From contig CAZUAZ010000001.1 in the NCBI GenBank assembly GCA_964618445.1, forward strand, positions 3,577-67,576: 64,000 bases of DNA, written 5' to 3'. Shown piece after piece: positions 1-64,000 of this stretch. The first letter of the stretch is position 1. Each line of letters starts with the position of its first letter. Made by a program: the position numbers and the translations under genes. The stretch comes from an uncultured Aquirufa sp. (GTDB taxonomy: Bacteria > Bacteroidota > Bacteroidia > Cytophagales > Spirosomataceae). The notes beneath the pieces were generated by a model. It was not told the origin of the DNA. It saw only the letters and a program-made list of their open reading frames with translations, and made no database searches.

Positions 1-1
1 G

Positions 2-1564
2 TTTATTGCGCGTGCCAAACAAATGCAAATCAATTTGCTCGTTATCGATGAAGCTCACTGCATCTCCCAATGGGGATACGACTTCCGGCCGGCCTATTTA
101 GAAATTATCAATTTCAAGCAACTAATACCGGAATCTACCCCATGTATTGCGCTAACCGCATCTGCAAATCAGGAAGTCCAACAAGATATACTGGATAAAT
201 TACAGCTTAAAAATCCTAAGGTCTTTCAAAAAAGTTTCCAACGGGCTAACCTATCCTATTCATGTTTGTGGGTGGAGGACAAAGAACCTCAACTGTTCAA
301 CATGCTAAAGAAAGTAGGTGGCTCTTCGATTGTCTACGCACGCAACCGAAGAAAAACGCAGGAAATCGCTGCATATCTACAAAAACAAGGAATAAAAGCC
401 GATTTTTACCACGCAGGCTTGAGTCCAGACCAACGAACTAGCCGACAAAAAGCATGGATTGCTAATCAAATCCAATGCATCGTGGCAACCAATGCTTTTG
501 GGATGGGTATCGATAAATCAGATGTTCGCCTGGTCGTCCATGTGGATCTGCCTGATTCTTTAGAAGCCTATTACCAAGAGGCCGGTCGGGCGGGAAGAGA
601 TGAACAAAAAGCGTTTGCCGTGGCGATGGTCGAAGAAAACGATCTGCTTGAGCTACAGAAAAACTGGGAAAAATCATTCCCAAGTGCAGAAGTTCTTCAA
701 AAAACCTACCAAGCCATGAGTAATTTCTTGCAAATCGCGGCAGGAAGTGGAGAACTAAGTACCTATGATTTTGACTGGACTGAAATGGCGCGCAGATTCC
801 AATTACCCACCTCGGAGACGTTTTATGCACTAAAAACACTTGAATCTGAAGGATTATTCCTGATGAGCGATGCTTTTCAAAATCCATCCAAAATCAAGAT
901 TCAGGTCAATGCCACTGAACTTTACGACTTCCAAATTCGAAATGAAAAATTCGAATCCTTCTTGAAGTTTTTACTGAGGCAATTTGGCGGGAATTTATAC
1001 ACCCAATTCGTATCAATTTCTGAAGCGTCACTAAGTATCCAACTTAAAGTTCCCGTCGAAGAAATCGAACGTTACTTAAACCTATTGGCCAAATTCGAAA
1101 TCATCGAATACGAAAAACAAAATGGATTACCCAAGCTTACCTTACTGACTCCACGCGCAAACATCGATAATCTGCCCATTACCTGGTCCGAGTACCTACA
1201 AAAAAAAGAGCGTAGTAAATCAAAAATCGATGCCGTTGAATCCTATGTTCGTGACCAAAAAACATGTCGTACGCGAAAGATCAGTGCGTATTTTGGTGAG
1301 CAATTACACATTAATTGTGGCGTGTGCGATATATGTGTTCAACGTAAAAAAGAACAAAATGGCCGTGCTTTCCCTGAAGGCTTGGAAGTCGAGCAAAAAT
1401 TAATTCTTAATTACCTGAAAAATGGGCCGATGACCCTAGAAGATTTGACCGACTGCCTCCGCCCACTCACGCGAACAGAGGCAGCTAAAGTCATTCAATA
1501 TTGCTTAGAAGCTGGTCAGATTAGTTATACCTCAGCAGATACAATCGCCTTAGTTTCCTCCTGA
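2..1564 (+). CDS. recQ: RecQ-family ATP-dependent DNA helicase (5' end lies outside the window)
   Basis: DEAH-CISQWGYDFRP, TATA-like TASA, ATNAFGMGIDK, YYQEAGRAGRD and Zn-binding C..CGVCDIC motifs. The frame stays open to the window edge. Confidence 0.9.
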   Translation, partial: FIARAKQMQINLLVIDEAHCISQWGYDFRPAYLEIINFKQLIPESTPCIALTASANQEVQQDILDKLQLKNPKVFQKSFQRANLSYSCLWVEDKEPQLFNMLKKVGGSSIVYARNRRKTQEIAAYLQKQGIKADFYHAGLSPDQRTSRQKAWIANQIQCIVATNAFGMGIDKSDVRLVVHVDLPDSLEAYYQEAGRAGRDEQKAFAVAMVEENDLLELQKNWEKSFPSAEVLQKTYQAMSNFLQIAAGSGELSTYDFDWTEMARRFQLPTSETFYALKTLESEGLFLMSDAFQNPSKIKIQVNATELYDFQIRNEKFESFLKFLLRQFGGNLYTQFVSISEASLSIQLKVPVEEIERYLNLLAKFEIIEYEKQNGLPKLTLLTPRANIDNLPITWSEYLQKKERSKSKIDAVESYVRDQKTCRTRKISAYFGEQLHINCGVCDICVQRKKEQNGRAFPEGLEVEQKLILNYLKNGPMTLEDLTDCLRPLTRTEAAKVIQYCLEAGQISYTSADTIALVSS

Positions 1565-4020
1565 AAAACGAATTGAACAGGCTTTTTAACCTGCTCCGAT
1601 AACAAGGCAAGCGCCAACACTTCCGTTGCATGTTCCACATAATGGAATCGAAGATCAGCAATGTAATGAGGCTCAATCTCCTCTACATCCTTGCGGTTCT
1701 TTACACACATGATGATCTCCTTTATTCCAGCACGTTTAGCCGCCAAAATTTTCTCTTTAATTCCACCCACTGGGAGGACTTTCCCACGTAACGTAATTTC
1801 GCCAGTCATCGCTAAATTCGATTTTACACGGCGCTGTGTTAATGCCGAAGCAATGGCAGTTAACATGGTTATACCTGCTGATGGACCATCCTTTGGAACA
1901 GCTCCTGCAGGAACGTGAATATGTAAATTATACTGATCAAAAATTCGGTAATCAATGCCGTAATCATCCGCATGTGCCTTCAAGAAACTTAAGGCTGCAA
2001 CTGCTGACTCCTTCATCACATCACCCAGCTGCCCTGATAATGTCAGCTGCCCTTTACCTTTATTCAGTAGCGTTTCGATAAATAAAATATCACCACCCAC
2101 AGGCGTCCAAGCCAAACCAGTGACCACACCGGCATAGTCATTATTCTCGTACGAATCATTTTCAAATACCTCTTGGCCTAACATCCGAACGATGTCAGCA
2201 GGTACCACTTTGGCTGGAAAGGTTTCCCCGATGGCAATCGATTTAGTAATCTTACGAACGACACGCCCAATCTCTTGCTCCAGTTTCCGCACGCCTGATT
2301 CGCGTGTATATCCTTCGATTAATTTTTGGATTGCTGCATCAGATAAAGTAAAGCTTGACTTTTCTAAGCCATGCTCCGATTTCTGCTTAGGTATCAAATG
2401 TTTTTTAGCAATCTGCACCTTTTCCTCCATGGTGTACCCACTCACCTCAATGATTTCCATCCGATCACGCAAAGCTGGATGAATCGTATCCAGATTATTT
2501 GCTGTCGCGATAAACATCACACGCGACAAATCGTATTCTACTTCGAGATAATTATCTAAAAAACTATTGTTTTGCTCTGGATCCAACACCTCTAATAAGG
2601 CAGATTGTGGATCACCCCGATGATCTCCTCCTACCTTATCAATCTCATCTAAGATGAATACGGGATTGGACGACCCTGCCTTTTTAATGTTTTGAATCAC
2701 TTTTCCCGGCATCGCACCTATGTAGGTTTTCCGGTGTCCACGAATCTCGGACTCATCATGCAAACCACCTAAGGCCATGCGGACATATTTGCGCCCAAGG
2801 GCCTTGGCTACGGATCGACCCAAAGAAGTTTTCCCCACACCTGGAGGGCCGTAAAGGCATAAAATCGGGGCTTTCATGTCACCCTTCATTTTCAAAACTG
2901 CCAAATATTCAATGATGCGCTCTTTGACTTTTTCCAAGCCAAAATGATCAGCATCCAATACCTTTTTTGCCTTTATCAGATCAAAATTATCTTTCGAATA
3001 TTCCGACCATGGCAAGTCTACCAAAAGCTCCACATAATTCATGAGCATCGGGTATTCGGGCGACATAGAATTGGTGCGCTGTAATTTGGCAAGCTCCTTA
3101 TGAAAGAAATCATTGACCTCTTTCGTCCATTTTTTCTTTGCTGCCTTCGCACGCAATCCATCTAGTTCCTGCTCTGGACTCTCCACACCTAACTCTTCTT
3201 GTAAAACTTTGATTTGTTGGCGTATGTAATAATCCCGCTGCTGCTGATCAATATCACTCGATGCTTTACTTTGTATTTCGCGTTTCAACTCAAGTAATTG
3301 GATGTCGGTGAGCATGTGCTCCAACAACCTCGTTGCTTGCTCAATCCCGTCAAGTATCTCTAACAAGGCCTGCTTTTCGATTAATTCCGCGTTGATATTG
3401 GATGACAAGAAATGCACCAAATACGAATTGGATTCTATATTATCGAGTGCAATTTGAGCCTCCCGCGGAATCTCAGGATTTAAGTTTAAAATCTTAGTCG
3501 CGTTTTCCTTGAGCGTTGAAATCAAGGCTTTGTTTTCCTTATTCAATTTCTTCGGAAAGGTATCTTCAATGTAGGCTACTTTTGCGATTAAATTAGGTTC
3601 GGTTTTGATGTAATCTTTTACTTCAAATCGCTTGCGACCCTGGACAATAATAGTCGTATTCCCGCCTGGCAACACAAACATTTTTATGATGTGACCTACG
3701 GTTCCAATCTTATACAAATCGTCCGGCTGGGGTTCTTCCTTAGAATTATTGGCTTGCACCAAAACGCCGATCGTCCGATCACCTTTGTATGCTTTCTTAA
3801 CAAGTCGAACGGATTTTTGACGGCTTACCGTAATCGGAATAACCATCCCAGGAAACAAAACAATGTTTCGAATCGGAAGTATCGGTAGTTCATCTGACAA
3901 AACGCCCATTTTGTCATCTTGCCCCATCCCCTCTGATCCGATCGGGATCAATTCTATATTCTCAAAATCAGACATGTCTGATAAGCGCAAATGCTTAAAA
4001 AGGTCGTTTGAATTATTCAT
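1525..4020 (-). CDS. lon: ATP-dependent Lon protease
   Basis: LON N-domain LPILPIRNIVLFPG, Walker A GPPGVGKT, catalytic PKDGPSAG, and KILAA. ATG at 4020 preferred over GTG at 4026. Confidence 0.97.
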   Translation of the reverse strand: MNNSNDLFKHLRLSDMSDFENIELIPIGSEGMGQDDKMGVLSDELPILPIRNIVLFPGMVIPITVSRQKSVRLVKKAYKGDRTIGVLVQANNSKEEPQPDDLYKIGTVGHIIKMFVLPGGNTTIIVQGRKRFEVKDYIKTEPNLIAKVAYIEDTFPKKLNKENKALISTLKENATKILNLNPEIPREAQIALDNIESNSYLVHFLSSNINAELIEKQALLEILDGIEQATRLLEHMLTDIQLLELKREIQSKASSDIDQQQRDYYIRQQIKVLQEELGVESPEQELDGLRAKAAKKKWTKEVNDFFHKELAKLQRTNSMSPEYPMLMNYVELLVDLPWSEYSKDNFDLIKAKKVLDADHFGLEKVKERIIEYLAVLKMKGDMKAPILCLYGPPGVGKTSLGRSVAKALGRKYVRMALGGLHDESEIRGHRKTYIGAMPGKVIQNIKKAGSSNPVFILDEIDKVGGDHRGDPQSALLEVLDPEQNNSFLDNYLEVEYDLSRVMFIATANNLDTIHPALRDRMEIIEVSGYTMEEKVQIAKKHLIPKQKSEHGLEKSSFTLSDAAIQKLIEGYTRESGVRKLEQEIGRVVRKITKSIAIGETFPAKVVPADIVRMLGQEVFENDSYENNDYAGVVTGLAWTPVGGDILFIETLLNKGKGQLTLSGQLGDVMKESAVAALSFLKAHADDYGIDYRIFDQYNLHIHVPAGAVPKDGPSAGITMLTAIASALTQRRVKSNLAMTGEITLRGKVLPVGGIKEKILAAKRAGIKEIIMCVKNRKDVEEIEPHYIADLRFHYVEHATEVLALALLSEQVKKPVQFVFQEETKAIVSAEV

Positions 4021-4075
4021 ACACACTATTTATAATTTCCACCTCGATTTAATTCCAGAAGTGGGACCCTAATTA

Positions 4076-4105
4076 TCAATTTTCATGCCACATGACCATT
4101 TGGCA
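4076..4105 (-). promoter_or_regulatory. Putative sigma54-type (-24/-12) promoter with adjacent TGCCA-N3-GGTCA element upstream of lon
   Basis: The minus strand reads TGGCA-TGAAAA-TTGAT, with the spacing of the TGGCACGNNNNTTGC consensus. Confidence 0.45.
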
Positions 4106-4114
4106 GACATTCAC

Positions 4115-4603
4115 CTATTCGAGCCGTTGAACCCATTCGTTTTTACGGAACAAATAACTTCTTTTTTGCGTACTTCGTACCACTTGTAATAGATTGGTTT
4201 GATCGGGGAATGAATCGGCCAACAAGCGATTTTCAATAAAAACACCGGATAGTTCTTGGTCAGACGGAATTTCAAGATAAACCCAGATCATATCGTCGAC
4301 AGGCTCCCAACCAATCCAGCGATAGGGCGTAGTTCGTTTTTGATTCACCTGAAAGCCAAAATAATTTCGGACGTATTTCTCTAAAATGGGATCGACCTGC
4401 GGGTTTTTTTGAAATGAAAATGGGGCTCCCGAAAATTGACTTATGCCTAAGGTTAAATCATCTTCAAAAAGCCGAATGCTGATTTCCCATACTTTATCCT
4501 TTGCATTGTAGATGCAATCGCCCACGCTAGAATGGAACGGATGCAACGAACGCCCAAAAATGGGCGTCGTCAATAATAGCAATAGGACTAATTTGGCTCT
4601 CAA
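4115..4603 (-). CDS. Exported protein, DUF6702-like
   Basis: Signal peptide followed by HPFHSSV...EISIRLFEDDL, resembling the DUF6702 pattern. Confidence 0.65.
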   Translation of the reverse strand: MRAKLVLLLLLTTPIFGRSLHPFHSSVGDCIYNAKDKVWEISIRLFEDDLTLGISQFSGAPFSFQKNPQVDPILEKYVRNYFGFQVNQKRTTPYRWIGWEPVDDMIWVYLEIPSDQELSGVFIENRLLADSFPDQTNLLQVVRSTQKRSYLFRKNEWVQRLE

Positions 4604-4605
4604 GC

Positions 4606-5985
4606 TTAGAAAAATACTTTAAAAATATCGTTACCAAAAGTATAGGCCATTAAGGCTAATAAGATCAACATACCTACTTGCTGGGCCTTTTCCAATACCT
4701 TTTCGGAAGCAGGTTTCCCCGTAATCATTTCATATATCAAGAAAATCGCATGCCCGCCGTCCAAGGCAGGAATAGGCAAAATGTTCATGAAGGCAAGTGC
4801 CATGGATAACAATCCGGTCAACATCCAGAAACGCGTCCAATCCCAGACTCCGCCAAACATTTGAGCAATACCAATGGGACCACTCAAGGCTTTCGACGCC
4901 GAAACATCACCAGAAGCGATTTTCTTAAATCCACGCACGTTATCTGAAATAACTGAAAATGCCCGACCAGAACCAATGCTTAGTGCTTGGCCAAAATTAT
5001 AGTCCTCGTGTGTCATTTGAATTAACAATTCAGGGGCAAAACCAATTTGGCCTGTTTTCGCTACAACCATTTCTAAGGTATCTGCTTTGCCTTGACGGAG
5101 AATGCCTAAACGAATAGACTTTCCTGCTTCTTTCGAAATCGCCTCTTTTGCCTCATGGTAAAAGTGAATTGGCGTTTGATTAACGGATGTAATGTAATCT
5201 CCCTCTTTTAACCCGGCTGAGAATGCCGGCAACATCTCTCCTGAAGGCCCCCCAAACATTGAAGGCTGCTCTGGAGCTACCACCGCTGCTACTTTAAAAG
5301 CAGCCATTGGCTCAATGAAACCAGCTTTTTTATCGCTCAATTTCTCAATAAAATCAGAAGGAATTTTCACCTCAATTGTTTGGTCGCCACGTAAGACGGT
5401 GTAGGAAGAATTATCGCCCAACAACACATCGGAAGTACGCAAGTCGGCAAGCGACTTAAAATCAGAACCATTTACTTTCTCAATCTTATCACCCGTTTGT
5501 AGACCAATTTGCTTTCCTAATTCTAGGGCTACAATTCCGTTCTTATTTAATTCCGTTTTTGAAATGTAGTTATTGCCATTGGAATAAGTCAAACAAACAA
5601 AGATGACTACACCAGTGATTACGTTTACGATTACACCACCAAGCATCACAATGAGTCGCTGCCAAGCTGGTTTCGCGCGGAATTCCCACGGTTCAGGCTC
5701 TTTTGCTAAGTCGGCCGCATCCTGCGTTTCATCGATCATTCCAGCAATCGATACATATCCACCGAGCGGGAACCAGCCAAGACCATATTCTGTATCCCCT
5801 ACCTTCTTTTTGAATAAGGCAAAATTCAATACGGTGGGAATTGGGAAAAGAAAATCAAAAAACAGATAAAATTTTTCAACGCGCATTTTGAACCATTTGG
5901 CGGTAATAAAGTGGCCAAACTCGTGTAACGTCACTAAAATCGACAGCCCTAAGATCAGCTGCCCTGCCATAATCAAACCTTCCAT
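4606..5985 (-). CDS. rseP: RIP metalloprotease RseP (site-2 protease, PDZ domains)
   Basis: HEFGH and NILPIPALDGG motifs. Lies downstream of dxr as is usual. Confidence 0.95.
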   Translation of the reverse strand: MEGLIMAGQLILGLSILVTLHEFGHFITAKWFKMRVEKFYLFFDFLFPIPTVLNFALFKKKVGDTEYGLGWFPLGGYVSIAGMIDETQDAADLAKEPEPWEFRAKPAWQRLIVMLGGVIVNVITGVVIFVCLTYSNGNNYISKTELNKNGIVALELGKQIGLQTGDKIEKVNGSDFKSLADLRTSDVLLGDNSSYTVLRGDQTIEVKIPSDFIEKLSDKKAGFIEPMAAFKVAAVVAPEQPSMFGGPSGEMLPAFSAGLKEGDYITSVNQTPIHFYHEAKEAISKEAGKSIRLGILRQGKADTLEMVVAKTGQIGFAPELLIQMTHEDYNFGQALSIGSGRAFSVISDNVRGFKKIASGDVSASKALSGPIGIAQMFGGVWDWTRFWMLTGLLSMALAFMNILPIPALDGGHAIFLIYEMITGKPASEKVLEKAQQVGMLILLALMAYTFGNDIFKVFF

Positions 5986-5987
5986 AC

Positions 5988-7151
5988 CTATTTCTTTAAT
6001 TTACAAACCCATTCTTGGGCCATTATTCGTGTAATTTTATCTGTATTTACGTAATCCTCTAAGCTCGGCGAAGTCAAAAAAGTTCCCTGAGCCATGCAAT
6101 TTGATAACAAATCTGACATCTGCAGGAATCCGATTTCATCTTTCAAAAATGCGTCAACGGCAACTTCATTGGCAGCATTTAAAATACAAGGCATATTCCC
6201 TCCCTTTTCTAATGCTTGAAACGCAAGGCCCAAATTCCGAAATGTTTCCACATTCGGCTGCTCAAAAGTCAAGGAAGCGTAATCTTTGAAATCAAATCTT
6301 GGGAAATTCGCCTGCATGCGATTAGGATACCCTAAGGCAAATTGAATGGGTAATTTCATGTCGGGCAAACCCAGTTGCGCCTTAATTGAGCCATCCTCAA
6401 ATTGAACCAATGAATGAACAATGGATTGCGGATGAACCACCACATCAATTTGAGAAGCATGAACATCAAACAACCAAGCGGCTTCAATCACCTCCAAGCC
6501 CTTGTTCATGAGACTAGCAGAGTCAATAGTAATCTTCGCTCCCATGGTCCAATTGGGATGTTTCAACGCTTGGGCACGCGTTACTTGTGCTAAATCTTCG
6601 CGCTTCTTTCCTCGGAATGGTCCTCCAGAAGCAGTCAAAATGACCTTTTCAATCGGATTGTGCGACTCGCCCATCAGACATTGAAAAATGGCTGAATGTT
6701 CGGAATCAACTGGTAAAATGGGCACACCCATTTCACGCGCTAATGGCATAATAAGTGCACCAGCGACAACCAATGTTTCTTTATTGGCTAAGGCTATTGG
6801 CTTACCTGCTTTGATTGCTTTCACAGTAGGAAGTAATCCAGCATATCCGACCAAAGCCGTCAATACAACGTCCACATGATCATAGCAAACAACTTCTTGT
6901 AAGGCTTCTGCTCCGGCTAAAACTTCAATAGCTGTTCCTGATAGCGCATGTTTGACAAATGTATATTTTGCCTCATCACCGATCACCACATGTCTAGGAT
7001 GAAATTGTAAGGCTTGTTCGACTAATAAATCAGCGTTTGATTGGGCTGTTAATACGGTAACTTCAAACGCATCGGGATGCTGCTTGATAACGTCTAACGC
7101 TTGTGTTCCGATGGATCCAGTCGATCCTAAAATAGCAATCCGTTTAATCAT
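5988..7151 (-). CDS. dxr: 1-deoxy-D-xylulose-5-phosphate reductoisomerase
   Basis: ILGSTGSIG, LANKE, PVDSEH and HPNWTMGAKITIDSA motifs. The start at 7151 gives an ATGA overlap with the upstream gene. Confidence 0.97.
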   Translation of the reverse strand: MIKRIAILGSTGSIGTQALDVIKQHPDAFEVTVLTAQSNADLLVEQALQFHPRHVVIGDEAKYTFVKHALSGTAIEVLAGAEALQEVVCYDHVDVVLTALVGYAGLLPTVKAIKAGKPIALANKETLVVAGALIMPLAREMGVPILPVDSEHSAIFQCLMGESHNPIEKVILTASGGPFRGKKREDLAQVTRAQALKHPNWTMGAKITIDSASLMNKGLEVIEAAWLFDVHASQIDVVVHPQSIVHSLVQFEDGSIKAQLGLPDMKLPIQFALGYPNRMQANFPRFDFKDYASLTFEQPNVETFRNLGLAFQALEKGGNMPCILNAANEVAVDAFLKDEIGFLQMSDLLSNCMAQGTFLTSPSLEDYVNTDKITRIMAQEWVCKLKK

Positions 7152-7774
7152 AGCATGGCTTTGATTTGTTGAACAAATGTTAACCAAACTTGCGGATAAG
7201 TCAGTGTCATGAAAACGATGCCATAACCTGCACCGTACAAATGAGCTGAATGATTCACATAATCTCGTCCTCGCTTATCCATCTCAATAGAATACCAAGT
7301 GAACAAACCTGCGTAGATAAATCCTGGAATACCTAAGAGGCCAAAGAGATAAATTTTCTCGGTAGGAAAAAATAAAATTCCGGCAAAAATGACGGCCGAA
7401 ACAGCTCCAGAAGCTCCCAGGGAATTAAAATATGGATTTTTTTGCTGCTTGAAATAGGTAGGCAAATCTGCAGCAACGATAGCCGATAAATAAAATAGCA
7501 CGAACATGGCCACCCCATATCCAGGAAATATCATGTTAAAAATGTACTCTAATTGACCTCCAAAAAAGTAAAACGAGAACAGGTTAAAAAACAAATGAGT
7601 AAAGTCGGCATGAATAAACCCAGAAGTTAAAAACCGCCAATATTCATGCTTTTTCGCAATTCGATATGGATTCATGGTCATAGCGTTCATCCAGCTAGAC
7701 TTTTGCATAGCTAGGACGGAGATTGCCACGGTAATTACCATGATCAGTAAGCTAATTGACATTGATTGATCCAT
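7148..7774 (-). CDS. Rhomboid-family intramembrane serine protease
   Basis: WRFLT, HLFFN, GASG and AHLYG motifs. Confidence 0.9.
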   Translation of the reverse strand: MDQSMSISLLIMVITVAISVLAMQKSSWMNAMTMNPYRIAKKHEYWRFLTSGFIHADFTHLFFNLFSFYFFGGQLEYIFNMIFPGYGVAMFVLFYLSAIVAADLPTYFKQQKNPYFNSLGASGAVSAVIFAGILFFPTEKIYLFGLLGIPGFIYAGLFTWYSIEMDKRGRDYVNHSAHLYGAGYGIVFMTLTYPQVWLTFVQQIKAML

Positions 7775-7779
7775 AACAT

Positions 7780-7803
7780 AAAAAAGCTCCGCGAGGAAGC
7801 TTT
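7780..7803 (-). terminator. Possible intrinsic terminator after the polyprenyl synthase
   Basis: The minus strand reads AAAGCTTCC-TCGC-GGAGCTTTTTT. Confidence 0.5.
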
Positions 7804-7823
7804 GACAAGACTACAAAACTACA

Positions 7824-8801
7824 CTAAACTTCTCGATCAACCAACCCGGCCATAAACTTGCTCAAGGCAGATTTTTTATCTGGTTCGATGGGTAGCAACC
7901 TTACGGCTTCAAAAGCTTGATCAAAATACGCATTGATTTTGGCTTCCGTTTCTTTTCGAATTCCCAAATCTGTATATAGCTGAGTTACGGCACGTACTTT
8001 TTCCTGAGGATTTGGGTTGGGTCTTTGTACCCAATCTGTGAGTGACGCTAACTGCTCACCTTTGGCAGTTTCAAAAGCACGTATCAACAAATAGGTTTTT
8101 TTATTTGCCAGGATGTCTCCACCTACTTGCTTGCCAAATTTCTTCGGGTCACCGTACACATCGAGTAAATCATCTTTCAATTGAAAACCTAAACCTACCG
8201 CTTCACCAATCGCATACAATGCCTGGGAAGTTGGCTTATCCATTTCTGCCAAAATTGCCCCCATTTCCATGGATAACCCAATTAACACCGATGTTTTTAA
8301 TCGGATCATTTCGATGTATTCCTCCACGCTAACTTCAGCACGCGTTTCGAAATTCATGTCCATTTGTTGGCCCTCACAAACCTCCGCTGCTGTCCGATTA
8401 AAGCGCGTCAATAAATACTGATAGGCAGTTAAACTCAGATGATCACATTGATTCAGGTATTGATAGGCATTAACGAGCATGACATCCCCCGAGAGAATGG
8501 CGATGTTGTCATTCCATTTTTCATGGACGGTTGGCTTGCCTCTACGAAGCGGCGCTTTGTCCATAATGTCGTCGTGCATCAGCGTGAAATTGTGGAAAAT
8601 TTCAATCGACAAAGCCGAGGGGACGACTTTTTCCCAGTCTGATTTAAATAGGGAGTAGCTCAACAAACATAAGACGGGGCGAATGCGCTTCCCTCCCAAT
8701 TGCATGAGGTATTGAATTGGATCATACAATTCTTTGGGCTCCTTACCCATTTGTTGGCGACTTATCTCTGCTTCTAAGGCAGGCAAAAATGCGTGTGTCA
8801 T
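7824..8801 (-). CDS. Polyprenyl (FPP/GGPP) synthetase
   Basis: GGKRIRP, HDDIMD..RRG, GQQMD, KT and FQLKDDLLD motifs. Confidence 0.93.
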   Translation of the reverse strand: MTHAFLPALEAEISRQQMGKEPKELYDPIQYLMQLGGKRIRPVLCLLSYSLFKSDWEKVVPSALSIEIFHNFTLMHDDIMDKAPLRRGKPTVHEKWNDNIAILSGDVMLVNAYQYLNQCDHLSLTAYQYLLTRFNRTAAEVCEGQQMDMNFETRAEVSVEEYIEMIRLKTSVLIGLSMEMGAILAEMDKPTSQALYAIGEAVGLGFQLKDDLLDVYGDPKKFGKQVGGDILANKKTYLLIRAFETAKGEQLASLTDWVQRPNPNPQEKVRAVTQLYTDLGIRKETEAKINAYFDQAFEAVRLLPIEPDKKSALSKFMAGLVDREV

Positions 8802-8802
8802 A

Positions 8803-10017
8803 TTATCTATCTACTTCGCCCATCACTAAGTCCATGGAACCGATGATGGCTACTAAATCTGCTAAATAGGCTCCTTTGGCCAAATCTGGAATTACGGAAA
8901 GGTGGTGAAATGAACAGGCGCGCACCTTCATGCGTGATGGGATGTCTGATTTACCATCGGCACGAATAAAGAATCCGAGTTCTCCTTTCGGATTTTCAGC
9001 CCTTACGTACATATCTTGTGCGGCTGGTCGTATTTTTTTCGGAACAAATTCCTGGGGATTAAACGCTGGGGTACGCTTATGTTCACCAGTTAGTGCTTCC
9101 AAACATTGCTCAATAATTCGAATGGATTCAATGCATTCAAGTACGCGCACATGATTTCGATCCCAGCAATCACCCGTTTGACCGTGTAAACCTGCCCCGA
9201 CAGGTATATCAAATTCCAATTCAGGATAAACAGAATAACCATCTACACGTCGCAAATCAAATGCCAAACCTGAACCACGTAATACCGGTCCAGTGCAGCC
9301 TGCGTTTATGGCTAGATTTAGGGGTAAAATACCTACATTGGCCGTACGCTTGATGAAAATACTATTTCCTTCGACGATTTCTTGGACTTCACGAATCGTA
9401 TTTTTTAATACGGAGATTAATTCCGCACAACGCTCCTCGAAGCCTACGGGTAAATCGTAAAACAATCCACCAACCCAAACATAGTTATACAACATTCGGG
9501 CGCCGGACAGCCATTCCAATAAGCGCTGAATATGCTCGCGATCACGCATGAGCCATAAAAATGGTGTGTATGCGCCAATATCCAACCCATAGGTCCCAAC
9601 AGCCACAAAATGTGAAGCGATGCGGTTTAATTCCGCGACTAAAACACGAATGTATTCAATGCGTTTGGGTAGCGTTCCTGTAATGCCCAACATCTTTTCG
9701 ATACCCATCACGTAGGCGTGCTCTGAGTTCATGGAGGCCATGTAATCAAGGCGGTCTACGTAAGGAATGATTTGATTGTAGGGCAAAGATTGGGCGTGCT
9801 TTTCGAAGCAGCGGTGCAAATAACCTAAATGCGGGACCACGTCTACGATGAGTTCACCGTCGGAAATGACTTCCAATCGTAATACACCGTGCGTGGATGG
9901 GTGTTGTGGCCCGAGCGAAATGATCATCTCTTCTGCTTTCAAGTCGGCCAAATCATATTGATTAGGATCTGAAAGATGAAAATTCTCCGGACGGAAATCG
10001 TATTGAATGGAATTCAT
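8803..10017 (-). CDS. nuoD: NADH-quinone oxidoreductase subunit D
   Basis: [35 protein letters not shown] and C-terminal GEVDR. Confidence 0.93.
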
Positions 10018-10133
10018 TAAACAAAAATGAAGAAACTATGGGAGAAATAAAAGCCTCCAAGATGTATTTGAGCGGTATCTTACTTGAAGAGATTGAAATT
10101 GTCAGTTTTTTCATAGATATTTTCAGTAAAGGT

Positions 10134-10164
10134 TTTGGCAAAAAAAATAATTCTTCTACCTTTG
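10134..10164 (+). promoter_or_regulatory. Bacteroidota housekeeping promoter for rpmG
   Basis: TTTG-N19-TACCTTTG matches the -33/-7 consensus. Confidence 0.8.
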
Positions 10165-10202
10165 CAATCCGTTTCGAACAGAGGCGTAACCAATTTACAA
10201 TT

Positions 10203-10385
10203 ATGGCAAAGAAAGGAAATCGCATTCAGGTAATCTTAGAATGCACGGAGCACAAAGAGTCGGGTCTACCAGGAATGTCTCGTTATATTACAACGAAGAA
10301 CCGTAAAAACACGACTGCACGTATTGAGTTGAAGAAATACAACCCAGTATTGAAGAAAGTTACTCTACACAAAGAAATTAAATAG
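10203..10385 (+). CDS. rpmG: 50S ribosomal protein L33
   Basis: [18 protein letters not shown]...ELKKYNP...HKEIK. The true start is 10203, not the track's 10038. Confidence 0.97.
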
Positions 10386-10403
10386 GTTTAATACCCAGGA
10401 ATT

Positions 10404-10556
10404 ATGGCAAAGAAAGTAGTTGCAACACTAAAGAAAGAAGGAGGCGTTAAGTACGCTAAGATCATCAAGGCGGTTAAAAACCCTACGACAGGTGCGTATA
10501 CCTTTAAAGAAGAGATTATTCTTCAGGATGAGGTTAATGCAGCGTTGAAAAACTAA
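10404..10556 (+). CDS. DUF4295-family small protein (50 aa, not in ORF track)
   Basis: Read directly as MAKKVVATLKKEGGVKYAKIIKAVKNPTTGAYTFKEEIILQDEVNAALKN. Sits in the usual Bacteroidota rpmG-DUF4295-ftsY order. Confidence 0.88.
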   Translation: MAKKVVATLKKEGGVKYAKIIKAVKNPTTGAYTFKEEIILQDEVNAALKN

Positions 10557-10590
10557 TTTTTCGTCGGCACATTTTTAGCCAGCATATTTG

Positions 10591-10618
10591 AAGTCCCTTC
10601 ATCAGGGACTTTTTTTTA
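10591..10618 (+). terminator. Intrinsic terminator
   Basis: AAGTCCCT-TCATC-AGGGACTT followed by a T-run. Confidence 0.8.
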
Positions 10619-10650
10619 TTACCTTCACCTCATAAAATACGCAAAAGCGG

Positions 10651-11631
10651 ATGGGATTATTTGATTTTTTCAAGAAGAAGCCGGCTCCTGAGGAGCAAGC
10701 AGACCTCGAGCAGGCCTTAGATAAAGGTTTGGAAAAGACCAAGGAAGGCTTAATTTCTAAGATGGGTCGTGCGGTTTTGGGAAAATCCAAAGTTGACGAT
10801 GCTGTATTAGATGAGCTGGAAGAAATCTTATTAACATCGGATGTTGGCGTAGCCACCACACTAAAAATCATTGAGCGCATTGAGCGTCGTGTGGAACGCG
10901 ATAAGTTTGTTTCTACAGAAGAATTAGATCAAGTATTACGGGAGGAGGTTGCGGCGTTATTGGATGAGAATAAATCATACGACATTGAAAATGCGTTTGC
11001 AGAACCTAACCAAAAACCTTATGTCATCATGGTCGTAGGTGTTAATGGGGTTGGAAAAACGACGACCATTGGAAAATTGGCCTCCCAGTTTCACCAAAAT
11101 GGATTAAAGGTTGTTCTAGGAGCGGCGGACACGTTTCGTGCAGCAGCAGTGGATCAATTGAAACTTTGGGGAGAGCGCGTGGGAATACCGGTCATTGATC
11201 ATGGAATGAATACCGATCCGGCAGCGGTGGCTTATGATGCGGTGAAACAAGCTGTGGATATGCAGGCTGATATTGTAATCATTGATACGGCGGGTAGATT
11301 ACACACCAAAGTCAACTTGATGACTGAGCTAGGAAAAATCAAACGTGTCATTCAGAAATTCATTCCTGAGGCTCCGCATGAAGTATTACTTGTTCTGGAT
11401 GGATCTACAGGCCAAAATGCCTTCATTCAGGCACAAGAATTCACGAAAGTTACTGAGATTACGGCACTCGCAATTACCAAATTAGATGGAACTGCGAAGG
11501 GCGGTGTGGTGATTGGAATTTCGGATCAATTCAAAATTCCAGTTAAATACATTGGGGTTGGCGAAAAAGTATCTGACTTGCAAGTATTTAATAAAACCGC
11601 TTTTGTCGATTCCCTTTTCGCCAAAAAATAA
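10651..11631 (+). CDS. ftsY: Signal recognition particle receptor FtsY
   Basis: GVNGVGKTTTIGKLA, DTFRAAA, DTAGR and TKLDGTAKGG motifs. Confidence 0.97.
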   Translation: MGLFDFFKKKPAPEEQADLEQALDKGLEKTKEGLISKMGRAVLGKSKVDDAVLDELEEILLTSDVGVATTLKIIERIERRVERDKFVSTEELDQVLREEVAALLDENKSYDIENAFAEPNQKPYVIMVVGVNGVGKTTTIGKLASQFHQNGLKVVLGAADTFRAAAVDQLKLWGERVGIPVIDHGMNTDPAAVAYDAVKQAVDMQADIVIIDTAGRLHTKVNLMTELGKIKRVIQKFIPEAPHEVLLVLDGSTGQNAFIQAQEFTKVTEITALAITKLDGTAKGGVVIGISDQFKIPVKYIGVGEKVSDLQVFNKTAFVDSLFAKK

Positions 11632-13302
11632 CTACTTCTTTTGTTCTTTTGCCCAAGTATCTTTTAAAGATACGGTTCGATTAAATACTAAATGATCTGG
11701 CTTTGAGTCTTTATCGAGGCAGAAATATCCTTTACGAATAAACTGAACGGCCTTTTCAACTTTTGCTTCTTTTAGGCTTGGTTCCACGAAAACGTGGGTA
11801 ATCACTTCGAGAGATTCAGGATTAATGAATTTTGTAAAATCATCCCCCAACTCACCCGCATCCTCCACGATAAGCAAACGGTCAAACAAGCGAACTTCTG
11901 CTTGAATTGCATGTGGTATTGATACCCAATGAATCGTGCCTTTCACTTGAATACCGGATGTGTCTTGGCCCGACTTGGACTCGGGAATGTAAGTTGCGTG
12001 AATCTCTTTGATAGTACCATCGGTATTTAATTCAAACGCATCACAAGTAATGATGTATGCTCCTTTTAAACGCACTTGTAGGCCAGGGCCCAATCGGAAA
12101 AACTTTTTTGGAGGGTCAATCATGAAATCATCCCGCTCAATGTAAAGTTCTCTGGTAAATGGGACCACACGCTTTCCTGTTTCAGGATCTTCCGGATTAT
12201 TTTCAATCATCAAATCTTCGACTTGACCATCTGGATAATTAGTGATAATTAATTTAACGGGATCCATCACAGCCATGACGCGGTCAGCTGTTTTATTCAA
12301 ATCCTCTCGTATACAGAATTCCAACAAACTGATATCAATCAGGTTATCGCGTTTTGCTACACCGATTCGATCGCAGAAATTACGGATTGACGCAGCGGTA
12401 TAGCCTCGACGGCGCAATCCCGAAATGGTAGGCATGCGTGGATCGTCCCAGCCGCTAACTAATTTTTCATTCACCATTTGCAACAATTTGCGCTTACTCA
12501 TGACGGTATGTGACAGATTTAAGCGCGCAAATTCGTACTGATGGGTTGGGAAAATTTCTAATTTATTGATAAACCAATCATATAGGGGACGGTGCACATC
12601 AAACTCTAGCGTACAAATTGAGTGCGTGATTCCTTCCATCGAGTCACTTTGTCCATGGGCAAAGTCATACATCGGGTAAATGCACCATTGATTGCCAGTC
12701 CGGTGATGAGGCACGTGTCGAATGCGATACATAAGCGGATCCCGCATATGCATATTTGGATGCGACATATCAATTTTTGCTCGAAGTACTTTAGCGCCAT
12801 CAGGAAACTCGCCATTACGCATGGCTTTGAATAGGGCTAAATTTTCTTCGACGGAACGGTCGCGAAATGGACTATTGGTTCCAGCTGTTGTGGGCGTTCC
12901 TTTTAGAGCCGCAATTTCCTCTGCAGAAGAGTCGTCCACATAAGCCAAAGATTTTTCAATTAGGCTAATGGCAAATTGGTAGATTTGTTCGAAATAGTTT
13001 GAAGCATATAATTCATTCTCCCACTGAAATCCCAACCAGGAAACATCATGCTTGATTGAATCAACATATTCTGTTTCCTCAGTCATCGGATTAGTATCAT
13101 CAAAACGTAAGTTCGTACGACCTCCGAAACGTTGGGCCAAGCCAAAATTCAAACAAATACTTTTAGCGTGGCCAATGTGTAAGTACCCATTAGGCTCAGG
13201 CGGGAATCGAGTGAAAATCCCATCAGGATATTTACCAGCTGCCAGATCATCTTGAACAATCTCTTCTAAAAAATTCAACGACTTCGAATGCAACTCTTCC
13301 AT
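11632..13302 (-). CDS. glnS: Glutamine--tRNA ligase
   Basis: [21 protein letters not shown] and GWDDPRMPT motifs. Confidence 0.96.
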
Positions 13303-13560
13303 TTAATCAATGATTGTTAAAACTTATAATATGACATCAGAATTTTTGTATTCCAAATAATTGGAATCAGGCTTCAAATTTAAACAATATTTCATGAATG
13401 CCGACAGTCGATTCTGATAAATCCTTGGATGAAAAAAATGGACAAAAAGTGACCTAACGATAAATTTCTTCTGTAAATCAGAAAAAAATTTTTAACTTGT
13501 GGCTTGGAAAATTATAAGTAAAAAAAATCCAAATCATCTACTCAATTATTTCTTACGATA

Positions 13561-15909
13561 ATGACTAAATCTTTTAAAAACAACCTCATTGCAGCCCTTG
13601 TGTTATTGACTAGCGCAGCTGCATTTGGACAGCAAGCACGAATCGACGGTAAGGTTGGCACAGTGACTATTGCTGGTGTTGATCGTTACGCTAGTAAATT
13701 TGTCGCAACAGGTTGTCCTAGCCCATATACCTATGATTGGCGTTTTGAATCAAATAACGGAATTGTATCCGGATTGCAAGATTCATGGGATGTTGCTTAC
13801 GGATCAGGTTCAGGACCCAATGGAATTGTAAATGTACAAACTGTAGTTTTGAATGATCCAGCAAGTGATGGTAAAGATCCTTATTCTTACTTTGTACGAT
13901 GCAAAGATCAAAATGGTGTATTAGGGACTGAAACACGTGTTATAATTCGAATGATTCCACGCGTAAGCAACGTTAAGCCAACTATTTCTGTTCAACGTTT
14001 AGAATGTTCAGATATAGATAATGAAAATTCAGGCACAACGCGATTGCGTGCGGATGGATGCTTCGGACCGACACGTTGGGTGACCCCTAATAATACAGTT
14101 TGGAACGCCGGAGATGAATTTTTAACGCTCAGCGGAAAATTATTTCAAGAGGGTGAATATTCCGCAGAATGTCTATTTGACAATGTAGTAGGTTTAGAGG
14201 GAGTTTATTCTCAAAAAGGAATTAGATCTGTAAGACGCGCAATTGCTGCACCGAATGTCTCTATTTCAGCAGTAGGGCCACCAAATGCCTTTACAAAAGA
14301 AGTTTGTAAAGGAGAGTCGGTTGTCATTAATTCAACCTATGATATCAATAAATATCGCCCATACGTTAATGCTGTTTGGTTAATGGAGGAAGCTGAATCT
14401 AAAGGTCTATATGGTGCAGGGGCTCGTGGAGCTTCGGGCGCAGATACCGAAACTTTAACTGCAAAATTAATTGCCGACAATAGTCGTGGTAAATATTTTA
14501 TCCGATTGACTCCGAAAGATGCGGAATGCCCAACAAAAACATCCAATGAAATCATGTTGTGGTATATTAATTTACCTAAACCATCAATCACAGGAAACGC
14601 CAAATACTGTTTGGATGCTACAACTACTTTAGCAGTTAAAGATTCTGCATTCGTACTGAATCAAGGTTATTTGTACAATCCTTTTGAGCCAGCAAAAAGC
14701 AGACCAACGAGACCAGAAAAATTCAACTGGTTTGTGAATGGTGTTGCTGCTCCTAACTATGGAACAAAACCTACAATTGTGATTGGTAGCAATGTGTCTG
14801 TTTCTGTTAATTATGTTTCAAACTACGGATGTACGTCAGAACAATCAGAATCAGTAGCGGTAACAAATTATGCACGTCCGGTTAAGCCAACAATCAAGGC
14901 ATTGACTCCTACAGGTTTCTGTGAAGACAAACCAATTCAAGCTAGATTAGAATCATCAGATCTTCCAAATGGTCAGCTGACTAAATATTTATGGAGTAAT
15001 GCATTATCAACAAAAATTGCAGATATCACGAGAGCTGGATTCTACACAGTTCGAACGATAGACACTTTAGGTTGTTTCTCATTACCATCTGATACGACTG
15101 AAATCAAAATATTTAAATTACCAGCTGCACCAACGGTTGCGGTAGAAAATGGATTATCTCCAATTTTCTGCCAACGTTCGGATGCAGACTTTAATGTGTT
15201 CAATGCAGTCAATTTGGTTGCTACATCGACAAATACAGTTAACTGGTTCATCAATAAGGCTAATAATTCTGTGTCTACTGGAAAAATATACACAGGAGTA
15301 AGAACATCTGGATCGTATTCAGCCAAAGCAACTGACAGCAATGGGTGTGTATCTCTTTTCTCTAGCGAGATTAAGGTAATCGTTCAAGAAAATCCAGTTT
15401 CACCTAACGCATCCATCGTGAAAGAAGGAGTTTATACCTTAAAGGCATTAAACTTCTTAGCAACAGACGGTGCAGGTAGAGGCGGTGATTACGAGTGGAA
15501 ATTTGGAACAACGTTGTTGAATCCTAAAACATTTATTACCAAAGTAAAAACAGCAGGTGACTACACCGTTAGAAGAAGATACGCATATGTCATCGAAGGT
15601 ACTTCATTAAATTGCTTTACAAGAACTATTAGCTACAACTATGTCTTAGATCCTGAATTCTCTGGTGTTGCGATTTATCCAAATCCAGTAACTGAAGGAA
15701 ACATAGATGTCCAAATCCTTGAGGATTGGTCAAATGCTGAAGTAACAATCTTCGATATGGTGGGACGCATTGTGTTTTCAGGCAAATTGGATAATACGTT
15801 AGGTACAAATAAATTAAATGTTTCTGGCCTAGCAAACGGAATATATATTTTACAAATCAAAGCTACAGGTGATAAGTCATTTGTTGGTAAGGTTATCGTG
15901 AGCAAATAA
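13561..15909 (+). CDS. T9SS type-A CTD surface protein with Cys-containing Ig-like repeats
   Basis: Sec signal peptide, repeated Y.V...D..GC.S units, and C-terminal IYPNP...IFDMVGR...LANGIYILQI..KVIV. Confidence 0.85.
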   Translation: MTKSFKNNLIAALVLLTSAAAFGQQARIDGKVGTVTIAGVDRYASKFVATGCPSPYTYDWRFESNNGIVSGLQDSWDVAYGSGSGPNGIVNVQTVVLNDPASDGKDPYSYFVRCKDQNGVLGTETRVIIRMIPRVSNVKPTISVQRLECSDIDNENSGTTRLRADGCFGPTRWVTPNNTVWNAGDEFLTLSGKLFQEGEYSAECLFDNVVGLEGVYSQKGIRSVRRAIAAPNVSISAVGPPNAFTKEVCKGESVVINSTYDINKYRPYVNAVWLMEEAESKGLYGAGARGASGADTETLTAKLIADNSRGKYFIRLTPKDAECPTKTSNEIMLWYINLPKPSITGNAKYCLDATTTLAVKDSAFVLNQGYLYNPFEPAKSRPTRPEKFNWFVNGVAAPNYGTKPTIVIGSNVSVSVNYVSNYGCTSEQSESVAVTNYARPVKPTIKALTPTGFCEDKPIQARLESSDLPNGQLTKYLWSNALSTKIADITRAGFYTVRTIDTLGCFSLPSDTTEIKIFKLPAAPTVAVENGLSPIFCQRSDADFNVFNAVNLVATSTNTVNWFINKANNSVSTGKIYTGVRTSGSYSAKATDSNGCVSLFSSEIKVIVQENPVSPNASIVKEGVYTLKALNFLATDGAGRGGDYEWKFGTTLLNPKTFITKVKTAGDYTVRRRYAYVIEGTSLNCFTRTISYNYVLDPEFSGVAIYPNPVTEGNIDVQILEDWSNAEVTIFDMVGRIVFSGKLDNTLGTNKLNVSGLANGIYILQIKATGDKSFVGKVIVSK

Positions 15910-15926
15910 ATCAATCTTATTATTCT

Positions 15927-15958
15927 AAAGCCGCTCTCCCAAAAGAGCGGCTTTTTTT
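15927..15958 (+). terminator. Intrinsic terminator
   Basis: AAAGCCGCTCT-CCCAAA-AGAGCGGCTTT followed by a T-run. Confidence 0.85.
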
Positions 15959-16996
15959 ATGATGAAAAAATACATAATTATTTGCTTCATAGGTATCGTA
16001 AGCCATAGCTTTGGTCAATGGGTGCCCGTTGAGATACCCACCAAATCGTCTTTTAGAGCCTTAAAGTCACTAGGTGATGAGATATGGGCAGGTGGTACGC
16101 AAGGTACATTTGGCCATTCATCAGATGCTGGAAAGACCTGGAGATTCATACAAATTCCGGGTGCTGAGAAACTTGATTTCCGAGATCTCGTTATTCTTAA
16201 TAAACAAGAAGTATTACTCATGAGTGCGGGGCTATCTGAAGAAGGGAAAGCGAGTATTTGGCGTACTCAAGATGCTGGCGACAATTGGAAAATAGTATTT
16301 GAAAAGAAGGATCCTGGATTCTTCTTTGATTGTATAAAATGGGATAATAGCCTCCAAGAAGGCTGGCTTTTAGCCGATCCAATCCAACAAAAACTCACCT
16401 TGTTCCAAATAAGAAACAATATTTTCACACTGATTGACACAACAAATACGCCACAACTTCAAACTAAAGAAGCTTTCTTTGCAGCTAGTGGCTCAAGTTT
16501 AAGTATGCAAGGCAATCATTTATTACTTGCAGGCGGTGGTGGCATGTTTGCTCGAATTTACCAAAAACGTAATCAAAAATCAGCGTGGTCTTATACAGAG
16601 ACTAACATTCCAACCGGGGAAGCCAAAGGGTATTTTTCAATTGGTTCAAAAAATAAGAAAACATTATGGGCTGTAGGTGGAGATTACCGAAAGTTAAATG
16701 AAAGTTCCATCCCAATATTGACAACGCAGGATGGTGGGAAAAGCTGGCAGGAATTAAATAATACTCCCCCTTTCTACATGGAAAAGGTGATTTGGGCTAA
16801 ACCATATTGGATTGTATCCGGACCCAGTCAAAGCGCGGCCTATCATGAAAAAAAGAAACAATGGAAAATCTTAGGTCCTAGCTCCTATCACAATATCATA
16901 CAAGTAGGAGAAGAAATCTGGGGAATCGGAGCGAAAGGCCAATTAGGGAAAATCAGCCTTTCGTCGATTGATAAATTATTTCTTGCGGAAAAATAA
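15959..16996 (+). CDS. YCF48/BNR-repeat beta-propeller protein
   Basis: Asp-box repeats SSDAGKTW, TQDAGDNW and TQDGGKSW, plus FAASG and VGGDY. Signal peptide present. Confidence 0.75.
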   Translation: MMKKYIIICFIGIVSHSFGQWVPVEIPTKSSFRALKSLGDEIWAGGTQGTFGHSSDAGKTWRFIQIPGAEKLDFRDLVILNKQEVLLMSAGLSEEGKASIWRTQDAGDNWKIVFEKKDPGFFFDCIKWDNSLQEGWLLADPIQQKLTLFQIRNNIFTLIDTTNTPQLQTKEAFFAASGSSLSMQGNHLLLAGGGGMFARIYQKRNQKSAWSYTETNIPTGEAKGYFSIGSKNKKTLWAVGGDYRKLNESSIPILTTQDGGKSWQELNNTPPFYMEKVIWAKPYWIVSGPSQSAAYHEKKKQWKILGPSSYHNIIQVGEEIWGIGAKGQLGKISLSSIDKLFLAEK

Positions 16997-18298
16997 GGAG
17001 ATGGGAGTACCATCCAATTGAAAATTCTTTCGCATTTGATTCTCTAAATAACGCTCATAACTCTCTTTAATATACTGAGGTAAATTACAGAAGAAAATGA
17101 ACGTTGGGTATGGTGTAGAAACCTGCGTACAATATTTAATTTTAATATATTTCCCTTTCCAAGCTGGTGGCGGATAGCTTTGGATAACGTTCAACATCAC
17201 ATCATTTAATTTTGATGTAGATATTTTTTGTGAACGATTTTCATATACCTGAAGCATCATTTCCAAAACTTGGAAGATACGCTTCTTCTCCATCACAGAT
17301 GTAAATATAACAGGCATATAATTCAATGGAGCCATTCGTTCTTTGATAGCCTTTTCAAGTGCGTTTGCCGTATTGGTATCTTTCGCAACCAAATCCCACT
17401 TGTTTACCATCAAGACAATGCCTTTCTTAGCTTTATCAGCCATGCTGACAATATTCATGTCTTGTGCCTCTAAACCCGTTAATGGGTCAATCGTTGTCGC
17501 ATCAATCAATATGATAGCAATATCACACTCCTCTAATGCCTTAATCGAACGAAGAACCGAATAATACTCAATATTATCATCGATACGCGCCTTGCGACGA
17601 ATACCTGCAGTGTCCGTGATTATAAAATCTTTTCCATAAAGCGTGTAGCGGTTTTGAATCGCATCACGTGTCGTGCCAGCCATATCCGTCACAATCGAAC
17701 GATCACGTCCAAGCAACGCATTTAAAAAGGATGACTTTCCTACATTGGGGCGTCCTAGAATAGCAACACGCGGAACGCCACCTTCCGGATTTTCAATTCC
17801 TTCGTCTTTAAAATGTGAGATCATTACATCCAACATGTCTCCAGTGCCGCTACCACTCTCAGCAGCAATTGGAAAAGGGTCTCCTAAACCTAGCTCATAA
17901 AATTCCGCTGAAGCCATCGCTTTTTCATGCGTATCGGCCTTGTTAGCTACAAGAATGACAGGTTTTTTTGACCGACGTAATACCTTTGCAAAATCCTTAT
18001 CTAAATCAGTTAATCCAGTTTGACAATCTACAACGAACAATAATACCGCAGATTCTTCAATCGCCAATTCGACTTGCTCGCGAATAGCACCTTCAAAAAT
18101 ATCTTCTGAACCATGCACATATCCACCAGTATCAATAACGGAAAAGAATTTTCCGGTCCATTGGCCATACCCATAATGTCGATCGCGCGTGACACCCGAC
18201 ATGTTGTCCATGATTGCTTTTTTCTGTTCAATTAAACGATTGAACAACGTTGATTTTCCCACATTGGGACGGCCTACAATGGCTACAATATTTGACAT
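16976..18298 (-). CDS. der: Ribosome biogenesis GTPase Der (EngA)
   Basis: Two GRPNVGKS G-domains with GVTRD and GTTRD. Confidence 0.97.
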   Translation of the reverse strand: MSNIVAIVGRPNVGKSTLFNRLIEQKKAIMDNMSGVTRDRHYGYGQWTGKFFSVIDTGGYVHGSEDIFEGAIREQVELAIEESAVLLFVVDCQTGLTDLDKDFAKVLRRSKKPVILVANKADTHEKAMASAEFYELGLGDPFPIAAESGSGTGDMLDVMISHFKDEGIENPEGGVPRVAILGRPNVGKSSFLNALLGRDRSIVTDMAGTTRDAIQNRYTLYGKDFIITDTAGIRRKARIDDNIEYYSVLRSIKALEECDIAIILIDATTIDPLTGLEAQDMNIVSMADKAKKGIVLMVNKWDLVAKDTNTANALEKAIKERMAPLNYMPVIFTSVMEKKRIFQVLEMMLQVYENRSQKISTSKLNDVMLNVIQSYPPPAWKGKYIKIKYCTQVSTPYPTFIFFCNLPQYIKESYERYLENQMRKNFQLDGTPISLFFRKK

Positions 18299-18310
18299 TT
18301 GTCTTAAAAA

Positions 18311-19213
18311 TTAATCAGGTGAATACCCGAATGATCGCAATTTATCTGCTTTTGCACGCCAATCTGGCTCAACCTTCACAAATTGCTCTAAAAATACTTT
18401 CTTACCAAAAAACGCTTCTAAGTCGGCCCGTGCTTGAATCCCAACCTTCTTTATGCTCTCCCCTTTATGACCTATAATGATCGCTCTTTGGGAAACACGT
18501 TCCACGTAAATCTCCGTTGCAATTCGCAAAATAGCAGGTTCCTCTTTGAACAAAGTGACCACTACTTCACAGGAATACGGAATTTCCTTTTTGTAATTCA
18601 TCAAAATCTTTTCCCGAATAATCTCAGCCGCAAAAAAACGCTCAGGTTTATCGGTCAATTCATCCTTATCAAAAAACGGAGGATGAACTGGCAAATTTTC
18701 AACAATGTGTTTGAAAATTTGATCTAAATGCACCCCTTCTTGAGCAGAAATGGGCAAAATGGCCCGACCAGGGAAAATCCCTTGCCAGTAATCTAAACAT
18801 ACTTGTAAACGCTCCTGTGTTACTAAATCAATTTTGTTGATTAGTACAACAATAGGCGTCACGGTATGATCTTTCCAATTTGTCAAAAAATCTAAATCTT
18901 CATAGGTATCAAAAACGTCCGTAACATAAAGCACAACATCTGCATCCTCCAAAGAATTCTTCACAAAAGCCATCATCGACTTGTGCAATTCATACTTTGG
19001 CATAAGAACACCAGGTGTGTCAGAATATATGATTTGATACGCATCACCTTCATGCTCACCGTTAAGCATACCAAGGATGCGATGACGCGTAGTTTGCGCT
19101 TTCGAACTCACAATCGAAAGGCGCTCTCCCACGAGTGCATTCATCAACGTACTCTTACCTACGTTGGGCTTTCCAATGATACTTATAAAACCTGCTTTAT
19201 GCTGATGGGCCAT
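18311..19213 (-). CDS. era: GTPase Era
   Basis: GKPNVGKSTL, AQTTR, DTPG, NKID and KH domain IIGHKG. Confidence 0.97.
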   Translation of the reverse strand: MAHQHKAGFISIIGKPNVGKSTLMNALVGERLSIVSSKAQTTRHRILGMLNGEHEGDAYQIIYSDTPGVLMPKYELHKSMMAFVKNSLEDADVVLYVTDVFDTYEDLDFLTNWKDHTVTPIVVLINKIDLVTQERLQVCLDYWQGIFPGRAILPISAQEGVHLDQIFKHIVENLPVHPPFFDKDELTDKPERFFAAEIIREKILMNYKKEIPYSCEVVVTLFKEEPAILRIATEIYVERVSQRAIIIGHKGESIKKVGIQARADLEAFFGKKVFLEQFVKVEPDWRAKADKLRSFGYSPD

Positions 19214-19257
19214 ATAAAAACAAAAATGCCCTTAAGGGAAAAAATTGATTATTTTAG

Positions 19258-19265
19258 CAAAGATA
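19258..19265 (-). promoter_or_regulatory. -7 promoter element for era-der
   Basis: The minus strand reads TATCTTTG. Confidence 0.6.
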
Positions 19266-19311
19266 CTTGTTTTTCACGAAAAAACCCTGCATATTTGCAC
19301 TCCAATTACAT

Positions 19312-19384
<73 letters not shown>

Positions 19385-19425
19385 CTGAGTAAAAAGGTCT
19401 TCAATCGAAGACCTTTTTACATTTT
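19385..19425 (+). repeat. Direct repeat copy 1 (41 bp identical to 19743..19783), containing the terminator
   Basis: CTGAGTAAAAAGGTCTTCAATCGAAGACCTTTTTACATTTT occurs twice, 358 bp apart. Confidence 0.95.
19389..19420. terminator. Bidirectional terminator after tRNA-fMet
   Basis: Perfect 14-bp stem GTAAAAAGGTCTTC-AATC-GAAGACCTTTTTAC. Confidence 0.85.
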
Positions 19426-19446
19426 ACACTAACCACTTTTATAATC

Positions 19447-19689
19447 ATGTATGTATCTTATGCACTTTATTCGGAAAAATTCGATATCCTATATATTGGG
19501 TATACCCAAGATTTAATCAGCAGATTCCACTCCCATAATTCATTGGCAAAGAGTGGATTTACAGTGAAATACAGACCGTGGAAAGTGATTTATGTTGATT
19601 TTTTAAAAACTAAAATAGCGGCTATGCGAAGAGAAAAAGAATTAAAATCGAATAGAGGTAGAATGTTTCTCCGAGATTTAATCAAATAG
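19447..19689 (+). CDS. Small stand-alone GIY-YIG nuclease family protein
   Basis: YALYS...LYIGYT.DL..R...HN...FT.KYRPW...A..RE.ELK pattern. Confidence 0.9.
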   Translation: MYVSYALYSEKFDILYIGYTQDLISRFHSHNSLAKSGFTVKYRPWKVIYVDFLKTKIAAMRREKELKSNRGRMFLRDLIK

Positions 19690-19742
19690 CTCGTGGACTC
19701 ATATCCGTCAGCTGACGGACGTCCGTTCCCGTCTGGCCCCCC
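19687..19742 (+). pseudogene. Degenerate 3' fragment of tRNA-fMet with a palindrome replacing part of the anticodon arm
   Basis: TAGCTCGT-GGACTCATA[TCCGTCAGCTGACGGA]CGTCCGTTCCCGTCTGGCCCCC aligns to tRNA 19331..19380. Confidence 0.85.
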
Positions 19743-19783
19743 CTGAGTAAAAAGGTCTTCAATCGAAGACCTTTTTACATTTT
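19743..19783 (+). repeat. Direct repeat copy 2 with duplicated terminator (19747..19778)
   Basis: 41/41 identical to 19385..19425. Confidence 0.95.
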
Positions 19784-19897
19784 TAGCAACTCTCTGATCC
19801 CATTTGATAAAAAAACAACCGTTAGATAAGTCAATTTACTTTACTTTAAGCCAATTTTATAGGTTTGTAAAGTTTAAAAGTAAAATAGTTCGAACGT

Positions 19898-20212
19898 ATG
19901 AAAATTGATATCAAATTACCAGGAATTGAAAATTGCCCTGTCAATACCATTGTATATATTGAAGGCAAAGGAAATTACAGCATTGTTCACTTGAAAAATC
20001 AAAAACAAGTAGTCATGGCAAAAACCCTTAAAAAATTTGAAGCTCAATTACGTTTAAATCAATTTGTACGCATACACAAGTCCTATCTTGTCAACAAAGA
20101 AAATATCCCCGCATTCGATGCTCAAGGTGCAACTGTAGTTCCCACAGCACTAGGAACCACATTGCCCATCTCACGTAGAAAACTAGATTTTGTTCGAAGA
20201 ACATTCGCATAA
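19898..20212 (+). CDS. Stand-alone LytTR DNA-binding domain protein
   Basis: IVYIEGKGNYS, TLKKFE, FVRIHKSYLVN and LPISRRK motifs. No receiver domain. Confidence 0.9.
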   Translation: MKIDIKLPGIENCPVNTIVYIEGKGNYSIVHLKNQKQVVMAKTLKKFEAQLRLNQFVRIHKSYLVNKENIPAFDAQGATVVPTALGTTLPISRRKLDFVRRTFA

Positions 20213-20244
20213 AAAAAAGGCCTCATTATAGAGGCCTTTTTTTT
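20211..20244. terminator. Bidirectional terminator between convergent genes
   Basis: A8-GGCCTC-ATTATA-GAGGCC-T8. Confidence 0.88.
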
Positions 20245-20263
20245 ATGAATACTAATCTCTTAA

Positions 20264-21166
20264 TTATTTCCCAGAAGTTTGAGGAGTCATTAAGTTAAAG
20301 AATTGATCCAACTTCGGAGTCACGATAATCTCCGTACGACGATTCTGCTTGCGTCCCGCGCGGCTATTATTTCCTGATTGTGGTTCATACTCTCCACGAC
20401 CTCCAGCAGTCATACGCTCAGGATCAACTCCAAATTTCGTCTGCAACAAACGGACAACAGATGTAGCACGCTTTGCAGAAAGATCCCAGTTGTCTTTAAA
20501 CTCTGGTGTCGAAATTGGCACCGCATCTGTGTGTCCTTCCACTAAAATATCTAAATCTTTGTGATCGTTTACCACCTTAGCAACTTTAGCTAATACAGCT
20601 TCTGCTTTCGAATTTACATTAGCTGAACCCGAAGCAAACATTAATTTATCAGAGATTGAGATATAAACAACTCCTTTTTTCACTTCAACAGTTACATCTT
20701 CATCATTAATATCAGCTAAAGAACGCTTCAAATTCATCACTAAAGATAAATTAACAGAGTCTTTACGTTGAATTGATGAGTTCAAGTCTTTGATGTATTT
20801 TCCTTGTTCATTTAATGCGTCTAATGACTTACGGATACTTTCAGCACCTGATTTATTAATAACAGAAAGATCAGACAGTCGATCCAACAAATTTGTATTT
20901 GTCTTCTTCATATAATCTAATTGCTCCTGAATTGACTTCAATGCTGCTGTTTTAGTTTCTAAGTCAGCATCTCTCTTCTTGATTTCTCCTTGAAGACTTG
21001 CTGTCAATGATTGACAATCTGCCAAATCTGATTTAGCACGTGAAACCGCTTGGTCACTGCTAGTTTGTAATTCTGTCAAACGAGACTGTAACTCAGCCAT
21101 TTTTTTCTTGCTTGAACAAGCGAAAAAGAACGGCATCATCGCCAAGACTAATAGTAGTTTTTTCAT
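20264..21166 (-). CDS. OmpA/MotB-family lipoprotein with coiled coil
   Basis: Lipobox FFAC, and VEGHTD, NWDLSAKRA and NRRTEI motifs. Confidence 0.88.
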   Translation of the reverse strand: MKKLLLVLAMMPFFFACSSKKKMAELQSRLTELQTSSDQAVSRAKSDLADCQSLTASLQGEIKKRDADLETKTAALKSIQEQLDYMKKTNTNLLDRLSDLSVINKSGAESIRKSLDALNEQGKYIKDLNSSIQRKDSVNLSLVMNLKRSLADINDEDVTVEVKKGVVYISISDKLMFASGSANVNSKAEAVLAKVAKVVNDHKDLDILVEGHTDAVPISTPEFKDNWDLSAKRATSVVRLLQTKFGVDPERMTAGGRGEYEPQSGNNSRAGRKQNRRTEIIVTPKLDQFFNLMTPQTSGK

Positions 21167-21254
21167 AAAATTAAAGTTAAGTAACTATGGGTAAATAAGA
21201 TTTTAGCAAAAATATAAATCAAAAATATATAATTTGTCCTGAAAACCGAAAAAA

Positions 21255-23045
21255 TTAAAAAATATAGCCATTTTTTGTTATGGCAGCCTGTGCAATCACA
21301 CGTCTTGCTTCAATTAAATTCTTAGGTGCTATTTTCGTAAAACGTTTCAACCCCATTAGCAATACATTAAGCTCATCCCCTTTTGCAAATCCCATAATAA
21401 CCTCTTTCCCCGCATTATGTATCTTATCTACAGCCTCATGTAAATAAACAAGTGCACATTCATAGGCTACCTGATGCTTTTCCTGACCATCACGCTGAAC
21501 TAATTTATCAACACGCGCTAAAGCAGATTCAGCGATGTACACCTCAATCATCATATCCGAGACCCCCATCAGAATTTCTTGCTCTTGCTCAATTGCCGTT
21601 GTAAATTTTTGCAAAGCAGCGCCAGAAGTCATTAATATTGCCTTTTTTAGATTCGCTATCACCTGATACTCTTTTCCAAAAATTCCCTCAGGCACCGAAC
21701 TACTAAAATCTGGAACTCCTAAAATCTCTTTACCCACAGCCATTGCCGCAGGCATTAATTCAATTTCCCCTTTCATGGCTCGCTTTAATACAGTTCCAAT
21801 CGCAAGCAAACGGTTTATTTCGTTTGTCCCTTCAAAGATTCTATTGATACGTGAATCCCGGTAAGCCCGCTCCATGGGCGCCTCCGCCGAAAATCCCATA
21901 CCCCCAAAAATCTGAACCCCTTCATCCACAACAAAATCTAGAACCTCAGAAGCGTGCACCTTTAAAATGGCGCATTCTATGGCAAATTGCTCAACACCCT
22001 TCAACTTCGCCTCAGCATCACCCATACCTCCAGCCTTTAAACTCACAATCGAATCATCGATATTTTGACCGGCACGGTAAGAAGCAGATTCTGAAGCATA
22101 AATTTTTACAATCATCGAGGCCAACTTAGCCTGAATCGCACCAAAAGATTGAATTGACTGTCCAAATTGCTTACGCTCATAAGAATAATTCACCGCCTGG
22201 TCTACCACCTGTTTTGCCCCGCCCAACACAGCTGCAGCTAATTTGATTCGACCAATATTCAGAATATTTACAGCAATTTTAAATCCTCCTTCTCGTTCAA
22301 AAAGTAAATTCTCTTTAGGAACCTCACAGTCCGTAAAAAATACCTGGCGTGTCGAACTCCCTTTTATGCCCATTTTATGCTCCTCCGCATTCATGGTTAT
22401 GCCCGGAAATGACTTTTCAACTAGAAAAGCTGTTAGCTTCTTGTCATCGTCAATCTTTGCAAAAACAATGAATAAATCTGCAAATCCTCCATTCGTGATC
22501 CACATTTTCTGACCATTAATCACATAATGGGTACCCGCCGAATTTAATTTTGCTTTCGTCTTCGCAGCATTCGCATCAGATCCAGAATCTGGTTCGGTCA
22601 AGCAATAAGCAGCTTTCCATTCGCCTGATGCTAATTTGGGAAGATACATTTGTTTTTGCGCTTCTGTCCCATAATATACAATTGGCAAGGTTCCAATTCC
22701 CGTATGCGCTGAAAGTGCCACGGCAAAAGAATGTCCAGCGCCACAAGCCTCAGCCACAAGCATAGAGGTATTAAAATCCATACCAAAACCACCATATTCC
22801 TCCGGAACAGAAGTGCCCAGCAACCCTAACTCGCCAGCTTTATCTAAAAGGCCAACCATGACAGAGGTATCCGTCGCATAATCAATTTGATCTAAAATAG
22901 GATGAACTTCGGACTTGATAAAATCAAGACACGTTTGACCGATCATTTTTTGCTCCTCGGTGAAATCCTCTGGAATAAACACTTCTAATGGCTCTACTGG
23001 ACGAATTAAAAATTCACCTCCTTTAATGGCTATTGAACTACTCAT
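21255..23045 (-). CDS. Acyl-CoA dehydrogenase (VLCAD-like)
   Basis: YCLTEPDSGSD, NGQKMWITNG, RKQFG, QIFGGMG and RIFEGTNEI motifs. Confidence 0.93.
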   Translation of the reverse strand: MSSSIAIKGGEFLIRPVEPLEVFIPEDFTEEQKMIGQTCLDFIKSEVHPILDQIDYATDTSVMVGLLDKAGELGLLGTSVPEEYGGFGMDFNTSMLVAEACGAGHSFAVALSAHTGIGTLPIVYYGTEAQKQMYLPKLASGEWKAAYCLTEPDSGSDANAAKTKAKLNSAGTHYVINGQKMWITNGGFADLFIVFAKIDDDKKLTAFLVEKSFPGITMNAEEHKMGIKGSSTRQVFFTDCEVPKENLLFEREGGFKIAVNILNIGRIKLAAAVLGGAKQVVDQAVNYSYERKQFGQSIQSFGAIQAKLASMIVKIYASESASYRAGQNIDDSIVSLKAGGMGDAEAKLKGVEQFAIECAILKVHASEVLDFVVDEGVQIFGGMGFSAEAPMERAYRDSRINRIFEGTNEINRLLAIGTVLKRAMKGEIELMPAAMAVGKEILGVPDFSSSVPEGIFGKEYQVIANLKKAILMTSGAALQKFTTAIEQEQEILMGVSDMMIEVYIAESALARVDKLVQRDGQEKHQVAYECALVYLHEAVDKIHNAGKEVIMGFAKGDELNVLLMGLKRFTKIAPKNLIEARRVIAQAAITKNGYIF

Positions 23046-23512
23046 GGCTTTAACTTTAGTTTTGTTGATACAGACTCTATAATTGTATTTGATTCCTGCT
23101 CTAATATCTGATTGATAGAAGCAATTACTTCAAAAAAATCACTGATTTTTTGTTCACCAATGCGCTGATAAACAAGCTCATTAAATAAAATAACTCCTTG
23201 CCGCGCTTGATCACGCTTCTCCTTCCCTAAATCAGTCAAAAATATTTTAACCACACGCTTGTCGGCATAATTCGCCTCCCGTCGAATCCATTTTTTATCC
23301 TCTAATGTCTTCAACATACGCGTTAAACTTCTGGACTCCAAACCAAGGGCCGGTGCAATTTTTGTAGCAGGTGTACCTTCTTTGTCGATGTGCAACAGCA
23401 CATAGCCAATAGCCATGGTCATGTCAAATTGGGCGGAAAATGTGTTGTACATGCGGGAAATAGCATACCAACTAGACTTAATTTGGAAATCGACGGTTTT
23501 TTCTGCTTTCAT
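23042..23512 (-). CDS. MarR-family transcriptional regulator
   Basis: wHTH pattern SLTRMLKTLEDKKWIRR...DKRVVKIFLT. The probable start is MKAEK at 23512, and the gene overlaps the ACAD start by ATGA. Confidence 0.88.
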   Translation of the reverse strand: MKAEKTVDFQIKSSWYAISRMYNTFSAQFDMTMAIGYVLLHIDKEGTPATKIAPALGLESRSLTRMLKTLEDKKWIRREANYADKRVVKIFLTDLGKEKRDQARQGVILFNELVYQRIGEQKISDFFEVIASINQILEQESNTIIESVSTKLKLKP

Positions 23513-23522
23513 ATTTTGTATT

Positions 23523-23538
23523 TGTATGCACCCATACA
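23523..23538. promoter_or_regulatory. Putative MarR operator
   Basis: TGTATG-CACC-CATACA palindrome 10 bp upstream of the probable marR start. Confidence 0.45.
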
Positions 23539-23554
23539 CAAGTAAATTTGAAAC

Positions 23555-23585
23555 AAAAAAAAATAGGATGCAAGCATCCTATTTT
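23555..23585 (-). terminator. Intrinsic terminator of the atpD-atpC-lipoprotein unit
   Basis: AAAATAGGATGC/GCATCCTATTTT inverted repeat with a T-run on the minus strand. Confidence 0.8.
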
Positions 23586-23605
23586 GAAAATTCTATAAAC
23601 ATTTC

Positions 23606-24142
23606 TTATTTGATTCGATTTCCGCGCATACGTTTGCTATTAACCTTCAAACCAGAAAAAGAAGATTTCATAATTAGCAAGCGAACCTTCTTCTTGTTGT
23701 AAAGTAGATACTTGTTGCCGTCATATGATAAACGGGAAAATGTTGGACTACCTGAATCATCTACTAATTGATAGTAATACTCACCTCGCTCGCCTAAAAC
23801 AGGAGCAAAATGTAAGCTTTTTTCAATTCCTGCACCCGCCTCAAAAGAAATCAATAATTGATCTTGTAATTCTTTCACTAAAACGCCAGGCGTTTGTGGC
23901 TCTAGATTAACGCGATTAATTGACTTACCATTGACAATCATCACCTTACCCGATTTTACATTGGCATCAGAAGCATTTAATTCGCGTTCCAAAAACAAGG
24001 CGTTGTCATTATAAAACTGAATTTTATCTAATGGCAATTGATTTTCTTTAATTAAAGTCATTAAAGAACCTGTTAACTGCGTTTTTTCTGAACAAGATGA
24101 CAGTAAACCTAGACCTAGAAATAAAATCGCAACTCGTTTCAT
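23606..24142 (-). CDS. Hypothetical lipoprotein
   Basis: Lipobox LSSC at about residue 17, in a clean 178-aa ORF just downstream of atpC. Confidence 0.7.
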   Translation of the reverse strand: MKRVAILFLGLGLLSSCSEKTQLTGSLMTLIKENQLPLDKIQFYNDNALFLERELNASDANVKSGKVMIVNGKSINRVNLEPQTPGVLVKELQDQLLISFEAGAGIEKSLHFAPVLGERGEYYYQLVDDSGSPTFSRLSYDGNKYLLYNKKKVRLLIMKSSFSGLKVNSKRMRGNRIK

Positions 24143-24148
24143 CGATGA

Positions 24149-24379
24149 TTAATTTATGCCTTCTGCAAGGATTAAAACTTTATTGTTTAATACTTCAACG
24201 ACACCACCTTCAATTTGAAAAACATCCTTATCAGCCGAAAGCGTACCTTTCTCTAGCGTACTAACCAAGGCCGCGTGATCATTCAAAATTTGAAAAGATC
24301 CATCCACGCCTGGTAATGTTACTACAGAAGCCTCTCCGGCAAATACCTTACGATCAGGTGTTATTATTTCTACAAACAT
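24149..24379 (-). CDS. atpC: ATP synthase epsilon subunit (short form)
   Basis: VEIITPD, LPGVDGSFQILNDHA and GGVVEV motifs. Confidence 0.93.
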   Translation of the reverse strand: MFVEIITPDRKVFAGEASVVTLPGVDGSFQILNDHAALVSTLEKGTLSADKDVFQIEGGVVEVLNNKVLILAEGIN

Positions 24380-24387
24380 AGTTTTTC

Positions 24388-26043
<1,656 letters not shown>

Positions 26044-26081
26044 TTATGCAGAAATTAGATTTTTAATTTCAAGCCGAAATC

Positions 26082-28232
26082 GTGCAACAAAAAATTCAAA
26101 CGATAGTTCTTAGCCTTCTAGGCTTCCTTTGCCTTGGTTGCCTCGGTTTTTTAATGTGGCTTAAACCCGAACTTATCCAAGTCAATGAAATAAGCGAATT
26201 AATTCCTGACCAAGGAACTGTTGATCAAAACCAAGCTTTACAATTACAGTCAACAATCTTGTTTGTTCGCCAATCGTTCAATTTATCCGTTATTACTCCT
26301 TCTATTTGGCCGATAGTATTTTCCATTCTCTTGTTCAGCATAGGACTCGGCGTGCTTATCGTTTTATTCAAAAAAATATCAAACATTTCGTGGGCCTACA
26401 TGGGAAGCGGCCTAATCCTTGGATTGAGTATTATTTTCTGGTCGTTACCACAAATAAATACAACTGATTTAATCCTTTTTCTGTCAGATCAAATAAGCAT
26501 CCTCTGCATTGCTGCCCTCATGTTACTATCCATTTTGTCTTCAGCAGCGATACCACAAGCTATTTTTCAGATTGGCCACACGAATTCTTATTCGCTTAGC
26601 TTAAAAAACTGGTCGATTTTAGCTGGATTTTATGTGGCAAATTTATTACTCACTTATGCAAACACACATCTGCATTGGGATTTAGGACTGCATATACCTC
26701 CAATCCTTTTCGGAATCGCTAGTTGGATTTTATTTCTTTGGCATGATAAAAATAATGTACTTCTCCGTATTGGCCTCGGTTTCGTGGCTACAGCAATCAT
26801 ATTGAACTGGGCTTCGCTCGGGAATGATGCAGGTATTGCAGCATGGGAACAATGGTCCTTGATATGCCAATTAACCATGTCCGTACTTTTCCCTCTTTTC
26901 CTGATTAGTAATTTTCAAACTCCCATTCGCCAGAATTTACCTGTGTACAAGATTACACATAAAGCGCCTCGGGTACCATTGAACCTAATTTACATCGGCG
27001 TCTGTATCCTAAGTGTCGCCTGGGTATTTGCACGGAATGGAAGCGCCTGGCATCAAGTCAAAGCAGCCGTTGCGAATCAGTCGGGAGATATTGCTTGGTT
27101 ACTTCATGATAAAAAGCAAGCGGAATTTGCCTATCAAAATGCCATGGGATACAGTAAGCTAAACGGGCAAAGTAGCTTTCGGTTAGCCAATTTAGCCTTG
27201 GAATCTCAAGACTTGGAGGCCGCTGCATATTACTTGACCACAAGCCAACTGAAACATCCGACAGATGCAAGCTATGTAGGGTTGGCCAATATATTCCAAC
27301 AAGAAAACCAGTACTTTCAAGCACTTTTTACACTTCAAAAGGCCAATCAAATTTTCCCCGACAACCTACGAATCTTGACCCAAATGGCTCGCACCTATGA
27401 AAGTCTTCAGATGGCAGACTCCGCACAATATTTTTACCAAAAAGCAGCTTTAGCCTTTCCAAAAACTGCACTAGCACAAGCTAACCTACTATATTCCCAA
27501 AAAAAGGTCAATCTAGATTTTTCATTAGATGATCCCGCAATTCACACCAATAAACTTGCCATTTTGCTCAAAAACGGCACTTTTTCGACAGACACCCCTT
27601 CGATAGAAAACCTTGAGCCAACAGGTGATTTGCGCGATTGGGCAAACATTTACAACTCCATGCTTTATTTCAAAGGCAAGCTAGGCATACTGCCAACACA
27701 GCGATGGATCGCCTTAGGATATGGAAATACTATTTTTCCTGAATTACTTCTGCTAGACGCTTGGCAGGATTACTACCATCAAAAACCGTTGCGCGCGCTG
27801 GAGAAACTTAGTCTTGTGGTGGATTCAGATGCAACAGGTAAACTAGATGCCTATAAAAACATTGTTGATTTTTGGCAAAAATCAATGCGGATGACGCGCG
27901 GCCAACTACCCAAGAAAGACCTGAAATCTGCTCTTTTGGCCATTCAAACGTATCCATTCCAACCCGACATACTTCAGGAAGCCATACTTATTTTGAATGA
28001 CAATAAAAGAGAAAAACAAGCCTATGAAGCCAGCTTGCAAGCTGCACGATGGAATGAAAACGAGGCCGTTTTCCAGTGGATTTATGCGCTTCAGGCGCTA
28101 AAAATGGGTGAAATCGATTATGCCAAAGAGGCCATGAACCGCTTATTTATTTTAGATAAAAAGCTTTTTACAGCGAGCAAATCCGTATTTGATAAGGAAT
28201 TGCTACAAGCTGTGGCCCGACAAAAATTCTAG
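26082..28232 (+). CDS. Multi-pass membrane protein with C-terminal TPR region
   Basis: Many hydrophobic segments in the first ~320 aa, followed by TPR-like helices (YVGLANIFQQ..ALFTLQKA..FP). GTG start. Confidence 0.7.
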   Translation: MQQKIQTIVLSLLGFLCLGCLGFLMWLKPELIQVNEISELIPDQGTVDQNQALQLQSTILFVRQSFNLSVITPSIWPIVFSILLFSIGLGVLIVLFKKISNISWAYMGSGLILGLSIIFWSLPQINTTDLILFLSDQISILCIAALMLLSILSSAAIPQAIFQIGHTNSYSLSLKNWSILAGFYVANLLLTYANTHLHWDLGLHIPPILFGIASWILFLWHDKNNVLLRIGLGFVATAIILNWASLGNDAGIAAWEQWSLICQLTMSVLFPLFLISNFQTPIRQNLPVYKITHKAPRVPLNLIYIGVCILSVAWVFARNGSAWHQVKAAVANQSGDIAWLLHDKKQAEFAYQNAMGYSKLNGQSSFRLANLALESQDLEAAAYYLTTSQLKHPTDASYVGLANIFQQENQYFQALFTLQKANQIFPDNLRILTQMARTYESLQMADSAQYFYQKAALAFPKTALAQANLLYSQKKVNLDFSLDDPAIHTNKLAILLKNGTFSTDTPSIENLEPTGDLRDWANIYNSMLYFKGKLGILPTQRWIALGYGNTIFPELLLLDAWQDYYHQKPLRALEKLSLVVDSDATGKLDAYKNIVDFWQKSMRMTRGQLPKKDLKSALLAIQTYPFQPDILQEAILILNDNKREKQAYEASLQAARWNENEAVFQWIYALQALKMGEIDYAKEAMNRLFILDKKLFTASKSVFDKELLQAVARQKF

Positions 28233-28238
28233 CAGAGA

Positions 28239-28270
28239 TTTGGTAGTCAGCCTTTTATGATTTACTTTTG
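28239..28270 (+). promoter_or_regulatory. Promoter for rpsJ
   Basis: TTTG-N20-TACTTTTG. Confidence 0.8.
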
Positions 28271-28341
28271 CCATTCGAATAAAAATACCCAGCGGAGTTA
28301 ATGGTTCTTTCGCGCGGTATTCACCTAATGAACCAAATTTT

Positions 28342-28647
28342 ATGAATCAAAAAATTCGCATTAAGTTGAAGTCGTTCGACCATACATTGGTTGACAAATC
28401 AGCTGAAAAAATCGTTAAGGCGGTTAAAGCTACAGGTGCTGTTGTTTCAGGCCCGATTCCATTACCTACAAAAATTGAGAAATTCACTGTATTGCGTTCA
28501 CCACACGTGAACAAGAAAGCGCGTGAGCAGTTTCAATTGTGTACGTACAAGCGTTTAATTGACATCTTCTCTTCTTCTGCCAAAACAGTGGATGCATTGA
28601 TGAAATTAGAATTGCCTTCAGGTGTTGATGTTGAAATCAAAGTTTAA
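28342..28647 (+). CDS. rpsJ: 30S ribosomal protein S10 (NusE)
   Basis: [31 protein letters not shown] and [10 protein letters not shown] motifs. Confidence 0.98.
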
Positions 28648-28670
28648 CTTTCGTTTGACTTCACACACAC

Positions 28671-28703
28671 AAAACCTCTCCAGGAAACTGAAGAGGTTTT
28701 TTT
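28671..28703. terminator. Terminator after rpsJ (probably bidirectional)
   Basis: AAAACCTCT-C-CAG-GAAA-CTG-A-AGAGGTTTT followed by a T-run. Confidence 0.82.
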
Positions 28704-29454
28704 ATTGAAACAATTGAATGATTTTTCGAATGGGCTTGAGTGTTACCGTAAAAAAATATGGCTTCAACTCATTTAACGCCCAAGCCTTGCGATCCTCACG
28801 ATTGGCTACCCAGCGGTGCTTCCACGAAGCCGTACTCGTTCCGCCGTTACGCATTGTCATCAGCAATTTAGGTAAGTAAGCAACAGATATCCGATGTTTA
28901 TACAGCGCCCGTAACATCCACTCATAGTCCGCAGCACACGTAAAATCTGTTCGATAATTTCCTAATCGCTCATATACATCTCGCTTGACATAAAATGACA
29001 AATGAGGTGGCATCCAACCGTAAAGCCAATTTTTGACTTGATATGCTCCGGCTTTCCAATACCGAACCACGCGCATGGTTTCAGGGTCTATAAATTGAAT
29101 ATCGCCATAAATAGCATCGGTTTGATTTGCTTGAAAACTAGCTACTACGGATGAAATAACATCAGCAGTTGGGTAAAAGTCATCCGCTCCAATTACGCCA
29201 ACAATGTCACCAGATATCCGTGCTAAGCCTTTATTCAACGCATCATATATGCCAGAATCCATTTCAGAAATAAAATGAACTCTTCCAGCATAGGATTCCA
29301 AGATCTCGACACTACCATCGTTTGAACCTCCATCGATTACCCAATATTCGATATTGGCATAATCTTGACTTAATACACTATCAATGGTCTGCCTTAAGGT
29401 GGCAGCCGATTGATAAGCGACAGTTAAAATGGATACTTTCACGGTGTGGGACAA
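28702..29454 (-). CDS. Glycosyltransferase family 2 (WcaE-like)
   Basis: SILTVAY, IDGGSNDGS, DSGIYDALNKG, ADD and ADYEW motifs. Confidence 0.9.
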   Translation of the reverse strand: MSHTVKVSILTVAYQSAATLRQTIDSVLSQDYANIEYWVIDGGSNDGSVEILESYAGRVHFISEMDSGIYDALNKGLARISGDIVGVIGADDFYPTADVISSVVASFQANQTDAIYGDIQFIDPETMRVVRYWKAGAYQVKNWLYGWMPPHLSFYVKRDVYERLGNYRTDFTCAADYEWMLRALYKHRISVAYLPKLLMTMRNGGTSTASWKHRWVANREDRKAWALNELKPYFFTVTLKPIRKIIQLFQ

Positions 29455-29567
29455 AGAACAAATTTAAATATTATATTTTTTTTACTTGGGGCTTGACAAA
29501 AATATATTTTTACGTACCTTTGCAAACCCAATTCGATTCTAACGGTCGGATTTAAATTAATAAAGCA

Positions 29568-29723
29568 ATGAAAAGAACGTTCCAACCCTCAGTACGTAAA
29601 AGAAAGAACAAGCACGGATTCCGTGAGCGTATGTCTACTGCAAATGGTCGTCGTGTGTTAACTGCACGTCGCGCAAAAGGTCGTCATAAATTATCTGTTT
29701 CTGACGAGAAGAGAGGTAAATAA
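29568..29723 (+). CDS. rpmH: 50S ribosomal protein L34 (not in ORF track)
   Basis: Read directly as [59 protein letters not shown] promoter element at 29515..29522. Confidence 0.97.
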
Positions 29724-29782
29724 GCCATAGATTAGAGTAGAGCTGATTTCTGGCTAGCTGTTACTTAAAAAGTATTCTTGCC

Positions 29783-30175
29783 GTGAAATTTAATTTTCCG
29801 AAATCAGAGCGTTTAACGCAACTCAAAATTATAGATTCTTTATTCCAAAAGGATAGCCAAACGGTACACAACCGATTTGTCTATCCTTTTCGAGTTTTGT
29901 ACCAGGTAACTCCCTCAGGTACTAGCCCCAACAAGCCCCAAATCGTTATATCGGTCCCAAAGCGTAAATTCAAAAAAGCAGTTGATCGAAATTTGATCAA
30001 ACGCAGGATCCGAGAGGCCTACCGACTAACTAAGCCCTTTTTCGAAGGGGATGAATTTCAAGCGCTTCCTTGCTACATGGGTTTTGTTTATATTGGGTCC
30101 GCTATTGAACCATATGACCTAATCAAAAAACGCATGGAATCCATATTGAAGGAGTTTAGCACAGCAAAATCATGA
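29783..30175 (+). CDS. rnpA: Ribonuclease P protein component
   Basis: FPKSERL and SVPKRKFKKAVDRNLIKRRIREAYR. Follows rpmH. Confidence 0.94.
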   Translation: MKFNFPKSERLTQLKIIDSLFQKDSQTVHNRFVYPFRVLYQVTPSGTSPNKPQIVISVPKRKFKKAVDRNLIKRRIREAYRLTKPFFEGDEFQALPCYMGFVYIGSAIEPYDLIKKRMESILKEFSTAKS

Positions 30176-31821
30176 GATTTACGAAAAAGAGGTACTTCTT
30201 TATTTTCAGCTTGGTGCTAGGGATTTCGTTAGCATCAGCTTCGTTCGTTGCCACCAATGATCGATTATTTGAAATTGCCAAAAATCTTGACATCTACGCA
30301 TCTGTTTTTAAAGAACTGAACAAGTATTATGTGGATGAAGTAGATCCTCAAAAGGCCATGCAAACATCCGTGGATGCATTACTTAAATCATTCGACCCTT
30401 ACACCGTTTTTTATCCAGAGGATGAGCTGGAAGACTTTTTGTTAATGACAACAGGTAAGTACCAAGGGATTGGTATTCAGCTCAGCGAGATTAATCAACA
30501 ACATCACATTACTTTTATTGAGTCAGATAGTCCTGCTGAAAAAGCTGGATTACAGATTGGCGATCAACTCATCGCGATCAATGACATACGCATCACATCC
30601 AAAACAGAAACAGATCCTGCCCAACTAATGAAGGGGGCGGCAAATGCCCCTTTGGTGATCGAAATACAAAGACCTGGGGTGCAAAGCACGCAAAAAATAA
30701 CCTTGACACGTGCCACTGTTCAGATTAAAAATGTTAGCTATTTTGGGATAATCCAACCAGGAATCGGATACATACAATTGGACGAATTCAACGCTAGTGC
30801 AGCGAAAGAGATGAAAAGTGCGCTAGTTTCCCTAAAACAACAAGGGATGAAGTCCCTCATGTTAGATTTACGAAATAATCCAGGTGGACTCCTTACTCAG
30901 GCCATTGACATTTGTAATTTGTTCCTACCCAAGGGAACAAAAATTGTTGAAACGCGTGGTAAAATTGAAGAATGGAATAAATCCTATGCGGGACTAAACG
31001 CCAGCTTTGATACCGAAACACCCATGGTTGTTTTGATCAATAAAAATTCAGCCTCTGCAGCAGAAATTGTAGCAGGTGTTTTACAAGATTATGATCGGGC
31101 GGTCATTATCGGTCAAAAAAGTTATGGCAAAGGACTTGTGCAGGTCACACGTGATTTGCCTTTTCACACCAAAATTAAAATCACGACAGCAAAATATTAT
31201 ACGCCAAGTGGCCGCTGTATTCAAGCTGTCGAGTACAAAAATGGATCAGCGATCACACATGCGGATTCAACGAATCGCACATTTCTGACTAAAAATGGGC
31301 GTAAAGTAGTGGAAGGTGGGGGAATTACACCCGATCAGGTTGTGCATAAATCACAGCAGTCGTCCTTCATACACGCACTACTGAAACAGTATAAAATATA
31401 TCTTTTCGCGCTAGCCTATCGAATCAAAAATCCAAGCATTTCACCAGCAGCAAAATTTGAATTAACGAAATCAGATCTTGCAAGCTTCGAATCTTGGCTA
31501 ATGCAAAGTGACTTTACCTTCGAAAGTACCGTTCAATCCCAAGTAAAAACCTTGCTAGCCGCTACCGAAAAAGACCCAGTCTATGCCACGTTGCGTCAGT
31601 CTTTACTGGCGTCAAAGGCTGGGGAAAAAATTACCTTACATCAAGAGATTCAAGCTAATCAAGAGGAATTGAAACAATTGATAAGCCAAGAAATTATTTT
31701 ACACTATTATTTGCAAAAAGGGGTGAATCAATGGGCGAACACCCATGATCCTATCATTCAAGTGGGAGAATCCTTATTGCAGAAACCAGATAAGTTCCAG
31801 TCCATTTTGACGTCAAAATAA
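30172..31821 (+). CDS. S41 carboxyl-terminal processing protease (PDZ)
   Basis: DPYT, DLRNNPGG, SASAAEI and SYGKGLVQ motifs. Confidence 0.93.
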   Translation: MRFTKKRYFFIFSLVLGISLASASFVATNDRLFEIAKNLDIYASVFKELNKYYVDEVDPQKAMQTSVDALLKSFDPYTVFYPEDELEDFLLMTTGKYQGIGIQLSEINQQHHITFIESDSPAEKAGLQIGDQLIAINDIRITSKTETDPAQLMKGAANAPLVIEIQRPGVQSTQKITLTRATVQIKNVSYFGIIQPGIGYIQLDEFNASAAKEMKSALVSLKQQGMKSLMLDLRNNPGGLLTQAIDICNLFLPKGTKIVETRGKIEEWNKSYAGLNASFDTETPMVVLINKNSASAAEIVAGVLQDYDRAVIIGQKSYGKGLVQVTRDLPFHTKIKITTAKYYTPSGRCIQAVEYKNGSAITHADSTNRTFLTKNGRKVVEGGGITPDQVVHKSQQSSFIHALLKQYKIYLFALAYRIKNPSISPAAKFELTKSDLASFESWLMQSDFTFESTVQSQVKTLLAATEKDPVYATLRQSLLASKAGEKITLHQEIQANQEELKQLISQEIILHYYLQKGVNQWANTHDPIIQVGESLLQKPDKFQSILTSK

Positions 31822-31825
31822 GCTA

Positions 31826-32506
31826 ATGAGTTATATTCTTTCTATCGAAACGACGACTCCCCTCTGTTCTGTTGCGCTACATCAGGATGGAAAGTTGTGC
31901 TTTTCATGTGATTCAAAAGAAGAAGGAGTTCATGGAAAAAAATTGACCCGATTAATCGAACTGACGCTCCAGCAAGCTGACATACAAGCTAACCAATTAG
32001 CTGCCATTGCCATATCAAATGGACCAGGTTCATATACTGGATTACGTATTGGTTTAGCAACTGCCAAAGGACTTTGCTTTGGCCTTGACCTTCCACTTAT
32101 TACCCTAAATACATTAGAAATTATGGCCGCGGCTTGGGACATAAACACGAATAGCCTTTTGCTCCCCATGATCGATGCTAGGCGCATGGAAGTTTATGCT
32201 GCTATTTTAGATCCACAAAACAATAAAACTGTTGTAGAAACTCAAGCAATTATTTTGGAACCAGACACATTCCTATCGATCAATCAAAAGATGATAGCAT
32301 TCGGAAATGGCGCCATGAAGTGGCAAAAAACATGCCAACATCCCCTGATTGAATTTTCGGAGGCGCACCCATTTCCTGAGGCACAAAACATGGGATTACT
32401 CGCATTCAAGCAATTTCAGAACAACGTATTTGCACCAATTGTAAAGACAGAGCCAAACTATTTAAAAGAATTTATGGGTACAAAACCCAAAACAGCCAAA
32501 AGTTAA
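31826..32506 (+). CDS. tsaB: tRNA threonylcarbamoyladenosine biosynthesis protein TsaB
   Basis: ILSIETT, GPGSYTGLRIG and IDARRMEVY motifs. Confidence 0.95.
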   Translation: MSYILSIETTTPLCSVALHQDGKLCFSCDSKEEGVHGKKLTRLIELTLQQADIQANQLAAIAISNGPGSYTGLRIGLATAKGLCFGLDLPLITLNTLEIMAAAWDINTNSLLLPMIDARRMEVYAAILDPQNNKTVVETQAIILEPDTFLSINQKMIAFGNGAMKWQKTCQHPLIEFSEAHPFPEAQNMGLLAFKQFQNNVFAPIVKTEPNYLKEFMGTKPKTAKS

Positions 32507-32507
32507 T

Positions 32508-33035
32508 ATGGAAGAACCTATCATCAATCGCGTCAATCAAAGTGGCTTAATCCAATTGGATTTAGAAACCATGCGCACGCCTGGCGAACGGATCTTTTTC
32601 GATTTAGCCCCACTCCTTTTCATGGGTTTAGCCTTGAAAGAAAAAGAATACCGCGAATTTTTAGCCGGACATGACTGGTCGGCATACCAAGACAAATTCG
32701 TGGCCATCGGTTGCACCGCAGATGCCATTATTCCCACGTGGGCGTATATGTTGGCGGCCACCTACCTAAACCCTGTCGCACGTTTGACCATATTTGGCAA
32801 TCTGGCTGATTTAGAAAAAACGTTGTATCTAAGCAAAATTGACTCGATTGATGCGGCAGAATTTCAAGATACACGAATCGTCATCAAAGGCTGTTCAAAG
32901 GAGTCTGTGCCTACTGATGCGTATGTGGCGTTAATGCAAAAATTACAACCCGTTGCGAAAAGCATCTTTTTTGGCGAGCCTTGTAGCACCGTACCTTTAT
33001 TCAAAAAAGCAGTACAGCCCAAAAATAATTCCTAG
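32508..33035 (+). CDS. DUF2480-family protein
   Basis: IINRV.QSGLI.LDLE, DAIIPTWAYML, IKGCS and FGEPCSTVP pattern. Confidence 0.8.
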   Translation: MEEPIINRVNQSGLIQLDLETMRTPGERIFFDLAPLLFMGLALKEKEYREFLAGHDWSAYQDKFVAIGCTADAIIPTWAYMLAATYLNPVARLTIFGNLADLEKTLYLSKIDSIDAAEFQDTRIVIKGCSKESVPTDAYVALMQKLQPVAKSIFFGEPCSTVPLFKKAVQPKNNS

Positions 33036-33057
33036 CTTTGCCCTTGATCCGATCGCT

Positions 33058-33942
33058 ATGTCACAACAATCCCAAGAACAATATCAGTTTATTGCCCAAA
33101 TATTGAGCAAACATACTGGGGAGTCAACCCAAATCGATGACTTCCAATTTTTCTATGGGGGAAATTTCAATTTGGCAGTTAGGTTGCGCGTTAAAAACAC
33201 GGAATATTTCATTAAGTGGACGCAAGGCGATCATCAAGGACTTTTTGACGCAGAGGCCAAAAATTTACGAATGATCCATGCTACGGGTGCCATTCAGGTG
33301 CCGCAAGTATTAGGAGTTGGCCAACTCGATGAAAAGGAATATTTGATGATGGAGTGCATAGAATCAGCCGACAAACATGCAAATTATTGGCACGATTTTG
33401 GTGAAAAGTTAGCGCATTTACATAAAAACACTTCTTCCTTGGGACATGGGTTAGACTACACAAATTTTATCGGTGCTGCTACCCAAGAAAATTCGTGGAA
33501 AAAAGACGGAGTCGATTTTTTTATAGAAAACCGACTCAACAAACAGGTTGACCGTGCCTTATATGATCGAAAAATCACTCCTGAATTAGCCGAGAAATTT
33601 CATGGACTTTACGAGAAACTACCTGATTTGTTGCCACATGAGGCACCTGCTTTAATTCATGGAGATTTATGGTCGGGAAATGCAATGGTAAATGAGCGAG
33701 GACTTGTCACACTCGTGGACCCATGCTGTTACTATGGATTGCGTGAGGCTGAACTGGCATTTACAACCATGTTTGGTGGTTTTGACACGAAATTTTATGA
33801 GGCTTATCATGCCACATTCCCCATTGAAAAGGGATTTCACGAGCGCATTCCGCTCTATAATTTGTACCCATTGATGGTACACGTAAATCTGTTTGGTGAA
33901 GGGTACTTACCTGCGGTCAACAAGATTTTAGCTAGTTACTAA
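33058..33942 (+). CDS. Fructosamine kinase family protein
   Basis: FDAEAKNL, LIHGDLWSGN and DP..YYG.RE.ELA motifs. Start MSQQ at 33058. A TAGCTTTG promoter element overlaps the upstream stop. Confidence 0.88.
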   Translation: MSQQSQEQYQFIAQILSKHTGESTQIDDFQFFYGGNFNLAVRLRVKNTEYFIKWTQGDHQGLFDAEAKNLRMIHATGAIQVPQVLGVGQLDEKEYLMMECIESADKHANYWHDFGEKLAHLHKNTSSLGHGLDYTNFIGAATQENSWKKDGVDFFIENRLNKQVDRALYDRKITPELAEKFHGLYEKLPDLLPHEAPALIHGDLWSGNAMVNERGLVTLVDPCCYYGLREAELAFTTMFGGFDTKFYEAYHATFPIEKGFHERIPLYNLYPLMVHVNLFGEGYLPAVNKILASY

Positions 33943-35173
33943 GTTGGGCCTCCCAAGTAGCTACCACATCATCAGGTGAAATTGCTCCTGGAAAAAAAGA
34001 GACTAATTTTCGAAGTATTTCCTCAATTACGGCGTCTGGACAGGAAGCCCCACAGGTTAACAAAACGACTACCTTTTCTTTGTTTGGGATAAAATCCACC
34101 GAATTAACTTCTGCTTTTTTACGATTACTAAAGTGAATTATCTCTTGATTAGACACCAATTGATCCGCAGATTTAATAAAGTAAGTAGGTAATTTCTCAG
34201 CACATAAATCCACTAAATGTGCCGTATTCGAGGAGTTGTACCCGCCGGCAACCAGTGCAAAATCTGCCTCCACTTGCAACAAACCATACGTTGCACTCTG
34301 ATTATCATTCGTCGCATAACACAAGGTATCACGGGTATCGGCAAAATGTTGTGTTACCTGATCTGCGCTAAGGTGGTAGTAATCAACGATGACCTCACGT
34401 AAATATTCAACAATTTCTTGCGTATCTGTGGCTAGCATAGTCGTCTGATTGACGACACCGAGTCGTTCTAAATCAGTATCCGGATTAAATCCATCTGAAT
34501 ATTGCCCCTCAAACATATCGTAGAACTCCTCAGCGGAACTTTCTTTACGTATAAACTGAGTAAGCAATTTGGCCTGTGATAAATCCTTAATCACCAGCGT
34601 GGGAGTTATCGCCTTCGAATGTGAGAAGGTCGCTTTGGTTTCCTCGTGACTTGGTTTGCCGTGTACAATTACGGTATAGTTGTTTTTCCCGATCGCATCC
34701 GCACGATTCCAAACCTTTTCTACAAAAGGACATGTTGTGTCGTACGCATAGGTATCAATTCCTTGTAACTGAAGACGCTCTTGCGTTTCAAGCGTAGTCC
34801 CGAAAGCCGGAACAATAACGATATCATCTGCATTAAGTTCAGAAAAAGGAATCAGTGGTACACCTTTCGTATCTTGTAAAAATTGTACCCCGCGATCTAA
34901 TAAATCTGCGTTAACAGCAGGATTATGAATCATCTCCGAAAGTAAAAAAATACGTTTATTTGGATTTTCCTCTATAATACGATAGGCTGTTTCCACGGCA
35001 TTTTCTACACCATAACAGAATCCAAAGTGACGAGAGAGGTGGACTTCTAATGGTCCAAATTCTAGTTTGGTAGGACTGAAATCTCGTTTTAGTTTATCAC
35101 GAAGTCGGCGAACCTCTTTAATTCGACCAATAAGATTGCTTTTAAATAGCGAAGGAATCGAAAATGACTTCAT
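33932..35173 (-). CDS. ispH: 4-hydroxy-3-methylbut-2-enyl diphosphate reductase
   Basis: GFCYGVENA, IHNP, DTTCPFV, NQTT, DTLCYAT and NSSNT motifs. Confidence 0.94.
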   Translation of the reverse strand: MKSFSIPSLFKSNLIGRIKEVRRLRDKLKRDFSPTKLEFGPLEVHLSRHFGFCYGVENAVETAYRIIEENPNKRIFLLSEMIHNPAVNADLLDRGVQFLQDTKGVPLIPFSELNADDIVIVPAFGTTLETQERLQLQGIDTYAYDTTCPFVEKVWNRADAIGKNNYTVIVHGKPSHEETKATFSHSKAITPTLVIKDLSQAKLLTQFIRKESSAEEFYDMFEGQYSDGFNPDTDLERLGVVNQTTMLATDTQEIVEYLREVIVDYYHLSADQVTQHFADTRDTLCYATNDNQSATYGLLQVEADFALVAGGYNSSNTAHLVDLCAEKLPTYFIKSADQLVSNQEIIHFSNRKKAEVNSVDFIPNKEKVVVLLTCGASCPDAVIEEILRKLVSFFPGAISPDDVVATWEAQLSN

Positions 35174-35407
35174 GAACTCTCAAATTAAGTAATTAGCTAG
35201 ATTTCTCAGCCCAAATAACTATGATGGCGCTAAAGAGTTTTCAAATTTACCAAATCGACCTATCATTGCCTATATTTAACAAAGAACAAATGACCTTAAA
35301 ATAATTAATTTTACAATTGGACAATAAATGCCATTGCCTGATAAATAACTTGTCGTATTTTTGTTGTCCAATAAAATTGATCTAATTATTATAAATCTTC
35401 TAACGCA

Positions 35408-36025
35408 ATGAGCAACTCTACTTCCCGTAAGTATGGATTTAAGCGTTTCATGAAAACAAACTGGATCAGTTCTTTCTTTAAATCATTTATTGAAAATCCA
35501 GTCAATTTTCTCTATACCGGGCTTGGATTATTTGTACTGATTATCAGTTTCGAAAATTCATTTAGTGACACGCCTACACAAAAAGGATATTTAATCGGCA
35601 CAATAGAATTCGGTCACGAAGGAGAACACGTGATTCAATGTGATGCCGTCTCTGCCAGTGTTCGTCTTGAATCAGGCCAAAAAACGTTGAGTTTAATTGC
35701 CACAAATCAGCAATCGAAAGAAACTATTTACGTGAAGATATTACAGCTCAGAGGAACCGGAACCTATTTTATTCCTGGAGATGGTGAGTCTGGAAATATT
35801 GGAAATATCATTCACAATGTGGATGACTTCAGAAATAAAAACAATTTTTACGAAGCCAAAATGCCCGACAGTTCAGGCGTTCAAAATGGGGTAGGGCGCC
35901 TAAACATCACGTATCTGTCTGATACGGAAATTGAAGGTAACCTCGTACTTATTGGCAATAATCCCAAAGGACAAAAAGCCGTGTTGGAGTCATCCAAATT
36001 CAAGGTTTCTATTGTCGTTCCCTAA
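35408..36025 (+). CDS. Hypothetical membrane-anchored beta-rich protein
   Basis: 205-aa ORF with one hydrophobic segment near the N-terminus. TATTTTTG promoter element at 35356..35363. Confidence 0.6.
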   Translation: MSNSTSRKYGFKRFMKTNWISSFFKSFIENPVNFLYTGLGLFVLIISFENSFSDTPTQKGYLIGTIEFGHEGEHVIQCDAVSASVRLESGQKTLSLIATNQQSKETIYVKILQLRGTGTYFIPGDGESGNIGNIIHNVDDFRNKNNFYEAKMPDSSGVQNGVGRLNITYLSDTEIEGNLVLIGNNPKGQKAVLESSKFKVSIVVP

Positions 36026-36033
36026 ACATTCCC

Positions 36034-36384
36034 ATGGAATTTGAACCCGCCATCGTGCACGCTTCATTTGAAGCGGTATTAGACTTTTTTGAAAATCAAT
36101 TTCAGAAACGACCTACCGATTTAGAATCCGTTCTATTTTTAATTGGTGTACAAGAGTTGGGACAAGGCCATGTACATTTCACAAAAGAACAAAAGCAAGA
36201 TTTGATGCACATTGCTACATGTAAAGTACTCAGCTACAGCGGGTTTTATGCGCTAGAGGGTCTTGATGCAGAAGGATGGCCCCATTGGAATTTGGTTAAA
36301 CCTGTACCAACCCTCAATTTAAAAGAACAAGATCTCTTGCTGAAAGCACATATTGTGCATTACTTTGAATCTGAAATCTTTTAA
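36034..36384 (+). CDS. Conserved Bacteroidota hypothetical protein
   Basis: LFLIGVQELG...KQDLMHIATC...GWPHW pattern. Operon spacing with xth. Confidence 0.7.
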   Translation: MEFEPAIVHASFEAVLDFFENQFQKRPTDLESVLFLIGVQELGQGHVHFTKEQKQDLMHIATCKVLSYSGFYALEGLDAEGWPHWNLVKPVPTLNLKEQDLLLKAHIVHYFESEIF

Positions 36385-36389
36385 TCTAA

Positions 36390-37163
36390 ATGAAAATAAT
36401 CAGTTACAATGTGAATGGCATTCGTGCCGCCATCCAAAAAGGATTCACTTCTTGGTTGGCCGAACAAGCAGCTGATATTATTTGCATTCAAGAACTTAAA
36501 GCGGAACGTGAGCAAGTAGACACGCAAGAAATTGAAGCGCTTGGCTACCACATCTACTGGCATTCAGCACAAAAAAAAGGTTATTCTGGCGTTGCCATAT
36601 TTTCCAAGCTCAAACCAAATCATGTTGAAATCGGATGTGGCATGGAAAAATACGATTCTGAAGGCCGAGTTATCCGTATCGACTTCGATCATGTTTCTGT
36701 GATGAGTGTCTATATGCCTTCAGGCTCTAGTGGGGATGAACGCCAAGCATTTAAGATGGATTGGCTGGCCGACTTCCATGCGTATGCAACTAACCTACGA
36801 ATGCAAATTCCGCATCTGATCATTTCAGGTGATTACAATATTTGCCACCGCGCAATTGACATTCATAATCCAAAGGGAAATGCTAATAGCTCTGGATTTT
36901 TACCGGAAGAAAGAGAATGGATGGAAAATTTCATCCAAAATGGCTTTGTGGATACTTTTCGTTTGATTCGCTCCGACGAACCACACCAATATTCCTGGTG
37001 GAGCTATCGTGCTGGTGCGCGTGGAAAAAACTTAGGTTGGCGCATCGATTATCACCTCGCCTCGGACACGTTAAAAGAACGTATTCATAATGCCTACATA
37101 TTACCAGATGCGATGCTCTCTGACCATTGCCCAATTGTTGTTGAACTTAAACCCATCTCCTAA
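36390..37163 (+). CDS. xth: Exodeoxyribonuclease III
   Basis: SYNVNGIRA, CIQE, GYSGVA, GDYN, YSWWSYR, GWRIDY and SDHCP motifs. Confidence 0.96.
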   Translation: MKIISYNVNGIRAAIQKGFTSWLAEQAADIICIQELKAEREQVDTQEIEALGYHIYWHSAQKKGYSGVAIFSKLKPNHVEIGCGMEKYDSEGRVIRIDFDHVSVMSVYMPSGSSGDERQAFKMDWLADFHAYATNLRMQIPHLIISGDYNICHRAIDIHNPKGNANSSGFLPEEREWMENFIQNGFVDTFRLIRSDEPHQYSWWSYRAGARGKNLGWRIDYHLASDTLKERIHNAYILPDAMLSDHCPIVVELKPIS

Positions 37164-37465
37164 TGCACTTCGAAAAACATGTATTTATCTGCTCAAATGA
37201 CAAAGATGCCCCTAAAAAATGTTGCGGTTCCGGACATGGGATGGAGCTTGTAGAAAAATTTAAAGCTACCTGGGCAGCACAGGGTTTAGACACGAAAATT
37301 AGAATTCAACGAGCGGGATGCTTAGATTTTTGTGGAAAAGGGCCCACCATGGTCGTATATCCCGAAGGTGTGTTTTATGGTAATGTTCAGCTAACAGATG
37401 TTGAAGAAATTACTGAATCACATTTGGTCAATAACACTCCTGTTTCTCGCCTTCAAATCGGATAA
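37163..37465 (+). CDS. Thioredoxin-like [2Fe-2S] ferredoxin
   Basis: HVFIC...CC...GCLDFCGKGP..VVYPEGVFY. TAATG overlap with xth. Confidence 0.88.
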   Translation: MHFEKHVFICSNDKDAPKKCCGSGHGMELVEKFKATWAAQGLDTKIRIQRAGCLDFCGKGPTMVVYPEGVFYGNVQLTDVEEITESHLVNNTPVSRLQIG

Positions 37466-37471
37466 ACGCGT

Positions 37472-38095
37472 ATGATTTTTCGACTATACCCGACCCTCTT
37501 AAATTCATTCTCATTGTATTTAAACCAAACGCGTGATGCGCAGGGTAAAATTATTGTGGATGAAATTGAGATGATTGAGCGTATTAATCGCGTAAAAAAA
37601 CCAACGACCAAGGCCCAACAAAAAGGTGTCGATTTTGAAAGAGCTGTAACATTAGGTGAAAATGAAGATTTGTTTGCCGAAGGAATTATCGACAAAGCAC
37701 GCAACTTAATTCCTGATAAATACAAAACGCAATTTTACGTGGAGTCCCGCTATAAAAACACCCAAATTTATGGCTACGTGGATGGCGTCGGAGAACATGT
37801 CGCCTTTGATTTAAAGAGCACATCATTCTACGAACCCGGCAGATTTTTAAAGAATCACCAAAACCTGTATTTATTGGGTCTGCAGAAATTTGGTATTGAA
37901 CAACTCGACTACGTCATTACGGATTTTACAGATGTATATGTAGAATCCTATCATCTAAACACCATGGACTTCAATCCATTGTATGAACAAATCGAAAAGT
38001 TTACCGCTTTTTTAGAAGAGAACAAGCGATTCATTCGAGATAAAAAGATTGTTGATCGCAAAGCGAATGACAACCAACTTTCCCTTTTTGAATAA
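37472..38095 (+). CDS. Putative PD-(D/E)XK (RecB/Cas4-like) nuclease with C-terminal beta-clamp motif
   Basis: KGVDFE, GYVD, FDLKST and HQNLY motif series. The protein ends QLSLFE. Confidence 0.65.
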   Translation: MIFRLYPTLLNSFSLYLNQTRDAQGKIIVDEIEMIERINRVKKPTTKAQQKGVDFERAVTLGENEDLFAEGIIDKARNLIPDKYKTQFYVESRYKNTQIYGYVDGVGEHVAFDLKSTSFYEPGRFLKNHQNLYLLGLQKFGIEQLDYVITDFTDVYVESYHLNTMDFNPLYEQIEKFTAFLEENKRFIRDKKIVDRKANDNQLSLFE

Positions 38096-38776
38096 TTAGC
38101 TGATCCATTCAAGCAGCGCGCGCATTTCTTGAATTTGGATCTCACATGATGAAGCTACATTTCGCTGATTCAAATGAATCCCTGCAATTCCTGCCAGTGC
38201 TGCCCCATGAATATCAATGACCGGATGATCTCCAATCATTAAAGCCTCATCTGGTTTAACTCCCGCTATTTGCAAGGCAAAATTAAAAAATTCAGGAGCC
38301 GGTTTTTTGTGACCAGTAGTCTCAGAAGTAATCACCTCTTTAAATAAATGACGCATTCCGGCACCCTCAATTTTAACCCATTGTATATCATTAAAGCCAT
38401 TCGTTAAAATATAAAGCGGATATTTTTGAGCCAAAATTTCGACCACCTCAAACGAATCAGCAATCAAATGTGTTTTTCGTGGTGTTTGATATAGATAAGC
38501 TTCTGAAAATTCATGCGCCGGCCCATCTATTTTTAGTGACTCAAAAAAACGCACAAATCTAGTTTCACGAAGTGTTTTTTGAGAAATGCGACCCATTTGA
38601 TAATCCTCCCAAAGCGAATCATTTAGTTGTTGAAATGTATTCCACATAAAATTCTCATCGGCAAGCGGCAGATTGAATGCGTCGAATAATGCTACTAATA
38701 CTTCGTTTGCATTTCGATCGTGATCCCAAATGGTGTGATCCCAATCAAAAAAAATTGCTTTAGGGGTAAATTTCAT
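38096..38776 (-). CDS. yjjG: YjjG-family HAD noncanonical pyrimidine nucleotidase
   Basis: FFDWDHTIWD, ILTNG, KKP and MIGD...DI.GA motifs. Start MKFTP at 38776. Confidence 0.85.
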   Translation of the reverse strand: MKFTPKAIFFDWDHTIWDHDRNANEVLVALFDAFNLPLADENFMWNTFQQLNDSLWEDYQMGRISQKTLRETRFVRFFESLKIDGPAHEFSEAYLYQTPRKTHLIADSFEVVEILAQKYPLYILTNGFNDIQWVKIEGAGMRHLFKEVITSETTGHKKPAPEFFNFALQIAGVKPDEALMIGDHPVIDIHGAALAGIAGIHLNQRNVASSCEIQIQEMRALLEWIS

Positions 38777-38780
38777 CGAA

Positions 38781-38805
38781 CAAAGGTAATAATAAGCTAC
38801 CTTTG
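38781..38805. promoter_or_regulatory. Back-to-back divergent -7 promoter elements
   Basis: CAAAGGTA-N9-TACCTTTG, i.e. TACCTTTG on both strands. Confidence 0.7.
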
Positions 38806-38827
38806 CGCCTATTAAATTCCAAAAGCT

Positions 38828-39637
38828 ATGGAGCATCAACTGCAACTCAAAAGACCGTTGGCCTTTTTCGATTTAGAAACCACGGGAATTATGGTCAATC
38901 GCGACCGAATCGTCGAAATATCGATTGCCAAAGCCAATATTGATGGCTCTGTAGAGGTAAAAACGAGACGTGTAAATCCCGGTATTCCAATTCCGTTAGA
39001 AGCTTCATTGGTTCATGGAATCTATGATGCCGATGTTCAAAATGAGCCTAATTTCAAACAAGTAGCGAAATCACTAGCCACGTTTTTAGATGGTTGCGAT
39101 TTAGCTGGATTTAATTCGAACCGATTTGATGTACCTATGTTGGTTGAAGAATTTCTACGGAACGATGTAGATTTTGATATGAAAAATCGAAAATTAGTAG
39201 ATGCCCAACGTATTTTCCACATGATGGAGCCGAGAAATTTAACAGCTGCTTTCCGATTCTATTGCGACAAGGAGCTGGTAGGCGCACATGGTGCAGAGGC
39301 AGATGTGCTAGCTACGTTGGAAGTGCTAAATGCACAAGTAAAACGTTATGCAAATACCAGCATGAAAGATGCTGAAGGAAATGAATATTTCCCGATTCAA
39401 AATGATGTAAACAAATTACACGAATTGAGTGCCTCAAACTCAATTGATTTTGCCAATCGAATGGTTTACAACAAAGATCAAATTGCCGTTTTTAATTTTG
39501 GCAAACACATTGGTAGACCTATTTTGGAAGTACTTAAATCAGATCCTTCCTATTACGATTGGATGATGAAAGGTGATTTCCCGATGGATACAAAACGAAA
39601 ATTGACTGAAATTAAATTACAAGGTTTTCAACGTTAG
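38828..39637 (+). CDS. DEDDh 3'-5' exonuclease (DnaQ/Pol III epsilon-like)
   Basis: FDLETTG, GFNSNRFD and AHGAEAD motifs, plus a C-terminal FNFGKH..G domain. Confidence 0.9.
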   Translation: MEHQLQLKRPLAFFDLETTGIMVNRDRIVEISIAKANIDGSVEVKTRRVNPGIPIPLEASLVHGIYDADVQNEPNFKQVAKSLATFLDGCDLAGFNSNRFDVPMLVEEFLRNDVDFDMKNRKLVDAQRIFHMMEPRNLTAAFRFYCDKELVGAHGAEADVLATLEVLNAQVKRYANTSMKDAEGNEYFPIQNDVNKLHELSASNSIDFANRMVYNKDQIAVFNFGKHIGRPILEVLKSDPSYYDWMMKGDFPMDTKRKLTEIKLQGFQR

Positions 39638-39699
39638 GGACTATAAAATTCAGTTTAATTCGTATTTTTGCCTCGCATAAATGCATTTAAATAACGACT

Positions 39700-40029
39700 A
39701 TGCAATCGATTCCAGAAGTATTACGTACAATACCACTAACTCATTACATTCTTGTAAGCTCCGCTTTATTCTGCATTGGAATTTTAGGAGTTTTGACCCG
39801 CCGCAATGCAATTATTGTATTCATGGCCGTTGAGCTCATGCTGAATGCTGTCAATTTATTGTTGGCTGCATTTTCATCTTATTTTTCAGATCCAGCAGGT
39901 CAAATTTTTGTCTTCTTTATTATGGCAGTTGCCGCGGCTGAAGTTGCTGTAGGCCTAGCCATTATTGTTATGATTTACCGAAACATTCAAAGTATTGATA
40001 TCGGTGTGCTTAATAAATTAAAAAATTAA
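39700..40029 (+). CDS. nuoK: NADH-quinone oxidoreductase subunit K
   Basis: RRNAI...ELMLNAVNL and [10 protein letters not shown] motifs. Confidence 0.95.
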
Positions 40030-40059
40030 TTCCAGCACACATTCAATCAGCCTAATCAT

Positions 40060-41940
40060 ATGTCATTATTCTATTTAATTCCATTGCTTCCGTTTATTGG
40101 TTTTCTCGTAAATGGACTCGCATTCCCCAAATTAAATAAGCAATTAGCCGGTATAATCGGAACCATTCCACCTGTGGTGGCTTTTGCTTTATCCTTGCAA
40201 TTATTTTTAAATTTTGACGGTCAAACGCAGATTTACACATTAGCCGAATGGATTAAATTGGGCGAATTGTCTATTCCATTTGCTTTTCAAGTAGATCAGT
40301 TGTCCCTCCTAATGCTGCTCATTATTACGGGTGTTGGGACGTTAATTCATGTGTATTCGATGGGCTATATGGCGCATGATGCAGGTTTGGGTAAATTCTT
40401 TGCCTTTTTGAACCTGTTTATATTTTTCATGTTGATACTGGTTTTAGGTGCTAATTTCACTGTGCTGTTTATTGGCTGGGAAGGGGTAGGACTTTGCTCC
40501 TATTTATTGATCGGATTTTGGAACCAGAAAAATAGTTACGGAGATGCGGCGCGTAAAGCGTTTATTATGAATCGTATAGGTGACTTAGGATTCTTAGTGG
40601 GTATCTTCTTACTAATTCAAGATTTCGGAACAACGGATTATACGGCTATTTTTTCAGCCATCAGCGAAGGTAATGTTCCTGAAAATGTAGGCTTAATTGC
40701 TTTCTGTTTGTTTATCGGCGCCATGGGTAAATCCGCGCAAATTCCGTTGTTTACTTGGCTACCTGATGCCATGGCTGGTCCTACGCCAGTTTCGGCATTA
40801 ATCCACGCGGCAACGATGGTAACGGCAGGTATCTACATGGTCATCCGTGCCAATGTATTGTTTGAGTTAAGTCCTGACGTATTGCATTTTGTTGGCTGGA
40901 TTGGCCTTGCTACCGCTTTACTCGGTGCGGCGATCGGTTTATTCCAAAACGATATCAAAAAAGTATTAGCCTATTCTACGGTATCCCAATTAGGCTACAT
41001 GTTTATGGGATTAGGTGCCTCAGCTTATACGGCATCTTTCTTTCACGTCATGACGCACGCATTCTTTAAGGCCTTATTGTTCTTAGGGGCAGGTTCTGTG
41101 ATTCATGCGATGTCCGATGAGCAAGACATCCGTAAAATGGGTGGTCTAAAAAGTCACTTACCTATAACTTACATTACATTTTTGTTAGGAACTATTGCTA
41201 TTGCGGGTATACCTCCTTTTGCAGGTTTCTTCTCCAAAGATGAGATATTAGCTAGCTTATACCATCACGATCCAATTATGTGGTGGTTGGCGATCTTGGG
41301 TTCAGCCATGACGTCATTCTACATGTTCCGCGTATTTATTTTAACATTCTTCGGTGAATTCAGAGGTTCGCAAAAACAAGCAGACCATTTGCATGAATCG
41401 CCGTGGACAATGACGCTGCCATTGATTTTTTTAGCCATTTTCTCAGTCGGAGGTGGGATCATCAATTTGCCACATTTTGCAGGAGGAAATGAATTTTTAG
41501 CCCATTGGTTAGCCCCACTACTTCCTGCAGCTGGTGAGGCCGCCGAAGTTAATTTCCTAAGCTTAGAAGGAGGCGCGCCACTATTAGCTGCATTTTTACC
41601 TGCGGCGCTGGCAATCTACGTTTTTGGTATGCAGAAATCTGTCCCAGGATCAGATGAATCAGTGACTGGAATTCAAAAAGTTATATACCATAAATTCTAT
41701 ATCGATGAATTGTATGACATGCTGATTGTTCGCCCAATTAGCCTTTTGAGTAATTTCTTGCATCAAATTTTCGAGTTTTTAGTTTTGGATTTAATCGTTG
41801 AGGGCGTAGGCAAAGTTGTTCAATATGCTTCTACAGAATTCCGACGGATCCAAACAGGGAACGTAGGCTACTATATTTTTATGATTGTTATTTCAGTAAC
41901 TGTCATTTTATTTTTGGGTCTAAAGACTTGGATTTTATAA
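40060..41940 (+). CDS. nuoL: NADH-quinone oxidoreductase subunit L
   Basis: GWEGVGLCSYLLIGFW, KSAQIPL..WLPDAMAGPTPVSALIHAATMV and HAFFKALLFL motifs. Confidence 0.97.
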   Translation: MSLFYLIPLLPFIGFLVNGLAFPKLNKQLAGIIGTIPPVVAFALSLQLFLNFDGQTQIYTLAEWIKLGELSIPFAFQVDQLSLLMLLIITGVGTLIHVYSMGYMAHDAGLGKFFAFLNLFIFFMLILVLGANFTVLFIGWEGVGLCSYLLIGFWNQKNSYGDAARKAFIMNRIGDLGFLVGIFLLIQDFGTTDYTAIFSAISEGNVPENVGLIAFCLFIGAMGKSAQIPLFTWLPDAMAGPTPVSALIHAATMVTAGIYMVIRANVLFELSPDVLHFVGWIGLATALLGAAIGLFQNDIKKVLAYSTVSQLGYMFMGLGASAYTASFFHVMTHAFFKALLFLGAGSVIHAMSDEQDIRKMGGLKSHLPITYITFLLGTIAIAGIPPFAGFFSKDEILASLYHHDPIMWWLAILGSAMTSFYMFRVFILTFFGEFRGSQKQADHLHESPWTMTLPLIFLAIFSVGGGIINLPHFAGGNEFLAHWLAPLLPAAGEAAEVNFLSLEGGAPLLAAFLPAALAIYVFGMQKSVPGSDESVTGIQKVIYHKFYIDELYDMLIVRPISLLSNFLHQIFEFLVLDLIVEGVGKVVQYASTEFRRIQTGNVGYYIFMIVISVTVILFLGLKTWIL

Positions 41941-41961
41941 TCTTTAATCGACGCTAAAGGC

Positions 41962-43413
41962 ATGTATTTACTTTTTATTCTTTTATTTCCACTTGCACTA
42001 GGTAGCTTTTTACTACTAGCTAAACCTAAAAATGCATTTGTCATTTCCTTAACTGGGTCAATCATTGAGGCGATTGCAGTGGCATATGTGTTGATTCAAT
42101 CAAGTCAGTCTCCTAATGCACTCACTATTTCCTATCCATGGATTCCAGAAGCAGGGCTTTCATTTTCACTTTGGGTAGATGGGATTAACGGGATATTGAT
42201 TGGATTGACCGGTCTTTTAATTCCATTTATTGTAGGTAGCACGGCAAATACAGAAAAAGCCAATAATCCTGTTTATCAAGGATTAATCTTAACCATGCAA
42301 ACTGCTTTAATAGGATCCTTTTTAGCGAAAGATGCATTCTTATTCTACTTTTTCTTTGAAGCATCCTTGTTGCCCATTTATTTCCTTTCAGCAAAATTTG
42401 GCGGAGAAAATCGCATTGCCATTACATTTAAGTTTTTTGTCTACACACTCTTTGGTTCGCTATTCTTGTTGATCGGCCTAATCTACGTGTATCTGCGTAC
42501 ACCGGGTGCAGTAGGTTCCTCGGATATCGATGTACTGATTGAGACGGCGCGAAGTTTACCTGCGACTTCTCAAAACTATTTGTTTCTAGCATTCTTTATT
42601 GCGTTTGCAATCAAGATGCCCATTTTCCCTTTCCACACGTGGCAACCAGATACCTACACAACTTCCCCAGCACAAGGAAGTATGTTGCTCGGAGGAATCA
42701 TGTTAAAAATGGGTACCTATGGCGTGATTCGACTTGTATTACCCATGTTCCCATTGGGACTCATCACGTGGGGAACAAGCGTTATGATTCTTTCCATCAT
42801 TGGTATTATTTATGGTTCAATTATCGCAATCCAACAAAAAGATGCAAAGCGTTTAATCGCTTATTCTTCTTTTGCACACGTAGGGCTTATGTCGGCAGGT
42901 ATATTAACCGGTAGTTTGGCAGGGATTCAAGGAGCTTTGTACCAAATGCTTTCGCATGGTATAAATATCGTGGGATTATTTTTCATCATTGAAATCATTG
43001 AACGCAGAACAAAAACACGCGAACTAGCACAATTAGGAGGAATTACACAAGCATCATACCTGTTGAGCGTGGCATTTGTTGTCTTAAGCTTAGGCTCTGT
43101 TGCCTTGCCGTTAACGAATGGATTTATCGGCGAGTTTTTATTATTAAAAAGTGTCTTTGATCAAGACATGTGGATGGGAATAATTGCTGGGATTACCATC
43201 ATATTGGGAGCGGTTTACACATTACGCTTAATTCAGAAAAGTATGTTTGGTAATGTTTCGCGTATGACAAAAGAATTTGAAGATTTAACATCAGCAGAAA
43301 AAATGGTCTTAGTGCCGCTAATTATCCTTGTACTCTTGGGCGGAATTTTCCCTCAAACCGTACTTAATTACAGCGCAGAAAGCGTGGAGAAATTAACGCA
43401 ATTACTTAACTAA
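41962..43413 (+). CDS. nuoM: NADH-quinone oxidoreductase subunit M
   Basis: FFEA, KMPIFPFHTW, LKMGTYG, IAYSS and FIGEF motifs. Confidence 0.95.
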   Translation: MYLLFILLFPLALGSFLLLAKPKNAFVISLTGSIIEAIAVAYVLIQSSQSPNALTISYPWIPEAGLSFSLWVDGINGILIGLTGLLIPFIVGSTANTEKANNPVYQGLILTMQTALIGSFLAKDAFLFYFFFEASLLPIYFLSAKFGGENRIAITFKFFVYTLFGSLFLLIGLIYVYLRTPGAVGSSDIDVLIETARSLPATSQNYLFLAFFIAFAIKMPIFPFHTWQPDTYTTSPAQGSMLLGGIMLKMGTYGVIRLVLPMFPLGLITWGTSVMILSIIGIIYGSIIAIQQKDAKRLIAYSSFAHVGLMSAGILTGSLAGIQGALYQMLSHGINIVGLFFIIEIIERRTKTRELAQLGGITQASYLLSVAFVVLSLGSVALPLTNGFIGEFLLLKSVFDQDMWMGIIAGITIILGAVYTLRLIQKSMFGNVSRMTKEFEDLTSAEKMVLVPLIILVLLGGIFPQTVLNYSAESVEKLTQLLN

Positions 43414-43432
43414 GATCTATAACGCATCTATT

Positions 43433-44830
43433 ATGACGGCTATTATTGCTTTATCAATTTTTGGAATTAGTAATCTATTTTTAGGTTTTTGGCTTTCAAG
43501 AAAAACCATTCAAACATTCACGTTAGGTTTTTTAGCCATTAGCATGGGCTTAACAGTGGCGGATTGGAATCATGAATATCTGTGGTTCGGTAATATGTTC
43601 CGCTCGACGAACACCTCGATTAATTTTAGTATCATAATTCAATTAGCTGCGTTTTTTGTCGTTGCATTTTCGAACGCATTTGGCCAAGATGACGAACATA
43701 CGCATCCGGCTGAATACTATGCCATCATGTTATTCTCGGTTGTAGGTGCTATTCTCATGGTTTCCTTCGACCATTTAATCATGCTGTTCGTAGGCTTGGA
43801 AATTCTTTCTGTTTCCATGTATGTTTTGACAGGCTCCGACAAACGTAATTTACGATCTAATGAGGCTGCAATTAAGTATTTGTTAATGGGGGCTTTTGCT
43901 ACGGGTATTTTACTATTTGGCATTACCTTAGTTTATGGAGCTACGCGCTCATTTTATGTTGCCAATATAGCCAATGCGATTGCAAGTACTCCGAAAGAAT
44001 CTATGCCAACATTCCTCTATGCAGGTATTTTGCTTATGCTTGTAGGTATGCTTTTCAAAGTTTCAGCAGCTCCTTTTCATTTTTGGACGCCAGATGTATA
44101 TGATGGGGCGCCCACTATCTTTACGATGTTTATGTCCACAGTCGTGAAAACAGCAGGTTTTGCGGCATTATTTCATGTATTTTCAGGCATGTTTGGTGGG
44201 TTATATAATACGTGGGCACTGCCAGTATATTTTATAAGTATGTTGACCTTAGTGGTCGGTAATGTGACGGCGGTATTCCAACAAAGCATGAAGCGCATGT
44301 TAGCCTATTCTAGTATCTCACACGCGGGATATATGTTGATGACGGTATGTTCCAACCAGGCCACGACGACATCGACGATACTTTATTATTCATTAGCTTA
44401 TACATTGGCAACAGTAACAGCTTTTGCGATTTTCAAAATCGTTTCAGAATACCAAGCAGGCCGGGTGGAAAAACCCGAAAACTTTCAAGCTTTTGAAGGT
44501 TTGGCAAAGCAGAATCCATTACTAGCATTTTGCTTGACTATATCACTATTATCGCTTGCAGGTATACCATTAACGGGTGGATTTTGGGGAAAGTTTTTTG
44601 TTTTTGTAGATACGTTCCACCGGAACATTACCTATTCAATTATCGTAGCTATATTAATGTCGGCCGTAGGTATTTACTATTATTTCAAAGGAATCATTTC
44701 TGCTTATTTTAAAACGAGCGAAATGGAAACGATTCAAATCCCCGTTTTATATAAATTAGCTTTAGTTATCAGTACAGTAGGAACACTTGTACTAGGTCTT
44801 TATCCTACATTCGTTAAAACTTTATTTTAA
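43433..44830 (+). CDS. nuoN: NADH-quinone oxidoreductase subunit N
   Basis: EAAIKY, FKVSAAPFHFWTPDVY.GAP and KRMLAYSSISHAGY motifs. Confidence 0.96.
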   Translation: MTAIIALSIFGISNLFLGFWLSRKTIQTFTLGFLAISMGLTVADWNHEYLWFGNMFRSTNTSINFSIIIQLAAFFVVAFSNAFGQDDEHTHPAEYYAIMLFSVVGAILMVSFDHLIMLFVGLEILSVSMYVLTGSDKRNLRSNEAAIKYLLMGAFATGILLFGITLVYGATRSFYVANIANAIASTPKESMPTFLYAGILLMLVGMLFKVSAAPFHFWTPDVYDGAPTIFTMFMSTVVKTAGFAALFHVFSGMFGGLYNTWALPVYFISMLTLVVGNVTAVFQQSMKRMLAYSSISHAGYMLMTVCSNQATTTSTILYYSLAYTLATVTAFAIFKIVSEYQAGRVEKPENFQAFEGLAKQNPLLAFCLTISLLSLAGIPLTGGFWGKFFVFVDTFHRNITYSIIVAILMSAVGIYYYFKGIISAYFKTSEMETIQIPVLYKLALVISTVGTLVLGLYPTFVKTLF

Positions 44831-44842
44831 GCAGCTATTGAT

Positions 44843-45334
44843 TTGAAGAAGCAAACCAGCCTATTTAATCGCAAAGATTTACTCGCATACTTTATCATTG
44901 CGGGAATTGGGGCTGTGATTCAATTATTAGCAGGAGGATTATTGAAGGATTGGTTTCGTATGTCATACGAATCTACCATTTTACCCGCTTACTTCGTTTC
45001 GCTGATCGTAGGCTTTATCCTAACCAAATTATTTGCATTTAATGCGCGTCAGACAAAACAGACGCAGCGCGAAATGATTAAGTTCTTACTCGTTGCCACA
45101 TTTTCGGGATTTGTAACTTGGATTTTTAGCGTCATGCCTTATTCCATTATTTCGCGTTCGTATGCTGACTATTTCGTTCAAATACCATACTCCATTAAAC
45201 GCATTAATGTAACGCAAGTGGGAACTACCGTTAATGGAATGGGATTTAGCTTTATGTCGAACTATGTTTTACACAAATCCTTCACCTTCAAAAGCAGCGG
45301 GTTTTACGACCGATTTAAGGATTTAATCAAGTAA
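44843..45334 (+). CDS. GtrA-family membrane protein
   Basis: Four TM segments, with F.F..KF and terminal NY...K.FTF pattern. TTG start. Confidence 0.7.
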   Translation: MKKQTSLFNRKDLLAYFIIAGIGAVIQLLAGGLLKDWFRMSYESTILPAYFVSLIVGFILTKLFAFNARQTKQTQREMIKFLLVATFSGFVTWIFSVMPYSIISRSYADYFVQIPYSIKRINVTQVGTTVNGMGFSFMSNYVLHKSFTFKSSGFYDRFKDLIK

Positions 45335-45482
45335 ACTTGCCATATTTTCTCCACGTATTATACTCAATCTTAAGTAAACCTTAAGATTTCTTAAAAATAG
45401 AACTTGATTTCTAGCAAAATGAGGCACTTTTTGGCAAAATAATCGCCAAACCTTAAAAAAATCTTAAAAAAAATTGCAAATC

Positions 45483-45514
45483 TTTGGGGAATCTAAATTT
45501 TCCTACTACTTTTG
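45483..45514 (+). promoter_or_regulatory. Promoter for the small lipoprotein
   Basis: TTTG-N20-TACTTTTG. Confidence 0.8.
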
Positions 45515-45541
45515 GAACTCAAACCTTAAAATATTACAAAA

Positions 45542-45715
45542 ATGAAAAAAGTATTCGCTTTAGCTTTCGTTGCTGGTATGGTAACTTTAGCATCTTGTGG
45601 TGAGAAAAAAACTGAGGCTGCTGCTGATTCAGTTGCTGTTGATACTGCTGCTGCTGCACCAGTTGATTCTGCTGCTGCTGACACTGCTGCTGCTGACACT
45701 GCTGCTGCTAAATAA
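45542..45715 (+). CDS. 57-aa Ala/Asp-rich lipoprotein (not in ORF track)
   Basis: Read directly as MKKVFALAFVAGMVTLASCGEKKTEAAADSVAVDTAAAAPVDSAAADTAAADTAAAK. Lipobox LASC, with its own promoter and terminator. Confidence 0.9.
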   Translation: MKKVFALAFVAGMVTLASCGEKKTEAAADSVAVDTAAAAPVDSAAADTAAADTAAAK

Positions 45716-45737
45716 TTTTAGCCAAGCTACTCAAAAG

Positions 45738-45765
45738 AGTCCTTCACTTGTGGAGGACTTTTTTT
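45738..45765 (+). terminator. Intrinsic terminator
   Basis: AGTCCTTCAC/GTGGAGGACT stem followed by a T-run. Confidence 0.82.
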
Positions 45766-45775
45766 ATTCCCCCGA

Positions 45776-46396
45776 ATGACGAAAAGCAAAAAAATAGAAT
45801 CATTCTTTGATCACTTCCCCCCTGAAGTGGCTGAATATTGCTTTCAGTTATGGCAAGACCATCCATTCGACTTCATTGTTTCAAAAGCACGCGGTACGAA
45901 ACTTGGTGACTTCCGCTATTCTCCTACCAAAGGCTATCAAATTACGGTCAATCACAACTTAAACCCGTATGCTTTTTTAGTCACTTACATACATGAAGTG
46001 GCACACCGGGTGACATACGATATCCATAAAAGTAAAGTAAACCCACATGGAAGCGAATGGAAACGTAATTTCTATGAACTATTTGAGCCTATTTTAGACG
46101 AGGAATTATTACCCGCATCGCTCGTTCAAGTATTAAAGAAATACCTTCAAAACCCAGCCGCTACCTCTACAGGCTATACCCCACTTGTGAATGTATTAGC
46201 AACATTCGATTCCCATCCAGCCATAGGTACTCGGCTTATTGATTTAGAAGAAGGAACTGTGTTCCAACTAAAAAACCTGATCCTCATCAAAGGGAAACTT
46301 CGCAGAACACGCTACATTTGTCAAGACACTCAATCAGGGAGAAACTATCTAGTTGCCAAAAACGCATATGTACAACCGCAAGAACCTTTGGCGTAA
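45776..46396 (+). CDS. SprT-like zinc metallopeptidase domain protein
   Basis: R.TKLGDF, HEVAH and PHGSEWK motifs. Confidence 0.85.
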   Translation: MTKSKKIESFFDHFPPEVAEYCFQLWQDHPFDFIVSKARGTKLGDFRYSPTKGYQITVNHNLNPYAFLVTYIHEVAHRVTYDIHKSKVNPHGSEWKRNFYELFEPILDEELLPASLVQVLKKYLQNPAATSTGYTPLVNVLATFDSHPAIGTRLIDLEEGTVFQLKNLILIKGKLRRTRYICQDTQSGRNYLVAKNAYVQPQEPLA

Positions 46397-49300
46397 ATTC
46401 AAGTTTATTGGCATTTTACTCGTTGGACTACCCCTTGCAACCTATTCGCAATCTCCTTTCAAACAAGGTACTTGGCATCGGATAGCGATTGCTAACTCCG
46501 GATTCTATCGAATCGATCAAGCGTGGTTGCGTAAACAAAATATTACTGGAGACATCCGGAACATCGGACTCTATACAGCTGCGCCCGGAATGCTTTTGCA
46601 AGATCCCGCAAAATCGCCCACAAATAACTTGTATCCAGTTCCGGCTTCCTTAGAAGAGTCAGGCCAACTAATTTTTTGGGGAGAATCACCAAATGAACTT
46701 CAATTTGACACAAAATCTACTTCCTGGAATCAAACAACACATGCATATTCCGACTCTAGCTATTATTATTTACGCACAGACGACCCAAAGCCCCTGCGCA
46801 TTAATTTAGTAAGACCATCAAAGGGTAATGGAAGTCCACTCAACTTCGCCACCACACTTTCACGTTACGAACCGGAAAAGAATAATCTCATACAATCCGG
46901 ACGTATCTGGCTGGGAGATGCCCTTTACGGATCAGGAAATTTAGCCCTACAATATGCGCTAAAAGATGTTCAAGATGGTTTACCTGCAGAGCTAAAAGCT
47001 CGGTTTTATGCAGGCGCTACTAGCGCAAGTAAATTCACACTATCTATTCCAGGGAATAGCCCCATTTCAGCCGAAATTCCAGCAATATCCGGAAATAGAT
47101 ACGATCAAAAAGCATTTTTTTCAGATGTTAAACAGCCCATCAATGTGGCTCCAGTTAGCTCAAATTGGAATTGGAATATCTCCTATCAAGCAACTTCAGG
47201 AACTGGATATGTAGATTATATTCAGCTTACTTATGCCCGAAAATTTAATGCCAATACGGAGCTACCACTTTACTTGTTTACCAATACACGAGATACAACG
47301 GCCAACTTACAAATACCGAATTTGCAACCTACCAGTCTGATTTGGTTTAAAAATGGACAAAATGATTGGCAAAAAATACAAGCTCCTGGAACAGAGATGG
47401 AAATTCGTATTTCTCCTGGAAGCCAATTAGCCCTCGGAAATACAAGCCTGGCGTCATACCCTGTTTTGCGTGATCGGATTTCGAATCAGGACCTCCTGGC
47501 GCAAGATCCAAAACTACAACTCATTATCATTACAAGCCCGCCTTTACGCTCGGCTGCAGAAAAACTGGCTAAATTCAAGTCAGACATCCAAAAAATTCCT
47601 ACCCAAACAGTTACAACCACCCAAATTTACCATGAATTTTCAGGAGGGAAACAAGATGTGAGTGCCATAAGAAATTACTTACAAGCATTGTCTAAGCAGA
47701 CAGCTTTGCGGTATGTATTAATTTTAGGTGATGCCTCGATAGACTACAAAGGCAAATCGGCCGTTGCCAGTGCCCTGGAAAAAAGCTGCTATGTACCTAC
47801 CTATCAAAGTCTCGAATCCACGCAACCACTCATGAGTTATTCATCAGACGATTACTTTGGAATTATAGATTCGCAAGCTGGTGACTGGGAAAATACACAA
47901 CCGAATCTCCAATTGGCTGTTGGTCGAATTCCTTCAAAGAATCCCGATGAGGCGAACATGTTCGTTCAAAAATTAACTGACTACCAAAGCAAACCATCAG
48001 TAGCCACCAAACGGCCCTATCGATTTAGCTGGGTTGCAGATGACGGTGATTTTTCGATTCACATGCAAGATGCGGAAGACTTTTCGACCAGTATGCAATC
48101 GAGTAATTTGGCATTCGATTATCAGAAAACTTATTTGGATCAATTCCCCATGGAAGTTACGAATGGTCAATTCACCTCTAATGCTGCCAAAAAACAAGTG
48201 CTTTCCCTATTTGCACAAGAAGCCGATTTCATCCATTTTGTTGGCCACGGTTCCGAAAGTGGATGGACTGATGAAAAAATTCTAACCAACAATGATCTTG
48301 TTGGCCTAAAAAATAGTCAAAACCTTCCCATCTTACTTACGGCAACTTGTCAGTTTGGTCGGTTCGATGATCCTAACCAACTTTCAGGAGGAGAAATAGC
48401 CTTGCTTTCTCCGCAGGGAGGATCTATTGCACTAATCAGTACAACAAGACCAGTATTTCAAAGTAGTAATTACTTGTTTGGGAAGGCGTTTTACAGCTTT
48501 TTAAAAGCAAATCTTAGAAACTCGGAATACCGGCTAGGTGACTTGTTTCGAGATACAAAAAATGCCAGCAAAACCGGAGTCATTAATCGGAACATCAGTT
48601 TGCTGGGAGATCCGAGTAGCCCTTTACCTTGGCAAAGTTCCCAGATTATTATTTCGGCCGATGGTGATAATTATACGGCTAAATCAGAAAGTCCGGCCGA
48701 CGGCCAAGTGACGGCCTACTATTATTCCGAAAACTCGAAAGTAAAAACGCTAGGCACAAAAGGCGATGCCTTTAGCTATTTGGCTCCAGGAAAACTCATA
48801 GGCAAGTCGGCGCATACCATGAAACAAGGCAATGTATCTATCTCGGGAAACAGTATTCCTTCATCAGGGGGGAAAATAGAGCTAAAGCTTATTGGCCAAT
48901 CGAATACAGGCATGCCCATTTCTGGATACCAACTGGTTGATAAAAAACAAACCACCCTACCAGATACAAAAGCCCCGGTTATACAAATTTCATTTCCTGA
49001 TGAACCCAAGCAAAATAAAGTCTCTTCCAATCCGATGGCACTTATCAATATTTCAGATGAACAAGGACTGCGCTGGCTAGGGCCCATGAATGAACCAGCC
49101 TATTTGACACTAAATGATACGCTACGAATTCCCATATTACCTTTTTGGGAGCCCACGGTAGATTTACCCAATCAAGGTAGCATGCGCTATCGACTAACAA
49201 ATTTGTCTCCTGGCGCCTATACATTACGTGTGAATTGTTGGGACACTAACAATAATGCCGGCCAACAATCGTTGACATTCACGGTAGAAGAAAATTCATC

Positions 49301-49598
49301 AAGTCGGCAGCGTTGGATCTTATTCCCGAATCCGGCTAAAGTAAAAATGACTTTCCGAACAGAGGTAACCCGAATTTGGAGCAGCGATCGATATGAACTT
49401 GAGATTTTTAATTTGATGGGTGAAAAAATCTATACGCAAGCTGGTAGTTTAACTCCTTTCGGCGGGCAAGAGTCGGGATTTGAGTTTTCGGTGGATATGC
49501 TAGGAACAGGATTTGTGGGCTTTGTTAAGATAAATATACGTGACAGTCAAGGTAAAATCATCGAAACAGTTAAATCTAAAATATTGACCCTAAAATAA
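46368..49598 (+). CDS. porU: Type IX secretion sortase PorU (C25 gingipain-like)
   Basis: EFSGGKQDVSAIR, SSDDYFG, VGRIP, catalytic FVGHG and TATC, LLGDP, and a C-terminal CTD. Directly upstream of porV. Start uncertain (46353 or 46368). Confidence 0.88.
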   Translation: MYNRKNLWRKFKFIGILLVGLPLATYSQSPFKQGTWHRIAIANSGFYRIDQAWLRKQNITGDIRNIGLYTAAPGMLLQDPAKSPTNNLYPVPASLEESGQLIFWGESPNELQFDTKSTSWNQTTHAYSDSSYYYLRTDDPKPLRINLVRPSKGNGSPLNFATTLSRYEPEKNNLIQSGRIWLGDALYGSGNLALQYALKDVQDGLPAELKARFYAGATSASKFTLSIPGNSPISAEIPAISGNRYDQKAFFSDVKQPINVAPVSSNWNWNISYQATSGTGYVDYIQLTYARKFNANTELPLYLFTNTRDTTANLQIPNLQPTSLIWFKNGQNDWQKIQAPGTEMEIRISPGSQLALGNTSLASYPVLRDRISNQDLLAQDPKLQLIIITSPPLRSAAEKLAKFKSDIQKIPTQTVTTTQIYHEFSGGKQDVSAIRNYLQALSKQTALRYVLILGDASIDYKGKSAVASALEKSCYVPTYQSLESTQPLMSYSSDDYFGIIDSQAGDWENTQPNLQLAVGRIPSKNPDEANMFVQKLTDYQSKPSVATKRPYRFSWVADDGDFSIHMQDAEDFSTSMQSSNLAFDYQKTYLDQFPMEVTNGQFTSNAAKKQVLSLFAQEADFIHFVGHGSESGWTDEKILTNNDLVGLKNSQNLPILLTATCQFGRFDDPNQLSGGEIALLSPQGGSIALISTTRPVFQSSNYLFGKAFYSFLKANLRNSEYRLGDLFRDTKNASKTGVINRNISLLGDPSSPLPWQSSQIIISADGDNYTAKSESPADGQVTAYYYSENSKVKTLGTKGDAFSYLAPGKLIGKSAHTMKQGNVSISGNSIPSSGGKIELKLIGQSNTGMPISGYQLVDKKQTTLPDTKAPVIQISFPDEPKQNKVSSNPMALINISDEQGLRWLGPMNEPAYLTLNDTLRIPILPFWEPTVDLPNQGSMRYRLTNLSPGAYTLRVNCWDTNNNAGQQSLTFTVEENSSSRQRWILFPNPAKVKMTFRTEVTRIWSSDRYELEIFNLMGEKIYTQAGSLTPFGGQESGFEFSVDMLGTGFVGFVKINIRDSQGKIIETVKSKILTLK

Positions 49599-49700
49599 AT
49601 TTTGACAAAGATTTTTTTCAAATTTCAAACAATTACCTTAAAAATAACTATTTTTGAATCTAGCTTTAATGCTAAGAGACTCTCTTATAAATTTAATACA

Positions 49701-50873
49701 ATGACAACGAATAATTCGATCATCCAAAAAGTAGTTTTTACTTTAGTTGCTGTATCTATTAGCACGCTAACCTTTGGACAATTACCAACTACCGTATTGG
49801 GCCAAACGAACGCAGGTCGCGTTCCAACTCCTACGATGTTGTTTTTAAATGTTTCTCCTGATGCGCGTTCTGCAGGTATGGGTGATGCAGGTGTTGCCAT
49901 TTCTTCAGACGTTAATGCAATTTACTGGAATCCAGCAAAACTTGCGACGGCAGATAAAGACCTTGGATTTGCTATTTCATACACTCCTTGGTTGCGTAAT
50001 TTAGTAAATGACATGGCATTGTATAACATTGCAGGGTACAAGAAAACATCAAAAGATCAAGCATTTGGTTTCTCAATCAACTACTTTGATCAAGGCTTAT
50101 TTCAAGCTACAACAGCCAATGGTACAAGTGCAGGAAACTTTAATTCGAAAGAATATGCCTTAACTGTCGCACATGCGCGTAAATTGTCAAACGCGTTGTC
50201 ATTAGGGGTAAATCTAAAATACATTAACTCAAATTTAACTGGTGGCTATCAAGCGCAAGGCTCTCAAATGAAGCCTGCTCAAACAGTTGCTGCTGATTTA
50301 GCATTATACTGGAACTCAGTTACAGAGAAAAATTGGAACTTAACTTATGGTTTAGTTTTATCTAACATTTCTGGTAAAGTTTCTTATGGTGGCTTAGATA
50401 AAAACTTTATCCCAACAAACCTACGTGTAGGTGTTGCTGGAGTAAAGAACATCGACGAAAAAAACAAATTGACTTTAACGTTAGATTTAAACAAACTAAT
50501 GGTTCCAACGCCACAGTCAGTTGATGCAAACGGAGCAGTAACAGGTACAGATCCTAATAACACAACGGCAATTGGTGGAATCTTTGGTTCATTATTTGAT
50601 GCTCCAGATGGGTTCGGTGAAGAATTAAAAGAAGTGACTGCTTCTTTGGGTGCTGAATACCTTTATAACAATACATTTGCGATTCGCGGTGGTTACTTCA
50701 ATGAAAGCTCGATGAAAGGTGATCGTAAATATTTCACCATGGGTGTAGGATTTAAACTAGACCAAAAATATGGTTTTGATTTTGCTTACCTAGTACCAAC
50801 AGGTTCTAGCAGCCCATTAGCGAACACATTACGTATTTCATTATTGGCTGCAATCAACCAAGAAAGAAAATAA
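49701..50873 (+). CDS. porV: Type IX secretion outer-membrane shuttle PorV
   Basis: FL.VSPDARSAGMGD.G, YWNPAK, SYTPWL, KLMVPTP and PLANTLRISL motifs. Start MTTNN at 49701. Confidence 0.93.
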   Translation: MTTNNSIIQKVVFTLVAVSISTLTFGQLPTTVLGQTNAGRVPTPTMLFLNVSPDARSAGMGDAGVAISSDVNAIYWNPAKLATADKDLGFAISYTPWLRNLVNDMALYNIAGYKKTSKDQAFGFSINYFDQGLFQATTANGTSAGNFNSKEYALTVAHARKLSNALSLGVNLKYINSNLTGGYQAQGSQMKPAQTVAADLALYWNSVTEKNWNLTYGLVLSNISGKVSYGGLDKNFIPTNLRVGVAGVKNIDEKNKLTLTLDLNKLMVPTPQSVDANGAVTGTDPNNTTAIGGIFGSLFDAPDGFGEELKEVTASLGAEYLYNNTFAIRGGYFNESSMKGDRKYFTMGVGFKLDQKYGFDFAYLVPTGSSSPLANTLRISLLAAINQERK

Positions 50874-50892
50874 TTTAACGATTATCGTTCAT

Positions 50893-50926
50893 CAAATGAC
50901 ATCTCTCGGGATGTCATTTGTGTTTT
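50893..50926 (+). terminator. Stem-loop/terminator after porV
   Basis: CAAATGACATC-TCTCGG-GATGTCATTTG followed by TGTTTT. Confidence 0.7.
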
Positions 50927-50940
50927 ATGCCTATTCCTAA

Positions 50941-52218
50941 ATGCACATGCTTGATCGGACTATTGCTCCCCCATCCTATCCAATTAATTGGGTTCAATTT
51001 CCTACCACTCAAACGTATACAACCGCCCATGGAGTAAATATTCATTCCATCTCACTTGGCGAGCAGCCCGTGTTTAAATTTGAGTATACCATTCAAGCAG
51101 GCGAAACTGAAGCTATTAAAGCAGGCGTGGCTAGCTTAACTGCTATGCTGATGAAACGCGGAACACAACAGCATACTGCCCAAGAATTAAATCAGAAATT
51201 CGACTTCTTCGGGGCATTCTGGGATGTACAATCAAGCCTAGACCATGCCACGTTCACAGTCTATGGATTAACGAAGCACTTCGAGTCACTAATGCCCTTG
51301 GTTTTTGAAATTATTCAACATGCCACTTTCCCCCAAGAGGAATTTGAGAAAGAAATCGCAATTGAAATCCAAAAGAGTAAATTAAACTGGCAAAAAACAG
51401 CCTTTAGTGCCAGTCAGATTTTTCGCTCGCAACTATTTCCTAGTGATCCTTATGGGCGCGTTAGTAAAGCAGAAAGCCTTCAGCAAGTTACGCGCACCGA
51501 TTTAGTTGATTTTCATCAGAACTATTGGCTTGGGCAAAAGCCGACCATATTTCTTTCGGGTCAAATAAGCGCTGATGCCATCGCGACAGTCGCCTCATTT
51601 GTGGATCAACCTAGCAAGTCAAAAATTACTACAAATGACCGACCAGCCATCGTTTCCACTCCAGCCATTTGTACGCACGAGTCGCGCGAAAATGCCCTAC
51701 AATGTTCGATTCGCATGGGGCAAGTGAGCATGAATCGCCAGAATCCTGATTATTACAAGTTCAGCGTATTGAATACCATGTTAGGTGGATTTTTCGGATC
51801 TAGGCTACAAAAAAATATTCGGGAAGAAAAAGGATTTACGTACGGAATTTCTTCTTCCATTGTCCCGTTAAAGCGGGCGGGCTACTGGGCAGTAGGAACA
51901 GACGTAAATAAAGAAAATGCAGCTGAAACGTGTAGTGAAATCCGGAGAGAAATTCAGGAACTCCAGCAAAATTTAGTCTCTACTGATGAACTTGAGATTG
52001 TCAAAAACTATTTGATGGGCAGCTTTACAGGGGAACTGACTCAAGCGTTTGATATTGCCGACAAACTTAAAGTAATCTATTTGGAAGGATTGCCACTTGA
52101 TTTTTACGATCATTTCCAGCATCAAATCATGGCATGTACCCCAAAAGATTTGAGAGAACTAGCAAATCAATATCTAGATCCCTCAAATCTTCACGAGGTA
52201 ATTGTAGGCGCAATTTAG
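50941..52218 (+). CDS. M16 (pitrilysin) family peptidase-like subunit lacking HxxEH
   Basis: MLDRTIAP start and LGG.F.SRL..NIREEKG.TY. The zinc motif position reads SLTAM. Confidence 0.85.
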   Translation: MHMLDRTIAPPSYPINWVQFPTTQTYTTAHGVNIHSISLGEQPVFKFEYTIQAGETEAIKAGVASLTAMLMKRGTQQHTAQELNQKFDFFGAFWDVQSSLDHATFTVYGLTKHFESLMPLVFEIIQHATFPQEEFEKEIAIEIQKSKLNWQKTAFSASQIFRSQLFPSDPYGRVSKAESLQQVTRTDLVDFHQNYWLGQKPTIFLSGQISADAIATVASFVDQPSKSKITTNDRPAIVSTPAICTHESRENALQCSIRMGQVSMNRQNPDYYKFSVLNTMLGGFFGSRLQKNIREEKGFTYGISSSIVPLKRAGYWAVGTDVNKENAAETCSEIRREIQELQQNLVSTDELEIVKNYLMGSFTGELTQAFDIADKLKVIYLEGLPLDFYDHFQHQIMACTPKDLRELANQYLDPSNLHEVIVGAI

Positions 52219-53123
52219 AATCGCGCCAATTCGCGGAATTCATTCACACGACCCTCTAAATCATGGTCAGTGATTTCTAACAAACGTTCCGTACCGAATT
52301 TCTCTACACAGAAAGATGCCATAGCTGATCCATAAACGATCGCCTTACGCATATTCTCAAAGGAGATATCATCCGTTTTTGCCAAGTAGCCAATAAAACC
52401 ACCCACAAACGTATCACCAGCACCTGTTGGATCAAATACTTCCTCAAGCGGCAATGCAGGGCAATAAAACATATTGGAACCTTGGAACAAAAGTGCACCA
52501 TGCTCTCCTTTTTTGATTATAAGTGTTTTAGGCCCCATCTCCATGATTAATTTAGCCGCAGTGCGCAACGAATATTGCTCAGATAATTGGCGTGCCTCCT
52601 CGTCATTAATACAAAGCACATCAACCATCTTCAGCACACGCTTCAAATCATCCATCGCTACATCCATCCAAAAATTCATGGTATCCATCACCACTAACTT
52701 AGGGCGTTTGGTAAGACCTTCGATTGCTTCGATTTGTACTTGAGGCGTCAAGTTACCCAACATTAAGTATTCGCAATCTTGATAGCTTGCAGGAATCACA
52801 GGTTTGAAATCAGCCAATACATTTAAGTCAGTCACCAACGTATCCCGAGAATTCATATTGTTGTGATATTTACCTGCCCAGAAAAAGGATTTCTCTCCTG
52901 CCTTAATTTGGAGACCGTCTAGGTTAATTCCTTTGGATTCCAATGTATCCATGTAAGCTTGCGGAAAGTCATCGCCGACAACAGCAACCACATTTACTTT
53001 GGGCTGAAAAAATGCAGCAGACAAAGCAATGTATGTACATGATCCACCGATAATTTTATCTGTTTTGCCATAAGGCGTTTCGAGTGCGTCGAACGCAACT
53101 GTTCCAATTGTTAATAAACTCAT
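52215..53123 (-). CDS. PfkB-family carbohydrate/nucleoside kinase
   Basis: GG, NDEEA, KKGEHGA and DPTGAGDTFVGG motifs. Confidence 0.92.
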   Translation of the reverse strand: MSLLTIGTVAFDALETPYGKTDKIIGGSCTYIALSAAFFQPKVNVVAVVGDDFPQAYMDTLESKGINLDGLQIKAGEKSFFWAGKYHNNMNSRDTLVTDLNVLADFKPVIPASYQDCEYLMLGNLTPQVQIEAIEGLTKRPKLVVMDTMNFWMDVAMDDLKRVLKMVDVLCINDEEARQLSEQYSLRTAAKLIMEMGPKTLIIKKGEHGALLFQGSNMFYCPALPLEEVFDPTGAGDTFVGGFIGYLAKTDDISFENMRKAIVYGSAMASFCVEKFGTERLLEITDHDLEGRVNEFRELARF

Positions 53124-53134
53124 ATAAGGTGATT

Positions 53135-54304
53135 TTAGCCTACTTTAGCACACCGACTAAACGGCTGATTGGGGTTAAAAAATAAACGATAAGTAATATA
53201 TGTTTTGTCATTTGTCGCACCTAGCTGTGAGACAAACCGCAGCATTTTTGGATTAAAATCTCCGACCCAGTTCATGTCCATGGTCGTATAAGGATAAAAA
53301 GGATTTTCACGTGCTGCCGTACGGAAACGCAATGCAATAGCGGATTCGACGCCTTTCCCTTGATGTTCAGGTACAACGCCAAAAATCAATCCACACGTAC
53401 GCGTCAGCGTACCGCGAAGCTTTAACAGAACGAACTTGATCATACCCCAAACATTCAATTTTCCATTTAAATGTTTAACGATTTGATTCAAATCAGGAAT
53501 CACAATAAAAAAGGCAACAGGCTCTCCATTGGGGCCATAAGCGAACCAGAGTAATTGTTCGTCGATGATAGGCTTCATTTTCTGCACCAACTTTTGCGCT
53601 TGTTCGGAGGACATAGCAGAAACACCAGGAAACTTAGACCATGCCGCGTTAAAGATGATTCGAAAATCTTCAGCATACTTAGGCAGGTTCGACTTTTCAA
53701 TATGTTTAAACGTATAATCCGGATTCTGATAAATCCGTTCAGCTTTTTCTTCGATTCCCGCAGTCACATTGGCTCCCGTGATGGAAGACACAAAAACATG
53801 CTGCTTAAAGTAATCTTGAAATCCGTAAGCTTCAAAAAAATCAATGTAATAAGGCTTCGTCCAAGGCATTTTATACGTTGGCTCATACTCCCAACCCTGA
53901 ACCATTAAACCCCAAAAACTATCCCGTTCTCCAAAATTGATTGGACCGTCCATGCCTTCCATTCCTTTGGAAATAAGCCATTGCTTGCAAGCATCAAATA
54001 AAGTGAATGCCGCAACTTGATCTTCAATACATTCAAAAAATCCCATGCCCCCCACAGGTACTTCATCGGATGTTTTCGAATAAAATGCAGCGACACGACC
54101 AATGGTTTTACCCGCGTCATTAAGCAATATCCAGCGGATAGCTTCGCCGTTTTTAAACTGTGTGTTTTTTTTCGGATCAAATATTGACTCAATATCGGAA
54201 TCTAACGGACGAATCCAATTCGGATCTGTCGCATATAGTTCTACGGCAATTCTTAAAAATTCTCGTTTAAGAGCTCTATCGTCCCCTATTTCCTTTAAAA
54301 CCAT
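53135..54304 (-). CDS. GNAT-fold (YghO-like) protein
   Basis: LY..DPNWIRP, GRVAA, GFFEC, GPIN and GVVPEHQGKGV (acetyl-CoA-binding-like) motifs. Confidence 0.7.
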   Translation of the reverse strand: MVLKEIGDDRALKREFLRIAVELYATDPNWIRPLDSDIESIFDPKKNTQFKNGEAIRWILLNDAGKTIGRVAAFYSKTSDEVPVGGMGFFECIEDQVAAFTLFDACKQWLISKGMEGMDGPINFGERDSFWGLMVQGWEYEPTYKMPWTKPYYIDFFEAYGFQDYFKQHVFVSSITGANVTAGIEEKAERIYQNPDYTFKHIEKSNLPKYAEDFRIIFNAAWSKFPGVSAMSSEQAQKLVQKMKPIIDEQLLWFAYGPNGEPVAFFIVIPDLNQIVKHLNGKLNVWGMIKFVLLKLRGTLTRTCGLIFGVVPEHQGKGVESAIALRFRTAARENPFYPYTTMDMNWVGDFNPKMLRFVSQLGATNDKTYITYRLFFNPNQPFSRCAKVG

Positions 54305-54432
54305 ATTGGCGAAAGCATTTTTTGACCAAAAACATACAAAGATAATACAATTCGCAAGCCCCTCATTTGTTTGGTGAATTAAAAGAATACGATTAATTTT
54401 AATTCCTTATACAGAACCCAGATCCGGTATTC

Positions 54433-55923
54433 ATGCAGCCACTCAAAATATACAACACCCTAAGTCGAGAAAAAGAAATCTTCGAAGCGATCAATGCGCC
54501 ACATGTGGGATTGTATGTTTGTGGGCCAACGGTCTACAATTATGCTCATTTAGGCAATATTCGAACATTTACCTCCTTTGATATCCTGCATCGCTATTTG
54601 AAAAAAATTGGCTATAAAGTACGCTACGTCCGCAATATTACGGATGTGGGCCACTTAGTAGGTGACGGTGATGAGGGCGAAGACAAAATTGGCAAAATGG
54701 CCAAATTGGAGAAACTGGAGCCCATGGAAATTGTCCAGCGGTATACCAATGATTTTCACGAAGTGCTGCAAAAATTCAATTTATTGCCTCCTAGCATTGA
54801 ACCGACGGCTACGGGACACATCGTGGAACAAATTGAAACCACAAAAACCTTGCTCGATAAAGGCATGGCGTATGAATCGAATGGCTCTATTTATTTTGAC
54901 ATCGAGGCCTACAACAAACAAGGAGGCGATTACGGTAAATTATCGGGACGTATTTTAGATGATTTATTGACCGAAACACGTGATTTAGACGGCGTAGGCG
55001 AAAAGCGTAGCCCACTCGATTTCGCGCTTTGGAAAAAAGCATCTCCTGAACATATCATGCGCTGGCCATCTCCTTGGGGAGACGGATTTCCAGGTTGGCA
55101 CCTCGAATGTACCTGTATGAGCCATAAATATCTAGGTGACACCTTTGATATTCATGGAGGTGGTATGGACTTAAAATTCCCACACCACGAATGTGAAATC
55201 GCGCAAGCGAAGGCCGCACATGGTCGTGAACCTGTACGTTATTGGATGCACACCAATATGCTTACGGTCAATGGCCAAAAAATGAGCAAATCGCTTGGGA
55301 ATTCATTTTTACCTAATGAATTAATCACAGGGAATCATCCACTTTTGGAACAGCCATACAGCCCCATGACGGTACGTTTCTTTATGTTGCAATCGCAATA
55401 TAGAAGCACCTTAGATTTTTCAAACGACGCCTTAAAAGCCGCCCAAAAAGGCTATAAGCGTATGGCCAATGGATTGCGCATCATCAAATCAATGACATTC
55501 CCATCCGAAACCATAGAGGCTACGGACGAAACAGTATTAGCTGAGATTCATGCCGATATCCAAGGATGCTACGACGGGATGAATGATGACCTAAATACGG
55601 CCGTAACAATTGCCAGCCTATTTTCGTTATTAAAGAAGATTAACCAATTGTATACCGGCCAGCTAAGTTTTGAACAAATAGGCCAAGCCGGATTTGATGC
55701 TTTAAAAACTAATTACATCAGCTTTATGGAGGATGTATTAGGTTTACTTGAAGAGTTCCCTGAAAATCAGGACCAACTAATCAAAGGCATGTTGCAATTG
55801 TATCAAGACTTTAAGGCCAACCGTCAATATGACAAAGTGGATGAGATACGAGCCAGTTTCAAATCCATGGGCCTTTTAATTAAAGACATGAAAACCCGCA
55901 TCGACTGGGGCTACGAGGAATAA
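54433..55923 (+). CDS. cysS: Cysteine--tRNA ligase
   Basis: YVCGPTVY..AHLGN, GFPGWHLEC, DIHGGG.DL.FPHHE and KMSKS motifs. Confidence 0.97.
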   Translation: MQPLKIYNTLSREKEIFEAINAPHVGLYVCGPTVYNYAHLGNIRTFTSFDILHRYLKKIGYKVRYVRNITDVGHLVGDGDEGEDKIGKMAKLEKLEPMEIVQRYTNDFHEVLQKFNLLPPSIEPTATGHIVEQIETTKTLLDKGMAYESNGSIYFDIEAYNKQGGDYGKLSGRILDDLLTETRDLDGVGEKRSPLDFALWKKASPEHIMRWPSPWGDGFPGWHLECTCMSHKYLGDTFDIHGGGMDLKFPHHECEIAQAKAAHGREPVRYWMHTNMLTVNGQKMSKSLGNSFLPNELITGNHPLLEQPYSPMTVRFFMLQSQYRSTLDFSNDALKAAQKGYKRMANGLRIIKSMTFPSETIEATDETVLAEIHADIQGCYDGMNDDLNTAVTIASLFSLLKKINQLYTGQLSFEQIGQAGFDALKTNYISFMEDVLGLLEEFPENQDQLIKGMLQLYQDFKANRQYDKVDEIRASFKSMGLLIKDMKTRIDWGYEE

Positions 55924-55925
55924 AT

Positions 55926-56666
55926 ATGTTTAGAGATTTAACACCCAACGTTCGTTTATTGATTCTCATTAACGTAGGTATGTTTCTGGCCAAATCGTTT
56001 TTGCCAGATGAATACTTAAGTTTACATTATTTCGGCGCGAAGGATTTTTATCCATTTCAGCTTGTTACCTATATGTTTGTGCATGGCAGCTTTTTTCACC
56101 TGCTAGGCAACATGTTCGGACTTTATATGTTCGGTTCTTTACTCGAGCGGATATGGGGAGCTCAGCGATTTCTTTTCTTCTATTTTTTCTGTGGGATTGG
56201 TGCTGGTATGCTCTATGTGGGGATCCAACATTTTGTAGATTTTGCAGATATTCGACGTGCAACTGAACTCGTTTTAAGTAATCCTAGCTCATTTAATTTA
56301 ATGGACTATGCGCAGCATTATGCTGTCATTGGATCTCCGCAAGGTGTCGCGCTCAATATCGAATGGGTACATGCAAACTATGACGAATACATTAATCGTA
56401 GTATTTTAGGAGGGGCCTCAGGATCAATATTTGGCATATTAATGGCGTTCGGGTACCTATTTCCGAATTCAGAGATGTTTTTGTTCCCACTTCCTATCCC
56501 CATCAAAGCTAAATACTTTGTGAGTTTTTATGGATTGTATGAGCTGTATCAAGGCATCCAACAATACGAAGGAGATAATGTTGCTCACTTTGCACATATT
56601 GGCGGAATGATTTTTGCCGTGATTTTATTAAAATTTTGGGGAACAAAACGAAATAATTTCTATTGA
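55926..56666 (+). CDS. Rhomboid-family intramembrane protease
   Basis: HLLGNM, GASG and AHFAHIGG motifs. Confidence 0.9.
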   Translation: MFRDLTPNVRLLILINVGMFLAKSFLPDEYLSLHYFGAKDFYPFQLVTYMFVHGSFFHLLGNMFGLYMFGSLLERIWGAQRFLFFYFFCGIGAGMLYVGIQHFVDFADIRRATELVLSNPSSFNLMDYAQHYAVIGSPQGVALNIEWVHANYDEYINRSILGGASGSIFGILMAFGYLFPNSEMFLFPLPIPIKAKYFVSFYGLYELYQGIQQYEGDNVAHFAHIGGMIFAVILLKFWGTKRNNFY

Positions 56667-56667
56667 T

Positions 56668-57519
56668 ATGCGGAGCATTTGGCAAGATATGAAGTTAGTA
56701 TTCCAGCAGCCCAATCGCGGTCTGATGCAATTGATCGTGATCAATGTAGGAATTTTTATTGCCTTAATGCTTACAAAAGTTACCCTCATTCTAGTAGGGA
56801 AATCTGAGTTTTTTGAATCTTTTTTAGAACAACTAACCTTATCTTCCGCATTCGCTGAATTCAGTCGGAAACCATGGACTTTTCTAACCTATTTTTTCAT
56901 CCACGTTGACCTCATGCATGTAGTTTTCAACATGCTCTTTTTATACTGGTTTGGACAAATTTTACAGGATTTTTTAGGTCAAAACAAGACGATTCAATTA
57001 TATTTCATCGGGGGCCTAGCGGGTGCGGTCACCTACATTGGCGCCTTGAATACCATCCCATATTACCTGAATCAAGGCCCCATGTTTTTAATGGGGGCAT
57101 CGGCAGGCGTATATGCGATCGTGACTGCGGCTGCTACATTACGGCCAAATTACACAGTCCATTTGTTTTTAATTGGGCCCATTGCAATCAAATATATTTC
57201 AGGATTCTATGTCATCTGGTCCGTGCTAGAAAGCGTCGGATCCAATGGCGGGGGGAATATCGCTCATTTAGGAGGAGCGCTCGTAGGAGTACTTTTTGCC
57301 TTATATAGTAAACGCACACATACGGCCACCCAGCAAATAGAAAAAGTGCTGACTTATGTAACGGTCGCTGCGCAAAAAACTGTGTCGACCACAACATCAG
57401 AAGTGGTTGACGAAGAGGAACTTAACCAAATTTTAGATAAAATTTCCAAATCTGGATTTGATAGTTTGAGTAAAATAGAGAAAAAGAGATTGTTCCAAGC
57501 GAGTCAAAAAAATGAATAA
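56668..57519 (+). CDS. Rhomboid-family protease with C-terminal DUF6576-like tail
   Basis: HVVFNM, GASAG and AHLGG motifs, with tail ILDKISKSGFDSLSK.EK..LF. Confidence 0.88.
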   Translation: MRSIWQDMKLVFQQPNRGLMQLIVINVGIFIALMLTKVTLILVGKSEFFESFLEQLTLSSAFAEFSRKPWTFLTYFFIHVDLMHVVFNMLFLYWFGQILQDFLGQNKTIQLYFIGGLAGAVTYIGALNTIPYYLNQGPMFLMGASAGVYAIVTAAATLRPNYTVHLFLIGPIAIKYISGFYVIWSVLESVGSNGGGNIAHLGGALVGVLFALYSKRTHTATQQIEKVLTYVTVAAQKTVSTTTSEVVDEEELNQILDKISKSGFDSLSKIEKKRLFQASQKNE

Positions 57520-57577
57520 GCCATAAAAACATTTTTACCTTTGTGTGGTTAATCTTTCACTTGAATAAATTTATATC

Positions 57578-59536
57578 GTGTCAACCCAATTCCCAGCCGG
57601 GCCTTTACTGAGCAAGATTCAATCCCCAGCGGATTTGCGCAAGCTTCCCGCGGATCAGCTTCCCGCTGTATGCCAGGAATTGAGACAATATATCATCGAT
57701 CATGTTTCCGTCAATGGAGGCCACTTCGGCGCATCTTTAGGTGTCACAGAATTAACCGTAGCGCTACACTATGTTTTTAATACCCCCGACGACCAGTTGG
57801 TGTGGGATGTAGGTCATCAAGCGTATGGACATAAGATTTTAACGGGCCGACAGCCTGTATTTCATACGAACCGACTTTTCGGAGGAATTAGTGGATTCCC
57901 GAAACGTTCAGAAAGCAAGTATGATGCATTCGGAGTAGGACATTCAAGTACGTCCATTTCTGCTGCTTTAGGTATGGCAGTTGCATCGCGATATAAGAAA
58001 GAATTCAATCGCCAGCACATTGCCGTTATTGGCGATGGTTCCATGACAGCGGGTATGGCGTTCGAAGCCATGAATCATGCAGGAGATATTCCTAACAACA
58101 TGTTGATCATTTTAAATGATAACTGCATGGCCATTGATCCCAATGTAGGTGCATTAAAGGAATATTTAACAGATATTACCACCTCCCATACCTACAATAA
58201 GGTGAAGGATGATGTGTGGAATTTACTAGGCAAAATGTCCACTTTTGGGAAGTCTGCCCAGGAAATTGTTTCCAAAATAGAAAATGGATTAAAAGCTACT
58301 TTGTTGAAGCAAAGTAACTTATTCGAGTCCCTTAACTTGCGTTATTTCGGTCCCATTGATGGCCACGATGTGGATAACCTAGCGACAGTTCTGCGCGATT
58401 TAAAGGATATTCCCGGACCCAAAATTTTGCATTGCATCACGACAAAAGGCAAAGGGTACTCGTTGGCCGAAAAAGATCAAACCCTCTGGCATGCGCCGGG
58501 TAAGTTTGATAAGATAACGGGCGAAATTCATAAAAAGACATTTGATAATCCACAGCCGCCTAAATACCAGGAGGTTTTCGGAAATACCTTACTCGAGCTC
58601 GCAGAGAAAAATGAAAAAATCATGGGGGTCACGCCAGCGATGCCTTCCGGATCATCCATGAATATTATGATGCGTGCCATGCCCGAACGTGCATTTGATG
58701 TGGGCATCGCGGAACAACATGCCGTGACATTTTCAGCCGGCTTAGCGACACAAGGTTTAACTGTATTTTGCAATATTTATAGTTCCTTTATGCAACGTGG
58801 ATACGACCAAGTCGTTCATGATGTATGTATCCAAAAGCTACCCGTCATCTTTTGTCTAGATCGGGCAGGACTCGCTGGAGCAGATGGAGCAACACACCAT
58901 GGCAACTTGGATTTAGCCTACATGCGCTGCATTCCAAATATGATTGTTGCTGCTCCGCGCAATGAACAAGAATTACGCAACATGATGTTTACGGCCCAGC
59001 TAGATTCATTTAAGGATTTGGGGATGGCCATGTCGATTCGCTACCCACGTGGCGAGGGTGTTATGCCCGTTTGGCGGACTGATTTTGAGCAATTGGAAAT
59101 TGGGAAAGGCCAACAAGTCTTAGCGGGAAAACAGGTAGCTGTATTGTCCATTGGCCATATTGGTAATGAGGCAGAAAAAGCGTGTCATTTGTTGCGCGAA
59201 CAAGGCTTAGAACCTGCTCTATTCGATATGCGTTTCGTAAAACCACTCGATGAAGCTCTATTACATGATGTTTTCAAGACATACCCCTCAGTAATCACCG
59301 TAGAAGACGCATCCATTGTAGGAGGCTTCGGTTCTGCTATTGCGGAATTCATGGTAGATAATAGGTATGCCAACCAGCTTATCCGATTGGGAATTCCAGA
59401 TTCACTCATCGAACACGGCGAACAAGCTGAATTATATCACCTTTGTGGAATTGATTCTGTCGGAATTGCACAAAAAATAGCTGAACTATATCAAGCTAAA
59501 CCTGCGCAAAAGGCTGTTCACACTGTGGTCCACTAA
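57578..59536 (+). CDS. dxs: 1-deoxy-D-xylulose-5-phosphate synthase
   Basis: WDVGHQAYGHK, GHSSTSIS, GDGSMT..NDN, DVGIAEQHA and DRAG motifs. Confidence 0.97.
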   Translation: MSTQFPAGPLLSKIQSPADLRKLPADQLPAVCQELRQYIIDHVSVNGGHFGASLGVTELTVALHYVFNTPDDQLVWDVGHQAYGHKILTGRQPVFHTNRLFGGISGFPKRSESKYDAFGVGHSSTSISAALGMAVASRYKKEFNRQHIAVIGDGSMTAGMAFEAMNHAGDIPNNMLIILNDNCMAIDPNVGALKEYLTDITTSHTYNKVKDDVWNLLGKMSTFGKSAQEIVSKIENGLKATLLKQSNLFESLNLRYFGPIDGHDVDNLATVLRDLKDIPGPKILHCITTKGKGYSLAEKDQTLWHAPGKFDKITGEIHKKTFDNPQPPKYQEVFGNTLLELAEKNEKIMGVTPAMPSGSSMNIMMRAMPERAFDVGIAEQHAVTFSAGLATQGLTVFCNIYSSFMQRGYDQVVHDVCIQKLPVIFCLDRAGLAGADGATHHGNLDLAYMRCIPNMIVAAPRNEQELRNMMFTAQLDSFKDLGMAMSIRYPRGEGVMPVWRTDFEQLEIGKGQQVLAGKQVAVLSIGHIGNEAEKACHLLREQGLEPALFDMRFVKPLDEALLHDVFKTYPSVITVEDASIVGGFGSAIAEFMVDNRYANQLIRLGIPDSLIEHGEQAELYHLCGIDSVGIAQKIAELYQAKPAQKAVHTVVH

Positions 59537-59588
59537 ATTCGCGCACGCTGATTTTTAATCAATTAGCACTTTTCAAAGAAATTATCCC

Positions 59589-59596
59589 TACCTTTG
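59589..59596 (+). promoter_or_regulatory. -7 promoter element for typA
   Basis: TACCTTTG 55 bp upstream of the ATG. Confidence 0.65.
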
Positions 59597-59651
59597 CACC
59601 TTAAATTCCCCGACTAAGGAGAATTTTAATTCATTCAACGCCTACATTTTT

Positions 59652-61460
59652 ATGCAAAGCATTCGTAACATTGCCATTATTGCCCACGTTGACCACGGTA
59701 AAACGACTCTTGTGGACAAAATTATTCATGCCTCTAAAATCTTCCGTGAAAACCAAGAATTTGGAGATTTGATCCTAGATAATAACGACTTAGAGCGTGA
59801 ACGCGGTATTACGATTACGTCAAAAAACGTATCCGTTCGTTACAATGGCGTAAAAATTAACATCATTGACACACCTGGTCACGCCGACTTTGGCGGTGAG
59901 GTAGAGCGCGTGCTACGTATGGCAGATGGCGTTATTTTATTGGTGGATGCTTTCGAAGGCCCAATGCCTCAAACACGTTTTGTATTGTCAAAAGCAATCG
60001 CATTAGGTTTAAAGCCAATCGTGATTGTCAATAAAGTAGATAAAGAAAATTGCCGCCCAGACGAAGTACACGAAAGTGTATTTGATTTGATGTTTAACTT
60101 AGACGCAACGGAAGATCAGTTAGACTTCCCATGTATCTACGGTTCATCGAAGCAAGGATGGATGAGTACAGATTGGAAAAAGCCTACAGATAATATTATT
60201 CCACTATTGGATGCGATTATCGAGCACATACCAGCCTCCAAAGTTCAAGAAGGTACGCCTCAAATGCAGATTACGTCATTAGATTACTCATCTTTCGTAG
60301 GTCGTATCGCGATCGGTCGTTTAGAGCGTGGAACCTTGACAGAAGGGATGCAAATTTCACTTTGCAAATCAGATGGATCGACTAAGAAAATGCGTATCAA
60401 AGAACTTCAAGTATTTGAAGGTCTTGGAAAAGTCAAAGTAGATAAAGTTGAATGTGGTGAGATTTGTGCAATTACAGGTATTGAAGATTTCGAAATTGGT
60501 GACACAGTTGCTGATGCAGAGAATCCAGAGGCTTTAGCACGTATCGCGATCGACGAGCCTACCATGAACATGTTGTTCACGATCAATAACTCTCCATTCT
60601 TTGGTAAAGAAGGAAAATTAGTAACATCTCGTCACATCCGTGATCGACTGTTCAAAGAGACTGAGAAAAACCTAGCCTTGAAAGTTGTTACGACAGAAAG
60701 CGAAGATAAGTTCTTGGTATTTGGACGTGGTATTCTTCACTTGTCGGTGTTAATCGAGACTATGCGTCGCGAAGGATATGAATTACAAGTAGGTCAGCCT
60801 CAAGTTATCTTCAAAGAAGGTCCAAACGGCGAGCGCTTAGAGCCCATTGAATCATTGGTTGTAGATGTGCCTGCAGAAGTTGCTGGTAAGGTAATCGAAT
60901 TAGCTACGCAAGGAAAAGGTGAATTGTTGATCATGGAACCTAAAGGTGACTTACAACACTTAGAATTCAACATTCCATCTCGTGGTTTGATTGGATTACG
61001 ATCTAAAGTGTTAACCGCGACTTTTGGAGAGGCGATCATGGCACACCGTTTTATTCAATACGAAGAATTTAAAGGGCCGATTCCAGGCCGTATTAACGGT
61101 TCATTGATCTCGATGAATACAGGTCCTGCGATTCCATATGCAATTGATAAATTACAAGATAGAGGGGTGTTTTTCATCGATCCAGGTGAAGAGGTATACA
61201 CAGGAATGGTTGTAGGCGAGCACAATCGTCAAAATGATATTGAGGTCAACTTGCAAGCATCGAAGCAGTTAACTAACATGCGTGCTTCAGGTACGGATTC
61301 AAATACCAAAATTGCACCGAAATTAAACTTCTCATTAGAAGAGTGTATGGAATTTATTCAAAAAGATGAATACTTAGAAATTACACCAAAATCTTTACGT
61401 ATGCGTAAAATTTGGCTAGATCCAAATGAGCGTAAGCGTAACGAGAAGAAACCTAGCTAA
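59652..61460 (+). CDS. typA: Translational GTPase TypA/BipA
   Basis: AHVDHGKTT, ERERGITI, DTPGHADFGGEVER, GRG.LHL and LTNMRASG motifs. Confidence 0.97.
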   Translation: MQSIRNIAIIAHVDHGKTTLVDKIIHASKIFRENQEFGDLILDNNDLERERGITITSKNVSVRYNGVKINIIDTPGHADFGGEVERVLRMADGVILLVDAFEGPMPQTRFVLSKAIALGLKPIVIVNKVDKENCRPDEVHESVFDLMFNLDATEDQLDFPCIYGSSKQGWMSTDWKKPTDNIIPLLDAIIEHIPASKVQEGTPQMQITSLDYSSFVGRIAIGRLERGTLTEGMQISLCKSDGSTKKMRIKELQVFEGLGKVKVDKVECGEICAITGIEDFEIGDTVADAENPEALARIAIDEPTMNMLFTINNSPFFGKEGKLVTSRHIRDRLFKETEKNLALKVVTTESEDKFLVFGRGILHLSVLIETMRREGYELQVGQPQVIFKEGPNGERLEPIESLVVDVPAEVAGKVIELATQGKGELLIMEPKGDLQHLEFNIPSRGLIGLRSKVLTATFGEAIMAHRFIQYEEFKGPIPGRINGSLISMNTGPAIPYAIDKLQDRGVFFIDPGEEVYTGMVVGEHNRQNDIEVNLQASKQLTNMRASGTDSNTKIAPKLNFSLEECMEFIQKDEYLEITPKSLRMRKIWLDPNERKRNEKKPS

Positions 61461-63427
61461 TATATTTCAGGCTGCCTTCGGGCAGCCTTTTTTTTGATAT
61501 AAACAGCAGGACTCTCCCCTAAAAACGTTATCCCTTTACTACGGAAACCACGCAACTGACCTAGCCGATAAGCGCTAGGCCGGCGCACAAAATACCAATG
61601 AGCTTGTGGCCAAAATTGAAGCCATCGCAAATCGCGAGATGATTTAGAGGGTTCAATAATCAAGTCGGTGATTCCCGCCATCCTGGGCTTGCATGGTTCA
61701 TGGGCTACATAAAATGTATGCTCGCCAAAACTCCAAGCCTGCGGGAGCTTACGTGAAATTGTATCTTGCACATGTCTTTGTGCGAGCAGGGGAATGACAT
61801 TTGATTGTACCCAAGCTGGTGACATACCTCCATAAAGAGCAGCATGAGTTCCAGCTATTTGAATGGCGACTGCCTGCGCCTGATGAACCGTGACAAACAT
61901 TCCATCCGCAGGTGCCCAAAACCATCTGGGTAAACTGATGGCTAACCATAAAATGGATAAACTGTACAATAAACTAACCATTCGAATTCTCCACCATAAC
62001 CCAACCAAAATAATCGATAAATAATAAGCCCCAAGGACGATAAAATCAAGTTGAAGCAACGGAATTACCGGGTGAAAATAATCAGCAACAAAAAACAGGA
62101 GACCATGAAAACAAGTAAAGCAAAGTTCCAATAAGTCCCCCAACCAAGAAATTTCTAGTGGGCTTAACGCCAAAAAAATAAAGCCTACCCCAAGCGTACT
62201 ACTTGAGATCAGAATCAAGAGCGGGTTTAACAGAAAGAAATGAACTGGATTCGGATATTGATGGAAATAAAAAATAATTAAAGGCCACGTAAGTGCCTGA
62301 GCTGCAATGGCCACACACGTGACCTCCCAAAGCTGATTGCAAATCCAAAATCTACTATTGACCATTTTTTTTAGACCTCCTTGAAATAAAATCAAACCCA
62401 AAACAGCCATGTAAGACAATTGAAATCCTGCCTGAAATAAATACTGCGGATCCCAAACCAATAGGACTAAACAAGAAAATGCGAGCGTATTCACCGGATG
62501 ATGGTGTAAGCGAAATGACCTAGCCCCCAAAACAATCGAAAACATCCAAGCCGAACGTAACACGGGACCTGAAAAACCAGTCATACCTGCATATGCCCAT
62601 AAAAAAAGCATAATCATGAAAAAATGCACCCAAGGCCACCGACGTAAAAACCCGAAAATAAAGGCTATTCCCACATACAAAAACCCCACATGCAAGCCCG
62701 AAACAGATAAGATATGAATCGCACCTAACGAAGCATAACGCTGCATCGTTTCGAAATCTATCGAAGACGAAACTCCTAAAAACATTGCCTCCGCAACATC
62801 TCGATGGACACCCACAGGCAGGGCACTCCGCAGGGCCAACTGGAAATATTCCCGGCCTTGATTCAACCAATCCCATGTTAGCACAGAACCTCCTAATGGC
62901 ACCCAATATTCCTTTTTGGCAAATATTTGACCGCCTACCCCCCTTTGCGTATAATACGCTGGCCAGTCCATACCGCCTGGGAAAAGTGGCCTGGCGATAG
63001 GGTTTAAATATCCTGAAATTAAATATCGTGCACCCGCTTTAGGTACAGGGGCCGTCTTTTCAACATAAACCATCCAATATCCTGATCCTGTAATCCAGGC
63101 CCCCTGATCGCGCAAGGCAATCGCCTTGCCCATGACAGACCAAGTATTTGCCTTTTCGACTGGCTGTCCGTCAACTTGTATCACACACGCACGGGTAGAT
63201 AAGTCATAAGCTAATGCACTTGGAATCTGCACCTGCCCAAATCGAAAAACACTGAGCGTAATGAATGCAAGCGCAAGTAAAAACTCCGATTGGATTAGAC
63301 AAATGCAAAGACCACATGTAACCAAGGGAGCCCAAGCCCATAAGGGACAATAGCAAGCCATCAACGTCCCCGCAATCCAATAGATGAGTAAACGAACGTA
63401 GGGAAACTGGCTGAAAAATGAATACAA
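61457..63427 (-). CDS. comEC: ComEC/Rec2 family competence protein
   Basis: HILSVSGLHVG, VLRSA and GFQLSY motifs, with many TM segments. Confidence 0.88.
   Translation of the reverse strand: MYSFFSQFPYVRLLIYWIAGTLMACYCPLWAWAPLVTCGLCICLIQSEFLLALAFITLSVFRFGQVQIPSALAYDLSTRACVIQVDGQPVEKANTWSVMGKAIALRDQGAWITGSGYWMVYVEKTAPVPKAGARYLISGYLNPIARPLFPGGMDWPAYYTQRGVGGQIFAKKEYWVPLGGSVLTWDWLNQGREYFQLALRSALPVGVHRDVAEAMFLGVSSSIDFETMQRYASLGAIHILSVSGLHVGFLYVGIAFIFGFLRRWPWVHFFMIMLFLWAYAGMTGFSGPVLRSAWMFSIVLGARSFRLHHHPVNTLAFSCLVLLVWDPQYLFQAGFQLSYMAVLGLILFQGGLKKMVNSRFWICNQLWEVTCVAIAAQALTWPLIIFYFHQYPNPVHFFLLNPLLILISSSTLGVGFIFLALSPLEISWLGDLLELCFTCFHGLLFFVADYFHPVIPLLQLDFIVLGAYYLSIILVGLWWRIRMVSLLYSLSILWLAISLPRWFWAPADGMFVTVHQAQAVAIQIAGTHAALYGGMSPAWVQSNVIPLLAQRHVQDTISRKLPQAWSFGEHTFYVAHEPCKPRMAGITDLIIEPSKSSRDLRWLQFWPQAHWYFVRRPSAYRLGQLRGFRSKGITFLGESPAVYIKKKAARRQPEIY
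61469..61495 (+). terminator. Intrinsic terminator after typA
   Basis: AGGCTGCC-TTCG-GGCAGCCT followed by a T-run (cUUCGg loop). Confidence 0.88.
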
Positions 63428-63445
63428 GACCTTAGGCGAAAAGGC

Positions 63446-64000
63446 CTAAAGGTAGAATTTTTTGATAGCGATATATTCCTCGACTTGTTCAGGAACTAGA
63501 TATTTTATGGATTGCCCTTGTTGAATGCACGCACGAATGTACGTTGCTGAAATCTGCAAAACCGGCGCCTCGATCCGCGTTACCTGTTTATGCTGCCATA
63601 AATCACTCTTGGGCTCCTCCCCTCTAGGGTATACGAAAAGCCCATAATAATCAAGTATTTGGTGGTAGTTTTTCCAACTCGTAAACTGCTCTAAGTTATC
63701 TCCGCCAATAATTATTGAGAATGTGTGAGTGGGATGCCGTGCCGACAAATGCGTTAGCGTATCAATTGTGTAAGAAGGTTTGCTTAAATGAAACTCAATA
63801 TCACAACTCTTAAATTTGAAATTATCCTCAATCGCCCGCTCTACCATATCAAGTCGGTCAAACTCATGCAACAAGGATTTACTTTTTTTATGGGGATTTT
63901 GAGGGGATACCACAAACCAAATTTGGTCTAGATCCGTCTGATTTAACACCGCTTGGGCAACCATTAAGTGGCCATGATGTATGGGGTTAAATGAACCGAA
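63446..64000 (-). CDS. nadD: Nicotinate-nucleotide adenylyltransferase (5' end outside the window)
   Basis: The frame reads FGSFNPIHHGH from the window edge, with SYTIDTL, IIGGDN and ISATYIR motifs. Confidence 0.93.
   Translation of the reverse strand, partial: FGSFNPIHHGHLMVAQAVLNQTDLDQIWFVVSPQNPHKKSKSLLHEFDRLDMVERAIEDNFKFKSCDIEFHLSKPSYTIDTLTHLSARHPTHTFSIIIGGDNLEQFTSWKNYHQILDYYGLFVYPRGEEPKSDLWQHKQVTRIEAPVLQISATYIRACIQQGQSIKYLVPEQVEEYIAIKKFYL

Follow-up and report, generated by a model that had tools for sequence, protein, structure and literature searches.

A small GIY-YIG nuclease gene of Aquirufa is linked to a conserved hairpin that replaces part of a tRNA-Met(CAT) copy

SsnA of Neisseria is a 94-aa single-domain GIY-YIG enzyme; it binds an oriented hairpin repeat, the NTS, solely when this is single-stranded, and cleaves, on single strands only, a few bases upstream of it (Chenal et al., Nat Commun 2025, PMC11893778). 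The C following the palindrome is the base most critical for binding; the loop is dispensable, whereas altering the stem sequence while keeping the hairpin abolishes activity, and the enzyme does not bind RNA (PMC11893778). The ssn genes are typically flanked by their own hairpins, and the word tRNA has 0 occurrences in that paper (PMC11893778). Our literature search found no publication on tRNA linkage of an Ssn-type cassette. Among other systems, the RAYT and IS200/IS605 enzymes are HUH/Y1 transposases forming covalent intermediates, and GIY-YIG homing endonucleases of the SegB type are larger and carry a DNA-binding part. SegB itself is a phage-borne site-specific endonuclease that leaves mostly 2-nt 3' overhangs, and its abstract describes neither a signature hairpin nor a tRNA pseudo-copy (PMC2330249).

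Exploring a 64,000-nucleotide stretch of an Aquirufa genome (the window), we analyzed a 358-bp repeat unit in which a small GIY-YIG nuclease gene lies between an intact tRNA gene and a partial, altered copy of it. The features of the locus are as follows.

19312-19385, + strand: intact initiator-type tRNA-Met(CAT) gene (tRNA-fMet), found with ARAGORN; Rfam tRNA, 61 bits
19385-19425, + strand: 41-bp block with an intrinsic terminator hairpin, first copy, identical to 19743-19783
19447-19689, + strand: gene of an 80-aa single-domain GIY-YIG nuclease (Pfam PF01541, E 3.5e-14)
19687-19703, + strand: 5' segment of the pseudo-tRNA, from the 3' strand of the D stem to A37, assigned from the sequence and its alignment with relatives
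19704-19719, + strand: hairpin TCCGTCAGCTGACGGA with stem TCCGTC/GACGGA and loop AGCT, replacing tRNA positions 38-47 (ACCCAAAGGT)
19715-19726, no strand assigned: second palindrome ACGGACGTCCGT, a perfect 12-mer created by an A>C change, read from the sequence
19720-19742, + strand: decayed T-arm and acceptor 3' remnant of the tRNA copy, read from the sequence
19743-19783, + strand: terminator block, second identical 41-bp copy, closing the 358-bp repeat period

The tRNA at 19312-19385 carries three G-C pairs in its anticodon stem, which makes it initiator-type, and it is the functional gene preceding the cassette. Searching the genome with this tRNA returned no second close match, the other tRNA-like match being 82% identical. 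An elongator tRNA-Met like this 82%-identical match is present at loci of the same genus. The pseudo-tRNA starts at 19687 (TAGCTCG...) with three bases that are at the same time the nuclease stop codon, and it is without tRNA positions 1 to about 20, i.e. its 5' third. Where the intact tRNA reads CTCATA followed by ACCCAAAGGT and CGTCAGTTC, the pseudo-tRNA reads CTCATA followed by TCCGTCAGCTGACGGA and CGTCCGTTC. The hairpin thus placed lies 14 nt past the nuclease stop codon on the same strand, and C19720, the first base of the T-arm remnant, is the conserved C that follows it. The 5' segment (19687-19703) differs from the tRNA by one deletion and one substitution; outside the hairpin the pseudo-tRNA shows about six small changes in 47 nt, and the hairpin itself agrees with the consensus at 16/16 positions. 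A sequence-only reading of this DNA had placed the two palindromes and the A>C change and had called the terminator unchanged, and all of this was confirmed on the sequence, the block 19385-19425 being identical to 19743-19783.

The sequence-only reading had further noted that the breakpoint falls at the 37/38 junction, the site of canonical archaeal and eukaryotic tRNA introns. An intron of that type would interrupt a tRNA that is complete apart from the insertion at 37/38. Here, ten tRNA bases have been lost and the copy misses its 5' third, so that the boundary is not of the intron type, and related cassettes carry the hairpin in other arms. We concluded that the boundary lies at 37/38 because the hairpin is placed directly against the anticodon loop, and that the parallel with introns is coincidental. 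The second palindrome, to which attention had also been drawn, turned out to be incidental and confined to this lineage: in the homologous units of genomes G023, G012, G033 and G002 the site of ACGGACGTCCGT reads CGTCAG or CATCAG and the palindrome is absent. Four metagenome populations of this species all carry it unaltered, and it sits in an otherwise decaying T arm.

The sole ORF of the 358-bp unit is that of the 80-aa nuclease, and an integrase gene is absent. The unit resembles the tRNA 3'-end duplications of integrase islands in having a partial tRNA copy downstream of an intact gene, but differs from them in the lack of an integrase, in the 358-bp length of the unit, in the conserved foreign hairpin that stands for ten bases and in the occurrence of tandem units. 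The 2.1-Mb, 81%-complete genome has one copy of the 16-mer and one of the nuclease gene. The window holds 3 perfect palindromes of at least 16 bp versus 1.5 expected, and 1 that is GC-rich versus 0.11 expected; by these window statistics alone the 16-mer is only mildly unusual and they are compatible with a chance origin, so its significance rests on conservation elsewhere. As isolated single-stranded DNA the hairpin folds with -5.2 kcal/mol (z -3.1); upon folding of the 59-nt context it was not the minimum-energy fold, and the context was unexceptional (z -0.33). A search of the pseudo-tRNA against Rfam matched no family. Random decay of a duplicated tRNA fragment, which could yield a palindrome by chance given that about 1.5 are expected per 64 kb and three were found, is refuted by conservation, as dozens of species and two tRNA genes share one sequence at one and the same tRNA position, and we assign this origin next to no probability. 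The hairpin was at this position in every homologous unit of the genus, and the earlier view that the change is not random decay was right.

To place the nuclease, we compared it with an SsnA ORF obtained by tblastn of a plasmid collection, in which the search matched two gonococcal chromosomes filed there. The best Neisseria match was a 94-aa ORF with Y6, Y17 and E64, as in PMC11893778; this gonococcal ORF is surrounded by 11 NTS copies in 3.2 kb versus 0 expected, one of which lies 2 nt after the ssnA stop codon on the same strand. BLASTP of the 80-aa nuclease against the gonococcal SsnA ORF gave 37% identity without gaps (pairwise E 2e-12), with Y5, Y16 and E63 of the nuclease aligned to the catalytic Y6, Y17 and E64 of SsnA. 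An HMM of the tRNA-linked clade scored SsnA at 53.8 bits versus 7.6 bits for UvrC of this genome; against the whole 7.3-Gb database the SsnA match has an E-value of 8e-4, weaker than the 1e-10 cut-off in PMC11893778. PF01541 covers residues 2-72 of the 80 residues, and the protein has no extra DNA-binding domain. NCBIfam and PHROGs returned nothing for the protein, and PDB searched by sequence returned only weak matches to SLX1 and UPF0213.

The likeness to Ssn extends to the arrangement of the locus. Both systems have a single-domain GIY-YIG protein of about 80-94 aa with equally spaced catalytic Tyr, Tyr and Glu, a GC-rich hairpin directly past the stop codon on the same strand, a gene that is sometimes flanked by hairpins on both sides, and a constrained stem with a free loop and a C after the hairpin. 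They differ in that the published SRM search motif matched nothing (0 hits) in the window, the unit or loci L040-L063, so that we do not call the hairpin a canonical SRM, and in that one to a few copies per genome are found here as opposed to hundreds for SRM. In addition, the hairpin here lies within pseudo-tRNA(CAT) copies in which a defined segment is replaced and which form tandem arrays, and the activity of the enzyme is putative. Given the unmatched motif and the tiny copy numbers, we treat the nuclease and its hairpin, as judged from sequence, as a divergent branch of the Ssn kind with a hairpin of its own rather than as a narrow member of Ssn. The locus shares with T4/T6 SegB, as summarized in the reports on that enzyme, a GIY-YIG domain, the neighborhood of tRNA genes, patchy presence among relatives and a tie to segmental amplification of the neighborhood (PMC2330249; PMC13096335), and is unlike SegB in being a chromosomal cassette that encodes a bare 80-aa domain without a DNA-binding domain of the homing type. 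With REP/BIME-RAYT and IS200/IS605 it shares a small nuclease gene combined with short, GC-rich, strand-specific single-stranded hairpins and the presence of solo hairpins elsewhere; here, unlike there, the enzyme is of the GIY-YIG kind, incapable alone of strand transfer, and the copies are few and tied to tRNA genes. The hairpin pattern had 0 matches in 2.9 million viral contigs, and carriage of the module by phages is therefore unsupported.

Within the genus, homologous units are present in G023, G012, G033, G002 and G007, with DNA 68-88% identical to the unit of the window; in all of them CTCATA (CTCTTA in G002) precedes the hairpin and CGTC or CATC comes after it. The sequence-only reading would have fallen had the palindrome been unique to this strain and absent from homologous units, which is clearly not the case in the relatives searched. 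Most relatives show an empty site that consists of the tRNA, the terminator and the same downstream flank (e.g. G032, with 97% flank identity), so that at one homologous site the unit is present in G000, G023, G012, G033 and G002 and absent from G032 and many others. A deletion remnant was found in G014, where codon 11 of the nuclease is fused to the second base of the hairpin loop. G063 carries three tandem units beside tRNA-fMet, and G007 has five hairpin units, which flank its nuclease gene on both sides. Among 64 genomes of the genus, the exact 16-mer was found in 13, the nuclease of this clade in 11 and both in 10; the eleventh nuclease genome, G071, carries a hairpin with one mismatch. 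The hairpin occurs without a detectable nuclease in G065 (99% complete), G067 and G022, whereas 50 of the 64 genomes have neither and no hairpin-free genome has the nuclease. Hairpin copies number 1 in this genome and 1-6, at most about 7, in relatives. Metagenome contigs of four studies contained the unit unchanged, with no joints, structural variants or hairpin variants, and these contigs showed no sign of ongoing mobility or rearrangement.

A second tRNA gene carries the same replacement. In G065, G022 and G063 an elongator tRNA-Met is followed by one to three tandem 135-bp units without a nuclease gene, and in these elongator copies that same 16-mer stands in for the same ten bases and the flanks agree with the local tRNA, indicating that placement of the hairpin is site-specific and not just inherited. 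Initiator and elongator tRNA-Met have a 17-nt stretch in common around the replaced segment. The hairpin also occurs outside such copies. A conserved intergenic terminator reads GCCCA, the 16-mer and TGGGC in four species, with decayed versions in two more, and the same terminator is found in both closer and more distant relatives as GCCCATCCGTTCGGTTGGGC, without the 16-mer. The long form differs from the short one by a 6-nt insertion and a T>A change that perfects the stem, and, judged by flank similarity, genomes with the short form fall among those with the long form, a pattern that points to more than one conversion. G007 and G012 have the 16-mer at another, terminator-like site as well (AGCCA, the 16-mer, TGGCT), and the same or sister hairpins elsewhere replace D arms or lie within T loops of tRNA copies.

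These contexts bear on the idea, raised in the sequence-only reading, of an immunising change, in which a homing endonuclease targets native tRNA(CAT) around positions 38-47 and the hairpin destroys the target in the copy. The replaced ten bases are indeed those common to initiator and elongator tRNA-Met, presence of the unit at one site varies between close relatives, and T4 SegB, as its abstract has it, is a homing enzyme of the GIY-YIG type with tRNA genes as its targets of cleavage (PMC2330249). Yet an intact and presumably cleavable tRNA remains beside the nuclease gene, the 80-aa protein lacks a DNA-binding domain with which to read a long duplex target, and any disruption would do for immunity, so that keeping one stem sequence phylum-wide, co-diverging with the nuclease, would be needless. 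Since the same hairpin is found in D arms, T loops and terminators as well, which argues against pure target-immunisation and also against a tRNA-mimic RNA, we consider immunisation improbable.

Beyond the genus, G055, which belongs to another family of the order and has a nuclease 44% identical to that of the window, carries initiator-tRNA copies reading CTCGTA, TCCGCCAGCTGGCGGA and CACTGG, i.e. with the hairpin at the same tRNA position but with a T:A to C:G change in the stem and a different T stem. The hairpin had been considered as an inverted copy of the T stem (CGTCAG), and this candidate was rejected, as the T stem of G055 is CACTGG and the hairpin is present nevertheless. Scanning one genome per species for the exact pattern, a procedure which presupposes the hairpin, revealed at least 120 stretches in Flavobacteriales, Bacteroidales, Chitinophagales, Sphingobacteriales and Cytophagales; among the matches listed, a few pattern-bearing contigs were labelled Balneolota, Fidelibacterota and KSB1. 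In 95 units among the matches listed, stem pair 5 was T:A in 39 and C:G in 56 and mixed in 0, although the pattern permitted mixed pairs, and the four central bases varied independently (AGCT 66, GGCT 20, AGCC 8, GGCC 1).

Because the pattern scan presupposes the hairpin, we also sampled by protein first. The nuclease clade was found in 96 of 401 Bacteroidota genomes and in 66 of 180 genera, often in tandem arrays with a period of 350-420 bp, and a GC hairpin followed within about 70 nt of 37 of 44 ORF ends. The stems of 22 non-redundant hairpins were TCCGCC/GGCGGA (16), TCCGTC/GACGGA (3), TCCGCT/AGCGGA (1) and TCCGTT/AACGGA (1); thus 21 of the 22 are complementary, in four stem types, and the remaining one has a single T-G pair. 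Loops of 3-4 nt come in 12 versions in these 22 hairpins, 21 of which are directly followed by C. In a 16-row alignment 100% of the cells of the 6-bp stem pair, and four stem positions are invariant while two covary, with double-sided changes in two pairs (0 of 500 shuffles equal), a covariation that is compatible with a single evolutionary event. What is conserved, the data together indicate, is a stem of 6 bp (TCCGYC/GRCGGA, with changes that compensate each other) that encloses a free loop of 3-4 nt and is followed by C. The perfect 16-bp palindrome of the earlier note is real here, but its dyad symmetry is not the conserved feature: given that the central bases vary and are sometimes only three, it is one instance of the 6-bp stem and loop. 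The series CAGCTG, CAGCCG, CGGCCG in the center was at one point taken as evidence of compensatory or duplex constraint and was dropped, as the wider samples show a freely varying loop. The same variation bears on a duplex palindromic site, i.e. a 16-bp dyad (with CAGCTG and GACGTC) bound by a dimeric protein or a restriction-modification enzyme. The dyad is perfect here and in many relatives; with centers such as AGCT, GGCT, AGCC, GGTT, GATT, AAAT and 3-nt loops, however, neither the symmetry nor either of the two restriction sites is conserved, so that the duplex reading is largely refuted and very improbable.

The hairpin is linked to the nuclease gene by position and strand. In 80 loci among the matches listed, a nuclease ORF was found near 61 hairpin units, on the same strand in 61 of 61. 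Among these matches the distance from its stop codon to the downstream hairpin is below 60 nt in 46-48 of the 61, usually 14-18 nt, and in several units the ORF terminates inside the hairpin loop, at AGC TGA. In the same 80 loci among the matches listed, 13 hairpin units lie upstream of the nuclease gene, and in upstream units the tRNA-like part is truncated at about position 59. A fuller architecture recurs at L129, L189, L200, L152 and L164, where a tRNA 5' half, the hairpin and a short T-arm piece are followed by an intact tRNA with its terminator, the nuclease gene, and a short anticodon piece with the hairpin and the 3' part of the tRNA; the arrangement of the window would be derivable from it via recombination between the two 5' halves. 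The homology to tRNA upstream of the hairpin extends over a variable 5-24 nt with no single boundary, and so supplied no precise upstream junction that might mark the cut site. In tandem arrays, decay is distal in 5-6 arrays and opposite in 2-3.

Stem and nuclease also co-diverge. One change is enough to place the two stem types, T:A and C:G, on the nuclease tree, and 0 of 500 shuffles were as low. The residue after K[S/T] in the motif K-S-x-x-G-R was S, N or Q with T:A stems in 24 of 24 and A, G or Y with C:G stems in 47 of 47. Contrasts of stem type with residue gave only one supported independent pair, and a single clade was not rejected (p-AU 0.55); we regard the association as a lead and not as a test, compatible with a single evolutionary event.

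An element acting at the RNA level, with the hairpin working in the 3' UTR of the nuclease mRNA or in a tRNA-like RNA through stability, processing or mimicry, would suit some of these findings. The hairpin is on the transcribed sense strand just past the stop codon, some ORFs end in its loop (AGC TGA), a T-arm-like segment and a terminator follow it, and compensatory changes in the stem are as compatible with RNA as with single-stranded DNA. Against this, the T arm and acceptor are broken here, truncated near position 59 in upstream units and interrupted by other hairpins elsewhere, and ORF-less hairpin units exist, also upstream of intact tRNA and at the tips of terminators. G-T wobble, where permitted, was seen in 0 of 95 units (among the matches listed) and in 1 of 22. 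No Rfam family was matched, and the homologue SsnA does not bind RNA (PMC11893778). We therefore regard an RNA-level role as unlikely, including the structured tRNA-mimic at the 3' end of the mRNA that had been proposed, the T-arm and acceptor remnants being decayed or truncated in many copies and in that of the window too.

The solo hairpin units without a detectable nuclease in G065 (99% complete), G067 and G022 would agree with an autonomous mini-repeat, a self-propagating or template-switch palindrome in the stem-loops of stable RNAs to which the nuclease is a mere neighbor, and so would the overwriting of a similar terminator hairpin by the 16-mer, apparently more than once, and its presence at a second terminator-like site. 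A mere neighbor, however, is hard to reconcile with the linkage in position and strand (61 of 61 on the same strand among the matches listed), with a stem type that follows the nuclease clade, with the finding that the hairpin-free genomes of the genus are all nuclease-free and nearly all nuclease genomes hairpin-bearing, and with the same gene-hairpin layout at ssnA of Neisseria; we give this explanation little credence. The option favored among those of the sequence-only reading is a REP-like signal that serves the adjacent nuclease in recognition or mobility, as the hairpin persists while the tRNA copy around it decays, is linked in position and strand to the nuclease gene, co-diverges with the nuclease and mirrors the hairpin of Neisseria ssnA.

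We propose that, on balance, the hairpin is probably cognate to the nuclease, as single-strand DNA, and the cis element of a tRNA(CAT)-linked cassette that amplifies in tandem. The hairpin and the nuclease gene would form the core of the cassette, in which a copy of the adjacent tRNA(CAT) gene has positions 38-47 swapped for the hairpin. By analogy with SsnA, we infer that the nuclease binds the hairpin only on the single-stranded coding strand, which may be exposed when DNA is replicated or taken up or when the tRNA operon is heavily transcribed, and that it would nick a few bases upstream of the hairpin, inside the pseudo-anticodon stem and loop. Nicks between the real tRNA gene and its look-alike copy could lead to recombination, and recombination in turn to tandem arrays, solo hairpin units and spread to the second tRNA(CAT) gene, as well as to overwritten similar terminator hairpins and deletions ending in the hairpin loop. 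As a counterpoint, the deletion in G014 ends in the hairpin loop and not at the cut position predicted from SsnA, and the first invasion of a naive tRNA gene lies outside this model. More tentatively, the whole may be a distinct selfish cassette, in which an Ssn-type nuclease and its hairpin copy a tRNA gene, swap an arm, amplify tandemly and hop between tRNA genes that have a short target in common, the hairpin overwriting compatible stem-loops such as terminators; GIY-YIG cleavage and host repair would suffice for this hairpin-guided mobility, with no transposase or integrase. We hold this further step to be possible but doubtful.

The first description of Ssn nucleases dates from 2025. The large Bacteroidota branch described here, found in about a quarter of the sampled genomes, has its hairpin at a fixed position of a disabled tRNA(CAT) copy and not dispersed, a design that ties single-strand DNA cutters of the Ssn type to tRNA genes and recurs across Bacteroidota. 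It offers a simple, defined candidate substrate (CTCATA, a 6-bp stem, any loop and C) and a candidate specificity pair, stem pair 5 (T:A or C:G) with the K-S-x-x-G-R residue (S/N/Q or A/G/Y). For annotation it means that hairpin-bearing tRNA copies are sometimes called odd tRNAs. The cassette may further serve as a natural system in which to see if single-strand nicks next to an essential gene give rise to duplication and gene conversion.

Outside the tRNA copies, the palindromic 16-mer of the cassette occurs at the tip of a conserved orthologous intergenic terminator in some species of the genus, in the form GCCCA-16-mer-TGGGC (loci L084, L095, L099 and L098), whereas in relatives the orthologous terminator carries a similar but shorter hairpin in place of the 16-mer (L096, L097 and L102). 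This distribution suggests that the terminator hairpin has been converted to cassette sequence repeatedly. A second terminator-like site, AGCCA-16-mer-TGGCT followed by a T run, was found in two of the compared genomes (L247, G007:C38:4137, and L248, G012:C79:3210), and a search of Rfam with the roughly 60-nt conserved segment adjoining this site in both loci returned 0 matches. The window contains two further perfect 16-bp palindromes, both AT-rich, and their count is consistent with chance:

3967-3982, perfect 16-bp palindrome, AT-rich, ATCAGACATGTCTGAT
31804-31819, perfect 16-bp palindrome, AT-rich, ATTTTGACGTCAAAAT

The cassette, i.e. the small GIY-YIG nuclease gene together with the hairpin-bearing partial copy of tRNA(CAT), is shortened by a deletion in genome G014 (L009, G014:C55, about 16400-16470). 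The nuclease gene is retained through codon 11, which there abuts loop base 2 of the hairpin (..GAAAAA/GCTGACGGAC..); the missing stretch corresponds to 231 bp of the window (19480-19710), with microhomology of 1 nt at the joint. The loop of the hairpin thus resembles a site of breakage. In eight other cassettes (L131, L132, L158, L172, L187, L192, L039 and L064), the nuclease ORF continues across the pseudo-anticodon region, its predicted product ending in ...GLISVS and its TGA stop lying within the loop of the hairpin (AGC TGA). A number of nuclease copies are truncated or interrupted by in-frame stops, among them the L033-type unit L008 (G033:C91:3336-3572) and copies in the L250 and L268 arrays, as expected for decaying cassettes.

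At the elongator tRNA-Met arrays of L066 (G065; 1450-1850), L076 and L078, the spacers separating solo hairpin units, which lack a nuclease gene, are composed of short degenerate repeats (GGACNTTAGAC) similar to the 5' strand of the tRNA anticodon stem. Immediately 3' of the arrays (L066 1850-2050, and also in L076 and L078) lies a distinct tandem repeat family with a unit of about 40 nt, present in at least 4 copies and carrying the hairpin CCCCAGACT..AGTCTGGGG.

Among more distant GIY-YIG paralogues of the order (L052, L060 and L046), a recurrent GTCATTGCGAGCG... motif was found 3' of the genes. Its initial bases are similar to the conserved 5' flank of NTS, the repeat bound by Neisseria SsnA; the full published motif had no match in these regions of the three loci. 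The plasmid collection includes two 2.17-Mb Neisseria gonorrhoeae chromosomes under plasmid entries. The ssnA-like ORF found there (L246, NZ_CP119142.1, 1880222-1883410) has ATT at the expected start, with no ATG, GTG or TTG in frame at that position.

Related small GIY-YIG genes were also found at tRNA-Pro(CGG) and tRNA-Val(TAC) (L043 in G039 and L044 in G051). Here the copies are tRNA-like over their full length, with a GC hairpin substituted for the D arm or the anticodon arm, and ARAGORN calls them tRNAs, reporting a tRNA-Pro of 79 nt and a tRNA-Ala whose anticodon is agc. Some tRNA(CAT) copies (L136, L182, L202, L145, L197 and L194) carry further, dissimilar GC hairpins, located in the T loop (e.g. 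TCCCGATAGCTATCGGGA) or replacing the D arm. Such copies suggest that more than one type of hairpin is stacked within one tRNA(CAT) copy, perhaps along with more than one nuclease specificity.
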